DNA from: an uncultured Spirochaetota bacterium
GTDB lineage: Bacteria > Spirochaetota > Spirochaetia > SZUA-6 > Fen-1364
Direction of reading: 5' to 3'
NCBI GenBank assembly: GCA_963820525.1
Contig: CAWGAA010000001.1
Location: forward strand, 2,016,001 to 2,080,000
DNA: 64,000 bases
In this document: in pieces, positions 1 through 64,000 of the stretch
How positions within the stretch are numbered: position 1 is the first letter of the stretch
Layout of the letters: every line of letters begins with the position of its first letter
Notes under the pieces: generated by a model
Databases searched by the model: none
What the model was told of the DNA's origin: nothing
The model's input: the letters and a program-made list of their open reading frames with translations, nothing else
Program-made: the position numbers and the translations under genes

Positions 1-502
1 TCCTTCCGCCCTTTCCCCCGCTCATGACGTCCACGATTGCCTTCTTGCCCACGGACTGGAGGGAAGGCACGCCGATTGTCCCGGCCCGCCGAACCGCGCC
101 GGAGGCGGGGCGCGCCCTTGCCCCCGACCGTTCCTGACGGGAGCGCGGCGTCGCTGCCGTATGGTCGCGCATTGAGCCCCCGGCCGCGGCTCCTCGCTCC
201 GCTCGCGAGCGCGCCGTCACGACTACCCGCGCGTCCGGCGGCAGGAAATCCCGCCAGGGAACAGCGCGGACCCCTTCATAGATATCGTCAAGGCTCGCCG
301 CGGGAAACTCGGCCAGACGTATCAGGAGACGATCGGCGGCGCGCAGCCAAAGGTTCAGCTGCGCGATGTCCTGGTCTCCGCCCTCGAACACAACTCTTCC
401 ATTTTCCGTGGCCGTTTGGGGGACCCCCAGGGTCGCGAGTTCGCCCGCCACGACAGATTCGAGCCCGAAGGTGGCCGTAGCGGCAAGCGTGTATCTGCCC
501 AC
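1..502 (-). CDS. rlmL: THUMP-domain class I SAM-dependent RNA methyltransferase (RlmL/YpsC-like), 5' part, runs off the window start
   Basis: Not in the ORF track. Manual translation from GTG at 502: MGRYTLAATATFGLESVVAGEL...NLWLRAADRLLIRLAEFPA...VPWRDFLP...VPSLQSVGKKAIVD, matching RlmL-type N-terminal motifs (FGLE, NLWLR.A.R, KKAIV). Confidence 0.85.
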   Translation of the reverse strand, partial: MGRYTLAATATFGLESVVAGELATLGVPQTATENGRVVFEGGDQDIAQLNLWLRAADRLLIRLAEFPAASLDDIYEGVRAVPWRDFLPPDARVVVTARSRAERGAAAGGSMRDHTAATPRSRQERSGARARPASGAVRRAGTIGVPSLQSVGKKAIVDVMSGGKGGR

Positions 503-554
503 CGCGCCAATGTAGTATACTCTGCCGCATCATGCACAGAGAGAAGGGAAAGCC

Positions 555-1472
555 ATGAAAAAGGCCTGGATCGCGGTCCTCGTTTGCGCGTGCCTCCTGG
601 CTCTCGGCGGATGCGGCGGACGGCAGCGCGGTGCCATGTCGGCGGCGCCGCTGGCCGAACCGGCCGGCCGCTCGGAGGCCGCACAGAGCAAGGCACAGCC
701 TCCCGCTCCGGCCGCCGCTATGGAGAAAGGAGGGGCGGAGGCAAGCAGCCTCTCCCTGCCCTCCAGCGCTGCGGCCCAGGCCCGCATGGTCATCAAGACC
801 GCTTCCCTTTCCCTCCGCGTCAGGAACGTGGGGGCGGCGTTCGCCCGAGCCATCCAGCTCGCCGAGACGGGCGGGGGCTACGTCCAATCAAGCTCCCAAT
901 CCGCGGAGGGAGGCGATCGTGCGGACCTCACCCTGCGGGTCCCTCCTGAAGGCTTCCTGCCCCTCATCGCCGCCCTGGAATCCCTGGGCACCGAGGAGAG
1001 CAAGAGCATAGGAGGTCAGGACGTTACCGAGGAGTATTACGACCTGGATGCGGAGCTTCAGAACAAGCTCGAAGTGCGCTCACGGCTCTTCCAGCTCTTG
1101 GGCAGGGCCGCGAAGGTTTCCGACGCCGTCCAGGTGGAGGAGCAGCTCGAACGTGTGGGCTCGGACGTCAACAGGATCAAGGGCAGGATGAAGTATCTCC
1201 AGACCATGGTGGGGCTTTCCACCGTGAACCTCAAGCTCTACTCCGAAGCCCGCCCCGCGGCGGTCGAGTTCATCAACTGGAGCCTGATCGGGGGCGGGTT
1301 TGTCACCGCGGCCCGCATCCTGGTGCAGGCGCTCTTCTTCATCCTTCAGGCCCTCGTGGTGCTCGTCCCGCTGGCAGCCATCGGCGGGGGGGCCGCGTGG
1401 GGGATAGTCGGCCTGGTTCGCTGGAGAAAAAAGGCCCGGGGTGCGAGCGCTGCGCGCACCGGCTCAGAATGA
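555..1472 (+). CDS. DUF4349 domain lipoprotein
   Basis: Lipobox (LGGC), RMVIKTASLSL, LTLRVP, DVTEEYYD, coiled coil and C-terminal TM helix typical of DUF4349. Confidence 0.85.
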   Translation: MKKAWIAVLVCACLLALGGCGGRQRGAMSAAPLAEPAGRSEAAQSKAQPPAPAAAMEKGGAEASSLSLPSSAAAQARMVIKTASLSLRVRNVGAAFARAIQLAETGGGYVQSSSQSAEGGDRADLTLRVPPEGFLPLIAALESLGTEESKSIGGQDVTEEYYDLDAELQNKLEVRSRLFQLLGRAAKVSDAVQVEEQLERVGSDVNRIKGRMKYLQTMVGLSTVNLKLYSEARPAAVEFINWSLIGGGFVTAARILVQALFFILQALVVLVPLAAIGGGAAWGIVGLVRWRKKARGASAARTGSE

Positions 1473-2885
1473 ATCCAACGCCTCGGCGCGTGTCAGGTCG
1501 GCCTCGGCTATCCGGACGTCCACCTGTTTGCTTTCAACGCTGAACCGGGCTCGCGCCAGGCCGAGCTCCGCCTCCAGCACCTCCGAGTGTTTTGCCACTC
1601 CGTTTGAGAACTTCTGCTGGACCACCCTGAGGTTCTCTTCAGCCTGCGGAACGGCGCCCAACGTCAACTCCAGATCGCTTCTGGCGCGGTCGAGGGCAAG
1701 CAGGCAGGTCTGGACGTCCAGAATGATCGACCTCTGCTGCTTCTCCGCCTGGAGCCGGGCTTTGCTCGCGTCTTGCTCAGCGGAGCTCATCTGCGCCAGA
1801 GTCGAAGGCAAGCCCCCGACGTCGAAGCTGAGCTGAACGCCGAGCTCCCACGTCCCGGTGAAAACGGCGGAAGGGGGAAAGATGCGCTGGTTGGGGTTGG
1901 CGTAGGTGTAATCTCCCACGACGGCGAGCGTCGGGTACAACCCGGCCGCCGCCGCGGCGGCCGCATGGTCCGCCATCTCGGTGGAGAGAGAGCTTATGCG
2001 CATCTCGGGGCGGCGGGAGAGGGCCTGGGAAACGGCGGAAGCAGCGTCGGCCGGCGCTGCCGGTCCCTCGTTCGCGTCGGGCCGGGAGACGAGCGCGTAG
2101 GGAAGCGCGTTCTCCTGCCCGCCCTGCTGGGTGACGGAGACGATGGCCCGTGCCGCATCCTGCCGGCCGAGCATCGAAGCCAGCACCAGGAACGCCTGGT
2201 TTCGAAAAGATGCGGCGTCGTTCAGCGAAATCTGCGCCTGGGTGCGGCGCTGGTCGGCGGCGAGCTGGTCGGAAGCCATGGCAAGCCCCTGCGTGACGAG
2301 GGCTTTCGTTTCACTGCTCATGGCATTGGCCAGCTCGAGGCCCTTCGCGGCGGTATCCACGGAGGCCGCCGCGCGCACGGCCTCCCAGTATGCGCGGCGC
2401 ACCTCGAAGGCGAGGGCGCGTTTCATGACATCGACGGCGGCCTCCCGGGTGGTGGTCTGGAGATCAGCTATCTTGGCCGCCTCCGTGAGGCGAAAGCCCG
2501 CGAAAACCGGGTACTGCAGCCGCGCCGCGAAGCTGATCGAATCGAGAGGACTTGCGGGGAAGGGAAAGCTGGCCTGGGGCGAGCCCGGGAAAAAGCTGTT
2601 GGCGGGAATATCCAGGCTGACCGCCCCCACGTCGCTCAACCGCGTATAGCCGCCGGAGAGCGTGAGGGAAGGCAGCATCCGCAGGCGCGAGGCAACCGCC
2701 TTCTCGGCCGAGCTGCGTGCGTCCGCGAGAGCGCCCTGGATATCGGAGCTGCCGTCGAGCGCGGCTTGCACGGCCTGCTCCACGGAGAGATCTTGCGCCT
2801 GCGGCCAGGCAGCGGACGCCGCAAGAAAGAGGGCAAGCGCGAGGGCCGCGGTAAAGCGGCCAGGCATCCGGGAATGGCTGCTCAT
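1464..2885 (-). CDS. TolC family outer membrane efflux protein
   Basis: Signal peptide, two OEP repeats (LPSLTLSGGY, YPTLAVVGDY), last gene of an efflux operon. Confidence 0.9.
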   Translation of the reverse strand: MSSHSRMPGRFTAALALALFLAASAAWPQAQDLSVEQAVQAALDGSSDIQGALADARSSAEKAVASRLRMLPSLTLSGGYTRLSDVGAVSLDIPANSFFPGSPQASFPFPASPLDSISFAARLQYPVFAGFRLTEAAKIADLQTTTREAAVDVMKRALAFEVRRAYWEAVRAAASVDTAAKGLELANAMSSETKALVTQGLAMASDQLAADQRRTQAQISLNDAASFRNQAFLVLASMLGRQDAARAIVSVTQQGGQENALPYALVSRPDANEGPAAPADAASAVSQALSRRPEMRISSLSTEMADHAAAAAAAGLYPTLAVVGDYTYANPNQRIFPPSAVFTGTWELGVQLSFDVGGLPSTLAQMSSAEQDASKARLQAEKQQRSIILDVQTCLLALDRARSDLELTLGAVPQAEENLRVVQQKFSNGVAKHSEVLEAELGLARARFSVESKQVDVRIAEADLTRAEALDSF

Positions 2886-4030
2886 TGCGACACCCCGACC
2901 GTCATGCCGTCGCGCAGTGCGGCGACGTTCGACGTGACCACTCGCTCGCCCGCCGCGATGCCGCCGGTCACCTGGATCTCCGTGGCGTTCTTGAGCCCTA
3001 CCGTGACCGCTCTCCTGCTGACCTTGCCGCCGTCAACCACGTAGAGGAAGCTGCCGGCGTCCGAGGCCAGAACGGCGGAGAGGGGGACGAGGAGCCCCTG
3101 CACAGTGGAAAGCTTCACCTCCGCGGTGGCCGTCATTCCCGCCAAAAGCGTACCGTCGTTCGCCACCTGGACCACCACGGGGAAGTACTGCCCCGTGGAG
3201 GCCGCCACCGGGCCGATCTGGACGATCGTCCCCTTCAGCTTCTTGTCCGGCATGCCGTCCACCCTTATCACTGCCTGGTCGCCGGCCTTGAGCAGCGGCA
3301 CCTCGTCCTGGGACACGTTGCCCTGGAGCCTCAGTACGCGCGTGTCGGCGATAGTCAAAAGCGGCGCGGCCGGGCTCGCCAACTCTCCCGGGTTGATATT
3401 CCGATTGGTGACGATGCCGTCCATGGGGCTGGTGATGGTGGCATTGTCTATCTGCACCTGGATGAGGTTGACCTGGGCCTGCGCCTGGGCGAGACCGGCG
3501 CTGGAGAGAAGCTGGTACTGCCGGTTGGCATTCTCGTAGGCGGTCTTCGCCAGGTCCAGCCTGGTAGAGGCGTCATCAAGCTGGCTCTGGGTGGCCGCCG
3601 CGCTCTTGAAAAGGTCTGTCACCCTGTCGAAGGACTTCTGCGCCATATCGAGGTTCTCTTTCGCCGTATCGATGCCGAGCTTCGCCTGCGCGGCCTGGTC
3701 GCGAACCCCCTGGAGCGCCGCCTCGGCCACGCCGAGCTGGGCGGCAAGCTGGCGGGTATCGATCTCTATGAGCATCTGGCCTGCCTTGACGCGCGAGCCC
3801 ACGTCCACCGCCACGGTCTTTGCCTGGCCGGGAAGCCTGCTGAATATGTTGGCCGTCTTGTTGGGCGCGAGCACCCCGGAGATCTCGATGGCCCGCGCCA
3901 GGGCTCCGCTTCGCACTTCCGCCGTTGCCACCGTCACGCGATCCGCCGCTCGCGCACCGCAGCCGGCCAGGGCCAGGGCGATGGCGAGGACTACCGCATA
4001 TGCGGCGAGCTTTCTTTTCCCGTACATCAT
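2882..4030 (-). CDS. Efflux periplasmic adaptor (RND/MacA-type membrane fusion protein), lipoprotein
   Basis: LAGC lipobox, lipoyl halves (VDVGSRVKAGQ; ITSPMDGIV), long alpha-hairpin, C-terminal beta domain. Confidence 0.9.
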   Translation of the reverse strand: MMYGKRKLAAYAVVLAIALALAGCGARAADRVTVATAEVRSGALARAIEISGVLAPNKTANIFSRLPGQAKTVAVDVGSRVKAGQMLIEIDTRQLAAQLGVAEAALQGVRDQAAQAKLGIDTAKENLDMAQKSFDRVTDLFKSAAATQSQLDDASTRLDLAKTAYENANRQYQLLSSAGLAQAQAQVNLIQVQIDNATITSPMDGIVTNRNINPGELASPAAPLLTIADTRVLRLQGNVSQDEVPLLKAGDQAVIRVDGMPDKKLKGTIVQIGPVAASTGQYFPVVVQVANDGTLLAGMTATAEVKLSTVQGLLVPLSAVLASDAGSFLYVVDGGKVSRRAVTVGLKNATEIQVTGGIAAGERVVTSNVAALRDGMTVGVSQ

Positions 4031-4050
4031 TGCTTTCTCCCGTCAAACCG

Positions 4051-4746
4051 TTATCGGATGTGGATCCGTACCGTTGAGTTCATCCCGATCATGAGCCGGG
4101 CGTCCGAGGCGCCCGGGAGCTGGATCTTTATGGGCACTACCTGAGTGACTTTCGTGTAGTTTCCCGAGTTGTTCTGGGCCGGCAGGAGCGAGAAGGTGGA
4201 CGTCGTGGCGCGCCCGATGCTCTCCACCTTGCCGGCAAAGACACGGTGGGGCGCCGCGTCCACGCGGACGTCCACGGCCTGCCCCACCTTCACGTGCATG
4301 ATGTCGCCTTCCTTGATGTTCGCGCTCACGTAGAGGTGATCCACGTCGCCCACCATGGCGAGAACCACTCCCGGCGATGCCATCTCGCCAACCACGGCAT
4401 TGTTCATGATGATCTGGCCGCTTATCGGCGCCCGTATCAGCGCCTTCTCCGCGATGACGCTGCCCACGGTGCCGATGGTCTGGGGACTCAAGCCGCCGGA
4501 CGTGAGGGACACCCCGAGGTCCTGGCGTCCGAGGACCTGTCCGGCCTGGACCACGTCTCCTTCGGCGGCCTGCCACGATATGATGGCGCCGGGAATCTCG
4601 GGGGTCACGGCCACGACGTCCGCGGCCACGCGGGCATCGTCCGTGGAGACGTAGGAGAGGCCCTGATGCCTGTAGTACAGCGCGATGGCCAGCGTTCCCG
4701 CCAGGATCGCCGCGGCCGATATGATGATGATGGTTCTGCGCGACAC
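4051..4746 (-). CDS. Short EmrA/HlyD-type adaptor lacking the alpha-helical hairpin
   Basis: N-terminal TM, VSTDDARV, IRAPISG, FSLLPAQNNSGNYTKVTQVVPIKI (EmrA signature); only 231 aa. Confidence 0.85.
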   Translation of the reverse strand: MSRRTIIIISAAAILAGTLAIALYYRHQGLSYVSTDDARVAADVVAVTPEIPGAIISWQAAEGDVVQAGQVLGRQDLGVSLTSGGLSPQTIGTVGSVIAEKALIRAPISGQIIMNNAVVGEMASPGVVLAMVGDVDHLYVSANIKEGDIMHVKVGQAVDVRVDAAPHRVFAGKVESIGRATTSTFSLLPAQNNSGNYTKVTQVVPIKIQLPGASDARLMIGMNSTVRIHIR

Positions 4747-4761
4747 GTTTGCGCCTCCTTT

Positions 4762-6303
4762 CTATTCAGCCGGTTGAGCCCGGCGGGCGGGCCCCGATCC
4801 CCTCTTCAAGAAAATCGCCGGGATGACCCCGATGAGCGCCAGGACCGCGGCGATAATGAAAACATCGTCGATGCCGGACACGAAAGCCTGCCGCCCTATG
4901 ATGCCCTGCAGGTACGCCAGGGCCGCCGCCCTGGACTGCCCGAGGGCCGCCCCGGCCGCTGCCGTGAACTTCGAGAAGAAATCAGCCAGCGCCGGGTTCC
5001 ACGGCGTGACGCTCTGCGCCATGTGCGCCGCGTGCACCGCGATCCTGTTGTTGAGCACGCTCGTGAGGACAGCGAGGCCCATGGAGCTGGAAACCCTGTT
5101 GATGATGTTCGTCATGGCGGATGCTTCGCCCACGATTTCAGTGGGGATGTCGACGAGCGCCGCGGTCTGGGCGGGCAGGTTCGCGAGCGCCAGGACGACT
5201 CCCCGGACCATGACCCAGATCGTTATCGTGGCCCAGGGCGTGTCCAGGTTCAGGAAATGGAATATGTACGTGATGAACCCCAGAAGGAGCAGGCCGGCAA
5301 CAACCAGAACACGAGGGCCGACGCGGTCGTACAGGCGGCCGGCTATCGGCATCATGATCCCCGAAACGATGGCTCCCGGCATCATCAAGAGGCCCGTCTC
5401 CATCGCTCCCAGGCCCCGGATGGTCTGGAGGAACAGCGGCAGATAGAAGAGCCCGGCGTACATGCCCACGGTCGCCACGACGATGGCCAGGTTGGCATAG
5501 GTGAAGGAGGGGTAGCGGAAAACCCGAAGGTCGAGCAGCGGGCTGTCCGATGTGAGCTCGAGGTAGATGAAAAGCGCGAGCAGGGCGGCGCTCAAGAAGA
5601 AAAGGATCACCGTGGGCTCGGCTCCCCATCCCCAGTCCGCGCCCTTGCTGAACGCCAGAAGCAGGCAGAACAGGGCGCCGGCCGACGTGATGAAGCCGCC
5701 CACGTCCAGTTTTTTCGTTCTGGCGGTCGTGAACTCCGGCAGGACGAGCAGGGAGAGCAGGATGCCGATGGCGCCGATGGGAAGGTTGATCGTGAAAATC
5801 CACCGCCAGTCCACGTACTCGACAAGATACCCGCCGAGGGTCGGACCGACGGCGGGGGCAACCAGCAGGGCAATGCCGAAGATGCCCATTGCCCCTCCTA
5901 TCTTCTCCCGGGGGACCATCCTGAAGACCATGGCCATCGTGGTAGGCATGATCATGCCGCCGCCGAGCGCCTGGACGACGCGCGCCGCGATGAGCGAGGT
6001 GACGCTCCAGGAAAATGTGCACAGCAGGGATCCGAACATGAACACGGCCAGGGAAACGATATACAACCGCTTCAGCCCCAGCCGCTCGCCCATCCAGCCG
6101 CTCAGCGGAACCACCACCCCGAGAGCCAGCAGGTACGCCGTGGCCACCCATTGAACGTCGCTCGTTCCCGCATTGAAAACGTTCATGATCGTTGGCACGG
6201 CCACGTTGACGATGCTGGAATCCAGGATCGACATGAAGGCGCCGATGAGCGCGACGAGCACCGCGGGAACCCAATGCGTCGAGCCCGCGGATATGCCCTT
6301 CAT
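4762..6303 (-). CDS. DHA2 (EmrB/QacA) family MFS efflux transporter
   Basis: FMSILDSSIVNVAVP, WRWIFTINLPIG, PLLDLRVF motifs; ATGA overlap with the marR stop. Confidence 0.93.
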   Translation of the reverse strand: MKGISAGSTHWVPAVLVALIGAFMSILDSSIVNVAVPTIMNVFNAGTSDVQWVATAYLLALGVVVPLSGWMGERLGLKRLYIVSLAVFMFGSLLCTFSWSVTSLIAARVVQALGGGMIMPTTMAMVFRMVPREKIGGAMGIFGIALLVAPAVGPTLGGYLVEYVDWRWIFTINLPIGAIGILLSLLVLPEFTTARTKKLDVGGFITSAGALFCLLLAFSKGADWGWGAEPTVILFFLSAALLALFIYLELTSDSPLLDLRVFRYPSFTYANLAIVVATVGMYAGLFYLPLFLQTIRGLGAMETGLLMMPGAIVSGIMMPIAGRLYDRVGPRVLVVAGLLLLGFITYIFHFLNLDTPWATITIWVMVRGVVLALANLPAQTAALVDIPTEIVGEASAMTNIINRVSSSMGLAVLTSVLNNRIAVHAAHMAQSVTPWNPALADFFSKFTAAAGAALGQSRAAALAYLQGIIGRQAFVSGIDDVFIIAAVLALIGVIPAIFLKRGSGPARRAQPAE

Positions 6304-6734
6304 CGAGAGCCCCCCTCTTCCTCCAGGCAATCGAGGAGAGCCTGCAGATCGCCCGCCATCCTCTCCATCCTCTTCCTTGGAATCGAGCCGAACATTGCCG
6401 AGAGCTTCCTGCGGCTGATCGACGTCAGGCGTTCGATCGCGGCAACGCCCTCGGGCGTCGCCTTGAGCAGGGTTGCGCGCCTGTCCTCCGGGTCCGGCAG
6501 CCGCTCAAGCCATTTGCCCTCGACCAGCCGATCCAGGACCCCCGTAAACGTGCTGGGCGGCACGCCGATCTCCTCGGCAAGCTCGGTGACGCGGCACTCG
6601 TGGTTGCGGCTCATTTTCCACAAGACCAACGCCTCGGTTGTGGAGAAGCCCTCCGCTTCCGCGACGAGCTTCACCTGCCGCAGGAGCTTGCGCGTGATTG
6701 AACTGAAAAGCCCGATGATCTTCTGCTGCTCCAT
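6300..6734 (-). CDS. MarR family transcriptional regulator
   Basis: wHTH with ELAEEIGV..STFTGVLDRLVEGKWLER.PDPEDRR. Confidence 0.92.
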   Translation of the reverse strand: MEQQKIIGLFSSITRKLLRQVKLVAEAEGFSTTEALVLWKMSRNHECRVTELAEEIGVPPSTFTGVLDRLVEGKWLERLPDPEDRRATLLKATPEGVAAIERLTSISRRKLSAMFGSIPRKRMERMAGDLQALLDCLEEEGGSR

Positions 6735-6746
6735 GCGCTGCCGTTA

Positions 6747-6811
6747 GTTCAAATTCGTATATTTCGAATCCGAACAATTCTGAAAATACAAATCGCCGGC
6801 GCCGGCGTCAA
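6747..6811 (-). promoter_or_regulatory. Putative sigma70 promoter and MarR operator of the efflux operon
   Basis: Minus strand TTGACG-17 bp-TATTTT (6811-6783), followed by imperfect palindrome GTTCaaATTCG...CGAATccGAAC (6747-6775) just upstream of the marR ATG. Confidence 0.6.
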
Positions 6812-6888
6812 CAAAATCGCGGCCGCCCTTGACAGCTCACCGGCCGCCCCTACACTGGGGGAAAATCATGGACAAGGAGAACGGCAGC

Positions 6889-8448
6889 ATGAAAAAGGCG
6901 AGCCGCTTCGTTCCGCACGCCGTCGTCTTCATCTCCAGCATGGGAATCATGATCGTGGAGCTCGTGGCGAGCCGGCTGGTCTCGAAATACCTGGGAAGCT
7001 CCCTGTATACCTGGACGAGCGTGATCGGGATCGTGCTGGGGGGCATCAGCCTGGGCAACTGGCTCGGCGGCAGGCTCGCGGACCGCCATAAGCCCCGGAA
7101 AATAATCCCCTTCATCCTCCTGGCCGCCTCCGTCCTCACCGTGCTCATCGTTGTATTGGATATCGTGGTCGGCCGTATGACCAACATCTTCCAGAACACG
7201 ACCATCAGCATGAACATCCTCATAAGCTCGGTTCTCCTCATAGCCGCCCTCTTCTTCCTTCCCTCCTGCGCGATGGGGACGGTGTCCCCCGTGATGGCCA
7301 AATACGCGCTGGAGCAGGCACAGGGTGTCGGGAAAACCGTTGGGGGAATCTACGCTGCCGGCGCCCTGGGAAGCATCGCGGGGACGTTCCTCACCGGCTA
7401 CCTCTTGATCCCGGCTCTCGGTCTCACTACCAACATCCTGCTGGTCGGCGCGGCGTTGGCCGCCCTCTCCCTGGCCATGGGAGGGCGCCGCATTGTATCA
7501 GGGGCATGGCTGCTCGCCCTGGCCGCCCTCACGGCCCTCGGAGCGCCGCGCGCCCTTGCGCTCAGGGCCGCGGCCGACCCATTGGGCCGCACACGGCTCG
7601 TCTTCGAGAAGGATTCTCCCTACTCCTACATCCAGGTCACGGACGACACCAGCTGGGGAACGACGGAGAGGGACCTGCGCCTGGATGCCCTGATTCACAA
7701 CCGTTTCGACCCCACCCGTCCCGATGAGCTTCTCTACAGCTATGAGCGGATTTTCGCGGCAATCACGCTGACGGCTTCCCGGGGACTCTCGGCGGATGAA
7801 TCCCTGAAAACCCTGACCCTGGGAGGCGGCGCGTTCACCCTCCCTTCCTACCTTGAACGACACTACCCCAAAGGATCCCACGAGGTCGTGGAGATCGACC
7901 CCGACGTCGTGGAGACGGCGCATCGCTGGTTCGGCCTGTCGCGGGATACCCGCCTCGGCATCACCGTAAAGGACGCGAGAAACTATCTGGATGGGGTCGT
8001 CGGGAAAAAAACGTTCGACATTGTGTACTGCGATGCCTTCAATGCCTTCTCCGTTCCTTCCCATCTCACGACGCGGGAGTTCATCGAGAAAACCGCTGGC
8101 GTCCTTCGCCCGCGGGGATTGTTCCTGGCAAACGTCATCGACATGTTCACGACCGGCAGGTTCCTCAACGCATACCTCAACACCCTGCGCGCGGTCTTTC
8201 CCCAGGTATCGGTTTTCATGTCGTCGGACTCCGGGTTGAGCGGCCGCGCCACGTTCGTCGTCGTGGCGGGGAGGGAGCCCTTCCCGGCCGAGATCCTAGA
8301 GGATTCCACGGGCGCTGTAGTCGGCACTCGCCTTTCGCGAGAGCTCTTGGAGGACCTGGCCGCCAGAAACGGAGGCGCGATCCTCACCGACGACCATGCG
8401 CCGGTTGAAAACCTCATGGCCCCTGTGTTCCTTGGAAATGTGGACTAG
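6889..8448 (+). CDS. Fused MFS-like membrane / spermidine synthase-like SAM-dependent protein
   Basis: N-terminal TM block (GSSLYTWTSVIG), LTLGGGAFTLP, VVEIDP, DAF...PSHLTTREF, LTDDHAPVE; RBS AAGGAG. Confidence 0.88.
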   Translation: MKKASRFVPHAVVFISSMGIMIVELVASRLVSKYLGSSLYTWTSVIGIVLGGISLGNWLGGRLADRHKPRKIIPFILLAASVLTVLIVVLDIVVGRMTNIFQNTTISMNILISSVLLIAALFFLPSCAMGTVSPVMAKYALEQAQGVGKTVGGIYAAGALGSIAGTFLTGYLLIPALGLTTNILLVGAALAALSLAMGGRRIVSGAWLLALAALTALGAPRALALRAAADPLGRTRLVFEKDSPYSYIQVTDDTSWGTTERDLRLDALIHNRFDPTRPDELLYSYERIFAAITLTASRGLSADESLKTLTLGGGAFTLPSYLERHYPKGSHEVVEIDPDVVETAHRWFGLSRDTRLGITVKDARNYLDGVVGKKTFDIVYCDAFNAFSVPSHLTTREFIEKTAGVLRPRGLFLANVIDMFTTGRFLNAYLNTLRAVFPQVSVFMSSDSGLSGRATFVVVAGREPFPAEILEDSTGAVVGTRLSRELLEDLAARNGGAILTDDHAPVENLMAPVFLGNVD

Positions 8449-8502
8449 AAACTCAAGTACATGGCGAGCGGCGGGCGTGGTGACGGCCTCGCGTTTCCCA
8501 CT

Positions 8503-10095
8503 CTACTCTTCCGCATAGCCCACCAATATCCCGCTACCGGTGATCTTCCCGGAAGTCTGTTGGCTTGTCTGAATAAACTGGATACCGTTTACATCAAAGG
8601 TGTGTTTCAAGGTGTACTGCGCGATGCCGTCGGTGGTGTACTGGTATTCCATGAAGCTTCCATCATCCAACCAGGCCCCCTTGAAGCCGACGATATTCGT
8701 CCACGCGGGGTCCGGGCTGTCGTTGTTCAGCCGATAGGCGCCGTCGAGGCCTCCACGATACTCGATCGAGCGCTTCATCCCGCCACTGGTGCTCACGACG
8801 ACCATTCGATATTCGTCCCCCGTTTCGAAGTACAGGGTCACGCTTTCAAGCCCCATCGGATTCGCATTCAGCCGATACGTTCTTCCGGAAACTTCCTTTG
8901 CCGCCTCAGGCAGGACGGTCAGCGGTTTTCTGGGAGGCCGGCCGCTCGCTCTGACAAGCTCAGCGAGGGCCCTGTTGGATTGCTCGTTTTTCGGCAGCGG
9001 GCCTCCGGGGCTCAGAGCCGGTACAATGTAGGTTTTCATAAGCTCATGGCAGGTGGGAAACGCCGGATTCGGGAAGCCTCCGGTGAATACGGCGACGGCA
9101 TTGAACCGGGGAAGGACGAAGATGTACTGCCCGCCGAAGCCGTGCGCGGAGAAACCCCCGAAGGAATTCATCCACCACAAATATCCATAGCCGTCGTCCT
9201 CCGCAATGTTCATTTTGTCCCTGGTATCCATGTGGCGCATAGTCGACTTATGGACCCAATCCTTCGGCACGATCTGGCGTCCATTCCACATCCCCTCACT
9301 GAGGTAGAGATAGCCGAACCTCGCCAAATCGACGGGCCGGAGCTTCAGCCATGAGTTTCCCAAACTCCGCCCAAGGGAATCTGCGAGCCAGCAAAACTCG
9401 CCAATGCCGAGAGGCGTGAAAAGCTTTTCCCGGGCGTACTCCTTTGCCGTTCTTCCCGTCGCGATTTCGATGATGGCGGAGAGGACATGGGCGGCGCCCG
9501 AGTTGTAGAGAAATGTGCTGCCGGGTTTATCCGCAATGGGCTTCGAGAAGAACTTCTGCACCCAATCCTCCGCGGTGTACGGTCCGGGCGCGATTATGTC
9601 GGCGTATCCCGCGGACATGGTGAGCAGGTTTTCGATCGTCAGCTCGGCAAGGTATGCGTCGCTGTTTTTCTCCCTGACCTGGGGGAAAAAATCGAGGACT
9701 TTCTGATCTCCGCCCCTGATGAAACCCTCACTGATGGCGATCCCCACGAGGGCTGACGTCACGCTCTTGGTCATCGAATAGAGCAGATGCGTTTGATCCC
9801 TCGCGGCGGGGGCGAAGTATGCTTCCGTGACGAGGAAACCGTTTCTGATCAGCAGGAAGCTGTGAACGGGGAGGCCTTCATGAACGATCTTCTCGAGCAT
9901 CTGCACGATCCCGCGGGAATCGATGCCCTGCTCCTCGGGGGTCGACGTCCTCCACTCCTTTTGCGGGTAGTATGCCGCCGGAACCCCGATCTCCGTCGAA
10001 GGCCGGCCGGGCGCGGTAGTCATTGTCGAACAAGCCGCCAGCGCGAGGAGCATCCCCGATATAATGCCGCAAAAGAGCAATGGGAGAGATTTCAT
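8503..10095 (-). CDS. Serine hydrolase (beta-lactamase family) lipoprotein
   Basis: SMTK (SxxK), YNS, AHGFGGQ motifs; LAAC lipobox. Confidence 0.9.
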   Translation of the reverse strand: MKSLPLLFCGIISGMLLALAACSTMTTAPGRPSTEIGVPAAYYPQKEWRTSTPEEQGIDSRGIVQMLEKIVHEGLPVHSFLLIRNGFLVTEAYFAPAARDQTHLLYSMTKSVTSALVGIAISEGFIRGGDQKVLDFFPQVREKNSDAYLAELTIENLLTMSAGYADIIAPGPYTAEDWVQKFFSKPIADKPGSTFLYNSGAAHVLSAIIEIATGRTAKEYAREKLFTPLGIGEFCWLADSLGRSLGNSWLKLRPVDLARFGYLYLSEGMWNGRQIVPKDWVHKSTMRHMDTRDKMNIAEDDGYGYLWWMNSFGGFSAHGFGGQYIFVLPRFNAVAVFTGGFPNPAFPTCHELMKTYIVPALSPGGPLPKNEQSNRALAELVRASGRPPRKPLTVLPEAAKEVSGRTYRLNANPMGLESVTLYFETGDEYRMVVVSTSGGMKRSIEYRGGLDGAYRLNNDSPDPAWTNIVGFKGAWLDDGSFMEYQYTTDGIAQYTLKHTFDVNGIQFIQTSQQTSGKITGSGILVGYAEE

Positions 10096-10270
10096 GCCCA
10101 ACAAGGGTAGGAGGAAGAAAAGCGCGTGTCAATGAGAGGCGCCGTCACTTGTGGCGCACATTCAAAGGAACGCGAGTGGATCGGGGCAACGCTCGCGCCT
10201 ATCGCTGGGTTGATTCCCATTATTCAAGTCTGTACGCTGGGCGTGGTGGCTCAGCAGCCGGAGGATCGAG

Positions 10271-12364
10271 ATGAACAAAGTATCGTACATTTTGAAAGCA
10301 TTCATCCTGCTCGCCATGACGGCATGCAGCACTTCACCCGCCGGCGTCCCTGTCGGTGAACGATATGCAAAGGACAGGCTCGTATTCGTCTCACGGAGCA
10401 CGGGAAACGACGAGATCTATGCCATTAACCTCGATGGCAGCGGCCTGGTCAATCTCTCCAACAATCCCGCAAACGACGGGTTTCCGATCTGGTCGCCGGA
10501 CGGGCTTTCCATTGCATTTCAATCCGATCGCAGCGGGAAGAATGCAATCTACATTATGCGCTCGGATGGCACGCAGGTCCGGGAAGTGGCGGGCACCGGA
10601 CCGTTGGACTATCTCTCCGGATGGTCACCCGACGGACGCTGCCTGCTCATAACCTCCACCCGCGACGTCAATGGGGAAATCTACATTATTACAATCGATA
10701 GCGGAGAAGCGATCAACCTTACCCGGAACCCGGCGGCTGATGAAGCGCCCGCATGGTCGCCTGACGGCAAGAGGATCCTGTTCACATCGGACCGGGAAGC
10801 CCCGAGGGGCAGGCGGATCCTGCAGATCTACGTACAAGACCTCGAGAGCGGGACTATCGCGCGGCTCACCGATTTCGAGCAAGGCGCGGTGGATCCTCTC
10901 TGGTCACCAGATGGAAAGCAAATAGCCTTTGGCGTGGTGCAGAGCAACAATGTTTCGGTGGATACATTCGTGATGCAGGCCGACGGTTCCAACCCGCGGC
11001 CGTTGACGAAATACTATGGCGGCTGGGCGGTGCCGCAGACCTGGTCTCCTGATGGACGCTCTGTGGTGATCAATTACTTCACGGGCGTCCATGGAGAGCA
11101 ATGTGCGACGCAGATCAAGTCTCCCCTTGGCCTCACGGACACGTTTTCACTGCCGGAGGCGGCGATCGCGGGCGCTTACCGACAGCGTTGGTGGACGCCC
11201 CAGACGGCCGCTATCTCCCCGATCGTGCTGCCGCAGGCACCCGCCCCAGCAGCTTTGGAGACGCCGACGACCCTCGTCCTGGTCAACGGCACGCTGATCG
11301 ACGGCACTGGCGCGGGGCCCCGGCATGACGCGGCGATCATGATCAGTGGCGGCAAAATAGCGGCAGTGGGAAATCGTGCCGACGTGAAGATACCGGATAC
11401 GGCGCACGTGATCGACGTCCACGGCGCAGCCATCCTGCCTGGGTTCTTCAACACCCACGTGCACGACGCCTACGATGCATTTAATCTCAAGGCGTGGGTG
11501 CAGGCCGGCGTCACCACAGTGTGCGATCTCAACAACGGGACGCCCGCGTACGACCGGCTTTTCGCATTCCGCGACGCCGTTCTCGCTCACCCCCGCTATA
11601 CGCGCCTGGTAGCAGCCGGCCCGATGGTCACGGTGCCGGGCGGCTACCCCATCGCGTACTGGAACGCCGGCGGCCTCACCGTCACCTCCCCTTCCGACGC
11701 CAGGGAGAAAGTCATGCATCTTCTGGACGCCGGGGCGGATATCATCAAGATACCCCTGGAATCCGGAAGCATCTTCGGTCAGGTCATGCCTATGCTGTCC
11801 AAGGAAGAGGCATCCGCCATTGTCTCCGTCGCCCACGAACGCGGCACAACCGTTCTGGCCCATGTGAGCGTAGTCAAGGATCTGGAAACGGCGATAAACG
11901 CGAAAGTAGACGCCATCGCGCACATGGTGATAGATAAGCTGCCCGACGACCTGATCGCACGGATGGTCGCCGACGACATCTACTGGATCCCCACGCTCGA
12001 GCTCTGGCATAAGACCCACCTCGGTTACGCATTCGTCGAGGACAACCTGCGGCGTTTTGTCGCTGCGGGAGGCAAAGTTGCCTTGGGGACCGATTATGAC
12101 GGCGCGCCGAATGTCAAATTCGATCTTGGAATGCCGACGGACGAAATCAAATACATGAGCGAGGCCGGAATGAATCCCCTGCAGATCATCGTGGCCGCCA
12201 CCAGGAACGCCGCCCATGTAAGCGCCCAGGAAAAAGAGTTGGGAACGCTGGAAACGGGCAAAACCGCCGATGTGCTCGTGGTGGATGGCGATCCGCTGCA
12301 GGACATGAGCGCTCTCACGCGCGTGAAGATGGTGATCCACGGCGGCGTTATTGTCCGCGAATAA
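10271..12364 (+). CDS. Lipoprotein with PD40/TolB-like beta-propeller fused to a metal-dependent amidohydrolase
   Basis: Repeated WSPDG motifs, then LPGFFNTHVH, ALGTD, GTLETGKTAD. Confidence 0.88.
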   Translation: MNKVSYILKAFILLAMTACSTSPAGVPVGERYAKDRLVFVSRSTGNDEIYAINLDGSGLVNLSNNPANDGFPIWSPDGLSIAFQSDRSGKNAIYIMRSDGTQVREVAGTGPLDYLSGWSPDGRCLLITSTRDVNGEIYIITIDSGEAINLTRNPAADEAPAWSPDGKRILFTSDREAPRGRRILQIYVQDLESGTIARLTDFEQGAVDPLWSPDGKQIAFGVVQSNNVSVDTFVMQADGSNPRPLTKYYGGWAVPQTWSPDGRSVVINYFTGVHGEQCATQIKSPLGLTDTFSLPEAAIAGAYRQRWWTPQTAAISPIVLPQAPAPAALETPTTLVLVNGTLIDGTGAGPRHDAAIMISGGKIAAVGNRADVKIPDTAHVIDVHGAAILPGFFNTHVHDAYDAFNLKAWVQAGVTTVCDLNNGTPAYDRLFAFRDAVLAHPRYTRLVAAGPMVTVPGGYPIAYWNAGGLTVTSPSDAREKVMHLLDAGADIIKIPLESGSIFGQVMPMLSKEEASAIVSVAHERGTTVLAHVSVVKDLETAINAKVDAIAHMVIDKLPDDLIARMVADDIYWIPTLELWHKTHLGYAFVEDNLRRFVAAGGKVALGTDYDGAPNVKFDLGMPTDEIKYMSEAGMNPLQIIVAATRNAAHVSAQEKELGTLETGKTADVLVVDGDPLQDMSALTRVKMVIHGGVIVRE

Positions 12365-12665
12365 TTCTTCTGCGGGTGCACAGTACGGCAATATCGTCGT
12401 ACTGGGGATCTTCTTTGAGATGGGAATACATCACGGTGTCATCCTCGCCGTTTGTGGGAAGAGAAAAGTATCTGTCAAATTGGACAAAGTTCTTCCTGAG
12501 TGAATCGTGCACGGCGGGATCGAGGGAGATCTCCTCCGCATCGACTCTGCTGGAAAGCCTTCCAAGAGCGAACGCATACACTCTGTGCTGGAAGTGGTTC
12601 ACAATCTGCGTAAACGCGCGGAGATCGCCGTCTTTCGCCTTCTGAACCAGGCTGATCGGATCCAT
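12348..12665 (-). pseudogene. Truncated ECF sigma factor (region 2 start only) joined to an unrelated tail
   Basis: LVQKAKDGDLRAFTQIVNHFQHRVYAFALGRLSSRVDAEEI then abrupt loss of sigma similarity; no region 4. Confidence 0.6.
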
Positions 12666-12738
12666 CAGGGCCTTGCCTCCTCGCAATGATAGATGCTTGG
12701 ACCGGGAAATGGTCGGAAAAGATGCACGAAGGCCTCTG

Positions 12739-15114
12739 TCAATTCAGGAGCCGCCGGCGGGCCGACAGAGCGCGAAAGGCGGCGATAGACAAGAGAGCGT
12801 AGGCAACGGCGCCCACGGCGAACAGCGCCCCCACTCCCCGGCTCATCGCGACGATTGCAGCAGCGGCCGACGCGATGACCGAGGCGCATCCATTGGCCGC
12901 CCATGCGAAAGAGCGCGCCGCGTCGCCGGCTGCTTCGAACCGCATGCCCAGGGGGAACGGGATGCCGAGCAGGAACCCGGGGACGGCGAGCAGGCCGATG
13001 CAGGCCGCCGTCCGCGTGACCGGCGGGAGCGGGAGGAGAAGGCTCATCGAGCGCGTGAGAAACGCGCCGAGAAGAAGGAGCACGAGGGCGATGGCGCAGG
13101 AGATCGGCCCCAGCATCTTTCGGGAGAGCCTGTCCGCGATGAGGCCGCCCACCCCGCTGGAGACCAGGAGGCCGCCGAGCACGATCGACAGGGTCACGAA
13201 GGGATTCGAGAAGAGGAGCGTGAACGAGTCGAGGAACGCGATCTCCGCGAACAGGAATCCCATTCCGCTCGCCATAAAGAGAACCAGGAGACGAAGGGGG
13301 AATCTCCCGCGTCCGCTAAGAAGGGGCGGCAGGAGGAGCGGGATGCTCAAAAGGAGCGCTTGCGCCAGGACGGCGAGCGCGACCATCTCTCCGGACAAGA
13401 GGAGGCTGTACGTCCGCGCACCCATGGCGCGGAAGTACTCTCCGATGCGGGTCCACCTGATGAACCTGTTGGGGAAAGGCCGTTCATCCCCCTGCGGGCT
13501 CACGTCGAGAAAGTACGTCGCGGCAAAGCCCGGGTCTTTCGCGATAGCGGAGAACGCTTCGAAGAAGGGCGCTCCGGGAAGCCTGTTGAACCTGTTTGTG
13601 TCCTCCGGGCCGATGCCGGGAAACCAATCGAGATCGAAGCTCGCCGCTTTGGCGAACGAGACGACCGCGGCGGCGGGGGCTCCGCGGACCTGCCCGCGGG
13701 AAACGAGAATCGAGCAGGTGTCCCAGTTGCGCACGACCACCAGGCGCTCTTCCGGCTTCTCGACTCCCTCCCTGACAAGCGCCAGGAGCGCCGTGGAGAA
13801 CAGCCGCAGAGAGTCCGACGGCGGAAGAACGATGCGGCGCGACACGATGAGCACCCCGTGGTCGCTCAGCCGCCTCCAGTAGGCCCGGAAAGCGTCGACG
13901 GTCAGGAGCGCGTCCTCGGCGAGGCTCGCCATGCCGGGAAGCGATGGGCCCCAGTCCTCGACGTGGATCGTGTCGAAACGCTCGCCCCCGCGGGCCACCA
14001 GAGAGCGGGGATTTTCCGCAACCACCTCGATTCCCAGCGGCGCATAGACCTTGACCATTTCCCGCGACACCTCCGGCTGCTCGACGACCAGGAGGATCCG
14101 GCGGGACCCGGAGGCGAACGCGCACGCCACGCCGAGGCCCCCTCCGCTCTGGATCACGAGGCTCGCCGAAGGCGAGCCTGCGAGGATGTATCCCGCGAAC
14201 GAGTGGCTCCAGCGTGCGAACGCCGCCCCGCCTCCCGATGAGAGGTCGCTCGCCACGGTGAGCTCGTCGCCGTCGCGGATGATCGCGCTCTGGGAGGGAA
14301 GCGTGCCCGAGAAACCGAGGCTCAGCCCGGGAGCGAAGCGCAGCGCGGGGCTCTCCACGGCATCGAAGGTCCCCCGGATGCTCGCCGCGTGAGCCGTGAC
14401 GCGTGAATTGGGGGTTTGGAGCAGCTGGGGGAGCGCCATGTACGGAGAAGGGGGGACGGTGAAGAATCTGTCCCGCCCCCAGACGAAAGAGAGGGATATT
14501 ACGGCGGCGAGACAGACGGCCAGGGCGATCATGCCGAGAGAGGGCGCGGTCCTTTCCGATGGACCCGCGGCAAACGCGGAGGCGAGCGCGGGAAGAAGCG
14601 AGAGCAGGGCGGCGGCGGCTATGGCTCCACCGACGTCAAGGGACGGAAGGAGAATCGCGGGAGCAATGGCGCCGAGTCCCGATCCCGCCATGGAAGCGGC
14701 CGCTACCAGTCCGCTCGCGCCGGGGGAGGAAACGTACGCGATGCAGGTTCCCAGGCCGGCGAAAAAAAAGGGAAGGGCGAGCAAGAGGATCGAAACGAGC
14801 AGATACAGGAACTGGAGCCGCTCGATGGGGAAGCGCAGGTAGTCCAGGGGGATGAGACGCACCAACAGGAAAGAGCCCGCGGTGCTCGCCGCGCACGCCA
14901 GCGACACGACGGGGAAAGCGGTCCTCAGATCACTCCTCTCCCGCCGGCCGGCCGCCAGCGCGAACAGCGTCCCGGATGCGCCGTAGCCCAGCATGGCGAT
15001 GCCGATCACCATGAAGGAGAGATGGTTGCCGTGAGCGATGGCGAAGTAGCGCGTGAGGATCAGCTCGAACAGCAGGGACGAGGAGGAAAGGCAGAAAACG
15101 GCGAAAAGCGTCAT
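12739..15114 (-). CDS. Large polytopic membrane protein with spermidine synthase-like domain
   Basis: TM-rich N- and C-termini (AMLGYGASG; GIPFPLG; AWAANGCASV), central SGGGLG and DERPF motifs. Confidence 0.8.
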   Translation of the reverse strand: MTLFAVFCLSSSSLLFELILTRYFAIAHGNHLSFMVIGIAMLGYGASGTLFALAAGRRERSDLRTAFPVVSLACAASTAGSFLLVRLIPLDYLRFPIERLQFLYLLVSILLLALPFFFAGLGTCIAYVSSPGASGLVAAASMAGSGLGAIAPAILLPSLDVGGAIAAAALLSLLPALASAFAAGPSERTAPSLGMIALAVCLAAVISLSFVWGRDRFFTVPPSPYMALPQLLQTPNSRVTAHAASIRGTFDAVESPALRFAPGLSLGFSGTLPSQSAIIRDGDELTVASDLSSGGGAAFARWSHSFAGYILAGSPSASLVIQSGGGLGVACAFASGSRRILLVVEQPEVSREMVKVYAPLGIEVVAENPRSLVARGGERFDTIHVEDWGPSLPGMASLAEDALLTVDAFRAYWRRLSDHGVLIVSRRIVLPPSDSLRLFSTALLALVREGVEKPEERLVVVRNWDTCSILVSRGQVRGAPAAAVVSFAKAASFDLDWFPGIGPEDTNRFNRLPGAPFFEAFSAIAKDPGFAATYFLDVSPQGDERPFPNRFIRWTRIGEYFRAMGARTYSLLLSGEMVALAVLAQALLLSIPLLLPPLLSGRGRFPLRLLVLFMASGMGFLFAEIAFLDSFTLLFSNPFVTLSIVLGGLLVSSGVGGLIADRLSRKMLGPISCAIALVLLLLGAFLTRSMSLLLPLPPVTRTAACIGLLAVPGFLLGIPFPLGMRFEAAGDAARSFAWAANGCASVIASAAAAIVAMSRGVGALFAVGAVAYALLSIAAFRALSARRRLLN

Positions 15115-15815
15115 GGCCGCTCTTCGATCGCCTTCCCCGTCATCGGGACGAAGAGCACGCCGATGATGGAATCCGTGGTGTACGAGCCGCCCTTCTTGGT
15201 GACGAGGACGAGGTTCTGATAGCTGAAGGGGTTGCCGAGGGGGAGGATCAGCCTCCCACCGTCCTTGAGCTGAGCAAGAAGCGGCGGTGGAACGTGATTC
15301 ACGGATGCCGTGATCATGATGCAGTCGAAAGGGGCTTTCTCCTCCCAGCCGTAGTAGCCGTCACGATTGAAGGCGCTCACATTGCCGAATCCCAGGGACG
15401 AGAGAAGCCGCGACGCCCGCTCGAAGAGCGGACGCTTGATCTCCAGCGTGTACACCTCTTTGGCGAGGAGCGAGAGAACGGCCGCCTGGTAGCCCGAGCC
15501 GGTCCCGATTTCCAGCACCCGCTCCCCGCCCGTGAGCCGCAGGGTCTCCGTCATGAGAGCGACGATGTAGGGTTGGGATATCGTCTGTCCTTCGCCAATC
15601 GGCAGCGGATTGTCGTCGTAGGCCTGCGCCCTTAAGTATTCCGGCACAAAGAGGTGCCTCTCCACGGTGCGCATGGCCGCAAGGACTCGAGGGTCCGACA
15701 CGCCGCGGGCTTCGATCTGGCGCTTCACCATGAGCTCGCGGGCTGCCTGATAATTCTGGGCCGGGGCGTGAATGCAAACGATGAGGAGGATGGCAGAAAC
15801 GAGCCTGCGGCGCAC
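15111..15815 (-). CDS. pcm: Protein-L-isoaspartate(D-aspartate) O-methyltransferase
   Basis: QTISQPYIVA, VLEIGTGSGYQAA, APFD motifs; GTG start at 15815 after GGAGG. Confidence 0.93.
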   Translation of the reverse strand: MRRRLVSAILLIVCIHAPAQNYQAARELMVKRQIEARGVSDPRVLAAMRTVERHLFVPEYLRAQAYDDNPLPIGEGQTISQPYIVALMTETLRLTGGERVLEIGTGSGYQAAVLSLLAKEVYTLEIKRPLFERASRLLSSLGFGNVSAFNRDGYYGWEEKAPFDCIMITASVNHVPPPLLAQLKDGGRLILPLGNPFSYQNLVLVTKKGGSYTTDSIIGVLFVPMTGKAIEERP

Positions 15816-15891
15816 TGGCGTGCCCTCCGTCTCGTGCAGTATATCCCAGGGGTGAGCGGCGGCGCAACAGACACCTGACGGCCTCGCGCCA

Positions 15892-17907
15892 TCAGGTATG
15901 GAGGGGCAGCTCGGCGTTATCCCGCAGGAACAGCGGAATGAGATGGAGCGGCGCATCGGCTTCGACTGTTTCTCCTCCCTCGTGCCTCTGGCCCGTTTCG
16001 GCGTTCTTCCATTTCGAGCCGGCCGGCAGATAGACCGCTCGTTTGCGCATCCCCGGGTACATGACGGGGGCAACCAGAACATCCGGGCCGAACATGTACT
16101 CATCCTCGGTCTGCCATGCCCTTTCGTCCGCCGGGAAATCATAGAAGAGCGGGCGCATCACCGGCGTTCCCTTCTCGTGCGCCGCCTTCATGATGCGCGC
16201 GATATATGGCTTCAAGCGCGCGCGCATATGGAGGTACTTCGTGAGAATCCCGTACGCTTCCTCGCCGTAGCTCCATACCTCGTTTGGGCCGCCTGAGAAT
16301 ACGTCCTCGCTGGAGTCGCCGTCGGGGTGGGTAGGGGTATGGGGGCGCGACCTGTCCACCCGAAACCCGTGCAGGCGGAACACGGGGCAGAAGGCTCCCC
16401 ACTGGAACCAGCGGATGAGCAGCTCCCGGTATGCCGGGTCGTCGGGATCCCCGCCGCTGAAGCCTCCAATATCCGTCGTCCACCAGGGAATCCCCGCGAT
16501 CCCCATGTTGAGCCCCGCGGCCAGCTGCCTTTGAAACGTCTGGAAGGTGCAGTCGATATCGCCGGACCACACCAGGGCGCCATAACGCTGGCTCCCCGCC
16601 CAGGCGCAGCGCAGGAGATTGATGACGTTCTCCTGGCCTTCGGCTCGCATTCCATCGGAGAAAGTTTGGGCATATTTCGCGGGATAGATGTTTCCCACCT
16701 CCATGTCGCTGCCGAGGTGATACCGGTAGTTGTCGTAATCGTAGACCGAGTATTCCGGCTCAGCCTCGTCCAGCCAGAAGATCCTGATCCCCTTGCTGTA
16801 GTAGTTCGTCTTCACGATGTTCCACACGAACTCCCGCGCCCCGGGATTGGTGGGATCGAAGAACACGGTATTACCCATGAAGTCCATCGTGGTGCGGATG
16901 CCCCGCTCCACCCGCACAAGAAAGCCTTCTTCGAGCATTTTCGCGTAGTTTTCGCTGCGCTTGTCCACCGTGGGCCATATCGAGACCATGAGCTCGATGC
17001 CCAGAGCCGAAAGTTCCTTCACCATCCCATCGGGATCCGGCCAGTGGCGGAGATCGAATTTCCAATCCCCCTGCATGGGCCAGTGGAAGAAATCAGAGAC
17101 GATCACGGAGATGGGAAGCCCGCGTTTCTTGTATTCCCGCGCCACTGCCAGAAGCTCCTCCTGGGTCTTGTAGCGCAGCTTGCACTGCCAGAACCCCATC
17201 GCGAAGTCCGGCATCATCGGGACCGTCCCGGTCACCGCGGCATAGCGTTCCTCGATCTTGGCGGGGGTGTCGCCCGCGGTGACCCAGTAGTCGAGCTCGC
17301 TTGATTGCTCAGCCACGAACTCGGTCATATTCGTGGCGAATGCGGCGCGGCCGATGGCGGGATTGTTCCACAGAAAGCCATACCCGCGGCTCGACAGGAA
17401 GAACGGAACGCTTGCCTGGGAGTTTCTCTGGGCAAGCTCCAACACGCACCCCTTGAGGTCCAACCGGCCGTCCTGGTACTGCCCCATGCCGAAGATCTTC
17501 TCCCCGTCTTTGGCCTCGAAACGGCTGGTGACCCTGTACGTGGCGCCTGAAAGGGGCCGAAGCTCCCGGCCCTTCACTTCCGTCGCATAGAGGAAATCCC
17601 CGCCGGACAGCCGGGAACGCCAGCGCTCCTCCAGGAGAACGGCGCCCTTTTTGTCGAAAAACGATATCCGCCCCCCGTGGTGCACCCGCGCGGTGATGCC
17701 GCCGTTTGTGATCGTGCCGCCGTCTCCATCAGCCGTGATCCGCGCGCCCTTTGCCTTCGAAGGCAGAAGCGCCCAATCCCTGCTCTCATCGATTCTGGGA
17801 AGACAGGTGGCGCGAACGCGCAGGCCGCACTCGCCCCAGGGCTCGATCCAGAGCTGCTCGCCGTCATGAGCGCGCACAAGCCGTCCATTCTCGACTTTCA
17901 CAGACAT
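15892..17907 (-). CDS. Glycoside hydrolase family 31 (alpha-xylosidase-like)
   Basis: FWLDEAEPE nucleophile motif, WSGD, WTTDIGGF, PVMRPLFYDF. Confidence 0.92.
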   Translation of the reverse strand: MSVKVENGRLVRAHDGEQLWIEPWGECGLRVRATCLPRIDESRDWALLPSKAKGARITADGDGGTITNGGITARVHHGGRISFFDKKGAVLLEERWRSRLSGGDFLYATEVKGRELRPLSGATYRVTSRFEAKDGEKIFGMGQYQDGRLDLKGCVLELAQRNSQASVPFFLSSRGYGFLWNNPAIGRAAFATNMTEFVAEQSSELDYWVTAGDTPAKIEERYAAVTGTVPMMPDFAMGFWQCKLRYKTQEELLAVAREYKKRGLPISVIVSDFFHWPMQGDWKFDLRHWPDPDGMVKELSALGIELMVSIWPTVDKRSENYAKMLEEGFLVRVERGIRTTMDFMGNTVFFDPTNPGAREFVWNIVKTNYYSKGIRIFWLDEAEPEYSVYDYDNYRYHLGSDMEVGNIYPAKYAQTFSDGMRAEGQENVINLLRCAWAGSQRYGALVWSGDIDCTFQTFQRQLAAGLNMGIAGIPWWTTDIGGFSGGDPDDPAYRELLIRWFQWGAFCPVFRLHGFRVDRSRPHTPTHPDGDSSEDVFSGGPNEVWSYGEEAYGILTKYLHMRARLKPYIARIMKAAHEKGTPVMRPLFYDFPADERAWQTEDEYMFGPDVLVAPVMYPGMRKRAVYLPAGSKWKNAETGQRHEGGETVEADAPLHLIPLFLRDNAELPLHT

Positions 17908-18044
17908 GTGCCCACCTCACTCTCGAAGATACACCGTCTATGCGCCGGGCGCCAGCGCACGTCTGCCGTTCGCTGGGGGGCCGCATGCAGGGGCGTGGGT
18001 CGGGCGCCGGCGACAGCCCCAGCCCCCCGGTCCGGCCGCCGCCG

Positions 18045-18887
18045 CTACCCCTTGACCGCGCCGCTGGTCAATCCGCCGATGATGTATTTCTGAAGCAGGA
18101 TGAAGATGATCATCACGGGGAGCACCAGGATCACCCCGAATGCCATGATCCGGTTCCACTCGATGCCGTACTTTCCCATGAAATGGTAGATCTGGGCCGT
18201 CAAGGGACGGAGGGATGTCTTGTTCATGAACGTGATCGCGTACATGAGGTCGTTCCAGGCGAAGATGAAGGAGAAGGAGCCCGCCGTGATCAGGCCCGGA
18301 GTCGAGATCGGCAGAATGACCCTGAGAAACGAAGAAAAGCGGGAGCAGCCGTCGATGCGCGCGGAATCCTCCAGCCCCTTGGGCAGGCCGATGAAGTAGG
18401 TTCGCAGGAACAGGATGATGAAGGGGATCGCCACGGTGGAATCCGCGATGATCGAGGACAGGTAGTTGTTGATAAGATGAAAGCGGGCGAAAACGAGATA
18501 CAGCGGGGTCAGGATCAGCGTCGAGGGAAGCATCTGCGTGACCAGGAAGCTCATGATGATCGCCTTCTTGCCGCGGATGGCGAAACGGGCCATCCCATAG
18601 GCCGCGGGAATGGCCAGAAGCATCGAGAGGAACATGGTTGCCGGCGCGATGACGAGGCTGTTCAAGAGCGGGTTGACTACGTTGAACTCGCCGTGAAGCT
18701 GCTCGAGATAGGCCACGAAGCTCGCGTGCGCAGGCCAGAAGGTCTGGCTCACCTGGAAGATCTCCGCGTTGGTCTTCAGGGAGCTTGCCAGAATCCAGTA
18801 GAGGGGGAAGAGGAATACGCAGGAGACCGCGAGCCCCGCGATGTTCAGGGCCGCCTCCCGCGCGCGGCCGCTCCGGTTCATCCTCAT
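18045..18887 (-). CDS. Carbohydrate ABC transporter permease
   Basis: EAA-like loop LEDSARIDGCS, C-terminal GLTSGAVKG; ATGA-coupled start. Confidence 0.92.
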   Translation of the reverse strand: MRMNRSGRAREAALNIAGLAVSCVFLFPLYWILASSLKTNAEIFQVSQTFWPAHASFVAYLEQLHGEFNVVNPLLNSLVIAPATMFLSMLLAIPAAYGMARFAIRGKKAIIMSFLVTQMLPSTLILTPLYLVFARFHLINNYLSSIIADSTVAIPFIILFLRTYFIGLPKGLEDSARIDGCSRFSSFLRVILPISTPGLITAGSFSFIFAWNDLMYAITFMNKTSLRPLTAQIYHFMGKYGIEWNRIMAFGVILVLPVMIIFILLQKYIIGGLTSGAVKG

Positions 18888-19789
18888 GCATGCATCTCCT
18901 CGTCTCTTTGGATGAGGCGAAGGTAGCCGAGCCCGACAATGAAAAGGCACAGGAACAGGATGTTCGCCGCCGCCGCTCCTTCGCTGAAGTGGAACAGCAC
19001 GAAGGAGAGCTTGTAGGCGTAGGTGGAGAGCACCTCCGTGGCGTGCACCGGGCCCCCGTTGGTCATGACGTAGATGAGGTCGAAGACCTTGAATGTATAG
19101 ACGAATCCCAGGACGAGCACGGAGTAGATGGCGGGCTTGAGCATGGGAAGGGTTATCCAAAAAAGCCTCTGGGGCGCCGTGGCGCCGTCTATCGAGGCGC
19201 TCTCATAGAGGTCCTCGGGAATGCTGCAGATGCCGGTCGAAAGGAGGATCATGTTGAAGGGAATCCCGATCCAGGTGTTCGCGATGATCGTTCCCCACAG
19301 CGCCGTCGTCTCCGAGGTGAGCCAGCCGATCGGCTCCCTTACCAGCCCCGTGCCGACCAGGATGTAGTTGAGGATCCCGCAACTGGGGCTCAGCATGAAC
19401 TTGAAAAGGAGGGCGACAACGGTGGAGGGAATTATCCATGCAACGGTGAGGAGGCCGCGAAGGCGCCCTTGAAGCCGGAAGCCGGTATTGAAGAACAACG
19501 CCAGGGCGAATCCGATGGAGAACTGAAAAACGAGGCAGCCGATCGTATAGAGGAGGGTGTTGGCGACGCTGACGGACAAAACGTCCCCCGAAAAGATCTC
19601 CCGATAGTTCCGCAGGCCTATGAAATGCCGCACCGAGCTCTTGATGTTCATGATATCGACCTTCTGAAAGCTCAGAACGAAATTGTAGACGATGGGATAC
19701 CCGATGAAGGTGATCATGAACGCGAGCGCAGGCAGAACCCACAGGAACCCCGCCAGTTTCTCTCCCCTTTCGAACGTGACCCGTCCCAT
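18884..19789 (-). CDS. Carbohydrate ABC transporter permease
   Basis: LYESASIDGA, FKVFDLIYVMTNGGP. Confidence 0.92.
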   Translation of the reverse strand: MGRVTFERGEKLAGFLWVLPALAFMITFIGYPIVYNFVLSFQKVDIMNIKSSVRHFIGLRNYREIFSGDVLSVSVANTLLYTIGCLVFQFSIGFALALFFNTGFRLQGRLRGLLTVAWIIPSTVVALLFKFMLSPSCGILNYILVGTGLVREPIGWLTSETTALWGTIIANTWIGIPFNMILLSTGICSIPEDLYESASIDGATAPQRLFWITLPMLKPAIYSVLVLGFVYTFKVFDLIYVMTNGGPVHATEVLSTYAYKLSFVLFHFSEGAAAANILFLCLFIVGLGYLRLIQRDEEMHA

Positions 19790-19938
19790 AGCTGATCTCC
19801 GATACCGTGAAGTAAATGCGCGCGGGCCGGGGCTCGCAGTCAGGCGCCCGCCTAGGGCCATGGACGGCCTTAAAGCGGGCGCGGGACATGGACGTCCAGG
19901 CGCCCGCCCAGGGCCCGCGCATTATCGAATCAGAACGA

Positions 19939-21138
19939 TTAATCCGAGAGAGCCTTTACCACCTTTGCCTGGGCGTCCTTCAGGGCCTGCTCGGGAGTCT
20001 TGGCCTTGGTGAAGGCTTCCTGGAGCGCCGTAGAGATGGCGCTGGAGATGTCGGGCCACTTCGGGTGCGGACCACGGGGCATGGCGAACTGCATCTGCTC
20101 CGCGAACACCTTCAGGAGCCGGTCCGATTTCCAGAACGTGGAGCCGTTCATGACGTCCGCGCGGGGAGGGAACTTGCCGCTCGACTTCATGTACTCCTCC
20201 ATCATGGGCGGGCTGGACATGAACTTCAGGAATGCCCAGGCTTCATCCGGATGCTGGGAGGAGGCCGTGATGCCCATGTTCTCGCCCCCGAGGACAGAGG
20301 AGAACTTCTTGTCCCGGGGAATTTTGGCGAGGTACCAGTTCATCGTGGGCGCGTCGGTCTGGACCGCCTGCAGGTTCCAGGGGCCGTTCACCATCATGGC
20401 GGCGCGGCCGGTGGCGAACTGTTTCTCCGCGTCGGCCTGGGTCCAGTTGATGACCTCGCTCGACATGGAGCCGTTCTTGATGAGATTGGTGAGGTAGGTG
20501 AGGGACCTGATCGACTCGGGGCTGTCGAGCTTGGTGATCGTAGCGCCCGAGGAGAGCAGCCAGGGCAGGTACTGGAAGGTGCCTTCCTCGTTTCCCACGG
20601 CGGAGATGGCCAGCGCGTACACGCCCGGCTTGGTCAGCTTCTTGGCGGCCGCGGAAAGATCGTCCCATGTCACCGGAGGGTTGACGCCCGCTTTTTTCAG
20701 CATGTCGACGTTGTAGTACAGGGCCAGACAGTTGGAGTTCTGGGGCACGCCGTAGACCTTGCCCTGGTACGTGCAGGAGAGCCATGGGCCTTCGAAGAAC
20801 TTGCCCTTGCCTTCCCATCCCTTCACCTTGTCGGTGATGTCGAGGAAGAGCCCCATCGCCGAATAGGAAGCGTGGTCCGGGTTGTCGACCATGGCGATGT
20901 CGGGAAGGTTTCCGCCGGCAAGCCCGATGGTGTACTGCCGGTTGAGCTCCTCACGGGGAAGCATCTGGGCGACGACCTTGATCTTGGTCTGCGAGGCGTT
21001 GAAGTCGTCGATCACTTTTTGGAAGGGGACGGCCTCGAAGCCCGCCCAGTAGTGCCAGACCGTGACCTGCACGGGATCCGCAAAGGCCAGTCCGGCCAGC
21101 AGGAGAATACCGAGAGAGAGCAGGAGAATCTTTTTCAT
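19939..21138 (-). CDS. Sugar ABC transporter substrate-binding protein
   Basis: Signal peptide, LYYNVDML, AAMMVNGPW, LGGE motifs. Confidence 0.92.
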   Translation of the reverse strand: MKKILLLSLGILLLAGLAFADPVQVTVWHYWAGFEAVPFQKVIDDFNASQTKIKVVAQMLPREELNRQYTIGLAGGNLPDIAMVDNPDHASYSAMGLFLDITDKVKGWEGKGKFFEGPWLSCTYQGKVYGVPQNSNCLALYYNVDMLKKAGVNPPVTWDDLSAAAKKLTKPGVYALAISAVGNEEGTFQYLPWLLSSGATITKLDSPESIRSLTYLTNLIKNGSMSSEVINWTQADAEKQFATGRAAMMVNGPWNLQAVQTDAPTMNWYLAKIPRDKKFSSVLGGENMGITASSQHPDEAWAFLKFMSSPPMMEEYMKSSGKFPPRADVMNGSTFWKSDRLLKVFAEQMQFAMPRGPHPKWPDISSAISTALQEAFTKAKTPEQALKDAQAKVVKALSD

Positions 21139-21232
21139 CTCAACCTCCTTCTAGAAGCGTTTCCCCAGCCTAAGGGGCTTTCCGCGTACCGTAAATTGGA
21201 CGATTTTCAGAAAGATGCAGTTTCTTAATATT

Positions 21233-22675
21233 TCATGCGTGAAGGCGCGAGTATTCCCGGGGCGAGAGCCCCGTGTGCTTCTTGAAGACGCGGCAGAAAT
21301 ACCGCGGGTCCGCTATGCCGACATTCCGCGCCACCTCGAATACCCTGCCTTCGCCGGATGCCAGAAGCCGCTTCGCCTCATTGATGCGACATTCGACGAC
21401 GAAGAGGCTGAAGTTCTTGCCCGTCTCCTTCAGGAAGAGCGAGCTCAAGTATTCCGGGGTGAGACCGATCCGCTGGGCCGCCTCTTCCAGGGAAATCCTG
21501 CCGCGGTAGCCGGTTCGAACGTAGTTGAGCGCCTGCCTGATGGGGAGGCTGTGCGCGTCCAGGGAGGCTGCGGATGTGCTTCCTGCCGTCGATGAGATGA
21601 AGTCTTCGATGATGATGCACAGCTCCCGCGCGCTTCGAAAACCCTCGACGCGCTGGAGGATGTTTTTTTCTACAATTGACCTGAAACGCGGATAATCCAC
21701 CTCCTTCAGGAGGTTGGCGATGGTGAAAAAGAAACGGAAAGCGATTTCCTCGAGACGCACGGGCGAATAGCCGCCTGAGATACAGAAGGCGCGAAAGTCG
21801 CTCATCGCGGCCTCCAGCATACCCGGATCTCCGGAACGAAGCGCGCCGAGAACCGCGCTTTCAACAGCCACTGGATACTCGGGCTTCCGGCACGGGGTGC
21901 GTGCTATCAGCTCGGCGTGGATCACTTTGAGAGGCCCAACGAGCATCGACCATTTGAGGCTTTTAGAAAGCTCCGCAAGGAGCTTTCGAGGGTCTCCCCC
22001 TTCGGGGAACGGGCACGCAGAGCAGATGAGCCCTCCGCGAAGGAGACGGCCCTTCGCCGTTTCCATCTCGTCCTCCAGCGCCTGGATGAATCGCTGGAAG
22101 GTGGCGGTGTGAGCGACATGGAAGAGCAGGCTCGCGGGATCGGGGCGCTCCATAAGCGTGACGCCATCCGCTCCAGCTCGCCTGGCGCTTCTCCTGAGCA
22201 CGGGGGAGAGGATCTTCTCGGAATCGGGTGAGCGATCCGGCGAATGGAAGAGAAGAAGCGCCCCCGCCGCCAGGCGGAGAGGCGGATGCGGGACGTCGGC
22301 CGCCGCCGGGCTTTCCGAGGATATCTTTTTCAGGACCTCCTCGATGGCCTGCGCGGTTATGGGCTTTAAAAGGTAGTCCCTGACTCCCAGCACTATCCCC
22401 TGCTTTGCGTAGTCGAACTCGGCATAGCCGGAGAGGATCACGAACTTGGACGCGCACCCCTGCGAGCGCAGGCCCCGGATCATCTCCAATCCGTCCATCT
22501 CGGGCATCTTGATGTCGGTGATCACAAGCTCGGGGGAGAGCTTCCCGACTATCTCCTTGCCCTCCCTGCCGTTTCGCGCCTGGCCGACGACGCGATAGGA
22601 GGCGTCGAGGCGCGAGATGAGACGGACGAGACCTTCCCGGGGCTTCGACTCGTCTTCGACAACCACAATCCTCAT
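21233..22675 (-). CDS. Response regulator with AraC HTH (YesN-like)
   Basis: REC (VVEDE, ITDIKMPEMDG, YLLKP) plus C-terminal AraC (YFCRVFKKHTGLSPREY). Confidence 0.93.
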   Translation of the reverse strand: MRIVVVEDESKPREGLVRLISRLDASYRVVGQARNGREGKEIVGKLSPELVITDIKMPEMDGLEMIRGLRSQGCASKFVILSGYAEFDYAKQGIVLGVRDYLLKPITAQAIEEVLKKISSESPAAADVPHPPLRLAAGALLLFHSPDRSPDSEKILSPVLRRSARRAGADGVTLMERPDPASLLFHVAHTATFQRFIQALEDEMETAKGRLLRGGLICSACPFPEGGDPRKLLAELSKSLKWSMLVGPLKVIHAELIARTPCRKPEYPVAVESAVLGALRSGDPGMLEAAMSDFRAFCISGGYSPVRLEEIAFRFFFTIANLLKEVDYPRFRSIVEKNILQRVEGFRSARELCIIIEDFISSTAGSTSAASLDAHSLPIRQALNYVRTGYRGRISLEEAAQRIGLTPEYLSSLFLKETGKNFSLFVVECRINEAKRLLASGEGRVFEVARNVGIADPRYFCRVFKKHTGLSPREYSRLHA

Positions 22676-24468
22676 GCCTTCTCCAATGGGCGGGGAACAC
22701 GGATGGACACGCGCGTACCCTTGCCCGGCTCGCTTTCGATTCTCACCTCCCCCGCATCACCGTAGTACGCCGCGATGCGGCTCACGGCATTGGAAATGCC
22801 GATATGGGACCGATCGCTCGAGAGGGAGCTTTCCAGGGTCTCCTTGCTCATCCCGCAGCCGTTGTCCTGGATCAGGATCGACAGCGCGCCCCGCTCTCCC
22901 GGGGCTATCTCTATCTTCAGGAGCCCTCCGCCGCTGACATTCGCGAAGCCGTGCACGATCGCGTTCTCCAGAAAGGGCTGCATGAGAAGCTTATAGACGG
23001 GGAACGATTCCACCGCGAGGTTGACGCGCAGATCGAGATCGAAAGCGTGGCTGAATCTGACCTGCTGGATCTCGACATACTGCCGGATCCATTCGACCTC
23101 CTCCGCGACCGTCACCACGCCGTTGCTCTTGCTGATGCCGTAGCGCAGGATCCGGCCGAGGCCGGATACCATGGCGCTGATCTCGTTTTCGTTCTTCTCG
23201 ATGGCCATCCAGTTGATGCAGTCCAGCGTATTGTAGAGGAAATGCGGGTTCAGCTGGGCTTCCAGGGCTCGGATCTCCGATTCCTTGCGCTTCTGCGTCT
23301 CGGTGTACACCGCGTCCCTCTCGTGCTGGAGCTTCACCATGAGCGCATGGATCTCCTCTATCATTTCATCGAAGCCGCGTGCCAGGTAGGAAAACTCGTC
23401 GTTCCGCCCGGCGAGCTTCTCCGTCTTCACGAAATTCCCGCTCTGGGCCGAGCGCATGACGGACACAAGCTCGCCGACGGCACCGGAGAACCGCCTCGTG
23501 AACACGACGATGACGAAAAGGGAGACGAAGACCAGGCCGCCCATGAGGAGGAAGCTCGCGAGCGCCAGGATATCGACCTCGCGGAAGAACGCGTCTCGGC
23601 TGACCACGCTCACGATGGTCCAGCCGAGGTCGGGCACGCGAACGCGGTTGATGAAGGTCCTTCCTGCGGTGAGCAGGGCGTTCTGCTTGAGGAATCGCGA
23701 AAGCTCGCCATCCGTCGGGGACGTGCCGTCGGAGCCTTCGATGCCCTTGCCGATGAGGGCCTTGACGGGAAACGACACGATGCGGCCGTTTGAATCGAGG
23801 ATGAACGTGATCGAGTTCCTCATCCCGGAGCAGATCTCGGCAAGGATCCGCTCGTCGATGCTCAATACGAGGACGCCCAGCAGCTTGTGGTCTCGAAGGT
23901 CGTAGTACGGCAGGGGGAGGTGAAAGAGGTTCTTGACCAGAGGGGCCGGCGTCGCGTAGGTCATCGACATCGTAGGGATGACGGCGGAACGCCCCGCCTT
24001 TCCCGCGTCGTAGAGCAGGGTTTTTGTCGCTTTCAGGGTGAGGGGCGATTGGCCCAGAGAGTCTATCCCCTTCTCGTATCCAGAGATCTCCAGGTTGGGC
24101 CAGATGAAGGTGATGGCCTGGATCTCGTCCTTGCTGAAAGCCAGGGAGAAAAAACGCGTTTTCAGCTGCTTGTTGGTAACCGCTTTTTCGGTGGCATCCC
24201 CCGACTCGAAGCCCCTGATCAGGGGGAAAAGCGATTCGTCGCCGAAGATCTGCAGGAGCAGGTATCGATACGCGTCATTGTGGCTCTCGAGGTTCTTGCC
24301 GATCTGGGCGAGGTTGCTGTCGATCAGCGCGGCAACGCGGCGGGAGAAATAGATGGAAGAAAACCCGTACATGAGCATGGTGATGACGAGGATGGGGAGG
24401 ACGGAGATGAAGATGTACATGAATATCAATTTCGCCCGTATACCGAACGGGCGGATCAATGGAAACAT
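22672..24468 (-). CDS. Sensor histidine kinase (YesM/LytS-type, Cache-HAMP)
   Basis: AQLNPHFLYNTL, QPFLENAIVHG, DNGCGM, HIGISN. Confidence 0.93.
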   Translation of the reverse strand: MFPLIRPFGIRAKLIFMYIFISVLPILVITMLMYGFSSIYFSRRVAALIDSNLAQIGKNLESHNDAYRYLLLQIFGDESLFPLIRGFESGDATEKAVTNKQLKTRFFSLAFSKDEIQAITFIWPNLEISGYEKGIDSLGQSPLTLKATKTLLYDAGKAGRSAVIPTMSMTYATPAPLVKNLFHLPLPYYDLRDHKLLGVLVLSIDERILAEICSGMRNSITFILDSNGRIVSFPVKALIGKGIEGSDGTSPTDGELSRFLKQNALLTAGRTFINRVRVPDLGWTIVSVVSRDAFFREVDILALASFLLMGGLVFVSLFVIVVFTRRFSGAVGELVSVMRSAQSGNFVKTEKLAGRNDEFSYLARGFDEMIEEIHALMVKLQHERDAVYTETQKRKESEIRALEAQLNPHFLYNTLDCINWMAIEKNENEISAMVSGLGRILRYGISKSNGVVTVAEEVEWIRQYVEIQQVRFSHAFDLDLRVNLAVESFPVYKLLMQPFLENAIVHGFANVSGGGLLKIEIAPGERGALSILIQDNGCGMSKETLESSLSSDRSHIGISNAVSRIAAYYGDAGEVRIESEPGKGTRVSIRVPRPLEKA

Positions 24469-24626
24469 CGCGTAATGATACCGCCGTCCCAGCCGCCGTC
24501 AAGGCGGATGCACTGGTAGCGTCCGCTCTCGCAAATCCGTGGTTGGCGGCGAGGCGTCCAGCAGGGGGGCCATCATAGCGGTCAAAAAGCCGGCTTGGCG
24601 TGAGAGATGGGTCGCAAAAAAAATAC

Positions 24627-24672
24627 TTGACACGTTGGGATTTCAAGGCTACTGTATAAACAGGCATTTATA
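24627..24672 (+). promoter_or_regulatory. Putative sigma70 promoter and ArsR operator
   Basis: TTGACA-17 bp-TACTGT (24627-24655) with adjacent palindrome TATAAA-N6-TTTATA (24655-24672). Confidence 0.6.
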
Positions 24673-24675
24673 TCT

Positions 24676-24975
24676 ATGGCAATTTATATGGCGGAGCTGG
24701 AAACTTTAAGTGCGCTTTTTCAGACTCTTGCGGACGTCAATCGCCTGCGGATCATTTTCTTCTTGGGGCAGGATGAGCGGTCCGTGAATGAGGTCGTGAA
24801 GGCTCTCAAGCTCTCACAACCCCTGGTGTCCCACCACTTGAAGGTTCTGAAGCAGGTCGCGATCGTGCAGACCACACGAGATGGCCCCTTTGTGCTTTAC
24901 CGGCTCACCGACAAGAAATTCACCGCGTCACTCAATCGCTTCCTCTCTGTATTCGAGGAGAAAAGCGAGAATTAA
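24676..24975 (+). CDS. ArsR/SmtB family transcriptional regulator
   Basis: FQTLADVNRLRII, SQPLVSHHLKVLK. Confidence 0.9.
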   Translation: MAIYMAELETLSALFQTLADVNRLRIIFFLGQDERSVNEVVKALKLSQPLVSHHLKVLKQVAIVQTTRDGPFVLYRLTDKKFTASLNRFLSVFEEKSEN

Positions 24976-24985
24976 AGGGGGTTCT

Positions 24986-25549
24986 ATGGGATTAAAGGAA
25001 CGGATGATGGATGGCATGATGGACAAGATGTCCGCCGAGGAAAAACAAAAGGCCATGGAAGCAATGATGGAGAAGTTCCTTGACGGGCTTCCATCCGAGG
25101 AACGCGGCAAAATGATGGAGGGTATGATGGAGAAGTTTCTCGGCGGCATGAGCGCTGAGGAACGGAACGCCATGATGGCTCGCATGATGCCCAAAATGAT
25201 GGGGTCCATGATGGGAGGAAGAGGCCCAATGGGCATGATGAACATGATGATGGGCGGCGGCCAAAGCTCTGAAGGCGACGCAGAAATGCCGTGGGACATG
25301 TGCCAGAAAATGATGAATACAATGACCGAAGGCACGCAGACCGCGCGTTTTGCCACGCCCGAGGTGCGCGGACTTTTCGACGAATGGGCCGCGCAAATCG
25401 AGGAAGAGATGCTCCAATTCGCAAAGGAAACGGGCGAGGTGGACGTGGAGAAGGCTGCCGAGCACTTCAAGCTGTCGAAGGAAAGCACGATCTATTTCCT
25501 GACCCGCCTGGCTCAAAAGGGAAAGATAACATTCGGAAACAAGGAGTAG
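24986..25549 (+). CDS. Methionine-rich hypothetical protein with possible C-terminal winged helix
   Basis: About 34 Met in 187 aa, ~19-aa repeats (MMEKFL.G(M/L).(S/A)EER); RBS AAGGGGG; coupled to neighbours. Confidence 0.75.
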   Translation: MGLKERMMDGMMDKMSAEEKQKAMEAMMEKFLDGLPSEERGKMMEGMMEKFLGGMSAEERNAMMARMMPKMMGSMMGGRGPMGMMNMMMGGGQSSEGDAEMPWDMCQKMMNTMTEGTQTARFATPEVRGLFDEWAAQIEEEMLQFAKETGEVDVEKAAEHFKLSKESTIYFLTRLAQKGKITFGNKE

Positions 25550-25551
25550 AA

Positions 25552-26385
25552 ATGGAATCCACGTATTTGCAGGATACCATCGGTGCAGATTGCGCGTGTT
25601 CGACTGAAAAATGCGACATGCTCGATTTCATGGCCCAACACATGGGCATGAAGGTGCTGCACCCGGGCGGCTTCCAGGCCACGAACAGGCTGGTGGAGGC
25701 CATGCGACTGGAGGGCGGACCGGGCCTGCTGGACATCGCCTGCGGCAAGGGTACAAGCAGCCTCTATTTCGCGAAAACTCTCGGGTGCCAAGTCACCGGC
25801 ATAGACATGAACGAGGTGCTTTTGCGCACGGCGGAAAAGGACGCGCGAAAAAAGAGAACCGGAAAAAGGATCATTTTCAAGCTCGGCAACGCGGAGGCCC
25901 TTCCCTTTGAAGACAACGCCTTCGACGCCGCCGTGTTTCAGGCCGTGCTTGTGCTCGTGGATGACATGGAAAAGGCCGTGTCCGAGTCCTTTCGCGTACT
26001 ACAGCCCGGCGGCACACTCGGCATGCTTGAAATCTGCTGGCTCAAGGAACCAACGCCTGAGTTGCTGGAGATCGCGAAAAGAGACGTGTGCGCTTATTGT
26101 ATCGCGCGGGCGAAAACCGTGGGGGGGTGGAGGGACCTGCTCATGCGCGCCGGGTTCGCTATCAACCACCTGTCGAGCTATTCAATGGAATCGCAACGCA
26201 TCGGGAGCGACGAAACCATCGGTACAATGATGAAAGCAATGTTCAAGATGGCCGTCGACCCCTCGATCAGAAACCGGATAAAGAAGCTGAACAACTTTTT
26301 CAGTGAGGCCAAGGGCTATTTGGGCTATGCCATCGCTGTGGGGATCAAGCCATCGCGGTCTGCGGATTCAATGGAATCCGCCTGA
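25552..26385 (+). CDS. Class I SAM-dependent methyltransferase
   Basis: LHPGG, LLDIACGKG, LPFEDNAFD, RVLQPGG; RBS AAGGAG. Confidence 0.9.
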   Translation: MESTYLQDTIGADCACSTEKCDMLDFMAQHMGMKVLHPGGFQATNRLVEAMRLEGGPGLLDIACGKGTSSLYFAKTLGCQVTGIDMNEVLLRTAEKDARKKRTGKRIIFKLGNAEALPFEDNAFDAAVFQAVLVLVDDMEKAVSESFRVLQPGGTLGMLEICWLKEPTPELLEIAKRDVCAYCIARAKTVGGWRDLLMRAGFAINHLSSYSMESQRIGSDETIGTMMKAMFKMAVDPSIRNRIKKLNNFFSEAKGYLGYAIAVGIKPSRSADSMESA

Positions 26386-26397
26386 TTCATTGCCGTT

Positions 26398-27246
26398 TCA
26401 CATCTGGGCTTCGTACGAAGCCGGTTTGGCCGGCGTGAACCACTGATTGATACCGGCGAGGTGGTATTTGCCGAAAACTTTGCCTGCTTCCTGTTCGACG
26501 AAACCGGAAGCCTCAGCGGCGATCACCAGACGGCCGCCGGCGATGGCTTTCGCCGAGGTTTCAAGCATTGCTGTCACATCATTCTCGAAGTCAGCTGCGA
26601 TCTTTTGATCCTGTTCACTTGATTGGGGCAGCATGCCCCGAAAGAAACCCATGACGACGTTTACCCGGAGGGTGTTGCCCATATCGACCTTCCAGCCGCC
26701 GCCGCCTTTCACCAGCGCTATCCAGGCCGCGCGCCACTCCAGGGGCACCGGGCTTTCGGCGGGCGGGATGTTGCCGCGGGTGAGCCTTATCGGTACTCGC
26801 GCCGTGTTCCCATTGACCTGGATGTATTGGTCGTCCAGGTTTTCGAGCGTTTTCTCAATCAGCACTTCGAAGCCGCCGTCTATCCTGGGGAAAAAGACGA
26901 ACGAGAATCCTTTGAATTGCATCGGATCCTTGAAGAACTTCGCGGCCCAGGCGTCCTGCAGACTGCGGATCGCGCCATTTTGATGCATCGCCGCCATGAC
27001 CATCGCACCGGCTCCATCGTTGGAAACAATCATACAGCGATCGATGGCCGGCTTGTCATTGGCGCGGATTGCTTTTGCCAAAAGCTCCAGCGCGGCCCGG
27101 ATCTTTTGCTTTTCCGCATCGGTGGGAAGCGAGGCCTCCCCTTGGTTGGCGAGGGATGCGCAGGCCATGAAAACAAGCGTGAATAAAAACATCTCGATTA
27201 TCAGCGCGATCCGTGTCCAATGCTTTGCTTTCCATGCATTTTTAAT
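26398..27246 (-). CDS. Hypothetical exported/lipoprotein (start uncertain: ATT 27246 or ATG 27192)
   Basis: Long open frame, hydrophobic stretch ending VFMAC, NTF2-like WKVD motif. Confidence 0.6.
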   Translation of the reverse strand: MKNAWKAKHWTRIALIIEMFLFTLVFMACASLANQGEASLPTDAEKQKIRAALELLAKAIRANDKPAIDRCMIVSNDGAGAMVMAAMHQNGAIRSLQDAWAAKFFKDPMQFKGFSFVFFPRIDGGFEVLIEKTLENLDDQYIQVNGNTARVPIRLTRGNIPPAESPVPLEWRAAWIALVKGGGGWKVDMGNTLRVNVVMGFFRGMLPQSSEQDQKIAADFENDVTAMLETSAKAIAGGRLVIAAEASGFVEQEAGKVFGKYHLAGINQWFTPAKPASYEAQM

Positions 27247-27247
27247 A

Positions 27248-28180
27248 TCAAGACCTCTTTTCAAACGGGACAAACTTCGGAATAAGCAAAGACGGCGAAG
27301 ATCTAGGCGTATTCCTGACAAAGTCATTGAGCGCTTTCAAAGGGAGCTTTGATTCAGGGAACAGGTCACGGATTTTATAAGCATGAGCGCCTTTTTTGAA
27401 CTCATCTTCGAATTTCAACTTTACCACTTCCGCAAAATTATGGAAAAAATAGACATATATCTCGTTATTGTTCAAATCGAAAATGTTTGAATAAACGGTG
27501 AAAACCCCGCTCCCAGAGGGGTTTTCCACGTGAACGAGGTTGAGAATCGAGCGGAAATTCTCAACGTTCGGGTCACTATTGTCATTAAGTTTTTCGGTTG
27601 CCATTTCAAACCTGTCGCATGGATATCCGCCTTTATTGCGATTGTTCGGGAAGAAATTTGTGCAGACCATGAAACTCCCTTGTTTGCGAATAATATCCAC
27701 GTCTTCGCCGTTTTTCCCGGGACCTCCAATTATTACGGCGTCTCCTTTCCGGTCGACAACCATCAACTGCCCCTGTGTTGCGAGATCCTGAAAAGCATAT
27801 TCATCGACTACTTTCAATACTTCCTCAACGGTTGCACATTCTTCCATGATTTTATCCATCAAAGGCCGGTCGTACAGTTTCTTATTCCCGGAGAATTTCA
27901 GATTGGAAGGAGGCGTTGAAGCACCGTCAAAACACAATCCGTGGTCATTCATGCCCCCCTGCGGGAATCCGTTATTGTACCCGAAATACAATCTGCCGTA
28001 TTTTCCGGCTTCCGGCGGGAAAAACCATATATTCGTATCGGCATCCATAAAATCCTCATTATTGCCGAACCAGGTCTTTCCGTTCAGGGTTGACATGAAA
28101 AAGGTGCAGGCAAAGCCGGAATAATTTATCAAAAAAATAAACATAGAAACAAAGAGAATTCTATTCAACATATTTTTCAA
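27248..28180 (-). CDS. Exported Ntn-hydrolase (C45/linear amide C-N hydrolase-like)
   Basis: Signal peptide followed by nucleophile Cys (FA|CTFF), GNNED, GGMNDHGL, TNF, TVYSNIFDL. Confidence 0.8.
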   Translation of the reverse strand: MKNMLNRILFVSMFIFLINYSGFACTFFMSTLNGKTWFGNNEDFMDADTNIWFFPPEAGKYGRLYFGYNNGFPQGGMNDHGLCFDGASTPPSNLKFSGNKKLYDRPLMDKIMEECATVEEVLKVVDEYAFQDLATQGQLMVVDRKGDAVIIGGPGKNGEDVDIIRKQGSFMVCTNFFPNNRNKGGYPCDRFEMATEKLNDNSDPNVENFRSILNLVHVENPSGSGVFTVYSNIFDLNNNEIYVYFFHNFAEVVKLKFEDEFKKGAHAYKIRDLFPESKLPLKALNDFVRNTPRSSPSLLIPKFVPFEKRS

Positions 28181-28192
28181 TCTACCTCAATA

Positions 28193-29836
28193 TTATTCGG
28201 TTGGGATAAACTCAACATCGTCGAGGTAAAAATTATCACCTCCCGCCTCATTATAAGTGCAGTACCATTCCAATGTGTGTTCGCCACTTGGAATTTGAAA
28301 AATATATTCCTTCCAACTAAAATAGGTTGAATTTGTGAACAATTGCATAGAAGTATCTATGGAAAAAGCTAATGAATAATCCGGATGTATTTGAACCCCA
28401 ACTCCATAAACGCCACCTTGTAGCCAAAATTTGACAATTTGTGGTCCGGTAATGGTCTTTCGCAGCCAGCTGGTTTGGCCTGCAATTGTGCAAGTTCCAT
28501 TTCTAGCGGAATAGCTTCCAGAATGTGTTCTACTATTTAAGAACCAAGGATAATCCCCTCCGGTACTCCATGAGCTCGGCATCCCATTCTCGAAACCTTC
28601 GAACTCTCCAATGGCGATAGTCTTTGTTGTAGAAGAGGTAAGGCCACTACTGTTTTTTACTCCAAGTTTCACAGTAAATGTGGTTTTTTGCACACTGAAC
28701 TGATGTGTAATCGTCGCTGTTGTGGAGTATCCTGTATCCCATGTACCATCATTCTCAAAATCCCAGCGGTATTCGAGGCTTCCTCCACCCGGATTGGTGG
28801 AACTGGATGCATCAAATGAGAATGGTGTATTTATTGTTCCGGCGGAAGGCGTTACGGTAAAAGAGGCCTGCGGGCTCTGGCTGCTTGTGACGATAATATC
28901 CTTTGAAATACCCCCTGTAAGCTCATATTTATCTTTCGCTTCAAGTTTTACAGTATGCACGCCTGCAGTCGTATAGATATGTGTCGCTGTTTTTGTCGTT
29001 GTCCAATCCACGTCAAAGGTGCCATCGTTTTCAAAGTCCCAGCGTACTTTGATCTCGCTTAATGAGGTGTCGTCGTCCGATGCTGAGGCATCAAAGGTAA
29101 TGGTCTCATTTATCCATGAACTTGCGGGAGACCAGGTGAAGTTTGCAAGCGGCGGCTGGCTTGAAACTACGTTTATATCCTGTGTTTTAAAACCTACAAG
29201 GTCGAACCTGTCCCTGACCTCAAGCCTTACGGTAAATGTTCCCGCTGTTTCAAAGATATGGGTCGTTATCTTTGTGGGAGTCCAGTCCACGTCGAATGAG
29301 CCGTCATTCTCAAAGTCCCAGCGTATTTCAAGCTCTTCCTGAGGCGTATCATCATCAGAGGAGCCGGACGCGTCAAAAGAAACCGCAGAGCCGACGGCGA
29401 TATTTGTAGGGGAGTGGCTAATGGAAGCGCTTGGCGCCTTGCTATCATAGGTCGTGACGGTCTTCGTTATCTTATCAGTATGCCCCTCATCATTCTTTAC
29501 CTCGAGCGTGCATTCATAGGTTCCCACACCTGGATATTGATAATAGGCTTTGGGATTCAGAGTAAAGGCTGTATCGAAGGTGCCGTCGTTTGTAAAGTCC
29601 CAGCGATATGAGAGTGCGCTTGCCGTAGGGCTTAAAGAGGCACTGCCATCAAGCTCTGCCGGTCCGTTTATCGCTACGGATAATCCCCCATTTGCCGTAA
29701 AATCCGCAGTAGGTATTGAATATTTCGCACTGCCTGGATCCCATGGGTTTTCCCTCAGTTTTTGAGGCTCACAAGAGAAGAACAAAGCTGCAATAATGAA
29801 TACTATAAACAAGAGCCTGTTTTTCATGATTGCCAC
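28193..29836 (-). CDS. Lipoprotein with four PKD domains and a C-terminal beta-sandwich domain
   Basis: FFSC lipobox, RENPWDP, four DAS.S...(Y/I/V)RWDF.NDG repeats. Confidence 0.88.
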   Translation of the reverse strand: MAIMKNRLLFIVFIIAALFFSCEPQKLRENPWDPGSAKYSIPTADFTANGGLSVAINGPAELDGSASLSPTASALSYRWDFTNDGTFDTAFTLNPKAYYQYPGVGTYECTLEVKNDEGHTDKITKTVTTYDSKAPSASISHSPTNIAVGSAVSFDASGSSDDDTPQEELEIRWDFENDGSFDVDWTPTKITTHIFETAGTFTVRLEVRDRFDLVGFKTQDINVVSSQPPLANFTWSPASSWINETITFDASASDDDTSLSEIKVRWDFENDGTFDVDWTTTKTATHIYTTAGVHTVKLEAKDKYELTGGISKDIIVTSSQSPQASFTVTPSAGTINTPFSFDASSSTNPGGGSLEYRWDFENDGTWDTGYSTTATITHQFSVQKTTFTVKLGVKNSSGLTSSTTKTIAIGEFEGFENGMPSSWSTGGDYPWFLNSRTHSGSYSARNGTCTIAGQTSWLRKTITGPQIVKFWLQGGVYGVGVQIHPDYSLAFSIDTSMQLFTNSTYFSWKEYIFQIPSGEHTLEWYCTYNEAGGDNFYLDDVEFIPTE

Positions 29837-29838
29837 CC

Positions 29839-30693
29839 CTAATAGCTTAGCCGTACTGAAAGATACATGCCATCATTTGTAGGCATTATATTGAATGCAT
29901 ATCCGGTTACAGGCTCCGTATAAAGCATCATATACACCGAAATACCCGTAAGTATGGCACCCCCAGCCCAGAGCCCAATGCTTGTCCAGAAAAGGGCCTT
30001 CGATGTTTGATATGATGAGGTATATTTGTTCCAAAGAGACGTATAATCGGGGCCTACGCCTGAGGCATTGTTGTATTCATTCAAGAAACCTACCGAGTCT
30101 TTTTGATACTGATCAGAATAATAATAGGTAGCAAACCCTCCCCCTACCGATGCAAGCCCGGCTACCAGCATCCCAATTCCAATGCCCAATGATGGATGCT
30201 TTGCCGGGGGTTTCATTCCAAAAAGCTCGGAAACGCATATGTCAGTCGCAAATTCAAGGCCATCCAATTCCGCAGACTTTCCTCTCGAGGTTCCAACTAC
30301 CTCCGTGGTATTCACATCGACAATTTGAAGGGTTACAGTGTAAAAAGAGCCAAATCTACCACAGCTTCCAAATATCATGTACTGGGCTTGGAGGAATTTC
30401 CCAATCTTTATTGCACAAGAGGATTCATCACACATCACGGAAAGCCCAAATTCCTGCTCTTTGAGGATACTATCCCTTGATTCTCTGGATATAATTCTAT
30501 ATTTGGCTTTGCCGTACTTGTATACAGAATTGAAGACAAAATCAGAAACGAAACCCGCTTCTGATTCCGAGATTCCCTCCCGGAGAACTATATCCATAAT
30601 GCCTAGAACAGGGATATCCTCGGAATATGAAAAATAAGATAAGAAGGTAAATGCTATTATTATAATTAGAAGTTTAGATTTTCTTGTTTTCAT
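29839..30693 (-). CDS. CsgG/HfaB-like exported protein with C-terminal membrane segments
   Basis: ISRESRDSILKEQEF, CDESSCAIKIGK, LQIVDVNTTEV; two hydrophobic helices; ends SVRLSY. Confidence 0.7.
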   Translation of the reverse strand: MKTRKSKLLIIIIAFTFLSYFSYSEDIPVLGIMDIVLREGISESEAGFVSDFVFNSVYKYGKAKYRIISRESRDSILKEQEFGLSVMCDESSCAIKIGKFLQAQYMIFGSCGRFGSFYTVTLQIVDVNTTEVVGTSRGKSAELDGLEFATDICVSELFGMKPPAKHPSLGIGIGMLVAGLASVGGGFATYYYSDQYQKDSVGFLNEYNNASGVGPDYTSLWNKYTSSYQTSKALFWTSIGLWAGGAILTGISVYMMLYTEPVTGYAFNIMPTNDGMYLSVRLSY

Positions 30694-30943
30694 TTAAGTA
30701 TTTCTCCTTTTTAATGCTTATCTTGCCAGCAATGCCAGATAACATGAAGCTTGGTTGCGCCGCTGCTAGGGAGTGCTACATTTAGTGAGGACAGGTAACA
30801 TTTGGGCATAGCGAATCCTCTCTCTTATAGACAAAGAGCATAGCACGGCAGGTTCTGCAAGTAAAGCGATTAGTCGAAACCGTTACAAATAACGATCCCC
30901 TCCTCTCCAGCGGATTGCGCAGTTCTTTTAGAGCGCTTGACAA

Positions 30944-32410
30944 TTACCTTTTTTTCTGGAATTTCCGAAATGTTGCTATGGCGAATACCCCTGCCAGGAA
31001 AAACAGACTCAACCAGGCAACCCAATCCCCGCTAAGGCTATAAAACGTTCGCCCCGGTCCTGAGCGAACATTACCAACCAACAATACATCTTGCGCCCGA
31101 GAACTTCTGTCTTCAGCAATAATCCGTCCAAGGTGATCGCTTATTGACAATTGCCCATCTTGTGCAGAGCGAACGACCGCAAACCCACCTTCGATGCCAC
31201 GTGTCATTGCCATACGTGAATGCCATTGCCCATCCTGTCCAAAATCCCAGGCCGGGACAACGACGATACCAACGCCACCTCTGGAATACTGAGAAAGCAA
31301 GTCGGGGAAATCCATGTCCTTGCAAATCGCCAAACCGATGGTCATCCCTGAAACAGAAAACTCGACAGGCTTTGTACCCGGTTGATAATGGTCTTCGAAG
31401 CCTGGTACGAGGTGAATCTTGCTGTACTCGGTCAGGACTTGACCCTCTGAGGAAAATACTACGGCCACATTCCGAGAAGATTTCCGGTCGATCATGTTGA
31501 GACCCGCAACCACGACAACGCGGTGATCGCGTGCGGCTGCCCCAAGGATTTTATATACATTGCCGGAATAACTCGGGGTGACCCCAACGAACTTTTCCGG
31601 TAGGACGATTAACTCCGTCCCTTGAGCTGCCAGTTGATCTATGCGGCGGGCATAGGCTTGTACGACAGGCAGCGCTTCTTCCGATTTTTCAGTGCGAAAA
31701 TACCTTATCGTTGTATCCGTAGCCGTGAGCCCGACACGCATGGACTGTCCCTGGTCCGTTTGATGAATACGTATCGAACCATAGACTATAACGGATAGAA
31801 CCAAGACCACGGGCACTCCCGAGGCCAGTATCGATAACCTCTTGTTTTTCCGGAGATGCCATGCAATCGCGAAACCGGCAGGTACAAGCGTGAGAAGGAA
31901 CGTGATCCCCCAAATACCGGTCAGGGAAACAAGCTGGATCAGTGGAAGAAAACCGGTTTGTGTATACGCCAGACTCCCTGCTGTTCCATTGGGAGAAAAT
32001 ATGGATGCCAAATACTCATAGGAAGTCCACACCGATGGAAAGACGGCGATTGCAACCCAGGAGTTGATTTGAAGAGCAGTATACCGAGTAGCCAGAATGG
32101 CCAGAGTAAAGGCGATAGCGGGAATAACCAATGAAACAATGACCACGCCAAAGGGCATCAATTTTACCAGGTACGAGAAAAGTGTAAGGCTGCCTATCAG
32201 GAAAGTACCGAATGCTATTATCGCCGTTGGTCGAGGCTGTGCATTGAATGCCAGAATAAGGATGGGGATGGGCGCAATCCAAACCAGCGGTCCAAAACCA
32301 TTTAGCCCGATGGAAAAGAAATAGGAAAAACCAGCGGCGAAAACTGATAATAGAATGTATGCCCAGCGAGTGAACCCGCTGGGATTATCTCCCCGCCAGA
32401 TCGATCGCAT
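30944..32410 (-). CDS. Apolipoprotein N-acyltransferase-like nitrilase-family membrane protein (start uncertain)
   Basis: TM block with LAYTQ..LIQLVSLTGIWGITF; catalytic triad VLPE, YSKIHLVP, AICKD. Confidence 0.85.
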   Translation of the reverse strand: MRSIWRGDNPSGFTRWAYILLSVFAAGFSYFFSIGLNGFGPLVWIAPIPILILAFNAQPRPTAIIAFGTFLIGSLTLFSYLVKLMPFGVVIVSLVIPAIAFTLAILATRYTALQINSWVAIAVFPSVWTSYEYLASIFSPNGTAGSLAYTQTGFLPLIQLVSLTGIWGITFLLTLVPAGFAIAWHLRKNKRLSILASGVPVVLVLSVIVYGSIRIHQTDQGQSMRVGLTATDTTIRYFRTEKSEEALPVVQAYARRIDQLAAQGTELIVLPEKFVGVTPSYSGNVYKILGAAARDHRVVVVAGLNMIDRKSSRNVAVVFSSEGQVLTEYSKIHLVPGFEDHYQPGTKPVEFSVSGMTIGLAICKDMDFPDLLSQYSRGGVGIVVVPAWDFGQDGQWHSRMAMTRGIEGGFAVVRSAQDGQLSISDHLGRIIAEDRSSRAQDVLLVGNVRSGPGRTFYSLSGDWVAWLSLFFLAGVFAIATFRKFQKKR

Positions 32411-33734
32411 AATCCTTGACGACATCCCTTCCATTGATAATGTCCTGAACCGTCGGCACCACCTCGTGATCCGCGGGAATGCCGTGCCCGCGAGCAATCT
32501 CCATGACCGCGGTTGAAAACTCTTGGGTAGAGTAGCGGAGGATCAAGCCTGTCACAGGGAGAGGGAAGTCCCGCGAATTGTCGGTGCATGAGTACGTGCC
32601 TCCAGACTCTTCGCCAATGAAAACCGCGCGCTTATGGTACTTCAGGAGCGAGCAGAGGTGTCCCGTGGAGGAGAAGCTCGCTCCGTTGATGAGCACAAAG
32701 AGCCTTCCGGCGAATGCATTCTCGGCCGGCTGGAGCGGGATTTTGAGGTGATCGTAAGCCTGAGTTTCCTGGGAAAAATAGGGGGCCGGTTCTTGGATCA
32801 GGTGCGATAACAAGTATGAGGTGGCATTCGGATCACCGCCCCCATTATCGCGCAGATCAAGGATCAGACTGGTAATACCGTCGTTTTTTATGGCCTGAAA
32901 GGTGCCATCAATGAACGACTTGAATTGCGCAAGCGGGCGTGGGTCATAGAAATTGAAACTCCTGATCCTCAGCATCGCAATGGATTTCGTCTCCACCGAA
33001 TAGTCGAGGGGGTTGCCAGGGTCGGGGAATGAGGGGTCGCTTAATTGGTAGACAAGATCATCCCAAGAAATGCCGGAGAGCTCCACCGATCCAGAACCTT
33101 TCGAATCGAGGTAGTCGACGGTGAATCTGTCGGGTGAACCGATGAAGAGGCGGTACAGCTCACTGAATTGCTGGTTCATGATGGAGTACTTCTTCGTGAG
33201 ATTTTTCCCGTCAGCGGTTATATTCGTCAGAAGCGTGTCTATGACGGCGGTCACCGACATGCCGTTGATCGCGGTGATTTCGGCCCCCGCGGCGGGATTC
33301 GGGGCCGAGAACGGGCTCACGACGTACATGCGTTCTTTGATGACGTACACGCGAAAGGGAAGATATCGGCTGCCATCCCGCAGGCTTCGCTCTTCATCGC
33401 TGGGGAATCGAATGCCGGAGTGGCCGCAGCCGACCATCGCGACGATCGGCGAGAGGACGCGATAGAGCTCCAGCCTCCCCATCCCGTCGCGGAGCCTCGT
33501 CCGCTGCCGGTCTATGAACGATGAAAGCGCCGCCCTGTCGGCGTTGACCAGCGGGTTCCGTGCCATGATGGTTTGCGCGCAATACGTGAAGTCTTGCTGG
33601 AGCTCCGAAAGCGTGTATCCCTCGACAGAGACCCCGGCCGATGGAAGGCGGGCGGCCGTCGGGGCGGTCGAGCAGGAGAGAGAGAATGCCGAAAGTGCGA
33701 GGGCTAAGAGAATTACCGGTGCCAATCGACGCAT
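32385..33734 (-). CDS. S41 family peptidase, lipoprotein
   Basis: LILDLRDNGGG, SFSS, IGEESGG, GIPAD; SLSC lipobox. Confidence 0.88.
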   Translation of the reverse strand: MRRLAPVILLALALSAFSLSCSTAPTAARLPSAGVSVEGYTLSELQQDFTYCAQTIMARNPLVNADRAALSSFIDRQRTRLRDGMGRLELYRVLSPIVAMVGCGHSGIRFPSDEERSLRDGSRYLPFRVYVIKERMYVVSPFSAPNPAAGAEITAINGMSVTAVIDTLLTNITADGKNLTKKYSIMNQQFSELYRLFIGSPDRFTVDYLDSKGSGSVELSGISWDDLVYQLSDPSFPDPGNPLDYSVETKSIAMLRIRSFNFYDPRPLAQFKSFIDGTFQAIKNDGITSLILDLRDNGGGDPNATSYLLSHLIQEPAPYFSQETQAYDHLKIPLQPAENAFAGRLFVLINGASFSSTGHLCSLLKYHKRAVFIGEESGGTYSCTDNSRDFPLPVTGLILRYSTQEFSTAVMEIARGHGIPADHEVVPTVQDIINGRDVVKDYAIDLAGR

Positions 33735-33932
33735 GGTGTGCTCCTGAGCCGCTCGCCTTTTTTCAGCCGCGCGCGATTGATGGCCTGGCTCACAGCCGGG
33801 CACTCTACCACACTCACCGTTTTCCTGCCAAGCACACCGCCGCATTGAGCCGGCCCGGCGTTCTGAAACCCGCATCGCCCCGCCGCGCCGGAACCCTTGC
33901 GTTGCGGGATACTTGTGCTTACAGTAGCTGCC

Positions 33933-35102
33933 ATGGCTTGGAAGCGCATCCTCATCATTGTGGCTGCGGTGGCAGTGGCGGCGTTTGCCGTCTGGCGAGT
34001 CTTTGTGGCAGTGCGCCCGGCAGGCCCGGTGGTCGGGCAAGCGACGGGTGTTCGCACGGCCGCGCCCGTGGCGGTGGAGATCACACCGGTCACACGCTCA
34101 ACGCTGCAGGACGCCGTGGAGTTCTCCGGAGTCCTGCAGTCCCGTTCCCGATTCGTCGTGTCCACAAAGGTTGCCGGCCGGCTGGAGCGTCTCCTCGTGC
34201 GGATTGGTGAGCGGGTCTCCCGTGGACAGCTCCTGGCCGAGCTGGAGGATGAGGAGTACCGGCAGGAGCTCGAACAGTCCCGTGCGGAGCAGGAGGTGGC
34301 GCAAGCCAACGTGGAAGCGGCGCGGATCAGCGCGGAGGCTTCCGCGCGCGAGCTTGAAAGAGTGCGCGTCCTCCAAGACAAGCAGATCGCCTCCGACACG
34401 GAGCTGGACAGCGCCGAGACTCAGTTGAGCAGAGCGCAGGTCACCCTCACCGTTTCCGAGGCGCAGCTTCGGCAGAAAGAGGTAGCGCTTTCAGCCGCGG
34501 AGCTGCGCGTCCAGCACACGCGGATCACCGCGCTCTGGGAGAACGGCGGCGGCCCGCGGGTGGTGGGAGAGCGTCTGGCGGAGCCGGGAGCGCTGCTTCG
34601 GGCGAACGACCCTGTGGTGTCTCTGCTGGAAACCGATCCGCTGGTGGCCCGGTTGCAGGTGCCCGAAGCGGTCTATCCACGGCTGCGACAGGGCTTGCGG
34701 GCACAGGTGCGCGCGCCGGCAATGCCGGGCCGCGCGTTTGCCGGCAGGCTTTCCACGGTGGCGCCTTTCCTCGATGAACGCACCGGGCAGGCGGAAGCGT
34801 GGGTGGAGATCGCCAACCCGGCAGGTGAGCTTGCCCCCGGGCTTGCCGTGCGCGTGAACCTGGAGTTCGGCCGGCTTGAGAACGTCGTTACTGTTCCCGC
34901 CGTCGCGATTGTCGAGCGCAAGGGGGAGAAAGGCGTGTTCCTTGTGGACCCCCAGAAGCCAATGGCGCGGTTTGTCCCCGTGCGCCCCGGTGCTGCGCAA
35001 GGCGAGCTGGTGCAGATCGTGCAGCCCGAGCTGTCGGGCAGCGTCGTGACCCTGGGCCAGCACCTGTTGGAGGACGGCGGCGCCGTGATACTGCCCAAAT
35101 GA
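33933..35102 (+). CDS. RND efflux periplasmic adaptor subunit
   Basis: N-terminal TM, VRIGERVSRGQLLAEL, hairpin, LAPGL. Confidence 0.9.
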   Translation: MAWKRILIIVAAVAVAAFAVWRVFVAVRPAGPVVGQATGVRTAAPVAVEITPVTRSTLQDAVEFSGVLQSRSRFVVSTKVAGRLERLLVRIGERVSRGQLLAELEDEEYRQELEQSRAEQEVAQANVEAARISAEASARELERVRVLQDKQIASDTELDSAETQLSRAQVTLTVSEAQLRQKEVALSAAELRVQHTRITALWENGGGPRVVGERLAEPGALLRANDPVVSLLETDPLVARLQVPEAVYPRLRQGLRAQVRAPAMPGRAFAGRLSTVAPFLDERTGQAEAWVEIANPAGELAPGLAVRVNLEFGRLENVVTVPAVAIVERKGEKGVFLVDPQKPMARFVPVRPGAAQGELVQIVQPELSGSVVTLGQHLLEDGGAVILPK

Positions 35103-38100
35103 AAATCCCCCTTTTTACTGTCCGTCACCCGGTTCTCACTTCCATGATCGCCCTGATCGTCATCATCCTCGGGGTGATCGCGCTGCGGCAGCTTCCCCTG
35201 GACCTGATGCCCGACATCAGCTTCCCGGTGCTCTCGATCAACACCACCTATACAAATTCGAGCCCCCAAATCGTGGAGCAGCTCATCACCCGGCCCGTCG
35301 AGGAGGCCATGGGCGCCGTGCCCGGGGTGGAGCAGATCACCTCGGAATCCGCGGAGGGCTCGAGCGACGTGCGGATCTTTTTCGCCTGGGGCACCAACCT
35401 CGAGGCCGCGGCCAATGACGTGCGCGACAGGCTGGACCGCGTCATTCCGCGCCTGCCGGAGGACGCGGAGCGGCCGCGCCTTTTCAAGTTCGACCCGTCC
35501 AGCTTCCCCATCATGTTCCTCGGCTTGTACGGCAACGTGGACCCCGTGTACTTGCGCCGGCTCATCGACGAGCAGCTTACCTACCGCCTGGAGCGCATAG
35601 ACGGCGTGGCCTCCGTGGACATCTGGGGCGGGGTTGAGCGGGAAATCCAGGTGAACCTGCTGCCGGACCGCCTCCAGGTGCTGGGCCTCTCCGTGGACCA
35701 GGTGCTGTCCCGCATCAACGCGGCCAACCTGGAAAGTCCCGTGGGCGCCGTCACGGACGGCAGTTTCAGGCGATCTCTGCGCGCATCCGCCCTCTACGAG
35801 AATCTTGACCAGCTGCGCGACACCGTGGTTGCAGTCCGCGACGGGACGCCCATTGCCCTGCGCCAGGTGGCGGAGGTGGTGGACGGAAACGCGGAGGTCA
35901 CGCGCATCGCGCGCATCAATGGCCAGCCCGGCATTCGCATGTCGGTGAGCAAGCAGTCCGGCAGGAACACGGTGGAGGTGGCACGGCTGCTGCGGGCGGA
36001 GGTGGAGCGCATCCGCCAGGATTACCCGCAGATAGGGTTGATCGTGATCAACGACAGCTCCCGCTACATCCAAAATGCGCTCTCCAACGTCGGCACCTCC
36101 GCGTTGTACGGCGCCTTGATCGCGGCGGGGGTCCTCCTGTTCTTCCTTCGCAGCATGCGCAGCACCCTCATCATTTCGATATCCATTCCTTTCTCCATCA
36201 TCGCCACCTTTGTGCTCATGTACGCGAGCGGCTTCACCCTGAACGTCATGAGCCTGGGCGGACTGGCCATGGGCGTGGGCATGATGGTGGACAACTCCAT
36301 CGTGGTGCTTGAAAACAGCTACCGCCTGCGCCAGGCGGGACGACCGGCGGTGGAGGCCGCCGTGGAGGGGGCGGGCGAGGTGACCGCCGCCGTGGTGGCC
36401 AGCACCCTGACCACGCTGGTCGTGTTCCTGCCCCTCGTATTCACGCGGGGAATCTCCGGCATCATGTACAAGCAGCTTGCCATCGTTGTGAGCTTCTCCC
36501 TCATCGCCTCTTTAGTGTCCGCGCTGACTCTTGTGCCCATGATGTCCGCCCGGATGCTTGCCCGCCCGCTGGGTTCCGGCGGGGGCCGAATTGTCCAGAC
36601 GCTCGGCCGGGCCCAAGGCAAGATGGACCGGGTCTATGGATCCTTGCTGGACCGGGCCCTAAGACACCCGGGGGCCACCGTGGTTGCCGTGGCAGCCGGG
36701 CTTGCCGCCAGCCTGACCCTCGTGCCGCTCATCGGCTCTGAGCTCATGCCTGGATCAGACCAGGGGGAGGTGCGCATGAGCGGCGAGCTTGCGGTAGGGA
36801 CCCGCCTCGAGCTGACGGACCAGACCTTCCGCAGCCTGGAGGCGCGCACAAAAGAGGTGGTGCCGGAAGCCCAGACCATGCTTTCAAGCGTGGGCGGAGG
36901 GTTCCACGGATCCGGGAGCAGCACGGGGCAGATCAGCCTGACCCTCGTGCCCCGGAGCCAGAGGAGCCGCTCCGATGCCGAGATTGCGGAGGCCCTTCGC
37001 CGCCGGCTTTCCGGAACGCCGGGGGTGACCGTGCGCACCCGCACGAGCCAGAGCATGTTCATGCCGCGAATGGGCGGCTCTGGAGCAGAGCGCGTCCAGA
37101 TCGAAGTGCGCGGCCAGGACCTGGAGGCGGGCCGGGCCCTTGCCTTCCGGATCCTCGAGATCGTCCAGGAGGTGCCCGGGATCACGGACATTCTGTTCAG
37201 CCAGGAAGCAGGCGCCCCCGAGGATCTGCTGGTGGTGGACCGGCGCCGGGTGGCGGAGCTTGACCTCACGATGCAGCAGGTCACGAGCCTCCTGCGCACG
37301 CTGGTAGGCGGCACTCAGGCCGGCATCTTCCGTGAGGCCGCAAGCGAATCCCCCATCATGGTGCGGCTGGCCGAGCAGGATCCGTTCGACCTCCAGAGCC
37401 TGCTTTCCCTCCCCGTCATCAACGGGCAGGGCCAGGCCGTGCCCCTGAACAACGTTATCAGCGTCCGGCGTCAGATCGGACCCACGGTCATCGAGCGCAC
37501 GGACCAGGAGCGGATGATCACGCTGCTGGCCAACACAAGCGGCCGGGACGTGGGCTCCATTGTCGCTGATGCGCGCCAGAGGCTGCGTTCGCTTCCGGTG
37601 CCATCGGGGCTGTCGGTGCGCTTCAGCGGGGACTGGGAGGAGCAGAACGAGAGCTTCCGGGAGCTTGCCATCAGCATCGCCTTGTCCCTGCTTCTGATTT
37701 ACATGGTCATGGCAGGTCTGTACGAGTCTCTGCGAGACCCGTTCATCATCATGTTCTCCATCCCGCTGACCGCCATCGGAGTGCTTCTCATGCTGTTCCT
37801 GACCCGCACTACCTTCAATATCCAGACCTGGATCGGTGTGCTCATGTTGGGCGGCATCGTGGTGAACAATGCCATCCTGCTCGTGGACACCATGAACCTG
37901 CTTCGCCGGCGCGACGGGATGAAACTGATGGAGGCGGTGAGCGAGGCCGGACGCCGCAGGCTCAGGCCGGTGCTCATGACCTCACTGACGACGATTGTCG
38001 GCCTGCTTCCCCTGGCACTGGGGCTGGGCGAGGGAGGCGAGCTTCAGGCCCCGCTTGCGCGTACCGTGATCGGCGGCCTTGCCAGCGGCACCTTCATCAC

Positions 38101-38173
38101 CCTGCTGTTCATCCCAGCGCTGTACCTGCTCTTCGAGCGGCGGCGCGAGCGCAGAAAGAAAGCGGCAGCATGA
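35099..38173 (+). CDS. RND efflux permease (AcrB/AcrD/AcrF family)
   Basis: 1024 aa, GMMVDNSIVVLEN, GIVVNNAILLVD, RLRPVLMT. Confidence 0.95.
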   Translation: MKIPLFTVRHPVLTSMIALIVIILGVIALRQLPLDLMPDISFPVLSINTTYTNSSPQIVEQLITRPVEEAMGAVPGVEQITSESAEGSSDVRIFFAWGTNLEAAANDVRDRLDRVIPRLPEDAERPRLFKFDPSSFPIMFLGLYGNVDPVYLRRLIDEQLTYRLERIDGVASVDIWGGVEREIQVNLLPDRLQVLGLSVDQVLSRINAANLESPVGAVTDGSFRRSLRASALYENLDQLRDTVVAVRDGTPIALRQVAEVVDGNAEVTRIARINGQPGIRMSVSKQSGRNTVEVARLLRAEVERIRQDYPQIGLIVINDSSRYIQNALSNVGTSALYGALIAAGVLLFFLRSMRSTLIISISIPFSIIATFVLMYASGFTLNVMSLGGLAMGVGMMVDNSIVVLENSYRLRQAGRPAVEAAVEGAGEVTAAVVASTLTTLVVFLPLVFTRGISGIMYKQLAIVVSFSLIASLVSALTLVPMMSARMLARPLGSGGGRIVQTLGRAQGKMDRVYGSLLDRALRHPGATVVAVAAGLAASLTLVPLIGSELMPGSDQGEVRMSGELAVGTRLELTDQTFRSLEARTKEVVPEAQTMLSSVGGGFHGSGSSTGQISLTLVPRSQRSRSDAEIAEALRRRLSGTPGVTVRTRTSQSMFMPRMGGSGAERVQIEVRGQDLEAGRALAFRILEIVQEVPGITDILFSQEAGAPEDLLVVDRRRVAELDLTMQQVTSLLRTLVGGTQAGIFREAASESPIMVRLAEQDPFDLQSLLSLPVINGQGQAVPLNNVISVRRQIGPTVIERTDQERMITLLANTSGRDVGSIVADARQRLRSLPVPSGLSVRFSGDWEEQNESFRELAISIALSLLLIYMVMAGLYESLRDPFIIMFSIPLTAIGVLLMLFLTRTTFNIQTWIGVLMLGGIVVNNAILLVDTMNLLRRRDGMKLMEAVSEAGRRRLRPVLMTSLTTIVGLLPLALGLGEGGELQAPLARTVIGGLASGTFITLLFIPALYLLFERRRERRKKAAA

Positions 38174-39687
38174 GCCGGGCCGTACTTTTGCGCAGAATGC
38201 GGCCCCTGCTGGCTGCAGCTCTCCTCCTGGCCGGCCGCACGCTGCCGGCGCAGGCTCAGGCCTCCGATTCTCCGTCTGCCGGCGCGGTGCAGCCCGCTGA
38301 TTCCTCTTCTGCCGGCGCCATGCAGCCCGCGCCCCGGGAACTCGCGCTGTCCCTCCAGGAAGCGGTGCTTACGGCGCTCGAGCACAACCAGTCGCTTCGG
38401 GTCGAGCGTCTCGGGCCCGAGCTGAAGGCCACGAATCTGAAGGAGGAGGAGGGCGCCCTGGACCCTGTCCTGGCCGCGGATGCCGAGCAGATCGTTGCCG
38501 GCTCCCCGCCCGGCGTCTCGGCGGGCAGCGGCGCCGAGGCCGGCCTTTCCCTGAGCTTCTCCACCGGCACTTCGCTCAGCACCTCCGTGTCCGCCGGCTG
38601 GGGAGACTCGTGGGCGGCGGGAGCGGACCTCGAGGTGACGCAGGCCCTGCTGGCCGGCGGCAACGTGGCAGCCAACCGCGCGCGGGTGGAGCAGGCCCGC
38701 CTGGATCTCTTCTCCTCAAGGTACGAGCTTCGCGGCTTTGCGGAGTCTCTGGCTGCCGACGTGGAGTCCGCCTACTGGGGCCACTACCTCGCCCTTCGCC
38801 AGCGCGACATCTACCAGGAGTCCCTGGGACTGGCCGAGCGCCAGCTTGAGGAAGCCCAGGTCCGAATGCAGGTGGGGCGGATCGCGGCAATCGAGCTTGC
38901 AGCCCCGCGGGCGGAGGTCACCTCCCGCCGGGAGGCCCTGCGGCAAGGTGAAAAGAACGTGCAGTCCACCCGGCAGCAGCTGCTCATGCTGGTGAACCCG
39001 GCAGACACCGGCTTGGACTCCCCACTGCGGCTGGTGGACACGCCGGCACCGCCGACAGGCGCGCTGGGCGATGCCTCCGCGCACGTGTCTCTGGGCCTCC
39101 GCCAGAGGCCGGATCTCGCGCAGGCCCGGCTTGCCCTGCAGCGCGGCGAGCTTGAGGTCGTGCGCACCCAGGCAGGGCTCCTGCCCCGACTGGATCTTTT
39201 CGTGCGGCTGGGCGGCACGGGCTACGCCTCCTCTTTCGGCGGTTCTGTGGTCGGTATTGCCGATGAGCCGTATGCCAGCGCCGGCCTGAGCTTTTTGATG
39301 CCGCTGGGAAACCGCGCGGCCGAGGCGCGCGCCGAACGGGCCCGGCTGACCAAGGCGCAGGCCGATGAAGCCCTGAAGGGGATGGAGCGCAGCGTGGAGG
39401 CGGACATCAGAAACGCCTGGCGGGAGGCTGAGTTCTCCGCCGGGGGGATCGCGGCCAGCGCCGAGCTTCGCGGCCTGCAACAGGAGAAGCTTGCCGCGGA
39501 AGTGGAGAAATTCAGAAACGGCACCTCTACGACCTACCTGGTTGCCCAGGCCCAGCGGGACCTGCTGGCAGCCCAGCTGGGCGAGGCTCAGGCCACGGTG
39601 CAGTACCTCCTGGCGATGGTGACGCTCTACCGGCTTGAAGGCTCGCTTCTCGAGCGCAGGGGAATTGCCGCGGAACGGGTGGAATAG
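38170..39687 (+). CDS. TolC family outer membrane protein
   Basis: Signal peptide, LSLQEAVLTALEHN, LLPRLDL, follows the RND permease. Confidence 0.9.
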   Translation: MSRAVLLRRMRPLLAAALLLAGRTLPAQAQASDSPSAGAVQPADSSSAGAMQPAPRELALSLQEAVLTALEHNQSLRVERLGPELKATNLKEEEGALDPVLAADAEQIVAGSPPGVSAGSGAEAGLSLSFSTGTSLSTSVSAGWGDSWAAGADLEVTQALLAGGNVAANRARVEQARLDLFSSRYELRGFAESLAADVESAYWGHYLALRQRDIYQESLGLAERQLEEAQVRMQVGRIAAIELAAPRAEVTSRREALRQGEKNVQSTRQQLLMLVNPADTGLDSPLRLVDTPAPPTGALGDASAHVSLGLRQRPDLAQARLALQRGELEVVRTQAGLLPRLDLFVRLGGTGYASSFGGSVVGIADEPYASAGLSFLMPLGNRAAEARAERARLTKAQADEALKGMERSVEADIRNAWREAEFSAGGIAASAELRGLQQEKLAAEVEKFRNGTSTTYLVAQAQRDLLAAQLGEAQATVQYLLAMVTLYRLEGSLLERRGIAAERVE

Positions 39688-39688
39688 C

Positions 39689-39955
39689 TCAAAACCCTAG
39701 CCGTCCTGCTTTTTTCAAAGCCAACAAAGCATAGAGAGTCATCCACTTATTGGCGGCTCCACGATCGCCAACTTTCCACAGACACTGGGTTGGTGCCCAT
39801 TCCAGAATGAATCTTCCTTCTCTATCAGGAGCCTAGAAGCTTCCATGCACGATCAAGCCTTGGCTCATTCCCATATCCCATTCTGCTTAAATGGTACAGG
39901 ACTTCCACCAGGCCAGCCCGCCAGTGGAACGGAAATATCATTGTCTGAACGTCCT
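39689..39955 (-). pseudogene. 3' fragment of the IS110-interrupted gene, with an additional frameshift near 39828
   Basis: DVQTMIFPFHWRAGLVEVLYHLSRMGYGNEPRLDRAWKLLGS, then another frame DREGRFILEW...NKWMTLYALLALKKAGRLGF*; joins in frame with 41354-42043 when the IS is removed. Confidence 0.85.
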
Positions 39956-39968
39956 ACTATGATGCCCG

Positions 39969-41066
39969 TCAAGCAGGAATCTTCGATTCCTCCTCCGTCC
40001 CACGAATCCTCACCCAGTCTTTGAGTTTGCGCTGGTACAGTTGCTCCTCCTTCCATCGATACGGCGTGTTCGACAGCAGCATCCTGCGCATCATGCCAAA
40101 GGTCTTTCGCAAGACCGCAATTCGCGCTCGACCGTACCCTTTGCGTTGGACAAGCTCCCGGAAGAACTCTCCCAACAGCGGCGATGAATCCGCCAAGTGG
40201 AGCACAGCCTCGGTGAACAACGTGCGCGCCAGGCACCGACTGCGCCGATTCAGTCGACCCACGTGCGTGGTGCCTCCGCTGGAGCGCACAGTCGGCACCA
40301 CCCCCAGGTAAGCCAACAAAGCCCGCAGGCAGCGAAATCGGCGGATATCTCCGACCTCCGACAGAAACCCCAGCGCCAAGAGCGGAGTCACCCCGCGGAT
40401 CCCGATGAGCACCAGCACTTGCTGTTCGAAGGGCTTTCCCGCGCGGTAGATCTCCCGCTGCAGACTCTTCTTCTGCTCTTTAAGCTGGGCAAGAATCCCA
40501 AGGCTCATCGTGATGCTGAACAGACTGGCCGGGGAAAGCTCAAGGGCGGCAATCAGCTGCAGCCCCACCGTGGGATTGTCCACTATCCGGACGCCGAGCT
40601 TACGGTCAGTGATGCCATTCTCGACCAGCACGCTCTGCGCCTGCGCCTTCAATTGGCGGCTCTGATTGTTGAGAATCTGCCAGTGGGAGAACAGCCGCCG
40701 CAACTCCCGCACCTCAGGGGTCGGCTGCCAGACCTCGGGCAGCACCAGCTCCCCACTTTGAGCCGCTGTCCACAGCCCCAGCGACAGTGCCCCCGCATCA
40801 TGGCGATCCGTCTTGTGCCAAGAGTCGCGGATGATGCGAAACCGATACGGGTCGATGACGACGCAGCGAGCTCCTCGGCGCTGAATCCGCTCCGCCCACC
40901 AGAAGCTCCCAGAGCAGCTCTCCAACGCCACCGAGTCCTGCGGCCCAAGGGTCGCTACATAGCCGGCGGTCTCCACCCTGGCCAGATAGCGCACCTCATG
41001 GCCAGCCTCGTCGCGAATCGACACGGCGGCACTGCCTTTGTGTAGGTCAAGCCCGTGATACCTCAT
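39969..41066 (-). CDS. IS110 family transposase/recombinase (DEDD RuvC-like plus Tnp domain)
   Basis: GLDLH, ALE, KTDRHDA (DEDD); EVGDIRRF, AYLGVVPTVRSSGG (catalytic Ser); RBS GGGAGG. Confidence 0.95.
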   Translation of the reverse strand: MRYHGLDLHKGSAAVSIRDEAGHEVRYLARVETAGYVATLGPQDSVALESCSGSFWWAERIQRRGARCVVIDPYRFRIIRDSWHKTDRHDAGALSLGLWTAAQSGELVLPEVWQPTPEVRELRRLFSHWQILNNQSRQLKAQAQSVLVENGITDRKLGVRIVDNPTVGLQLIAALELSPASLFSITMSLGILAQLKEQKKSLQREIYRAGKPFEQQVLVLIGIRGVTPLLALGFLSEVGDIRRFRCLRALLAYLGVVPTVRSSGGTTHVGRLNRRSRCLARTLFTEAVLHLADSSPLLGEFFRELVQRKGYGRARIAVLRKTFGMMRRMLLSNTPYRWKEEQLYQRKLKDWVRIRGTEEESKIPA

Positions 41067-41074
41067 CAGTCCTC

Positions 41075-41337
41075 CCTTCGGCTCGGATCTCCACAGCGGA
41101 GGAGGAGACTCCCGTGAAGGCACTGATGGCTCCACTCTACTATCCAGCATCGCCTCTGGCGTGCTATGTTGGTGGTGCGAAACGGCGGTAGGTGGCCGGC
41201 CAAACTTGTTATCGTGGTCGTCGTTGACGCCACAGGACGTTGACGGCCATCTACCGCGCTCCTTTCCCCGCTCGGTACCGAGTTGTCACGCAGTATACAG
41301 CCACCCACCACCTCGTCCATCAAAGCCTTCTCGGCCG
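41075..41337 (-). ncRNA. Putative bridge RNA (seekRNA) of the IS110 element; ends approximate
   Basis: ~280-bp non-coding end with two stem/internal-loop hairpins whose loops match the target site (AACGTCCT, AACAAG) and the donor junction (ATAGTAG, CAAC). Confidence 0.8.
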
Positions 41338-41353
41338 ACGTGCATCATATCAA

Positions 41354-42043
41354 CTTGTTTACCAACTTCCGTGGATCCCTGCGTTTATAGATTCCTCCTC
41401 GATCAAGGAAGTATTCAATGAGACTGCGGCAGCTTTGATGCTTCCAGCACGTAGGCCCTATCTCGGCAAACGCTGCAAGCGCCTTGAATGATCCACGTAT
41501 GCAGCTCTTCGTCTTGTTTGGTTGGGCCTTGGGTTCATGCATTTCACAGAGATATCCACCATCGGCCCTTACTGATTTTTCAAGAAGTTCGATGCTGCGC
41601 TGCAGACGCGGGTCTTTTCGATAGCCCAGCATAATGAAGGTTCGGATGTTGTACCCGTACAGACAGGAGAAGTGCTTGTACCAGTCACCATCTTCTTGTT
41701 GGAGACCAAGATATCGCTCCGCGGCGAGCTCTACCTTTGGGTGCGTTCTATCAAGGCCAAGCTCCGCGAGATAGGCCAGGCAGAAGTGGGTTGTGGCAAA
41801 GCTGCCGTACTCCGCGCCGTCTCCGACCGTCTTCTGTGTCCTTGGATTCGTCTGCAGCCAATACCCTTTTGGATGCATTCTTTCGAATAGCCGAATCACC
41901 GCCGCCGATTGAGCGAGTTTTTGACGCGCTGCAATTACTTCTGGATTATTGGCAGGCACATCTGATAGTTCCGTCAGCGTCCGATATCTAGCGGAAGGAT
42001 CTGAGGGATCGAGAAGCCAAGTCAGTATCGGATTAGCTTTCAT
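41354..42043 (-). pseudogene. 5' part of an alpha-barrel (prenyltransferase/squalene cyclase-like) hypothetical gene interrupted by IS110
   Basis: WLLDPSDPSARYRTLTEL, QEDGDW, ADGGYLC; frame ends 3 codons inside the IS. Confidence 0.8.
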
Positions 42044-42468
42044 TTATCAGCTTTCGACCCGCGCATGTCCATCACCGCGCGGAGTATCGTCTTGGCAGCC
42101 TGGAATGAAGACTCATCTGTAACGATAACGCGTACAGCATACCCCTCGGGATGTTTCTTTGCGGATTCGATTTCCGCCTTGATCTGCTTTGGCAGCCGGG
42201 ACGCGAGGAGGCGCTCCCTTTCCTTTTCCCTCACCCCCAGGACGACGAGAAATGAACCTTGTGCGGGCGAAAGGTAAAACAGTGCCTTTTTCGTGTCGTG
42301 AACCTTGTACTGCCAGCCGTAGTTTTTCCCGTAGTATTTCCACTCCTGGGCATACCCGCGGGGTATGGCAACAAGCTGGGCGAACAATGAATGGGCGCCG
42401 CCAAGGATCTGCTTCACGTCTCTGTCGGTCGGCGCGTTGTCCTTTTCTCGAAACGAACTGCCTTTCAT
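42040..42468 (-). CDS. DUF3788 family protein
   Basis: EWKYYGKNYGWQYK..KKALFYL; ATGA-coupled to the downstream gene. Confidence 0.75.
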   Translation of the reverse strand: MKGSSFREKDNAPTDRDVKQILGGAHSLFAQLVAIPRGYAQEWKYYGKNYGWQYKVHDTKKALFYLSPAQGSFLVVLGVREKERERLLASRLPKQIKAEIESAKKHPEGYAVRVIVTDESSFQAAKTILRAVMDMRGSKADK

Positions 42469-42562
42469 TTTCCTCTCCACTCCGCCAATGATTACGACAA
42501 GTCCCGCGATTTTCAACCCTATTCTTGAAGAACGGCCGTCCGGCGGGTATTCTTAGAACTCA

Positions 42563-42843
42563 ATGGCAAAAAAAACTGTCAATAAGGTCGCTACGACCAA
42601 TCTGGGATTCGAAGCCAAGCTCTGGGCAGCGGCGGATGCGCTGCGCAACAACATGGATGCCGCGGAGTACAAGCACGTTGTACTCGGGCTCAAACCGTGA
42701 GGGAAAACGTGCGCGCGCAGATCAGGGTGCAGATAAAACGGATTCTACGGAAGTACGGCTACCCGCCGGATAAAGAGGCCAAGGCAACGGAGACCGTGCT
42801 TGAACAGGCGGCCGTGCTTTGCCCCGAATGGGCCGCGGCATAA
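42563..42843 (+). pseudogene. hsdM/hsdR: Collapsed type I restriction-modification locus: hsdM 5' end fused to hsdR 3' end
   Basis: MAKK...[31 protein letters not shown] (HsdM N-term), then in another frame [27 protein letters not shown]...ATETVLEQA (HsdR C-term, DUF3387-like). Confidence 0.88.
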
Positions 42844-42861
42844 AAACGGAGGACAAATAAG

Positions 42862-43725
42862 ATGTGCGAGTTCTGCACGAAACACGGCGAGGGAAAAACC
42901 TGGTATCTCCAGATGAAGAACTACTCCCAGGAGCTGCGGAGTGCAAAGCTTTCCCCCGCGCAGCGCAAGGCGTCGGGTTTTGAAACCCGATCGGAGTGGC
43001 TGGACGCCTTTTTCAGGGGATTCGTCCTGGGGGAGGGACGCGGCGGGGAGGAAAAACCCGCGCGCCCTTTGACTGAGGATGCCATCACCCGCCGTCAAAT
43101 GATCGTCCACTTCGGCCAGATCATACCCCTCAAAGACGTGGAGGAAATCCTGGACGTGATGACGTCTATCACGCGGGTTCCCTGCGGCTGCCGCTACATC
43201 ACCACCGGAAAGGCGGACAAGCGCTACTGTTTCGGCGTGGGCTACGACCCCACCGGCGCAATGGGGCGCTACCCCGACGCCTCTTCGGGACTGGAAGTGA
43301 TGGGCCGAGATGAGGCGAAGAAGATCTTCCGGGATTTCGACCGCGAGGGTCTGATTCACAGCATCTGGACGGGGATCTCGCCCTACGTAATCGGTATATG
43401 CAACTGCGACCATGACTGCCTTGCATACCGCACCAGCATAGCGCAGAACGGTCCGGCGTCCTTCTTCCGCGCGGAGTACGTGTGCGAGGTGGACGTCGAC
43501 AAATGCACGGGCTGCAAGTCGTGCATGAAGCAGTGCCAGTTCGGCGCGCAGTTCTACTCCCATTCAATGGGCAGGGTATACATCGATCCCACGCGCTGCT
43601 ACGGATGCGGTTTGTGCATGGCCGCGTGCGCCGAGAATGCCGTCCGGCTCCTGCCGCGCAAGGGACATAAGGTCGCGGGCAACTTGTGGTTGAAAGCCGG
43701 GAAAGAGTCCAAAACGCCGGTGTAG
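42862..43725 (+). CDS. 4Fe-4S dicluster domain protein
   Basis: MCEFCTKHGEG, CGCR, ICNCDHDC, CTGCKSCMKQC, CYGCGLCMAAC. Confidence 0.88.
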   Translation: MCEFCTKHGEGKTWYLQMKNYSQELRSAKLSPAQRKASGFETRSEWLDAFFRGFVLGEGRGGEEKPARPLTEDAITRRQMIVHFGQIIPLKDVEEILDVMTSITRVPCGCRYITTGKADKRYCFGVGYDPTGAMGRYPDASSGLEVMGRDEAKKIFRDFDREGLIHSIWTGISPYVIGICNCDHDCLAYRTSIAQNGPASFFRAEYVCEVDVDKCTGCKSCMKQCQFGAQFYSHSMGRVYIDPTRCYGCGLCMAACAENAVRLLPRKGHKVAGNLWLKAGKESKTPV

Positions 43726-43868
43726 CGGGTTGCGGGTTGGCTGTGCAAAGCCAGCCCTCGCCTGCCCGTCCAGTGTAAAGGCCGGACCGTTCCGTGCATT
43801 GCCGCCGCGGAGACGGGCGATATCCTGCCCTCTCCGGCAGCGCATGGCGCCGGAGAGGAGCGTCGAAC

Positions 43869-44774
43869 GTGCAGAAGAAGATCCCGGTCATCCTCGACAC
43901 CGACATCGGCAGCGACATCGACGACACCTGGGCCCTGGCGATGATGCTCAACTCGCCGGAGCTCGACATGAAGCTGGTCGTTTCCGAGACCGGCAACACC
44001 GACTACCGGGCGAAGATCATCGCCCGCCTGCTCGAGGTCGCTGGCCGGACGGACATCCCCGTCGGGGTGGGGATCTGGCAGGACTCCGACACCGGCGGCC
44101 AGGAGCCCTGGGTCAAGGACTACGACCTGCGGAAGTACCCGGGCACGGTCTACCACGACGGGGTGGAGGCGATCATCCGCACGATCCGCCAGAGCGAGGA
44201 GCCGGTGAGCCTGATCTGCATCGGCCCGTTGCCCAATATCCGTCTGGCCCTGGCCAAGGCTCCGGACATCGCCCCGAAGGCTCGCTTCGTCGGCATGCAC
44301 GGCTCGCTCCGGCGCCAGTACGACGGCGCCCCGGGCGCCTCGGCCGAGTACAACGTGGTGGCCGACCCGCCGGCCGCCATCAAGGTCTTCAGCGCCCCTT
44401 GGCGGGAGGGGGTGATCACGCCCCTGGATAGCTGCGCGCTGGTCCGGCTGAAGGACGACAGGTACCGGAGGGTCCGCGCCTCGGCCGATCCGCTCATCCA
44501 GGCGGTGCTGGAGAACTACTCGGTCTGGTGCGGGACGAGCCCCGAGGCCCGCGCGCGCTTCGAGGCCGGCTCGAGCATCCTCTTCGACACGGTGGCGATC
44601 CACCTGGCCTACTCCACCGAGTTCCTGGTGGTGGAGACGCTGGGCGTCAGGGTCGAGATGAACGGCTTCACCCGCGAGGACCCCAAGGCCCGGCCCTTCC
44701 ACGTGGCGATCGACTGGAAGGACCTCCCCGGCTACGAAGACGAGCTGGTCAGGAGGCTCCTGCGGCGAGGATGA
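43869..44774 (+). CDS. Nucleoside hydrolase (IUNH family)
   Basis: VILDTDIGSDIDD, IGPLPN, AEYNV; GTG after GAGGAG. Confidence 0.9.
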   Translation: MQKKIPVILDTDIGSDIDDTWALAMMLNSPELDMKLVVSETGNTDYRAKIIARLLEVAGRTDIPVGVGIWQDSDTGGQEPWVKDYDLRKYPGTVYHDGVEAIIRTIRQSEEPVSLICIGPLPNIRLALAKAPDIAPKARFVGMHGSLRRQYDGAPGASAEYNVVADPPAAIKVFSAPWREGVITPLDSCALVRLKDDRYRRVRASADPLIQAVLENYSVWCGTSPEARARFEAGSSILFDTVAIHLAYSTEFLVVETLGVRVEMNGFTREDPKARPFHVAIDWKDLPGYEDELVRRLLRRG

Positions 44775-44878
44775 AAGCGGAAGGATCTGGTGCAGCCGCC
44801 ATGCCGACTTCTCCTTTCCAATCTGTCGCCGCGTTCTACTCGAGATCCGCGGAATATGACCTGAACAGCGCGCCGGAT

Positions 44879-45760
44879 TTAATTCTGCCTAAGCATATCC
44901 GAAACCTTCACTTCGGGATGGTGGTAATCTATTCCCTCATGTTTACACCAGTGATGAATTGCCTTTGTAGGACACCATTCGTCGCAGGCAAGACACATCT
45001 CGCAATGGTGCTGCCAAACCGGCTTCTTTTCGATTATTTTGATATTCTGGGCGGGGCAGACCTTTGCGCAAATGGAACAGCCATTGCATTTCTCGTCGAC
45101 ATAAATGCTCTTATCGGTCAATGGGATCATTTCATAATATTCTAGACTTGTGTCTTTTGGTTCTTTTGAGCGCTCTATGAGGGCATTTAAATATGCCTTG
45201 TGCATCATTCGATATAGAGGGGCCATTAGCGAATTAAATAATGATTTGACAATCCTGTGTTTGGTCTTTCTCTTGTTGACTATGTATCCGCAGATGACCG
45301 CGGTTTTCTGCCTGCACTTTTTAAACATTGATTCTTGATCTTTATTTATAGGAATTGGAATATGATCGTAGTCCAGGTTGTTCATAGGAAGTCTTACAGA
45401 ATACTCCCCTGAAAGCCGTCCACCAATCGATTTGACAAACCGAGCAAAGTTTTTTAAGGTGGGAAGCGCGTTCACAATCTCATAACCTCCGCAAGTACAT
45501 ACGGCAAATACATGCTTTGATCCGATATTTTCCAGTTTCTTGATAAAGCTTTCCACCATAAGAGGTACACCGTGGAGCTGAGCCATATAAGACGGGAAAA
45601 CGATCACAATACTCTCAGCTTCAGTTCTTATGCTTTCTTTGGCTATGACCGAGGGAATGGATATCAAAGCCCCCTTGATCTTTTGGGCAATATCTCTTGC
45701 TACAGACAGGGAATTTCCGGTTCCAGAAAAGAAATAGACTTCGGTATTCAAAATAGACAT
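44879..45760 (-). CDS. EFR1 family ferredoxin (flavodoxin-like plus 4Fe-4S)
   Basis: YFFSGTGNS, CNGCSICAKVCP, CEMCLACDEWCP, YHHP. Confidence 0.9.
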   Translation of the reverse strand: MSILNTEVYFFSGTGNSLSVARDIAQKIKGALISIPSVIAKESIRTEAESIVIVFPSYMAQLHGVPLMVESFIKKLENIGSKHVFAVCTCGGYEIVNALPTLKNFARFVKSIGGRLSGEYSVRLPMNNLDYDHIPIPINKDQESMFKKCRQKTAVICGYIVNKRKTKHRIVKSLFNSLMAPLYRMMHKAYLNALIERSKEPKDTSLEYYEMIPLTDKSIYVDEKCNGCSICAKVCPAQNIKIIEKKPVWQHHCEMCLACDEWCPTKAIHHWCKHEGIDYHHPEVKVSDMLRQN

Positions 45761-45884
45761 GCTCCTTCGATCTTTTTCTCTAGTAAACTGCATCCGTTAT
45801 TCTTTGACAAGGCAAGAATGTCCGCTGCTCGCCGAAGTTCAGCGGCACGAGCAGCATGTCCGCCGCATAGAGGAAGCTATCTTC

Positions 45885-46647
45885 TTACAAAAGGACCGAT
45901 ATACCCCGACTCCGCAAGTAATCTTTCACCTACCGAATACTCAACAGACGGTAATGAAAGACCGATGCCGCCAACAATATGCTGGCCCCACCCTGCAAGA
46001 CCGCATCTGCAAAATGCTGGAGTTCCCCGGCCCCCCCGGATGCCACCACCGGAACCGCCACTGCCTCCGAGATCGCTTTGGTAAACTCCAAGTCATACCC
46101 TGCCTGGGTCCCATCACCATCCATACTGGTCGGCAGTATCACGCCCGCCCTAAACCCTCGCACTGTTTTGCCCATTCTACCGCGTCTTTCCCAACCGGTT
46201 GCGTGCCCCCTGACACCACAAGTTCAAACCCAGACGACATGGCCTTGTTTCGACGCGCATCAATCGCTACGGTAATATGCTCCGAACCAAACTTCGCTGC
46301 AGCTTCACTGATCAGCGCCGGGCGTCTTACCGCCACGCTGTTCATGGAGACCTTGCCGCGCCTGCCTCCATCAGCAGGTCGATATCTTCCAGCGCGGGAA
46401 TACCGCCACCGACGGTCAGCGGGATCTCTATGACCGACGAAACGTTTCTTACCCATTCAAGCCGAGTCTTGCGATTTTCTACAGTGGCCGCAATATCAAG
46501 CATGGCCAACTCATCAGCACCTTCTCGCTCATAAAATGAGGCATTTTCCACCGGATCGCCTGCATCCTTCAGGTCTGTAAAATGGATTCCCTTGACTACA
46601 CGCCCATTTTTCATATCAAGACACGGCATGATTTTGACTATCCTCAA
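45885..46647 (-). pseudogene. hisF: Imidazole glycerol phosphate synthase cyclase subunit HisF, disrupted
   Basis: [57 protein letters not shown] spread over three frames; frameshifts near 46355 and 46148, in-frame TAG at 45930. Confidence 0.9.
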
Positions 46648-46664
46648 TAGTTTCTCCTTTCCTC

Positions 46665-47957
46665 TCACGCACCGCTCAAGTAGCGCGCGGTCGTAGCATT
46701 GGTGCGCGCCAATTTCCGCGCAATCAGGCGGGAGAGAAAGATTCCATAGTGCGGATAGCTTTTTATTACTTTGATGAAGGAGTTCTTGTGGATACGGATG
46801 AGCTTGCAGTCCTCCTCCGCCCGCACGGTGGCGCTGCGGCGGTTATCCAAGAGGAACGACATCTCGCCCATGAAGATATCCGCAGGTGTGATGAAGCCCA
46901 CGAGCTGTTTCTTATGGAAGATGCTGAAGCGGCCGCTGAGGATGTAGTAGACGAAGGTGGACGCTTCTCCCTCGCGGAAGACGATATCGCCGCGCTTGAA
47001 CCTCACCGCTTCTTCTTCACGGAAGCCTTGAGGAGATGCCATATCCGTGGGACAGTGCTCGATGGTCAGCGTGGCCTCGTTGCCCTTGGAGTTGTAGGAA
47101 AGCCCCTTCGCGAAGCCGCGCGCCATCAAAATGCCGCGACCCAGGAGCGCGGTGGTGTCCCGCGTGGCAAGAGAAGCGAGGTATTTACGTACGTCAAAAC
47201 CATCGCCCTGGTCGCGGACGCGGAACGTGGAGCGTTCGGGGTGGATCTCGTATTCCAGGGTTACACGCTTGGCTGAAATCCGCGGGTCTCTGCACTTGTC
47301 CGCAACCAGCTCGAAGATGCCGCGGCCCTGATCCAGGAACGCCTTCTTCTCTTCGTAGCTGATCTTGCAGTTGCCATGTTCGATGCCGTTCAAGATCAGC
47401 TCCGAGAGAGCAATGGTGAGGTTGGTCTTTACCTGCTCGTCGGCAAAGCCCTTGTTGGTGAGGTAGATGGCCAGAAGATTGACATAGCTGGGCACGGCGA
47501 GCACGTCGTTGTCTATCGTAAGGGATCCGGACACCTTGTCCGTAAACCTGTCCGAGATGTCGCGCTGCGAGATCACCTGCAGGTTCTCTCTGATGATAGC
47601 GATGGTTTTGGCCAGGTTACTGCGAATACGGCCGTGCTCGAAGAGGTTGAGCACATTGAGCCGTTTCAGCGAATCTGCGAGCGCCTTCTCCTGGTCCACG
47701 CTCTTGTCGAAAAGCCCAATGATTCCGAAGTTATGCAGCCACGTGTCCGCGGTGATTTGTTCAATGATGTGCCTGCGGTCCAGAACCTGATCCGAAAAGT
47801 TTATAATGGCGATTTCCGGCATCTCGAAATTCAGGTACTCAATCGCCTGCTCGGTTTCAGAGTAATACCCAATCATGTCCGCGGAGGAAAAGTGCGTAAG
47901 TTCCTTTTCAATGTCCAGATTGAGACTGTTGTCCGAGCATAGGACGCCGATTCGCAT
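46665..47957 (-). CDS. Receiver-like + HATPase_c (anti-sigma kinase-like) + cyclic-nucleotide-binding protein
   Basis: LSELILNGIEHGN, DQGDGFD, GRGILM; C-terminal IVFREGE...MGEMSFL...RSATVRA. Confidence 0.85.
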   Translation of the reverse strand: MRIGVLCSDNSLNLDIEKELTHFSSADMIGYYSETEQAIEYLNFEMPEIAIINFSDQVLDRRHIIEQITADTWLHNFGIIGLFDKSVDQEKALADSLKRLNVLNLFEHGRIRSNLAKTIAIIRENLQVISQRDISDRFTDKVSGSLTIDNDVLAVPSYVNLLAIYLTNKGFADEQVKTNLTIALSELILNGIEHGNCKISYEEKKAFLDQGRGIFELVADKCRDPRISAKRVTLEYEIHPERSTFRVRDQGDGFDVRKYLASLATRDTTALLGRGILMARGFAKGLSYNSKGNEATLTIEHCPTDMASPQGFREEEAVRFKRGDIVFREGEASTFVYYILSGRFSIFHKKQLVGFITPADIFMGEMSFLLDNRRSATVRAEEDCKLIRIHKNSFIKVIKSYPHYGIFLSRLIARKLARTNATTARYLSGA

Positions 47958-48096
47958 AGATGCTCCTGGAGCTTGATAAAAGCTGTCAATAAACCTCGAG
48001 AGATTACGATAACAAGTTCTCCCGATAGTAGCAAGGTGCCGACCCATAGGGAGAGGGAGTAGCGGGGGCTCAAGCTCCTGGTGCTCCCTTCCATGG

Positions 48097-48291
48097 CTAT
48101 ATTGGCTGTTTATTCTTCTTAATGAGATCTCTCTCTATTCCTTCTTTCTGTTTTTCAGTAAGCTCCGGCAGCTTTATATCAACTGTATCAAGAGTGCTCT
48201 CCATTTTCCTGTATTCCTCAGATTCTTTCAACCTGCGGAGCCTCTTTTTTGACCTGCGCCTGTCCCATCGGTTGATCTTTCTCTTCGCCAT
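48097..48291 (-). CDS. Small basic hypothetical protein (64 aa)
   Basis: Strong RBS AAGGAGG; Arg/Lys-rich N-terminus. Confidence 0.55.
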   Translation of the reverse strand: MAKRKINRWDRRRSKKRLRRLKESEEYRKMESTLDTVDIKLPELTEKQKEGIERDLIKKNKQPI

Positions 48292-48314
48292 GGAGTGGTC
48301 CTCCTTGGTATTAA

Positions 48315-50056
48315 CCCGCATTTCTCACAAACGGCACTCTGCGCAGTCTGATCATCATGAGGCGGGGCTCAACTTTGAAAAACGGTCTATTCCTTGCTGT
48401 CAGCCCCTACACGTAGATCGATTTCGTGACCCGAGTCAGTCCAATCGCCCGATTGAGCGCACTTTACAGCTCATAAGGGAAGATTCGGCGACTTCAGGAC
48501 AGTCTTCTCCCAATAAACTACTCAAGACAAGGCTCAATACACGCTAACCCGATTGAAGGGAGAGTTCGTGAATACTCAGAATCACCTGACGGAAAAGCTC
48601 TTGATATGGATAACCGCTTGCGAAGCTCACATAGATCCGGCGCACACTGACGCGCACCTGTGCGCCAATCTTCAATAGCTTCAAACGAATCGTGTCGCAC
48701 TGTGCCGAGGCCAGCTCTGTCCCCTTCAAAGCGGTCCTTCTGAGGGCACTCATGATTACGTAGGCCGCAGAGGAGAACCACAACCGAAGCTGATTCGCCC
48801 TCATCGTGGCGGAACTGGTTCGATCTGCAAAAAGGTAAAGCTGCTGTTCTTTGATACGATTCTCCATGTCTCCGCGAGCACAATAGAGCTGCTCGTACAG
48901 CTGCTGGCCAGGGAAGCGGTCCTGCATAAGTGAAGTCACCACAAACCGAGGGTTCTCTCCCTTGCGCAGATACTCCGCCTTGGCGACAACACGTCTGCTT
49001 TTCGACCATGTCTTTTTCGTCCGATAGATCAGCTCCGCGTACTTTCGCGACGGCTCACCAGTGGACAGATACTGCCTACGGGCTTCTGAAAGCTCCTTGC
49101 GGATCTTGCGTAAGAGGCGTGCGTTTTTCGCGATTCCGAACAGGAAATCCACGTCGTTGGACTCGCACCACACCATGATCGCTTCCCGGCAGAACCCGCT
49201 GTCGGCCCGCACAACAATACGTACCTGCGGCCATCGCTCACGGATCTGCGCAACGATCCTCGCCAACTCCTTCTCGGCACCCGAACATGCGTCTATATTG
49301 GAGGGACGTAGCTTCGCACATAAAAGATGATCCCCGCAGAAGATGTACAACGGCAGGTAGCAATAACAATCATAATAGCCATGAAAGAACCTGCCCTCTT
49401 GATTGCCGTGCAGAGGGTCGTCGGTTGCATCCAGATCCAACACGATTTCTTCAGGAGCTTGCTCATAACTGGCCAGGAATGTGTTCACCAGGAACATCCC
49501 AACCATTGTTTCGTTCACCGTGATTTTCTTGTATCGATGCGTAGAGAGGCTTGCCCCGCCGGCGGTCTCAAGCCGATTCAGCGTGCTTTTTCCGGCAAGG
49601 GCTTTGCCTCTGTCCCGTTTCTGCCTCCTCGTTTCCCCGTTGACATCGAGTTTCCCGCAAACGGCAGCCAGAACGGGATCTTTGCGCAGCTGGTCGTGAT
49701 CGTTGAGGTCTTCGTATCCCAGGCAAATGCCGAATACCCTTTGGCTTATCAATTGCTCGATGGAATGCTCGATATAGCCTTTCTCTCGATAGTCTGTGAA
49801 ACAGCCCGCGAATGCTTTGATGATGCCTGTGGCGCGTTCGACCTCTCGAAGAATGAGAGCGCCGGCATCGGAACTGATCGCGCCTCCGTCGAAGTTTCCG
49901 ACTACCTTTTTCTTGCCAAGGTCTTGAAAGCTAAACAGGGATGGTGTACAGTCTGTTTGCATCGTATAGCCTTTCTGTTCTGGTTTATTTTGTTTGTTGC
50001 AAAGCAATTATACCAGAGCGAAAGGCTTTTTCATATCCATTTGTGAGAAATGCGGG
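48315..50056 (-). mobile_element. Complete IS1380-family insertion sequence
   Basis: Perfect 17-bp terminal IRs CCCGCATTTCTCACAAA (48315-48331 / 50040-50056); TTAA on both sides (48311-48314, 50057-50060). Confidence 0.93.
48544..49962 (-). CDS. IS1380 family transposase
   Basis: FDGGAISSDAG, GYEDLNDHD, LDLDATDD, RADSGF, YCARGDMENRIKE. Confidence 0.95.
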   Translation of the reverse strand: MQTDCTPSLFSFQDLGKKKVVGNFDGGAISSDAGALILREVERATGIIKAFAGCFTDYREKGYIEHSIEQLISQRVFGICLGYEDLNDHDQLRKDPVLAAVCGKLDVNGETRRQKRDRGKALAGKSTLNRLETAGGASLSTHRYKKITVNETMVGMFLVNTFLASYEQAPEEIVLDLDATDDPLHGNQEGRFFHGYYDCYCYLPLYIFCGDHLLCAKLRPSNIDACSGAEKELARIVAQIRERWPQVRIVVRADSGFCREAIMVWCESNDVDFLFGIAKNARLLRKIRKELSEARRQYLSTGEPSRKYAELIYRTKKTWSKSRRVVAKAEYLRKGENPRFVVTSLMQDRFPGQQLYEQLYCARGDMENRIKEQQLYLFADRTSSATMRANQLRLWFSSAAYVIMSALRRTALKGTELASAQCDTIRLKLLKIGAQVRVSVRRIYVSFASGYPYQELFRQVILSIHELSLQSG

Positions 50057-50125
50057 TTAAGTATAGTACTGCATAGCGGGAAATCTGAAGGTAGCTTCTA
50101 CCGCATGTTCCCTGCGTCCCCTTAG

Positions 50126-50436
50126 GTAAAAGCTCCCTTCTGGTATGCGTCAATCACGTATAATGATTGGGTAGCTGGCGGCACAACGGACAGGGCCGCG
50201 GGAAGCGTCACACTCACTGGCGGTATGAAGGATAGATTAGTCAACATTGAGTTGAATACCAATCTTGTGCAATCCTGGGTGGGAGGCCAGAGTGAAAACC
50301 TGGGGGGATCCTTCAGGGAAATCTAAGCTCTGGAACAGCAAGCAATTCAGTTTCATTTTGTTCAAGCGACAACTACGGACCCTTCAGGCCCACTTTAATC
50401 GTCTACTATACGGTTCCCATCAGCGGTGCTCCATAG
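50126..50436 (+). pseudogene. Fragment resembling a DNRLRE/CBM96 domain C-terminus
   Basis: W.AGG...NLVQSWVGGQSENLG, frameshift in a G6 run, then GIL...FCSSDNYGPFRPTLIVYY; no start. Confidence 0.55.
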
Positions 50437-50659
50437 CTGGAGTGAGCCTCTTCGGCCCCCGCCTCGGGGTTCAAACACCCATCGGGGGCCTATCTATCCC
50501 GAGAGAGAGCCATGCAACAAGGTCGCCACTGACACTGTAGACAGTATATAACGCATCCTAGCTGTCCCGTGCCTTTTGATCGCACAGGTCTGCGCGCTAT
50601 TCAGTTGCGAACGGCGACAGTAACCGCCAACTGCATGTTGTGCGATGAGCGTTTGCATT

Positions 50660-51817
50660 TTATTCAATAAATTCCAAATCAATATCGTCTAATATTCTTA
50701 ATAGAGATGAATCCGTTTGATTAATAAGTAATATTGTTCCAATATTCTTATCCCTATAAATTCTAACTTCTGCAATGTATCCAAGTCCTCCACCCTGATG
50801 CCAGTAATACCTCATTCCATTTAAATTATTAATAAACCAGCTTATTGCCATGCTTTGTTTGCTGTTTGTAAATTGCTCTTTGAAAAATAATTCTTTCATT
50901 GGCTTGGATAAGACTTTTGAGTCTTCATTTAATAAATCAATAAATATTTTGGAGTATTCCTTAGAACTTGAAATAATACCACCATGGGATGGGAAATCAA
51001 AATACCAGGCATTTTCAAGGGTCTTATAATTCTTTTCTATTTGTATATCAGCTCCCTTCAAAAATAAGACCATTACTTTATAAAAAAGCGAATTTCTCAT
51101 GAAATAAGGTTTTGCAGAATTTGAATGATTTCTGTCTGAAAAATTAATTCTATTTTGATCTAATTGCAATATGTCAAAAATATTTTCTTTTATATAATCT
51201 TCGTATTTTCTACCAGAAACAGTTTCGATTATTTTTCCTAGAATAGCAAATCCTAAGTTTGAATAAGACCAATCTTTTCCGGGCTTGAATTTTAAATTAT
51301 TATTAGCATTCATGGCATTGAATAACAATTTATCGCTGTCAAAATAAATATGTTCATTCGACCAGTGTACATAAAAATTACCAAGGACAGGATTTGGTAT
51401 ACCTCCAGTATGCGACAAGACCTGATTAACAGTGACATTTTTATATGGAATATCCGTTATGTATTTTTCAAGATTATCATTTAAATTTATTCTTTTATTT
51501 TCGCTCAACTGCAATATTGCGATCGCAGTGATTAATTTTGTTGTTGAAAATACATTCATCGTATGATCAGAAGTCATTTTAATCTTATTTTTTATATCTG
51601 CAAAACCTGCTGCATATTCAAATATTATTCCGTCTTTATTAAATACTACATATTGCAGTCCCGGATAATCCTTGCTAGTGCATAATAATCTGTCTAAATA
51701 ATCTGCAACACGTTCCTTATTGTCAGATATTTGATTATCCATTATCTGTCTTTTATTACAGGACAATAAAAAGACACATAAGAATAGCAATAATATTCTT
51801 TTAGTAATTTCATTCAT
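50660..51817 (-). CDS. Serine hydrolase (beta-lactamase family) lipoprotein, strongly AT-rich
   Basis: FSTTK, LSHTGG, YSN, HQGG; LLSC lipobox. Confidence 0.9.
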   Translation of the reverse strand: MNEITKRILLLFLCVFLLSCNKRQIMDNQISDNKERVADYLDRLLCTSKDYPGLQYVVFNKDGIIFEYAAGFADIKNKIKMTSDHTMNVFSTTKLITAIAILQLSENKRINLNDNLEKYITDIPYKNVTVNQVLSHTGGIPNPVLGNFYVHWSNEHIYFDSDKLLFNAMNANNNLKFKPGKDWSYSNLGFAILGKIIETVSGRKYEDYIKENIFDILQLDQNRINFSDRNHSNSAKPYFMRNSLFYKVMVLFLKGADIQIEKNYKTLENAWYFDFPSHGGIISSSKEYSKIFIDLLNEDSKVLSKPMKELFFKEQFTNSKQSMAISWFINNLNGMRYYWHQGGGLGYIAEVRIYRDKNIGTILLINQTDSSLLRILDDIDLEFIE

Positions 51818-51997
51818 TAATAACCTCCAATTACAGCAAACGCTCGTGGCCCGAGGCCAACAGGGCCAAGGGCCATGTGACGGATCGGCGCGCTGCAGCG
51901 CCGCGGAGCCCGAGGCGCTCGTAAGGCTATTGCGCCATTTTATACCAAATCATTCATGCTTATCCAGAAATTCTTTCGGTGGATTATCCCGCCTGCC

Positions 51998-52564
51998 TTA
52001 CAGAAAAAAGAAGTATCTTGGTATGCGCTCCATGTACTGGCGATAATTTTCTCCATATTTATTTATACAGGCTTTTTCTTCATCAAGAATTTGTCTGTGG
52101 TAAATGATACCCACCAGAACTACCAACCCAATATAAAGCCATATCCCAGCAGCGATCGCCGAACCTAAGAGCGCAAAAAACAATCCCAGCCATTGAGGGT
52201 TACGTGAGATACGATAAGGCCCATTCACGACTGGTTGGCCGACAGGTGTTTTTCTGAAATAATAGAGAGCGCTCATTTCCAATACGAAGCCAATCAAATA
52301 GACTGTGGCACCTGAGAGAAAAACTGGATTACGGATATTCATTGGAGTTAAAATCATCATCAGAATATATGCCATCATCGCAAGTTGCCCGAACAGGCGA
52401 ATGAACGTGAACATGCTTTTATTCTCATATTTCGGATTATTGAAAAGCCAGACTCTTGCCTCCTTTGAGTACAATGATACAGAGATAATAAGCCCCATAA
52501 AATAGATGATGAGCGGTATCCATCCATTCACTATGCCTACTTGAAATGCGGGTAATAAATACAT
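51998..52564 (-). CDS. Isoprenylcysteine carboxyl methyltransferase/PEMT family membrane protein
   Basis: GPYRISRNPQW, EEKAC..KYG..Y..Y...IPRY. Confidence 0.85.
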   Translation of the reverse strand: MYLLPAFQVGIVNGWIPLIIYFMGLIISVSLYSKEARVWLFNNPKYENKSMFTFIRLFGQLAMMAYILMMILTPMNIRNPVFLSGATVYLIGFVLEMSALYYFRKTPVGQPVVNGPYRISRNPQWLGLFFALLGSAIAAGIWLYIGLVVLVGIIYHRQILDEEKACINKYGENYRQYMERIPRYFFFL

Positions 52565-52632
52565 CTCTTACTCCTGCGAAAATTGTAGCGGTACCGCCCA
52601 ACATTAATGTCGCCGCGGGTGTCCCTAGCTCA

Positions 52633-53238
52633 TCACCCTGCGCCGTGCTCGGTAACGTACTCGAGGTACCGCGAGGCCACAAGGTGGAGCACATAAAATG
52701 CGAAACGGGGATTTTGATAGTACAACTGGAGGACTTTGGCCTCGGTTATCTTGCCGATCGTCGAGTCTTCTGCGCAAACGGCCGTGCTGAGCCTCTCCTT
52801 CACGGGCGAGAAAATGCCGAATTCCCCGAGAGACGACCCTTTCCCCACGGTCTTTCCGAGATCCGGCAAGAGAACCGATCCCGAGAGAACGCAGTACATA
52901 GCATCGGCCTTATCGCCTCGCCGAAAAAGGACTTCGTTCTTCCTCATCCGGACCCTGGTCATGTGGGGAATCAAGATCTCGATGGACGGTTCGGCCTCCG
53001 AGACCTCCCTCACCTTTCTTATCAAAAGCATGACTTGAACCAGCCGGAGGATGTTGAGCGGAAAGAGGAAGACGTGAAGAATCAGCACGGGATAAAGCTG
53101 GCCGAAACCGCCGTAGATCATGAAGAAGACATTGGAGCAGATCGCGAGTATCCGGAGGGGAATCATCGTCTTGGAATAGAAGCTCGCCGCCACAAGAACG
53201 GAGGCGACGTAGCCGGCGATGTCGATCCACGTGATCAT
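52633..53238 (-). CDS. Membrane protein with cyclic-nucleotide-binding domain
   Basis: TM N-term (GYVASVLV..SF..KTMIPLRILAI.SN), LFRRGD, LGEFG. Confidence 0.85.
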   Translation of the reverse strand: MITWIDIAGYVASVLVAASFYSKTMIPLRILAICSNVFFMIYGGFGQLYPVLILHVFLFPLNILRLVQVMLLIRKVREVSEAEPSIEILIPHMTRVRMRKNEVLFRRGDKADAMYCVLSGSVLLPDLGKTVGKGSSLGEFGIFSPVKERLSTAVCAEDSTIGKITEAKVLQLYYQNPRFAFYVLHLVASRYLEYVTEHGAG

Positions 53239-54644
53239 GGTCTTTCTCCCGTGAAATGGATGGCCATGAGCGTGATGTCGTCGTACTGCTCGGCCTCTCC
53301 AGAGAATTCCTTGATCTTCGCCAGGACGTCTTCGATGATTCCATGGACATCCTTTCCCGTCCCGCAGATTTCGACCAGCGCATTCGTGAGTCTTTTTCCC
53401 GTGAACATCTCGCGCCCCGGATTGCTCGCCTCCGTGACGCCGTCGGTATAGAGGAAGAGAAAATCGCCCGGCATGAGGCGCAGCGTCTGGTTGCTGAACG
53501 TAAGAGCCGGCATGTTGCCGACAATGCAGTTCCTGTCCACGGGCACGAGCTTGAGTCCCGTCGGAGCGGAGAAGACAAACGGAGGCAGATGACCGCCGTT
53601 GGAGTACTCCGTCTCGCCCGTCTTGATGTCGAGGATTCCGCAGAATACCGTCACGAAGGAGCAGGATTCGTTGTCGGGATAAAGGATCTCGTTTACCCGC
53701 CTGAGCACCTCCTGAGGCGGGCAGCCGCGCATGGCCTCCGTCTTGAGGAGCGTCTTGACGATCGTCATGAAAAGAGCCGCCGGCACGCCTTTATCGGAGA
53801 CGTCGCCGACCAGGAAACAGAGCTTGTTCTCCCCCACGAGAAAGAAATCGTAGAAGTCCCCTCCCACGTCCTTGGCTGGATTCATGCAGGCGTAGATGTC
53901 GAATTCCTTCCTGTTGGGGAACGGCGGAAAGATCCTCGGAAGCATGCTGGCCTGTATTTCCTGGGCCGTCTTCAACTCGGCCTCGATCTTGTCCTTCTTG
54001 TTCTTGATCGACCTGTAGTTCAGCGCCCGATTCACCATGAAGGAAAACATAAAAAGCCCGAAGGAGTTGGCCACCGTCATGGGGATAATAATGCTTCGAA
54101 CAGTGCCCCAGGGATCCGGATTGGGCCCGGGGATCAGCACGACCAACAGCATGTGGAGCAATTCGAAGCATCCGGCGTAGAGGCCGGCGAAGAGCGGCCG
54201 GATGAATTTCTTTCTCATGACGAGGAAAACGATTCCGCCGAAGACGCCGGATAGAAAAGCGGCGAGGGAACAAGGAATCGTCGTGTTGCCGGGGATCGAG
54301 AGCCGATAGAGTCCGGTGATGAGCCCGGTCCCGATGCCGGCCACGGGGCCGCCAAGCATCCCCGCTATGGCTGCGGGAAGATCGCGGACGTTGGCGAACA
54401 CCCCCCCGCCCATGGGGAAGGCGTCGATCGACGCGAAGATCCCGAGGATGCCGAAAAGAACGATGATGACGATCGTGTCCTTCACACTGGAAAGCATTTT
54501 CTCCGAGCGCTCGATCCTATTGAGAGCGCCGGACTGGAAGAGGATGTAGAAGATAATCAAGAGGGTGCAGACGTACTGGATGAGATCGAAGAACATGATC
54601 AATCCGGTTGATATCCCGTCCCATGAGCCGGCTAGATTCGGCAT
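53235..54644 (-). CDS. SpoIIE/PP2C phosphatase with 5TM-LytS type membrane sensor (start uncertain)
   Basis: ANVRD..AAIAGMLGGPVAG; VGGDFYDF, GDVSDKG, YTDGVTEA, DDIT. Confidence 0.92.
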   Translation of the reverse strand: MPNLAGSWDGISTGLIMFFDLIQYVCTLLIIFYILFQSGALNRIERSEKMLSSVKDTIVIIVLFGILGIFASIDAFPMGGGVFANVRDLPAAIAGMLGGPVAGIGTGLITGLYRLSIPGNTTIPCSLAAFLSGVFGGIVFLVMRKKFIRPLFAGLYAGCFELLHMLLVVLIPGPNPDPWGTVRSIIIPMTVANSFGLFMFSFMVNRALNYRSIKNKKDKIEAELKTAQEIQASMLPRIFPPFPNRKEFDIYACMNPAKDVGGDFYDFFLVGENKLCFLVGDVSDKGVPAALFMTIVKTLLKTEAMRGCPPQEVLRRVNEILYPDNESCSFVTVFCGILDIKTGETEYSNGGHLPPFVFSAPTGLKLVPVDRNCIVGNMPALTFSNQTLRLMPGDFLFLYTDGVTEASNPGREMFTGKRLTNALVEICGTGKDVHGIIEDVLAKIKEFSGEAEQYDDITLMAIHFTGERP

Positions 54645-54663
54645 GAACCAAACTCCTTTCCCT

Positions 54664-55083
54664 TCAGAGATACTTGATGAGATCGAGAATGTTCTTGCCG
54701 TCCCGTCGGGCGTACTGCATGCGGTCCATGATGGTCGTCACCAGGTGGATGCCGAGCCCGCCCACGGGGCGCTGGTGGAGAGGCAGCGAGAGCGTATCCG
54801 GAGGGACTTGCGAGATCGGATTAAAGGGCACGCCGGAATCTGATATGGTGACGCAGAGGCCCGCGGGGTTGTTGGCGGGTTGGACTTCTATCTCCATGTC
54901 GCCCGTTGCTTCCGGGTACGCATATTGGATGATGTTGACGAGGATCTCCTCGCAGGCGAGCCGAATTCGAGAAACCCCGAGATTGTCGAAGCCCATGGTC
55001 CGCGCGATCCCTACCACGAAATCCAGCGCGTCCTCCAGATTGCAGAGTCGGGCTTCTTTTCTCAGATATGGCATAAAAGCCAC
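54664..55083 (-). CDS. Anti-sigma factor / Ser kinase (RsbW-like HATPase_c)
   Basis: EEILVNIIQYAY, DSGVPFNP, GGLGIHLV. Confidence 0.9.
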   Translation of the reverse strand: MAFMPYLRKEARLCNLEDALDFVVGIARTMGFDNLGVSRIRLACEEILVNIIQYAYPEATGDMEIEVQPANNPAGLCVTISDSGVPFNPISQVPPDTLSLPLHQRPVGGLGIHLVTTIMDRMQYARRDGKNILDLIKYL

Positions 55084-55090
55084 CCGGTTT

Positions 55091-55405
55091 TTAGTATTTG
55101 TCCTGCACGGTCATGAAATTGGCCAATCCCGTCAGATTGATGACGTCCAAGACCGCCTCCGAGGCGCCGATGAGAAAGACTCGACTGCCTTCTCCGACCT
55201 TCTGCTTGGCAAAGACTATGACCCGGATGCCGGCGCTCGAGATGTATTCGAGTTTCTCGGCGAAGAACACCATGTCGTTGATCTGTCGGCCTTTGTATCG
55301 GGCGATCTCTTCCGAAAGCGCCGGCGCATTGGCGGCATCCAGACGGCCAGAGAGGTGGATTTTCAGCACGCCGGTGTCGTATTCAACTTTGAATCGGGAT
55401 TCCAT
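55091..55405 (-). CDS. STAS anti-sigma factor antagonist (RsbV-like)
   Basis: LSGRLDA, LEYISSAGIR (phospho-Ser motif). Confidence 0.92.
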   Translation of the reverse strand: MESRFKVEYDTGVLKIHLSGRLDAANAPALSEEIARYKGRQINDMVFFAEKLEYISSAGIRVIVFAKQKVGEGSRVFLIGASEAVLDVINLTGLANFMTVQDKY

Positions 55406-55466
55406 ATCAACTCCTTAATTCGGCGGTTGTCCGTGGCCCCCCGGGGCAATTTTACATCGTTTTCCT

Positions 55467-57581
55467 TTACTTGCCAACGAGGATGATTATGGACCGCGGG
55501 CCGACGAGAATCTCGTCCTGGTCCAACGGAGCCTCCTTCCCCGGCTCCGCTATGTCTTGGGGGGGAGCCATTGCGGTGTTGGCGAAAACAAACCATCGTC
55601 TTTGCGGAGGCAGGCGAGGCGGTTCGAATCCGTGCATATCCCAGTGCATGTTCATGGCCACGTAGACGTCGTCGTCGGAGACCCGGCCTTGCCGGGCATG
55701 CCGGCCGCAGAGCATGAACGCGAGGCATCGGCTGGACGGCGAGAAATCCGCGTTCCACGCCTTTTGCCCGTGCCAGGTGATATCGGCGAATCCACTGCCC
55801 ATGTAGTCCTGATTTCTGAAATGCGCGGGACTGCGCAGCACCGAATGCGCTCGGCGAAACGCGATAATCCTTTTGAAGAACGCGCTTATCTCCTGGTTCT
55901 GTGTGAGCAAATCCCAGTTCAGCCAGGAAGTCTCGTTGTCTTGACAATACGCGTTGTTATTGCCGCCCTGCGTCCTTCCCATCTCGTCCCCGAAAAGGAT
56001 CATGGGCACTCCCTGGCTCACCATGAGAAGACTCACCGCGTTCTTGATCTGACGCGTTCGCAGTTCCCCAACGCCCGGATCCGAGGAGTGGCCTTCCCAA
56101 CCGCAGTTCCAGCTAAGGTTGTCGTTATTGCCGTCACGGTTATTCTCCCCATTGGCCTCGTTGTGTTTGGTGTTGTATGAGACCAGGTCCATGAGCGTAA
56201 ACCCGTCGTGGCAGGTGATGAAGTTGATCGAGGCGTTCGTGTTTCGCCTTTGCCACTCGTAGAGATCGGGAGATCCCTGAAGCCGTTGCGCCATGGCTGC
56301 CGCGCATCCTTCGTCCCCTTTGAGAAAACGACGAACATCGTCGCGATACCTGCCGTTCCATTCCGCCCAACGACCCCAGGAGGGGAAGGACCCGACCTGA
56401 TACAGGCCGCCCGCATCCCAGGCCTCCGCAATGAGCTTGCACTTGCCGAGGATGGGATCAAAAGCGAGGGTCTCCAGGAGCGGGGGATTGGCCATGGGCG
56501 CCCCGTTTTGGTCCCGGCCCAGTATGGAGGCGAGATCGAACCGGAATCCGTCCACATGGTACTCGGAAGCCCAGAATCGGAGACAATCGAGAATCATGGT
56601 GCGGACTATGGGGTTGTTGCAGTTGAGAGTGTTTCCACATCCCGAGAAATTGAGGTAGTAGCCGTCGGGGGTAAGCATGTAGTAGGTCTTGTTGTCGATA
56701 CCCCGATAGGAGATATAAGGGCCGTTTTCATTGCCTTCCGACGTGTGGTTGAAGACAACGTCCAGAATGACTTCAATGCCGGCACCATGGAGGGTCTTGA
56801 CCGTTGCCTTGAGCTCGTCCGCCTGCATGCCGAGTTTTCCCGTGGCGGCGTATCCGGCTTTGGGCGCAAAGAACCCGAGATTGGAGTAGCCCCAGTAGTT
56901 CAACAGGCGTTCGCCGGTGATGGGGGAGACGCGGGAGCCCTCGAACTCGTCGAACTCATGGATGGGCATGAGTTCCACGCAATTCACGCCGAAGTCCTTG
57001 AGATAGGGGATCTTCTCGCAAATGCCCGCGAACGTGCCGGGATGCCTGATCTTCGAAGACGAATGGGCGGTGAATCCCCTGACGTGCATCTCGTAGATCA
57101 CGAGATCCTCCATGGGGATTTCCAGGGGTTTGTCGCTCTCCCAATTGAAGTCGTCGAAAAACACGCGCGAACGGTGGGAGTACTTCCTGCGCCAGTCCGG
57201 TTCCCTGCCCCATTCGTCCCGGCCGGCGATTACCCGGGCATAGGGATCCGTCAAGAACTTCGTCCTGTCGAAGCGGTGTCCGCCGCCGGGATCAAACGGC
57301 CCATCCATCCGAAAGGCATAGTCGACGTTTTCAAAGTCGAAATCGAACACGATCATCGTGTACACATTCCCGATCCGGAATTCGTCCAGGAAGGGGATCA
57401 CGGCGAACGGCTCTTCCTCATCCTTTCGAAACAGAGCCAGCTCGCAGGACACGGCGTGAGACGAGAACACGGAGAAGTTGACGCCCTCAGGCACGAGCGT
57501 CGCTCCGAAGGGCAGCGGCTTGCCGACGCGGAGGTCGAATCCGGCCATCTTGTGCGTGGGATGCGTGTCGATTCGTATCAT
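55467..57581 (-). CDS. glgX: Glycogen debranching enzyme / isoamylase (GH13)
   Basis: NYWGY, DVVFNHT, DGFRFDLAS, IAEAWD, CHDGFTL, GNNNAYCQDN. Confidence 0.95.
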   Translation of the reverse strand: MIRIDTHPTHKMAGFDLRVGKPLPFGATLVPEGVNFSVFSSHAVSCELALFRKDEEEPFAVIPFLDEFRIGNVYTMIVFDFDFENVDYAFRMDGPFDPGGGHRFDRTKFLTDPYARVIAGRDEWGREPDWRRKYSHRSRVFFDDFNWESDKPLEIPMEDLVIYEMHVRGFTAHSSSKIRHPGTFAGICEKIPYLKDFGVNCVELMPIHEFDEFEGSRVSPITGERLLNYWGYSNLGFFAPKAGYAATGKLGMQADELKATVKTLHGAGIEVILDVVFNHTSEGNENGPYISYRGIDNKTYYMLTPDGYYLNFSGCGNTLNCNNPIVRTMILDCLRFWASEYHVDGFRFDLASILGRDQNGAPMANPPLLETLAFDPILGKCKLIAEAWDAGGLYQVGSFPSWGRWAEWNGRYRDDVRRFLKGDEGCAAAMAQRLQGSPDLYEWQRRNTNASINFITCHDGFTLMDLVSYNTKHNEANGENNRDGNNDNLSWNCGWEGHSSDPGVGELRTRQIKNAVSLLMVSQGVPMILFGDEMGRTQGGNNNAYCQDNETSWLNWDLLTQNQEISAFFKRIIAFRRAHSVLRSPAHFRNQDYMGSGFADITWHGQKAWNADFSPSSRCLAFMLCGRHARQGRVSDDDVYVAMNMHWDMHGFEPPRLPPQRRWFVFANTAMAPPQDIAEPGKEAPLDQDEILVGPRSIIILVGK

Positions 57582-57582
57582 G

Positions 57583-59421
57583 TCAGCCCTCGACCGGCGT
57601 CAGGGTCACCTTGATCTTCGGTCTATGGTTAGAGTTCGGCAGCTCCACAGAAAGCCCGGTTGCGTCGAATTTCCTCCAGGGACTGGAATCGACCATCACC
57701 TCGGTGATCTTTACGCTGCCCGGCGGGAGGAAATCGGGTTGGACCCGGAGGATTCCGTCCGGGAAGCCGTCCAGATGGGGCTTGAAATGCAGCACGAGCG
57801 GCTGTTTTGTATGGAGAAGGTTCGTGTAGACCTGGGCGAGGTAGCAGAGCTCCGTGGAATGGTATCCACTCATGGAATGGCTTCCCTTCAGCCGCTCCGT
57901 TCCGACAAGGAAGGGAATGCCGTTGGCGAGGACGTTAAAATAGACGGCGCCGTCGTCGTGGTCAAGGAAAAAAGTGTTGTAGAACGCGGTGGACTCTCGT
58001 CCGATTTTAAGATATGCGGGTTTCTTCAGTATGCCGTACAGAATCTGGTAGGCGAGGATGCCCTGCTCCTGCTGCCACCACGCCTTGCGGTCGTGCCAGG
58101 CAAACCGATGAAGCTGTTCGCCTTTCTGCTTCATCCGCTCCACGACGTCGTACCACCCGAATCTCTGCCTGTCCATTCCTGACTCGGGCATCAGCGCGGC
58201 GATCTTTTCCGCGAGTTTGACATACCGCTGGTCAGGGACAACGCTGTTGATCCGCATCAGGTTCCAGGCGATCTTGAGATTATGGCCTATCACGGCGCGA
58301 TTCTGCTGCCATCCCCACGCCTGGTCCTTGCTCCAGTCCTCGAAGAACTTTTCCTGCACAAAAGGGCTTGCCGCGTAGTCCGGGAAGCGTTCTACGATGC
58401 AGTCGGCCGTGGACTTCAGGAAATCGATGTGCTTCTTCTCGCCCGACGCAAGGCAGAGGTTGATGAGGTAGGCGGGCGCGTGATCGCCCACCGAGTTCCA
58501 GTTCTTCTTGGCCCGGTTGCGGCCGAGGCTCTCGCTGCGGGGGTCCAGGGTCACGGGATCCAGGTGGGAGAAGTATCCGCCCTTCTTCCTGTCAAGGAAG
58601 AACCGGTCGAACAGGTCGATCGTCATGCGGATGTCTTTCATGATCCGGGGGTCGCCGTTTATCCTGTAGGCCTGCGTGGGACCGGCCAGTGCGTAGATCT
58701 GCTCATAAGCGGGGATGGCGTCGTAGTCGTCGCCGAACTCGGAGGCGAAGATCTTGTCCTCATTTTCTCCCGAAACCTTGATCCCGTGGTACCAGTAGAT
58801 AATGTTCTCATCGACGTCGTAAAAGCGCATGTGATCGCGCAGGTATTGAGTTCCCTTCTCGGCCGCTTCAAGGTACTCGTTGTTTCCCGTAAGCAGGAAC
58901 GCGGTGGCGAAGCCGTACACGAGACGGGAGATGGTGTCCGTCTCCTGACGGAAATTGTTCTCGTAATGGCCCTTGCGTTCGCCCGTCAGGTCTATCTGCG
59001 TGCAGTATTGGCGGTAATCGATCCGGTGCTCTTTTCCGAACTGGGCTCTCAGGTAGAACTTACAGATTCCTTCAACCTGCTTGATCCACCAATCCGGTTC
59101 CTCAAAGCGGTACTTGCCGGGTTTCTTGCCCGGGAAGTCCAGGGCCTTTGCCTCGAAGAAGTACTCGCCGTCCTTCGGATAATAGACTCCATACGCGAAA
59201 ACCATCTGCCCCTTTTCCAGCAGTTCCGGTACTTGCGCCGTGCAGTCGATGTACGGCTCGTCAAGATTGCGAAGGATGCGGGCGTACAGGTTTATGCCCA
59301 GGATAACGTTGTACATCCTGCCGTCTGACGTCTCCATCCGAAAGGTATTCGCGGCCTTATCGAAGTCGACGACATATCCACTGATGGTGTCCGAAAACTC
59401 AAATCCGCTGATTTTCATCAT
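57583..59421 (-). CDS. AGE family epimerase/isomerase (N-acylglucosamine 2-epimerase-like) with extra N- and C-terminal domains
   Basis: SRLVYGF, KNWNSVGDH, GHNLKIAW, KAWWQQEQ, GYHSTEL. Confidence 0.85.
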   Translation of the reverse strand: MMKISGFEFSDTISGYVVDFDKAANTFRMETSDGRMYNVILGINLYARILRNLDEPYIDCTAQVPELLEKGQMVFAYGVYYPKDGEYFFEAKALDFPGKKPGKYRFEEPDWWIKQVEGICKFYLRAQFGKEHRIDYRQYCTQIDLTGERKGHYENNFRQETDTISRLVYGFATAFLLTGNNEYLEAAEKGTQYLRDHMRFYDVDENIIYWYHGIKVSGENEDKIFASEFGDDYDAIPAYEQIYALAGPTQAYRINGDPRIMKDIRMTIDLFDRFFLDRKKGGYFSHLDPVTLDPRSESLGRNRAKKNWNSVGDHAPAYLINLCLASGEKKHIDFLKSTADCIVERFPDYAASPFVQEKFFEDWSKDQAWGWQQNRAVIGHNLKIAWNLMRINSVVPDQRYVKLAEKIAALMPESGMDRQRFGWYDVVERMKQKGEQLHRFAWHDRKAWWQQEQGILAYQILYGILKKPAYLKIGRESTAFYNTFFLDHDDGAVYFNVLANGIPFLVGTERLKGSHSMSGYHSTELCYLAQVYTNLLHTKQPLVLHFKPHLDGFPDGILRVQPDFLPPGSVKITEVMVDSSPWRKFDATGLSVELPNSNHRPKIKVTLTPVEG

Positions 59422-59431
59422 GCCCCCCGCC

Positions 59432-61453
59432 TCATACGTTGGAAGGATCGTGATCGGCGCCCATCCCGATCAGTCGGACAGGCCGGAAGGGATACTTCCC
59501 GAGCTTCCTGTCGCCATAATAGCCGTCGTAGCCGAATTGGAAATTCACGCCCCATGCGAACGTGGCGCCGAAAGCGGACGATGAAAGATAGAAGCCCTGT
59601 GGCTTTGTAACGGTATCCGGAAAAAAATCGGGATGAAACCATTTGCCGTCGTTGTAGGAGAGGTCAACCAGAGTGCCGAGCTCTCGGATGTTGGCCAGCC
59701 TCCAATCCCGATGACCGCCCGTGTCGAGGTTTTCACAGTAACTGAGCGCTTCGGCAAGGGTCATGGGAGAAACCTCATCCTTCTTCCACATCAGCCTGGT
59801 GACATGGTCCGTCACGGTTCCGTCCCTGTTGTCGGAAAACGAGTAGCGTTCAGCGTCTCCGAAGGCGGGGTTGTAACCGCCGCGGACCGCGCGTACCGGA
59901 TACGGGATGTCCTTGTGATAGCAGATCGCGCAGCCGTAGGCGAAATACACGCCCCACGCCATTTTCTGATCGGCGTGGTAAGAATCCTTGGACCAGTAAA
60001 ACTCGGGCCGCGCATCAGGGAAGAAAGCGGGATCGACCGCGGGGATGGCGTCACTGTAAACTGCTATGGTCCTGAGTTCTTCGCGGTTTGGCAGTCTCCA
60101 GTCCGAGTAACCTCCGTAGTTCGCGCGGTTCAGGCCATCCACAAATTCCCGGGCGCCCGACCAACTGTACCGATCAAGTCTATAGTTCAAGGCGCCGGCC
60201 TCGGGGGACTTAATCTCCCAGACCAGGCCCGTCGAGCCGTCTATCACCATCCGCCATCCCTGATCCCAACCGGCGCTCGCGGGCAGAGGAAGCCCCCGAT
60301 CCCGAAGTCGGACAAACCCGCGCGGTTGCTGATGCTGCGCGTCCTGCCCGAAGAGAGGCTCGCCTTTATTCGGAGCGTCAATACGGACGCCTTCCACATC
60401 GTAGCAGGCGGTCTGGCCCGTTGCGGGAAGAACGAAAACCTCGGGTTTCGGTTTCGGAGGCTCGATGTTCCGAACGGCCCTGTAAAGGAGTTTGGCGTCC
60501 CTTCCCGCATAGTATCCGTCGTATCCGAAATTGAAATTCGTGACCCACGCGAATGTTCTTTCATGGACCGTGGACGAGAAGTAGTGAAGAAAGGGAGGAA
60601 CGAGCCCTTCACCCGGGAAGACATCCTTGAAGAACCAGGAGTTGCCGGTATACGCGAGGTTCAGGATCGAATTGATCTCCTTGATGTTCGGCAGCCGCCA
60701 ATCGGCGAAGCCCGCCAGCCGAAGGTTTCGACATCCCTCCAGGGATTCGTACCAGTTCGAACGGGGGTTCTCAGCGCGCTGCCACATGAGTCCGGTGGCG
60801 AGATCCGTCACCGTGCCGTCCCGGTTGTCGACGAACCGCCGGGCATCCATCTTTCCGAACAGCTTACTCCATCCGCCACGCACTGCCATGGCGTAACGCC
60901 GCGCGGCCTTGGCCTGGGCCGTCGCGGCGCCGAGGCCGGAGAAGATGGCCCAGGCAAGGTACGGCTGCATCTCGTACGTCGCGTCGCACCAGAACATGCC
61001 GATACGGCAGGACGGGAAATACCATGGATCCAGCGCCGGGCTTGTCCGGCCATAGTCGAAAACGGATCGAAGCTCGTCCTTGTTCGGCATTCGCCAGTCG
61101 TCGAATCCGCCGTAGCGCTTGCGGTTCAATTCCGCCACATGGACCGTTCGCGCCTCTTCCCACGTGAAAAGAGCGTCGGCGGCATTGACGTCGGCCGGAT
61201 CAGGGGATTTGACTTCCCAGACCAATCCGGTGTTGTCGTCGAGGACGGTGCGAAAACCGTCGACCCATCCGGCAGAGTCCTCAAGAACTCCGCCCCGCTC
61301 GTCCAGTTTCTTGAAGGCAGGCGGATTCGTCACGGAGCATCCGTTCTGACCCCATAGGGGATCTCCGGGGGCGGGCTGAATTTCGTTTCCATCCCGGTCG
61401 TAGCATCGGACCTGTCCCGTGTCGGGAAACCGGAAGCAATTCTCCCCGCTCAT
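59432..61453 (-). CDS. DUF1566 (Lcl C-terminal) multidomain protein, four domains
   Basis: Four D..TGL.W...DWR(M/L).N..E...AVR/PVR units and two P.TGQ..CYD leaders; RBS AAGGAG. Confidence 0.9.
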   Translation of the reverse strand: MSGENCFRFPDTGQVRCYDRDGNEIQPAPGDPLWGQNGCSVTNPPAFKKLDERGGVLEDSAGWVDGFRTVLDDNTGLVWEVKSPDPADVNAADALFTWEEARTVHVAELNRKRYGGFDDWRMPNKDELRSVFDYGRTSPALDPWYFPSCRIGMFWCDATYEMQPYLAWAIFSGLGAATAQAKAARRYAMAVRGGWSKLFGKMDARRFVDNRDGTVTDLATGLMWQRAENPRSNWYESLEGCRNLRLAGFADWRLPNIKEINSILNLAYTGNSWFFKDVFPGEGLVPPFLHYFSSTVHERTFAWVTNFNFGYDGYYAGRDAKLLYRAVRNIEPPKPKPEVFVLPATGQTACYDVEGVRIDAPNKGEPLFGQDAQHQQPRGFVRLRDRGLPLPASAGWDQGWRMVIDGSTGLVWEIKSPEAGALNYRLDRYSWSGAREFVDGLNRANYGGYSDWRLPNREELRTIAVYSDAIPAVDPAFFPDARPEFYWSKDSYHADQKMAWGVYFAYGCAICYHKDIPYPVRAVRGGYNPAFGDAERYSFSDNRDGTVTDHVTRLMWKKDEVSPMTLAEALSYCENLDTGGHRDWRLANIRELGTLVDLSYNDGKWFHPDFFPDTVTKPQGFYLSSSAFGATFAWGVNFQFGYDGYYGDRKLGKYPFRPVRLIGMGADHDPSNV

Positions 61454-61582
61454 GACTTTCTCCTTTCTGACCGAACGGTTGTTTGTCTTTGGGCAGTATA
61501 ACACATGCGAGTGGGGCTAAATAAGCATTGCTCGCCAGTGCTATTGGAAGTACAATACCATGACGCGCATCCGGAGGAAAAA

Positions 61583-62752
61583 ATGGTGACATTATCCGTG
61601 CGAATTCCGTTGAACCCATACCGCAAATCCGGAAGAACGGTTTCCCGTATTGCTCTCGACGTGACCGGCGCGGGATTCCGCGTCTCGCAAACCACGGAGG
61701 ACGTCGGATCTCTGGACTTCGTCGATAGGTCATTGGAGCTGCCAACCGCGGGTTCCTACACAATCGCCGCGCGGATTTTCGAACGAGAGGACCCCATCGC
61801 CTCGGGAGAGGCGGTGGTGGCTGTGGCGGACGGAATGAACGTCGTCACCTTCCTCCTCATTACGTCCCGAGGAGATTTCTCTCCGGCAAAGGCTTCCCTC
61901 GCGGGGCGGTTGAGCGCAGGAACCGGACTGCGCTTCGATCTTCCCACCGAGGCGCAGTGGGAATACGCCTGCCGCGCCGGTACGACGAAGGCGTACAACA
62001 ACGACACGGATTGCCTGGTCGCGGAGAAGAACGACAGGTTGAAGGACCAGAACCTCGAGCCTCTCGCGTGGTACGGGGGGAATTGGAACGTCGAAGGCGA
62101 GGATTCCGAGAGAAAGCGCGAGGTAGGCCTCAAGGCGCCGAATGCCTGGGGGCTCTACGACATGCTGGGGAACCTTTGGGAGTATTGCCTGGATTGGTAT
62201 GACGCCTATCCCGCAGACGCCGTTGATCCGCTGGGCCCGGCCCAGGGCCAGAAGCGCGTGGTCCGGGGAGGGAGCTGGCACGCGTGGGCCGGCCTCTGCC
62301 GGTCGGCGATGCGGCAGAAGTCACGCGGCGCGTTCCGCGGCCAGGGCGTGCGCATTGCTTGTTCGACGGAGGGATCGCCCCCCGAGGCCGTATGCCTGAT
62401 CGTCGACGTTTCCAAGACCGGCGCGGGGAAGCTGGAAATAGAGTTCGCAAAGACCGTTCCGCCGGATCTGTTGACGAATGATGCGTACCGGACAACCAAG
62501 ATCGTCCTGAAGCGCATTAGAGCCGGATCCTTTATCATGGGCTCCCCGCCCGAGGAAACGGGCCGGAACTCCGACGAAACTCAGCACTCGGTAACGCTCA
62601 CAAGGGATTTCTTCATGGGCGTATTCATGATCACGCAGAAACAATGGGAACTGCTCATGGGGTCGAATAACAGCGTGAAGCGCGGAGAGAAGCTTCCAAT
62701 CGAGAACATCGATTGGGAGGATTGCCGGGGAGGCCAATGGCCGCCCGGTTGA
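61583..62752 (+). CDS. FGE-sulfatase (SUMF1-like) domain protein with permuted motif order
   Basis: FDLPTEAQWEYACRAGT, GLYDMLGN, RVVRGGSW precede AGSFIMGSP, VTLTRDFFMG, PIENIDW; RBS GGAGG. Confidence 0.85.
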   Translation: MVTLSVRIPLNPYRKSGRTVSRIALDVTGAGFRVSQTTEDVGSLDFVDRSLELPTAGSYTIAARIFEREDPIASGEAVVAVADGMNVVTFLLITSRGDFSPAKASLAGRLSAGTGLRFDLPTEAQWEYACRAGTTKAYNNDTDCLVAEKNDRLKDQNLEPLAWYGGNWNVEGEDSERKREVGLKAPNAWGLYDMLGNLWEYCLDWYDAYPADAVDPLGPAQGQKRVVRGGSWHAWAGLCRSAMRQKSRGAFRGQGVRIACSTEGSPPEAVCLIVDVSKTGAGKLEIEFAKTVPPDLLTNDAYRTTKIVLKRIRAGSFIMGSPPEETGRNSDETQHSVTLTRDFFMGVFMITQKQWELLMGSNNSVKRGEKLPIENIDWEDCRGGQWPPG

Positions 62753-62771
62753 TCTTTTCAAGGAGGCAACG

Positions 62772-64000
62772 ATGAGAGAATCCGCATTCCGAACGCGGAC
62801 GATGTGGCAGGCCTTCGACGCGCACTGCGTGGGGGTCCTTGCCCAGTACGACCGCAACGCGTACGGCGGCGTGATTTTCGACGGCCGCTATCTCTACTAC
62901 ACGCCCAGCCGTCAGGAAGGCATCGCATTCGCGGGTCCCAACGTCATCTTCCACGGCCGCGTCCTGCGTTTTGACACTCGGGGAGACTTTTCCGACGCGG
63001 CGAGCTGGGCCGCCTACGACGCGAAGACCACAGACGGGATGGACACGCGCGGTTACGCCGGCGGGGTGTTCGACGGCAGGTACGTGTACTTTGCGCCGTG
63101 GTGCAGCCAGGGCTTCGACCACCACGCCCGCGTTTTACGCTACGACACGCGGGGTCAGGGATTTGAGGCCCCCTCAAGCTGGAGCGCGTTCGACGCTGGT
63201 AGGACCGACAGAGAAGGCCTTTGCCACGGGTACAACGGCGCCATTTTCGACGGCCGCCATGTGTATTTCATTCCCCTCTTCAACAACGAGCTCTTCAACC
63301 ACGGCCGCGTCCTTCGATACGATACCGAGGGCGATGATTTCAAGAACCCGGCCCGGTGGGAGGCCTACGACGTCAAGGACACGGACGGCATCCAGAACGT
63401 GGGATACTGCGGCGCTGTGTTCGACGGCAGACACATCTACTTCGTTCCGAGCGCATCTTCCACCTCCCCCGTGGACGCGAAAAGCCATGCCCACGTCCTT
63501 CGTTACGACACAAAAGGGGCCGGCTTCCGGGACGCCGGGAGCTGGCGGGCCTTCGACGCGGGCAGGACGGACGGGATGGAGACCCGCGGGTACTCCGGAG
63601 GCGTGTTTGACGGCCGGCACGTGTATTTCGTTCCCAATTTCCTCATCGGGGAGAGCTGGCACGCCCGCGTGCTGCGTTACGACACGCGGAAGGGCTTCCA
63701 GGAGCCGGCGAGCTGGGAAGCCTTTGACGCTGCGGGCACGGACAACCTGCCCACCGTCGGATTCGCCGGCGGAGCGTTCGACGGTCGATACGTCTACTTC
63801 ACGCCCCGCAACCAGAAAGGCAGGCATTTGCGCTACGACACGCAAAGCTCATTCAAGGAAAGCGCTTCATGGGAAGCCTTTGACGCCGGAAGCGTCGACG
63901 GCCTTGTCACCGAAGGCTTCATCAACGCCGCCTTTGACGGGAAATACGTCTACTTTGTCCCGCACATCGACTCTGCCAACACGTATCACTGCCGGACCCT
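62772..64000 (+). CDS. Beta-propeller-like repeat protein (FDGRYVYF repeats), runs off the window end
   Basis: Not in the ORF track. Open frame from ATG 62772 (RBS AAGGAGG) with at least seven ~55-60 aa repeats W.A(F/Y)D...G(Y/F).G..FDG(R/K)(Y/H).Y(F/Y).P...LRYDT. Confidence 0.85.
   Translation, partial: MRESAFRTRTMWQAFDAHCVGVLAQYDRNAYGGVIFDGRYLYYTPSRQEGIAFAGPNVIFHGRVLRFDTRGDFSDAASWAAYDAKTTDGMDTRGYAGGVFDGRYVYFAPWCSQGFDHHARVLRYDTRGQGFEAPSSWSAFDAGRTDREGLCHGYNGAIFDGRHVYFIPLFNNELFNHGRVLRYDTEGDDFKNPARWEAYDVKDTDGIQNVGYCGAVFDGRHIYFVPSASSTSPVDAKSHAHVLRYDTKGAGFRDAGSWRAFDAGRTDGMETRGYSGGVFDGRHVYFVPNFLIGESWHARVLRYDTRKGFQEPASWEAFDAAGTDNLPTVGFAGGAFDGRYVYFTPRNQKGRHLRYDTQSSFKESASWEAFDAGSVDGLVTEGFINAAFDGKYVYFVPHIDSANTYHCRT

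Follow-up and report, generated by a model that had tools for sequence, protein, structure and literature searches.

Circles formed from joined element ends have reportedly been found for IS492, and the joined ends of ISEc11 are said to make up a hybrid promoter, Pjunc. In IS621 and other members of IS110/IS1111 the circle rebuilds a sigma-70 promoter that spans the core and takes its -35 from the right end and its -10 from the left end, and the rebuilt promoter drives bridge RNA and recombinase alike, according to the available text of three reports (PMC11208160; PMC13626964; PMC12288879). Integrated IS621 is described in the accessible part of one of them as depending on weak read-through (PMC13626964). 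The ISEc11 group is IS1111, where the guide RNA lies downstream of tnp, and for ISPpu9 of Pseudomonas putida, which has an AG boundary, the available part of the third report states that circles form no hybrid promoter and that tnp has its own promoter, Ptnp (PMC12288879). Given that ISPpu9 forms none, a hybrid promoter is not guaranteed by family membership.

The locus studied here lies in a 64-kb stretch of genomic DNA of an uncultured spirochaete (the whole stretch that was analysed, referred to below as the window) and holds, within a host gene, what is apparently an intact insertion sequence of the IS110 group. A preliminary description had proposed that excision of the element assembles a promoter at the circle junction, taking it as established that IS110-family circles form junction promoters, and the three reports cited first confirm the latter in their available text. 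The element is organised like IS621, as far as this is described in the same texts: both have a DEDD-type recombinase, a long left end carrying the bridge RNA, target- and donor-binding internal loops and a 2-nt core on each side, and in both, joining of the ends into a circle sets the right end's -35 and the left end's -10 upstream of bridge RNA and recombinase, the -35 being outside the minimal donor. The two differ in the core (CT in IS621, AG in the window element) and in the size of the structured RNA (177 nt in IS621, about 223 nt here). Moreover, the protein of the window element is too distant for a phmmer match to any solved chain (PDB sequence search with the transposase, no match at E <= 0.01), its host is an uncultured spirochaete, and it is known from sequence alone. 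ISPpu9 and ISPpu10, in what their description makes available, likewise belong to the IS110 family and have AG at both boundaries, and ISPpu9 variants with a downstream ssr9 module and a second right end resemble three of the relatives treated below (L005, L009 and L010). Unlike ISPpu9 as described there, the window element has a near-consensus candidate hybrid promoter and no convincing internal one; the two are likened by arrangement and not by sequence relatedness.

Boundaries and coding content of the element

The IS110-family element lies on the minus strand and is bounded by AG dinucleotides at 41355/41354 and 39955/39954. The span 39954-41355 counts both core copies; without them the element measures 1398 bp (39956-41353). 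On the minus strand the left end reads flank-AG-TTGA-TATGAT-GC, its AG starting at 41355, and the right end reads C-TTGACG-GGCATCATAGT-AG and then flank, its AG ending at 39954. Of the two ends, the left comprises 287 nt, and the right reaches only 13 nt past the transposase stop. The coordinates of the features are collected in Table 1.

Table 1. Features of the element and of the interrupted gene, in window coordinates.
Feature	Position	Strand	Remarks
Right-hand AG core copy (CT on + strand)	39954..39955	-	Fixed by the empty-site joint of run X4, 2 letters fit both sides
Right-end terminal 11 nt GGCATCATAGT	39956..39966	-	Upstream part of junction spacer; left donor recognised by the left donor guide
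Inverted-repeat arm GCATCATA	39965-39958	-	Inside right-end terminal 11 nt
-35-like TTGACG	39972-39967	-	Right end; holds transposase TGA stop 39971-39969; identical in 10/10 terminal right ends and in L025
IS110-family transposase gene, 365 aa	39969..41066	-	NF033542, PF02371; start MRYHGLDLHK after AAGGGAGGA
Bridge RNA (predicted)	41112..41337	-	Structured part 41334-41112; 5' end predicted near 41336-41339 from position of -10
Left donor guide (LDG) GATAGTAG	41137..41144	-	Matches right-end terminus ATAGT+AG
Left target guide (LTG) GATAACAAG	41205..41213	-	Flank GTAAACA+AG (GTAAACAAG), 5/7 non-core positions
Right target guide (RTG) CAACGTCCT	41234..41242	-	Reverse complement of AG+GACGTTG; flank AG+GACGTTC, 6/7 non-core positions
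Inverted-repeat arm TATGATGC	41349-41342	-	Left end; includes TATGAT
-10-like TATGAT	41349-41344	-	Left end; preceded by TGA (TGn extended -10); invariant in 10/10 aligned left ends
Left-hand AG core copy	41354..41355	-	Sequence and empty-site contig
Host gene, N-terminal 230 codons	41354..42043	-	Hypothetical protein family of ~319 aa; weak squalene-hopene-cyclase-like match
Host gene continuation, 42 codons (DVQTMIF...KLLGS)	39828..39953	-	Cut short by 5-nt deletion at 39827/39828 relative to intact allele

Empty sites were sought by placing the Logan contigs of four public runs (X1, X3, X4 and X7) on positions 39200-42100. One contig of X4 (record 17, 1005 nt, depth 11.6) joins 39953 to 41354 and thereby skips 1400 bp, with 2 ambiguous letters at the joint, and one contig of X3 (record 9) leaves the window sequence after 39955, its next letters, TGTTTACCAAC, being those of window 41356-41366. 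Both empty sites retain a single CT/AG, and there is no long target duplication. Additional contig breaks were seen at 41359 (four in X3 and two in X7, with differing continuations) and before 39948 (X3 and X4), which indicated that other insertions have AACA+AG in common at one side and AG+GACGTT at the opposite side. In a copy of the element with 89% identity (L003) the alignment covers exactly 41359..39954.

The element has the same orientation as the gene it interrupts. The protein P0001 (319 aa; identity of 99% across the 230 codons used as query) represents an intact allele and runs seamlessly across the site (...RKLVNK/DVQTMIF...). The GCCTT that stands behind 39827 in the empty-site contigs of X3 and X4 is missing from the window copy, and the host gene is therefore a pseudogene twice over, by the insertion and by a 5-nt deletion that shifts the frame after KLLGS. 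A search for orthologues of this gene in 91 further genomes belonging to the order gave none (E <= 1e-10), and they were recovered only from a large protein collection. The preliminary description had drawn support for the predicted ends and the 2-nt core from the promoter; both are borne out without it, by the empty-site contig, the intact allele and the match between guides and flanks (see below), and the ends are exact.

The transposase lies in an open reading frame of 39969..41150, and its actual start is the ATG at 41066, which is common to the relatives. The protein matched the NCBIfam model NF033542 ('IS110 family RNA-guided transposase') with 186.4 bits against a cut-off of 140, covering positions 2-342 of 343, and PF02371 with E 8e-15; the match to the N-terminal PF01548 was weak (17.5 bits against a cut-off of 29, E 0.0037). 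Residues D7, E49, D87, D90 and S262/S263 were invariant across 8 related proteins, and we take them to be the catalytic residues, which would fit the DEDD-plus-Ser pattern of IS621.

Related copies and the bridge RNA

Relatives were searched with the element plus its flanks as query in 41 genomes, including the window's own, and matches were obtained in 18. The search returned 20 loci, one of which (L002) is the window itself, and a related-locus search of genome contigs gave 2 loci. L007 and L012-L019 (9 of the 20) were flank-gene or partial matches and were left out. The copies compared were 11 in number: the window, L003, L004, L005, L006, L008, L009, L010, L011, L020 and L021. The window's genome holds a single copy of the element at the DNA level; it also holds a degenerate 43% relative (L033) with an in-frame TGA and a recognisable right end, for which a left end was not found.

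In ten aligned left ends the stems are conserved and the loop segments variable. RNAalifold, applied to these left ends, gave two stem-loops that contain internal loops and lie within long-range helices. For the 69 pairs of this structure, 95% of the pair cells were paired, compared with 35-57% in slid controls, and the number of compensatory pairs was 10, compared with 1-3 in the same controls. Rfam gave no match within 39000-42500 at E <= 1.

The guides were located by the rules for IS621, as set out in the available text of PMC11208160, the RTG being the segment before GTGGC and the LTG the segment before TYTGGC. All 11 RTGs end in the core letters CT and all 11 LTGs in AG. The window RTG is the reverse complement of AGGACGTTG, and the actual flank reads AGGACGTTC. 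Seven representative copies were used to compare guides with their own flanks: of 98 non-core positions 69 matched, against 26.8 on average and never more than 36 in 1854 derangements. The right target guide was a misfit in 3 of 10 copies (L003, L005 and L020, each scoring 1/7): the right guide of L005 fits at a 1-nt offset, L020 carries an extra TAG, and the right flank of L003 fits an L010-type guide better.

The joined ends as a candidate promoter

Joined through a single AG, the right and left ends give TTGACG-17-TATGAT, the spacer of 17 nt being made up of 11 + 2 + 4. Both hexamers match 5/6 positions of the sigma-70 consensus, which is assumed for this uncultured spirochaete. Letters and coordinates agree with what had been claimed, namely a near-consensus pair with exactly 17 bp between the hexamers and a -35 that overlaps the transposase stop codon, its TGA lying within TTGACG. 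The direction agrees as well, the arrangement facing the bridge RNA, which is supported by covariation, and the transposase gene.

We consider it probable (about 0.85) that the excised circle joins the ends into a near-consensus sigma-70 promoter (Pjunc) that drives the bridge RNA together with the transposase. The recombinase and bridge RNA would excise the element as a circle, in which right end, one AG and left end are contiguous, and the joined ends would put TTGACG of the right end upstream of TGnTATGAT of the left end, at a distance of 17 bp. Transcription would then start near 41336-41339, about 7 nt past the -10 and three to five bases before helix 1, and the Pjunc transcript would run through the bridge RNA into the transposase gene. 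Integration would split the promoter again. For this organism, circle formation, transcription from the junction and the start site are what we infer from the arrangement of these ends. A right-end-to-left-end joint was absent from the contigs of X1, X3, X4 and X7, contigs being a form of data that drops rare forms, and a contiguous right-end/core/left-end site was found at 0 of the loci collected here.

In the integrated window copy the linear left flank offers, ahead of TATGAT, a -35 of 2/6 at best, and the linear left flanks score 1-4/6 at the -35 position in 11/11 copies. The earlier wording that the promoter is assembled only after excision therefore stands for the hybrid promoter; it does not stand as a statement that the integrated copy is silent, given that element and interrupted gene have the same orientation and read-through is possible.

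A resemblance to a promoter can arise without function, since the matching of hexamers is permissive. Within the 64-kb window there are 4 comparable sites (at least 5/6 and at least 5/6, spacer 16-18) per 128,000 strand positions, which corresponds to a chance expectation of about 0.003 per junction (about 84 straddling placements); a composition model gave 0.0004. With an expectation of 0.0004-0.003 for one junction, and with the arrangement present in 10/10 copies (7 guide sets) and in the more distant L025, we regard chance as having a negligible probability.

A further reading is that the main promoter is an internal one, active also when the element is integrated, and that the junction adds little. 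The linear region contains a lone promoter-like site, TGGACG-16-TATACT (41319-41292), which matches 9/12 positions and whose TATACT is invariant in 10/10 left ends. However, about one such internal site is expected from shuffles (mean 0.7), other lineages read TGATCA (3/6) at the internal -35 position, and the TATACT block sits within conserved helices 2 and 3 of the RNA structure, which explains its invariance. Given that helices 1 and 2 begin at 41334 and 41312, the start of the RNA must precede the site at 41319-41292, and this fits a start from the junction -10; a start downstream of TATACT would cost helices 1 and 2 their 5' strands (41334-41299). On these grounds we judge an internal main promoter to be very improbable.

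The explanation that deserves more weight, unlikely as we still consider it, is that the hexamers are kept as recombination signals (a subterminal inverted repeat, or donor recognition by protein or RNA), with an incidental likeness to a promoter and with expression by host read-through or from an internal promoter. In all copies whose terminal right end could be located (10/10, from 7 guide sets; 11 copies examined; in L008 no terminal right end was found within 500 nt), the joined ends give TTGACG-17-TATGAT. The conservation of TATGAT is not an independent proof of a promoter, because the hexamer is half of the 8-bp inverted repeat TATGATGC/GCATCATA, both arms of which are conserved, and adjoins right-donor bases; its invariance may come from recombination instead. 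The inverted repeat of the window lineage also reaches imperfectly into the GACG of the -35, the ISPpu9 circles do without a hybrid promoter (PMC12288879, in the part available), and co-orientation with the interrupted gene permits read-through. On the other side, the L006-type left end does not mirror TTGACG, and the inverted repeat leaves the -35 unexplained. Here 11 nt separate the -35 from the core, and in IS621 the -35 is located at a comparable distance, outside the 22-bp minimal donor (PMC11208160, as far as its text is available).

The bases next to these hexamers vary among copies, those following the -35 being GGC, ACC, CGC or TCG and the four following the core TTGA, TCGT, TTGT, TTCT or TTTT. 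In L025 (46% amino acid identity, GG core) the joined ends read TTGACG-16-TATGAT. A spacing of 16-17 bp and two hexamers at 5/6 thus hold down to 46% amino acid identity and through a change of the core from AG to GG, which again argues against recombination signals as the whole explanation and for a junction promoter. In a distant family found in G321 (27% amino acid identity; L029, L035 and L038) TATGAT and ATCATA occur near the ends; neither a core nor a -35 of at least 5/6 at 16-18 bp was located there.

Duplicated right ends and significance of the element

In L005, L009 and L010 the working right end is found some 240-300 nt past the stop codon, behind an added module that is rich in hairpins (z = -2.96). 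The outer right end of these three copies still reads GCTTGACGCGCATCATAGTAG, with -35, spacer and core kept letter for letter. At the inner right end, by the stop codon, TTGAC is gone from L005 and L010, two of the four copies in which such an inner end exists. Given that the -35 is kept at the outer end and lost at the inner one of these two, the stop codon alone does not preserve it. The added module had no Rfam match in L005, L009 or L010 and was not found in the window's genome. Tandem right-end duplications were present in L010 and in one metagenome contig of X7. As a tentative reading of these copies, bridge recombination may repeatedly give rise to right-end duplication and module capture as a by-product, comparable to the ssr9 hitch-hiker of ISPpu9 but far from Pseudomonas, and selection may track the -35 at whichever right end forms the circle. 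In this reading, relatives of the L005/L009/L010 type offer a natural experiment on the junction promoter.

A junction promoter is the expected arrangement for the IS110 family, and the picture of the family is unchanged by this element. What the locus provides is a cleanly delimited bridge-RNA element with an AG core, natural target sites, an empty-site allele and relatives with reprogrammed guides. It can serve as an additional annotated orthologue for work on bridge recombinases and for the annotation of this genome, in which the host gene is a pseudogene.

Right ends with duplications and an extra module

The right end of the related locus L010 was found duplicated in tandem, with two copies of GGCTTGACGCGCATCATAGTAG located 19 nt apart. 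A contig of the public metagenome run X7 returns from window position 39988 to 39954 with TCTA in between, and this joint looks like a right-end duplication of the window's element, similar to that of L010. Three relatives (L005, L009 and L010) each have two right ends, of which the inner one has decayed and the outer one is exact; the two are separated by an added module, some 240-300 nt in length and containing a long hairpin, an arrangement similar to that of ISPpu9 and its downstream module ssr9. The module had no match in Rfam and no copy of it was found in the window's genome.

Features located in the window and in a related locus
Feature	Location	Strand	Remarks
Conserved hairpin, helix 8	window 41072-41108	-	TCTCCT paired with transposase-gene Shine-Dalgarno GGGAGG
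DUF3788 protein gene	window 42040-42516	-	PF12663, E 3e-20; upstream of the interrupted gene
Extra right-end module (example)	L009:1142-1404	-	

A copy with a broken frame and a degenerate relative

In L003 (G019:C7), an 89% copy of the element, the transposase frame was broken and no ORF longer than 320 aa was present. Its right flank, AGTCGTTGA, was a closer fit to the right target guide of the L010 type (AGTCGTTGC) than to that of L003 itself (AGGACGTTG), and the left target GACATAACA followed by AG was common to L003 and L010. The window's own genome contains a second, degenerate IS110-type gene (L033, G000:C1:1654900-1655931) with 43% amino acid identity, one in-frame TGA and a match beginning at residue 18; its right end was recognisable (GCTTGACGATCATCATAGTGG) and a search for its left end found none.

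The interrupted host gene

The interrupted host gene lacked 5 nt (GCCTT on the + strand) at 39827-39828 that were present in the empty-site contigs of metagenome runs X3 and X4. This loss shifts the frame so that it stops after KLLGS, beyond which the intact allele P0001 extends for another 47 residues. The DUF3788 gene shares 4 nt with the start of the interrupted gene, which makes it probable that both are transcribed together in the direction towards the element.

Hairpin at the transposase start

For helix 8, 88% of cells were paired and the changes were one-sided only. The predicted pairing with the Shine-Dalgarno sequence suggests that this hairpin may mask the transposase start from translation.

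Follow-up and report, generated by a model that had tools for sequence, protein, structure and literature searches.

We propose, with a probability of roughly 0.88, that positions 41353..39954 on the minus strand of the window (the whole 64,000-nt stretch of DNA that was analysed) are an IS110-family element whose non-coding left end (LE) encodes a bispecific guide RNA of the bridge RNA or seekRNA kind. According to the same explanation, the preferred target of the lineage would be an integron attC-like repeat, and the window copy would sit at a look-alike site inside a gene. Our analysis established the anatomy and exact ends of the element, the covariation between guides and DNA, the covariation of the helices and the conservation of the promoter-like sequences. 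Because the loops change with flanks, ends, core and handshakes, and because the helices that bound them show compensatory changes, we regard LE as a probable bridge/seek RNA gene.

The insertion sequence measures 1400 bp including one copy of its core dinucleotide, which reads AG on the sense strand and CT on the plus strand; related elements are 1387–1425 bp long. Because a wetland metagenome contig (X4, record 24) carries the empty site, the ends could be fixed at 41353..39954. This contig represents an uninserted allele that spans 39600–39955 and then continues into the sequence left of the element, with 9 differences and 5 gaps relative to the window over 356 nt. On the plus strand it reads GAACGTC-CT-TGTTTACCAAC, and the empty target GAACGTC-CT-TGTTT, which had been reconstructed in a first, sequence-only reading of this DNA, has thereby been seen in nature. 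LE comprises 287 nt (41067..41353, minus strand) and has homologs in 58 aligned relatives, and the right end (RE) is 15 bp long. The sub-terminal inverted repeats, CATCATA on the right (39958..39964, minus strand) and TATGATG on the left (41343..41349, minus strand, from the reading of the junction), lie 2 and 4 nt away from the core, respectively; the right repeat is followed by GT and then by the core AG (39955-39954).

The interrupted host gene is divided into a 5′ part (41354..42043, minus strand), which ends ..GTAAACA-AG at the left junction and matches SQHop_cyclase_C weakly, at 20.3 bits and below the cut-off, and a 3′ part of 43 codons (39825..39953, minus strand), which is in frame with the 5′ part once the insertion sequence is removed. 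The element is a single copy, with no second DNA copy in the 5.05-Mb host genome, and near-identical copies occur in at least 14 metagenome studies. No circle-junction joint was found among the contigs of the four DNA runs that were compared with the locus. These contigs show a single joint, which links 41000 with 41098 (one contig, side 22) and does not allow an interpretation. Among the sequencing runs in which the element sequence was found, none is an RNA run.

The transposase gene (39969..41066, minus strand) is intact, encodes 365 aa and is preceded by a Shine-Dalgarno sequence, GGGAGGA, at 41076-41070. Its product matches NCBIfam NF033542, ‘IS110 family RNA-guided transposase’, with 186.4 bits (cut-off 140) over positions 2–342 of 343, Pfam Transposase_20 with 55.5 bits and DEDD_Tnp_IS110 with 17.5 bits, the latter under its cut-off of 29. 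D7, E49, D87, D90 and S263 are invariant in the five clade members compared, and the G--P----SG motif is consistent with the description in the text of Siddiquee et al. 2024 (PMC11187229). The assignment as a predicted IS110-family RNA-guided transposase in which the DEDD-type and Ser-Gly positions are kept is therefore supported. A PDB search with the window protein alone gave no match; a profile of the five clade members matched the IS621 and ISCro4 transposases (E 1.8e-7 and 2.7e-7, respectively), and its alignment covers the C-terminal domain only, the clade protein being distant from the IS621 transposase.

Relatives were collected from a scan of species genomes (2 loci), from a search of the phylum in which 11 of 401 genomes matched at E ≤ 1e-40 (host included) and from a metagenome scan, of which the best 80 of 114 were kept. 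Conserved blocks upstream of the transposase are present in most relatives, and about 60 relatives, with 27–92% aa identity, have the same LE RNA. Several members are visibly decayed: the ORFs of L003 and L024 are broken, L002 carries a 32-nt duplication, and the LEs of L045, L070 and L016 are truncated. The 43%-identical paralogue L005 contains a TGA stop and has no RNA match.

In its short form, the guide RNA would extend from about 41290 to about 41130 and would present, in this order, a 5′ stem-loop, a target-binding internal loop and a donor-binding internal loop. As the sequence-only reading had described, a 14-bp stem with one A.C mismatch (5′ strand GCGGTAGATGGCCG, 41257-41244; 3′ strand CGGCCACCTACCGC, 41198-41185) encloses the target-loop strands AACGTCCT (41241-41234) and AACAAG (41210-41205). 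We set the register of this loop from invariant RNA blocks, taking the 12 nt preceding GUGGC as the 5′ guide and dividing the 11 nt after CCAC into a 2-nt spacer and 5 flank, 2 core and 2 handshake positions. In the window, the 5′ guide CAACGTCCT (41234..41242, minus strand) is complementary to the sense-strand core AG and the right flank GACGTT over 8 contiguous positions. The 3′ guide GATAACAAGTT (41203..41213, minus strand) consists of the 2-nt spacer, five left-flank nucleotides, four of which are identical to the left flank, the core AG and the handshake TT, which equals the first two LE bases. Between the two guides lies the inner hairpin GTGGCGTC..GACGACCAC (41214..41233, minus strand), whose GTGGC/GCCAC is the same in 58 of 58 sequences. 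The target-loop matches within the window alone are unlikely by chance: when the 287-nt LE was shuffled 20000 times at the mononucleotide level, 74 shuffles contained an anchored 8-mer that complements core plus right flank, 1075 contained an anchored 6-mer identical to left flank plus core, and 3 contained both.

We then compared guides and flanks across the relatives. Identity between the left flank and the 3′ guide was 0.80–0.90 at the five positions (49 unique left junctions of 59), compared to 0.29–0.42 for mismatched guide/left-flank pairs. For positions 1–8 of the right flank and the reverse-complemented 5′ guide, identity was 0.48–0.72 (40 unique right junctions of 44), compared to 0.25–0.49 for mismatched pairs. 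The clearest case is L002 (75% aa identity), with the guides CUGUCAAUCU and CACCAAG and the flanks AG-ATTGACAG and CCACCAAG, respectively, and guide/flank matches of 9–11 nt were found for L024, L057 and L098. Right-side matches are poor for L036, L061 and L068, among others, and the motif-based search for ends gave an unlikely RE at a few loci. Because related sequences are not independent of each other, the covariation statistics given here and below overstate the support.

The second hairpin that had been described (41175-41132), with the outer stem CCAC/GTGG, the inner stem AGCA-CGCC and the loop strands CAAC and ATAGTAG, is present as well. Its 5′ guide, ACCAAC (41168..41173, minus strand), pairs with the core G and with LE positions 1–3 and 5 and has a C.A mismatch at LE position 4. 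The 3′ guide (41135..41143, minus strand) is ATAGTAG, which equals the RE end plus the core, followed by AG at the handshake position. The sequence-only reading had matched these strands to the circle junction over 7 and 4 nt. The 7 nt of ATAGTAG stand, and a 7-mer identical to RE end plus core was found in 223 of the 20000 shuffles; the other side has to be revised to 5 nt plus one core position with one mismatch to its own LE, and the 4-nt CAAC match is insignificant taken alone.

Across 29 unique guide/LE combinations with 9 LE starts, LE positions 1–5 pair with the five bases that precede the terminal position of the donor 5′ strand at frequencies, wobble included, of 0.93, 0.97, 0.97, 0.83 and 0.97, compared to 0.93, 0.81, 0.78, 0.49 and 0.94 for mismatched pairs. 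The donor 5′ guide is thus 5 nt long plus one core position. Close kin switch both partners, LE TTGAT occurring with AUCAA and LE TTGGT with ACCAA. On the other side, the donor 3′ strand equals the RE end plus the core in the forms AUAGUAG, AUAGUGG and AUAGUAU. In 49 of 51 rows, one and the same core (GG, AG or AT) ends the left flank, occurs in the 3′ strands of both the target loop and the donor loop, and stands at the RE end. In 46 of 51, the two bases that open LE recur as the target-loop handshake, and the donor-loop handshake equals the first two bases of the right flank in 18 of 36 unique cases, compared to a fraction of 0.039 for mismatched pairs; in the window copy, the donor handshake AG differs from the right flank GA. 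A comparison of loops and flanking targets in other copies, which had been suggested together with the first reading, was therefore positive for both loops. The internal loops that contain the guide segments are flanked by helices in which compensatory changes occur.

These observations suggest the following mechanism. The 5′ strand of the target loop, CAACGUCCU, would pair with the sense strand of the target over the core AG and the right flank. The 3′ strand, ..UAACA-AG-UU, corresponds to left flank, core and the first two LE bases; because it is identical to the sense strand, it would pair with the antisense strand and carry the handshake dinucleotide. The donor loop would read the joined ends of the excised circle, with ACCAAC pairing with the core G and the start of LE, and with AUAGU-AG being identical to the RE end plus the core. 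The transposase, which combines a RuvC-like DEDD domain with a Ser-containing Tnp domain, would together with the RNA exchange strands at the common dinucleotide. We infer that the RNA is made, is bound by the protein and directs recombination, and that the window copy is probably still active.

The folds were evaluated in an LE alignment of 58 distinct sequences out of 61, with L013, L024 and L068 left out for their long insertions. In the fold that contains the 14-bp target-loop stem (fold A), this stem has 87.3% / 79.9% of cells paired, and in 12 of its 14 pairs both partners have changed. For fold A as a whole, 84.3% of cells are paired and the covariation is 0.270, compared to 0.152 for shuffled alignments and at most 0.067 for slid partners. 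The inner hairpin of the donor loop, AGCACGCC-AGA-GGCGATGCT (41146..41165, minus strand), is 82% paired, and both partners vary in 6 of 6 pairs. The outer donor stem CCAC/GUGG shows little covariation (73.7% paired), and the apical hairpin of the 5′ stem-loop, CTCGG-TA-CCGAG (41271..41282, minus strand), is weakly supported by the alignment (46–72% paired). Because the inner target hairpin GUGGC/GCCAC never varies across the alignment, it is uninformative either way.

A second fold (fold B) is preferred by RNAalifold and by the minimum-energy fold of the whole LE. Here, the segment just 5′ of a conserved TATAC box, GGTGGTGGGTGGCTG (41298..41312, minus strand), replaces the 5′ strand of the target-loop stem and pairs with its 3′ strand (41198-41185), forming helix P1. 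In addition, TATACUGCG pairs with CGCGGUAGA, a 4-bp helix closes the loop, and the TATAC box itself is also one strand of helix P2. In the three helices of fold B, beginning with P1, 95.6, 91.1 and 90.5% of cells are paired and double changes occur in 6 of 8, 6 of 8 and 4 of 4 pairs, respectively; the covariation is 0.311, compared to 0.169 for shuffled alignments and at most 0.077 for slid partners. Folding of the region had been recommended with the first reading, and the outcome is divided: the 14-bp stem covaries, and the minimum-energy fold of the whole LE uses the 41312-41298 partner instead. Column 97, for example, pairs with column 46 (AU 32, GC 11, CG 8) and also with column 200 (UA 27, CG 14, GC 7). 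Because single columns covary with two partners, neither fold is a by-product of the other, and the 5′ half of the predicted LE RNA has two mutually exclusive folds that both covary. For the window sequence, a transcript from about 41336 is calculated to favour fold B (−89.5 versus −83.8 kcal/mol), and only fold A is possible for a transcript from about 41286.

Promoter-like sequences are present at two places. A −35 box, TTGACG (39967..39972, minus strand), is located in RE and overlaps the stop codon of the transposase gene, and a −10 box, TATGAT (41349-41344, minus strand), is formed by the first six bases of the left inverted repeat. Excision would rebuild a putative TTGACG-17-TATGAT promoter across the joined ends. 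TTGACN together with TATGAT or TATGTT was found at 32 of 36 unique junctions, with a 17-nt spacer in 25. Inside LE, the sigma-70-like TGGACG-16-TATACT (41292..41319, minus strand) is the sole match in 39900-41450, where 0.4 were expected, and in 32 of 53 unique relatives at least 4 of 6 positions of the −35 hexamer are found 16–18 nt from a TAT.CT box. An ‘extended −10’ reading of CTGTATACT was rejected, since its TG adjoins the hexamer instead of lying one base away.

We also built a covariance model from 41 of the 58 sequences, after setting aside 17 in which the donor hairpin is of a second type or an insertion is present. Tested on 53 held-out loci, the model recovered the RNA at 41, and each of these matches precedes the transposase gene on the same strand. 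It missed 12, namely distant paralogues (L005–L008, L010 and L019), loci whose upstream DNA is too short (L014, L085 and L094) and truncated LEs (L016, L045 and L070). The model also matches L017, L023 and L025, which are three copies of a 27%-identical element with the same guide order, and ISLin1, with 33.6 bits, upstream of its transposase. ISKpn2 has a weak match downstream of the gene (16.7 bits, E 0.0026), which we note as a lead only. A scan of 39800-41500 with Rfam 15 at E up to 10 gave three matches at chance level (E 2.6–6.3), none of them in 41120-41350.

Among the relatives kept, the five closest kin (87–92% aa identity) share the guides of the window copy, and four of the five are inserted in unrelated loci at ..ATAACAAG-TCGTTG(A/C)AG... 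The right flank TCGTTG(A/C)AG has to be shifted by 1 nt to match the 5′ guide. Because these attC-like sites match at such an offset, the contiguous-pairing rule does not cover all natural sites; a contiguous-type flank, GACGTTGGGG, is present on one further metagenome contig. A shifted core (GT) for the attC-type sites was considered and rejected, the window site sharing AG alone. The 17-nt kin site has 4 exact matches in the host genome, 13 matches at 16/17 and 37 at 15/17. With a stricter attC-like motif, 44 sites were found on one strand of contig C1 between 685,264 and 816,979, spaced by a median of 1203 bp. An integron integrase gene is located at C1:682,092-683,030 (TIGR02249, 410.7 bits, cut-off 265). 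Because the array starts 2 kb from this gene, the repeats are best read as attC-like sites of a large chromosomal integron.

All of the at least 44 attC-like repeats in the host are empty. When sites are scored by the contiguous rule, the window site reaches 12/14; among 10.09 million positions, no site scores 13–14 and 13 sites score 12, and the insertion site in the gene is thus tied for the best contiguous match in the genome. The proposal of an intact RNA-guided recombinase with its natural specificity visible is accordingly borne out for the protein, which has an intact ORF and belongs to NF033542, and has to be modified for the specificity, since the closest kin target the attC-like repeat and not the interrupted gene.

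The sequence-only reading had assumed an ordinary IS621-type bridge RNA, with the left-target guide first, a CT core and the strand logic of IS621. The core does read CT on the plus strand, where the 5′ guide repeats GAACGTC-CT and the 3′ guide complements CT-TGTT, and the order of modules and the guide lengths agree with the IS621 design template as published. However, this CT is antisense to both the RNA and the transposase. In the published text on IS621, the RNA is in sense and each 5′ loop strand repeats the left half of the sense strand. By contrast, the core of our element is AG in the sense strand, and its 5′ strands complement the right halves of that strand, as do those of all relatives examined; this is the IS1111-type order. 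The sub-terminal inverted repeats of 7–10 bp and the longer terminal extension on the LE side also argue against an IS621 layout, which we therefore consider very unlikely. It is more improbable still that LE serves solely as a leader that regulates the transposase mRNA, with a structure controlling translation or stability and with matches to flanks and ends that are incidental or left over from insertion. LE does form the 5′ leader of the transposase, a downstream CCUCC stretch could mask the Shine-Dalgarno sequence, and there are two alternative folds; yet the guide segments vary among relatives and track both flanks, the ends and the core, they lie in loops between invariant or covarying helices, and the protein belongs to an RNA-guided family.

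A different concern is the state of the window copy. Several observations weigh against our main reading: the lack of a matching Rfam 15 family, the mismatch of the donor guide, the donor handshake AG versus GA, the 1-nt offset at the kin sites, the lone copy despite at least 44 free sites, and the low covariation of the outer donor stem. The RNA gene could be genuine and this copy a crippled or inactive fossil, disabled by the mismatch between donor guide and LE and left behind at an off-consensus site. In favour of this is the C.A mismatch at LE position 4, given that the guide is AUCAA or GUCAA in kin that share this LE and that ACCAA occurs in kin whose LE is TTGGT; the single copy next to unoccupied attC-like sites and the visible decay of several relatives point in the same direction. 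On the other hand, the ORF is unbroken and keeps every conserved position, the RNA, the two promoter-like elements and the two ends are intact, a single guide mismatch at a distal position may be tolerated, and near-identical copies are spread over the metagenome studies mentioned above. We consider an inactive copy less likely than not, and retain the bispecific guide RNA as the preferred reading.

Bridge/seek RNAs are a known class that is used for genome engineering, and another natural example would be unsurprising alone. A bolder reading, which we put forward as doubtful, is that the clade represents an as yet undescribed third RNA-guided IS110/IS1111 layout in which an RNA with IS1111 logic is located in the 5′ leader, and that this leader switches between two states according to the promoter used. 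RNA made from the circle-junction promoter would carry the extra segment and fold into a form with a three-way junction, and transcripts from the internal promoter would fold into an IS621-like form. If true, such a switch could let the element tell its excised from its integrated state and gate insertion versus excision. The 5′ half shows four-way covariation, which suggests that two conformations linked to the two promoters have been selected, and a two-conformation regulatory layer for bridge/seek RNAs was not found reported in the literature searched. Independently of the switch, the element may offer a compact natural system that is aimed at integron attC sites, in a host genome with dozens of empty sites.

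For the comparison with IS621, its orientation was taken from the text and supplement of Durrant 2024 (PMC11208160) and not from IS621 DNA. According to this text and a 2026 Nature paper, RE lies 5′ of the CT core, LE comes next and the RNA is in sense; the Nature paper gives the left half as LT-RD. The 5′ loop strands (LLLLLLLCC and lllllllc) are identical to the sense-strand left halves and the 3′ strands (RRRRRCCHH and rr..rrrcchh) complementary to the right halves, and mismatches in the donor guide are poorly tolerated (PMC11208160). As described for the IS621 bridge RNA in the text of PMC11208160 and in Hiraizumi et al. 2024, our candidate RNA is encoded by a long LE that precedes the recombinase gene, and RE is short. 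Also shared with these descriptions are the order of 5′ stem-loop, target loop and donor loop, the guide layout of 7+2 / 5+2+2 / n+1 with 2-nt handshakes, the single core base in the donor 5′ guide with a core common to all four guides, and a promoter re-formed across the RE-LE junction, here as sequence.

Unlike in the published IS621 scheme, the 5′ strand of each loop pairs with the right half of the sense strand, a reversal seen in the window and in all relatives examined, and the sense-strand core is AG (in kin also GG, AT or CG) instead of CT. The two layouts coincide only when the DNA is turned round, with CT antisense and the longer donor arm in LE. Compared to the reported values for IS621, the sub-terminal repeats are longer (7–10 bp versus 2–3), the donor 5′ guide has just 5+1 nt, and LE is about 95 nt longer, the extra segment containing the alternative fold and the internal promoter-like box. 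Three motifs of the clade were not found in the readable supplementary sequences of Durrant 2024 (PMC11208160).

The IS1111-family seekRNAs of ISEc11, ISPa11, ISKpn4 and ISPst6 have the top-strand complement 5′ of the bottom-strand match, and this family has sub-terminal repeats, a longer left extension and an RNA downstream of the transposase, as stated in the text of Siddiquee et al. 2024 (PMC11187229). With these seekRNAs, as described there, our clade shares the guide order, the sub-terminal inverted repeats, the asymmetric extensions that are longer on the left, and the junction promoter. In addition, the attC-like site of the kin, ..ATAACAAG-TCGTTGAAGCCG, comes close to the reverse complement of the ISKpn4 target in the table of a 2026 review, and so do the repeats of the host array. 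Unlike the published IS1111 elements, the clade has its RNA upstream of the transposase in all 41 model matches, and RE in the window measures 15 bp. The repeats have 7 bp in the window and 9–10 bp in kin compared to 11–13 bp in the IS1111 description, and the extensions in the window are 4 nt on the left (6 with the core) and 2 nt on the right compared to 7/3.

The text of PMC11187229 names a few exceptions to the downstream RNA, e.g. ISMtsp17, without analysing them; judged from this mention alone, this IS1111 relative combines IS1111-like features with an upstream non-coding region, as our clade does. ISLin1 of Leptospira interrogans (PGAP name, plasmid NZ_CP039286.1) is a distant relative with 26.8% aa identity over 96% of the protein, and the homologous RNA is located at 501-634, just upstream of its transposase gene. 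The combination of an IS1111-logic guide with an upstream RNA was not found described in a non-exhaustive search of the text of published articles. In the text of PMC11187229, and again in the 2026 review, RNA position and guide order form a dichotomy between IS110 and IS1111: an upstream RNA has the bottom-strand match first, and a downstream RNA the top-strand match first. Because our clade, with members at 27–92% aa identity and ISLin1 joined by RNA homology, breaks this link, RNA position and strand logic appear to be separable, which bears on the origin of the two groups from each other. Because its guide order is reversed and its RNA lies upstream, we file the clade as carrying a candidate IS110-family bridge/seek RNA with the strand logic of IS1111 and the position of IS621.

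The host genome contig (C1) carries a large chromosomal integron at 682,092-816,979, outside the window, where at least 44 attC-like repeats, all on the same strand, come after the gene for an integron integrase (TIGR02249, 410.7 bits). The repeats share the motif ATAACA[AT]G TCGYTG[AC]AG..., span approximately 130 kb with a median spacing of 1.2 kb, and are the target favoured by the closest kin of the window element, an IS110-family insertion sequence. None of the at least 44 repeats in this array was occupied. A further gene for an integron integrase (448.6 bits) was identified at C1:1,954,228-1,955,157, approximately 61 kb ahead of the window start, and two distant IS110-family genes (L006 and L007; 26% amino acid identity) lie 5-10 kb past it.

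The window element itself interrupts a host gene on the minus strand (window positions 39825-39953 and 41354-42043), the uninterrupted allele of which is carried by a wetland metagenome contig. The protein encoded by this gene weakly resembles the C-terminal repeats of squalene-hopene cyclase, with a score of 20.3 bits that is under the cut-off. Directly adjoining the element are two ORFs on the plus strand (35099-39687); judged from the ORF list only, one encodes a 1024-aa RND-type transporter and the other, of 505 aa, looks like an outer-membrane factor.

Decay was evident at several loci with relatives of the window transposase. A 32-nt tandem duplication close to the 3′ end of the transposase gene shifts the frame in L002 (2200-2320), the ORFs are broken in L003 (1201-1470) and L024, and the left end is mostly gone in L045, L070 and L016, with the result that the guide RNA is lost as well. 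Within the host, a transposase paralogue (L005; C1:1,654,900-1,655,931; 43% amino acid identity) contains an in-frame TGA, has the right end CATCATAGTGG and was not matched by the RNA model; this copy probably represents a 5′-truncated remnant.

For the 5′ half of the RNA, an alternative to the IS621-like fold is a three-way junction, in which window positions 41298-41312 pair with 41185-41198 and 41289-41297 pair with 41250-41258. The two folds are mutually exclusive, and compensatory changes are present in both. Inside the donor loop, the inner hairpin occurs as two unrelated sequence types, AUAGCACG..CGAUGCUG versus AUGUGUGCC..GGGACCACG (columns 226-272 of the left-end alignment; noted for 17 among the 58 aligned relatives, L063, L075 and L097 included), and the flanking guides keep their register in both types.

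In ISKpn2 from a Klebsiella plasmid, the RNA model gave a weak match (16.7 bits; L110:1762-1881) downstream of the transposase gene, and this match shares the block GCAC..GAUGC.G.AUAG, a hint that elements with a downstream RNA have the donor-loop module in common with the window element's relatives.
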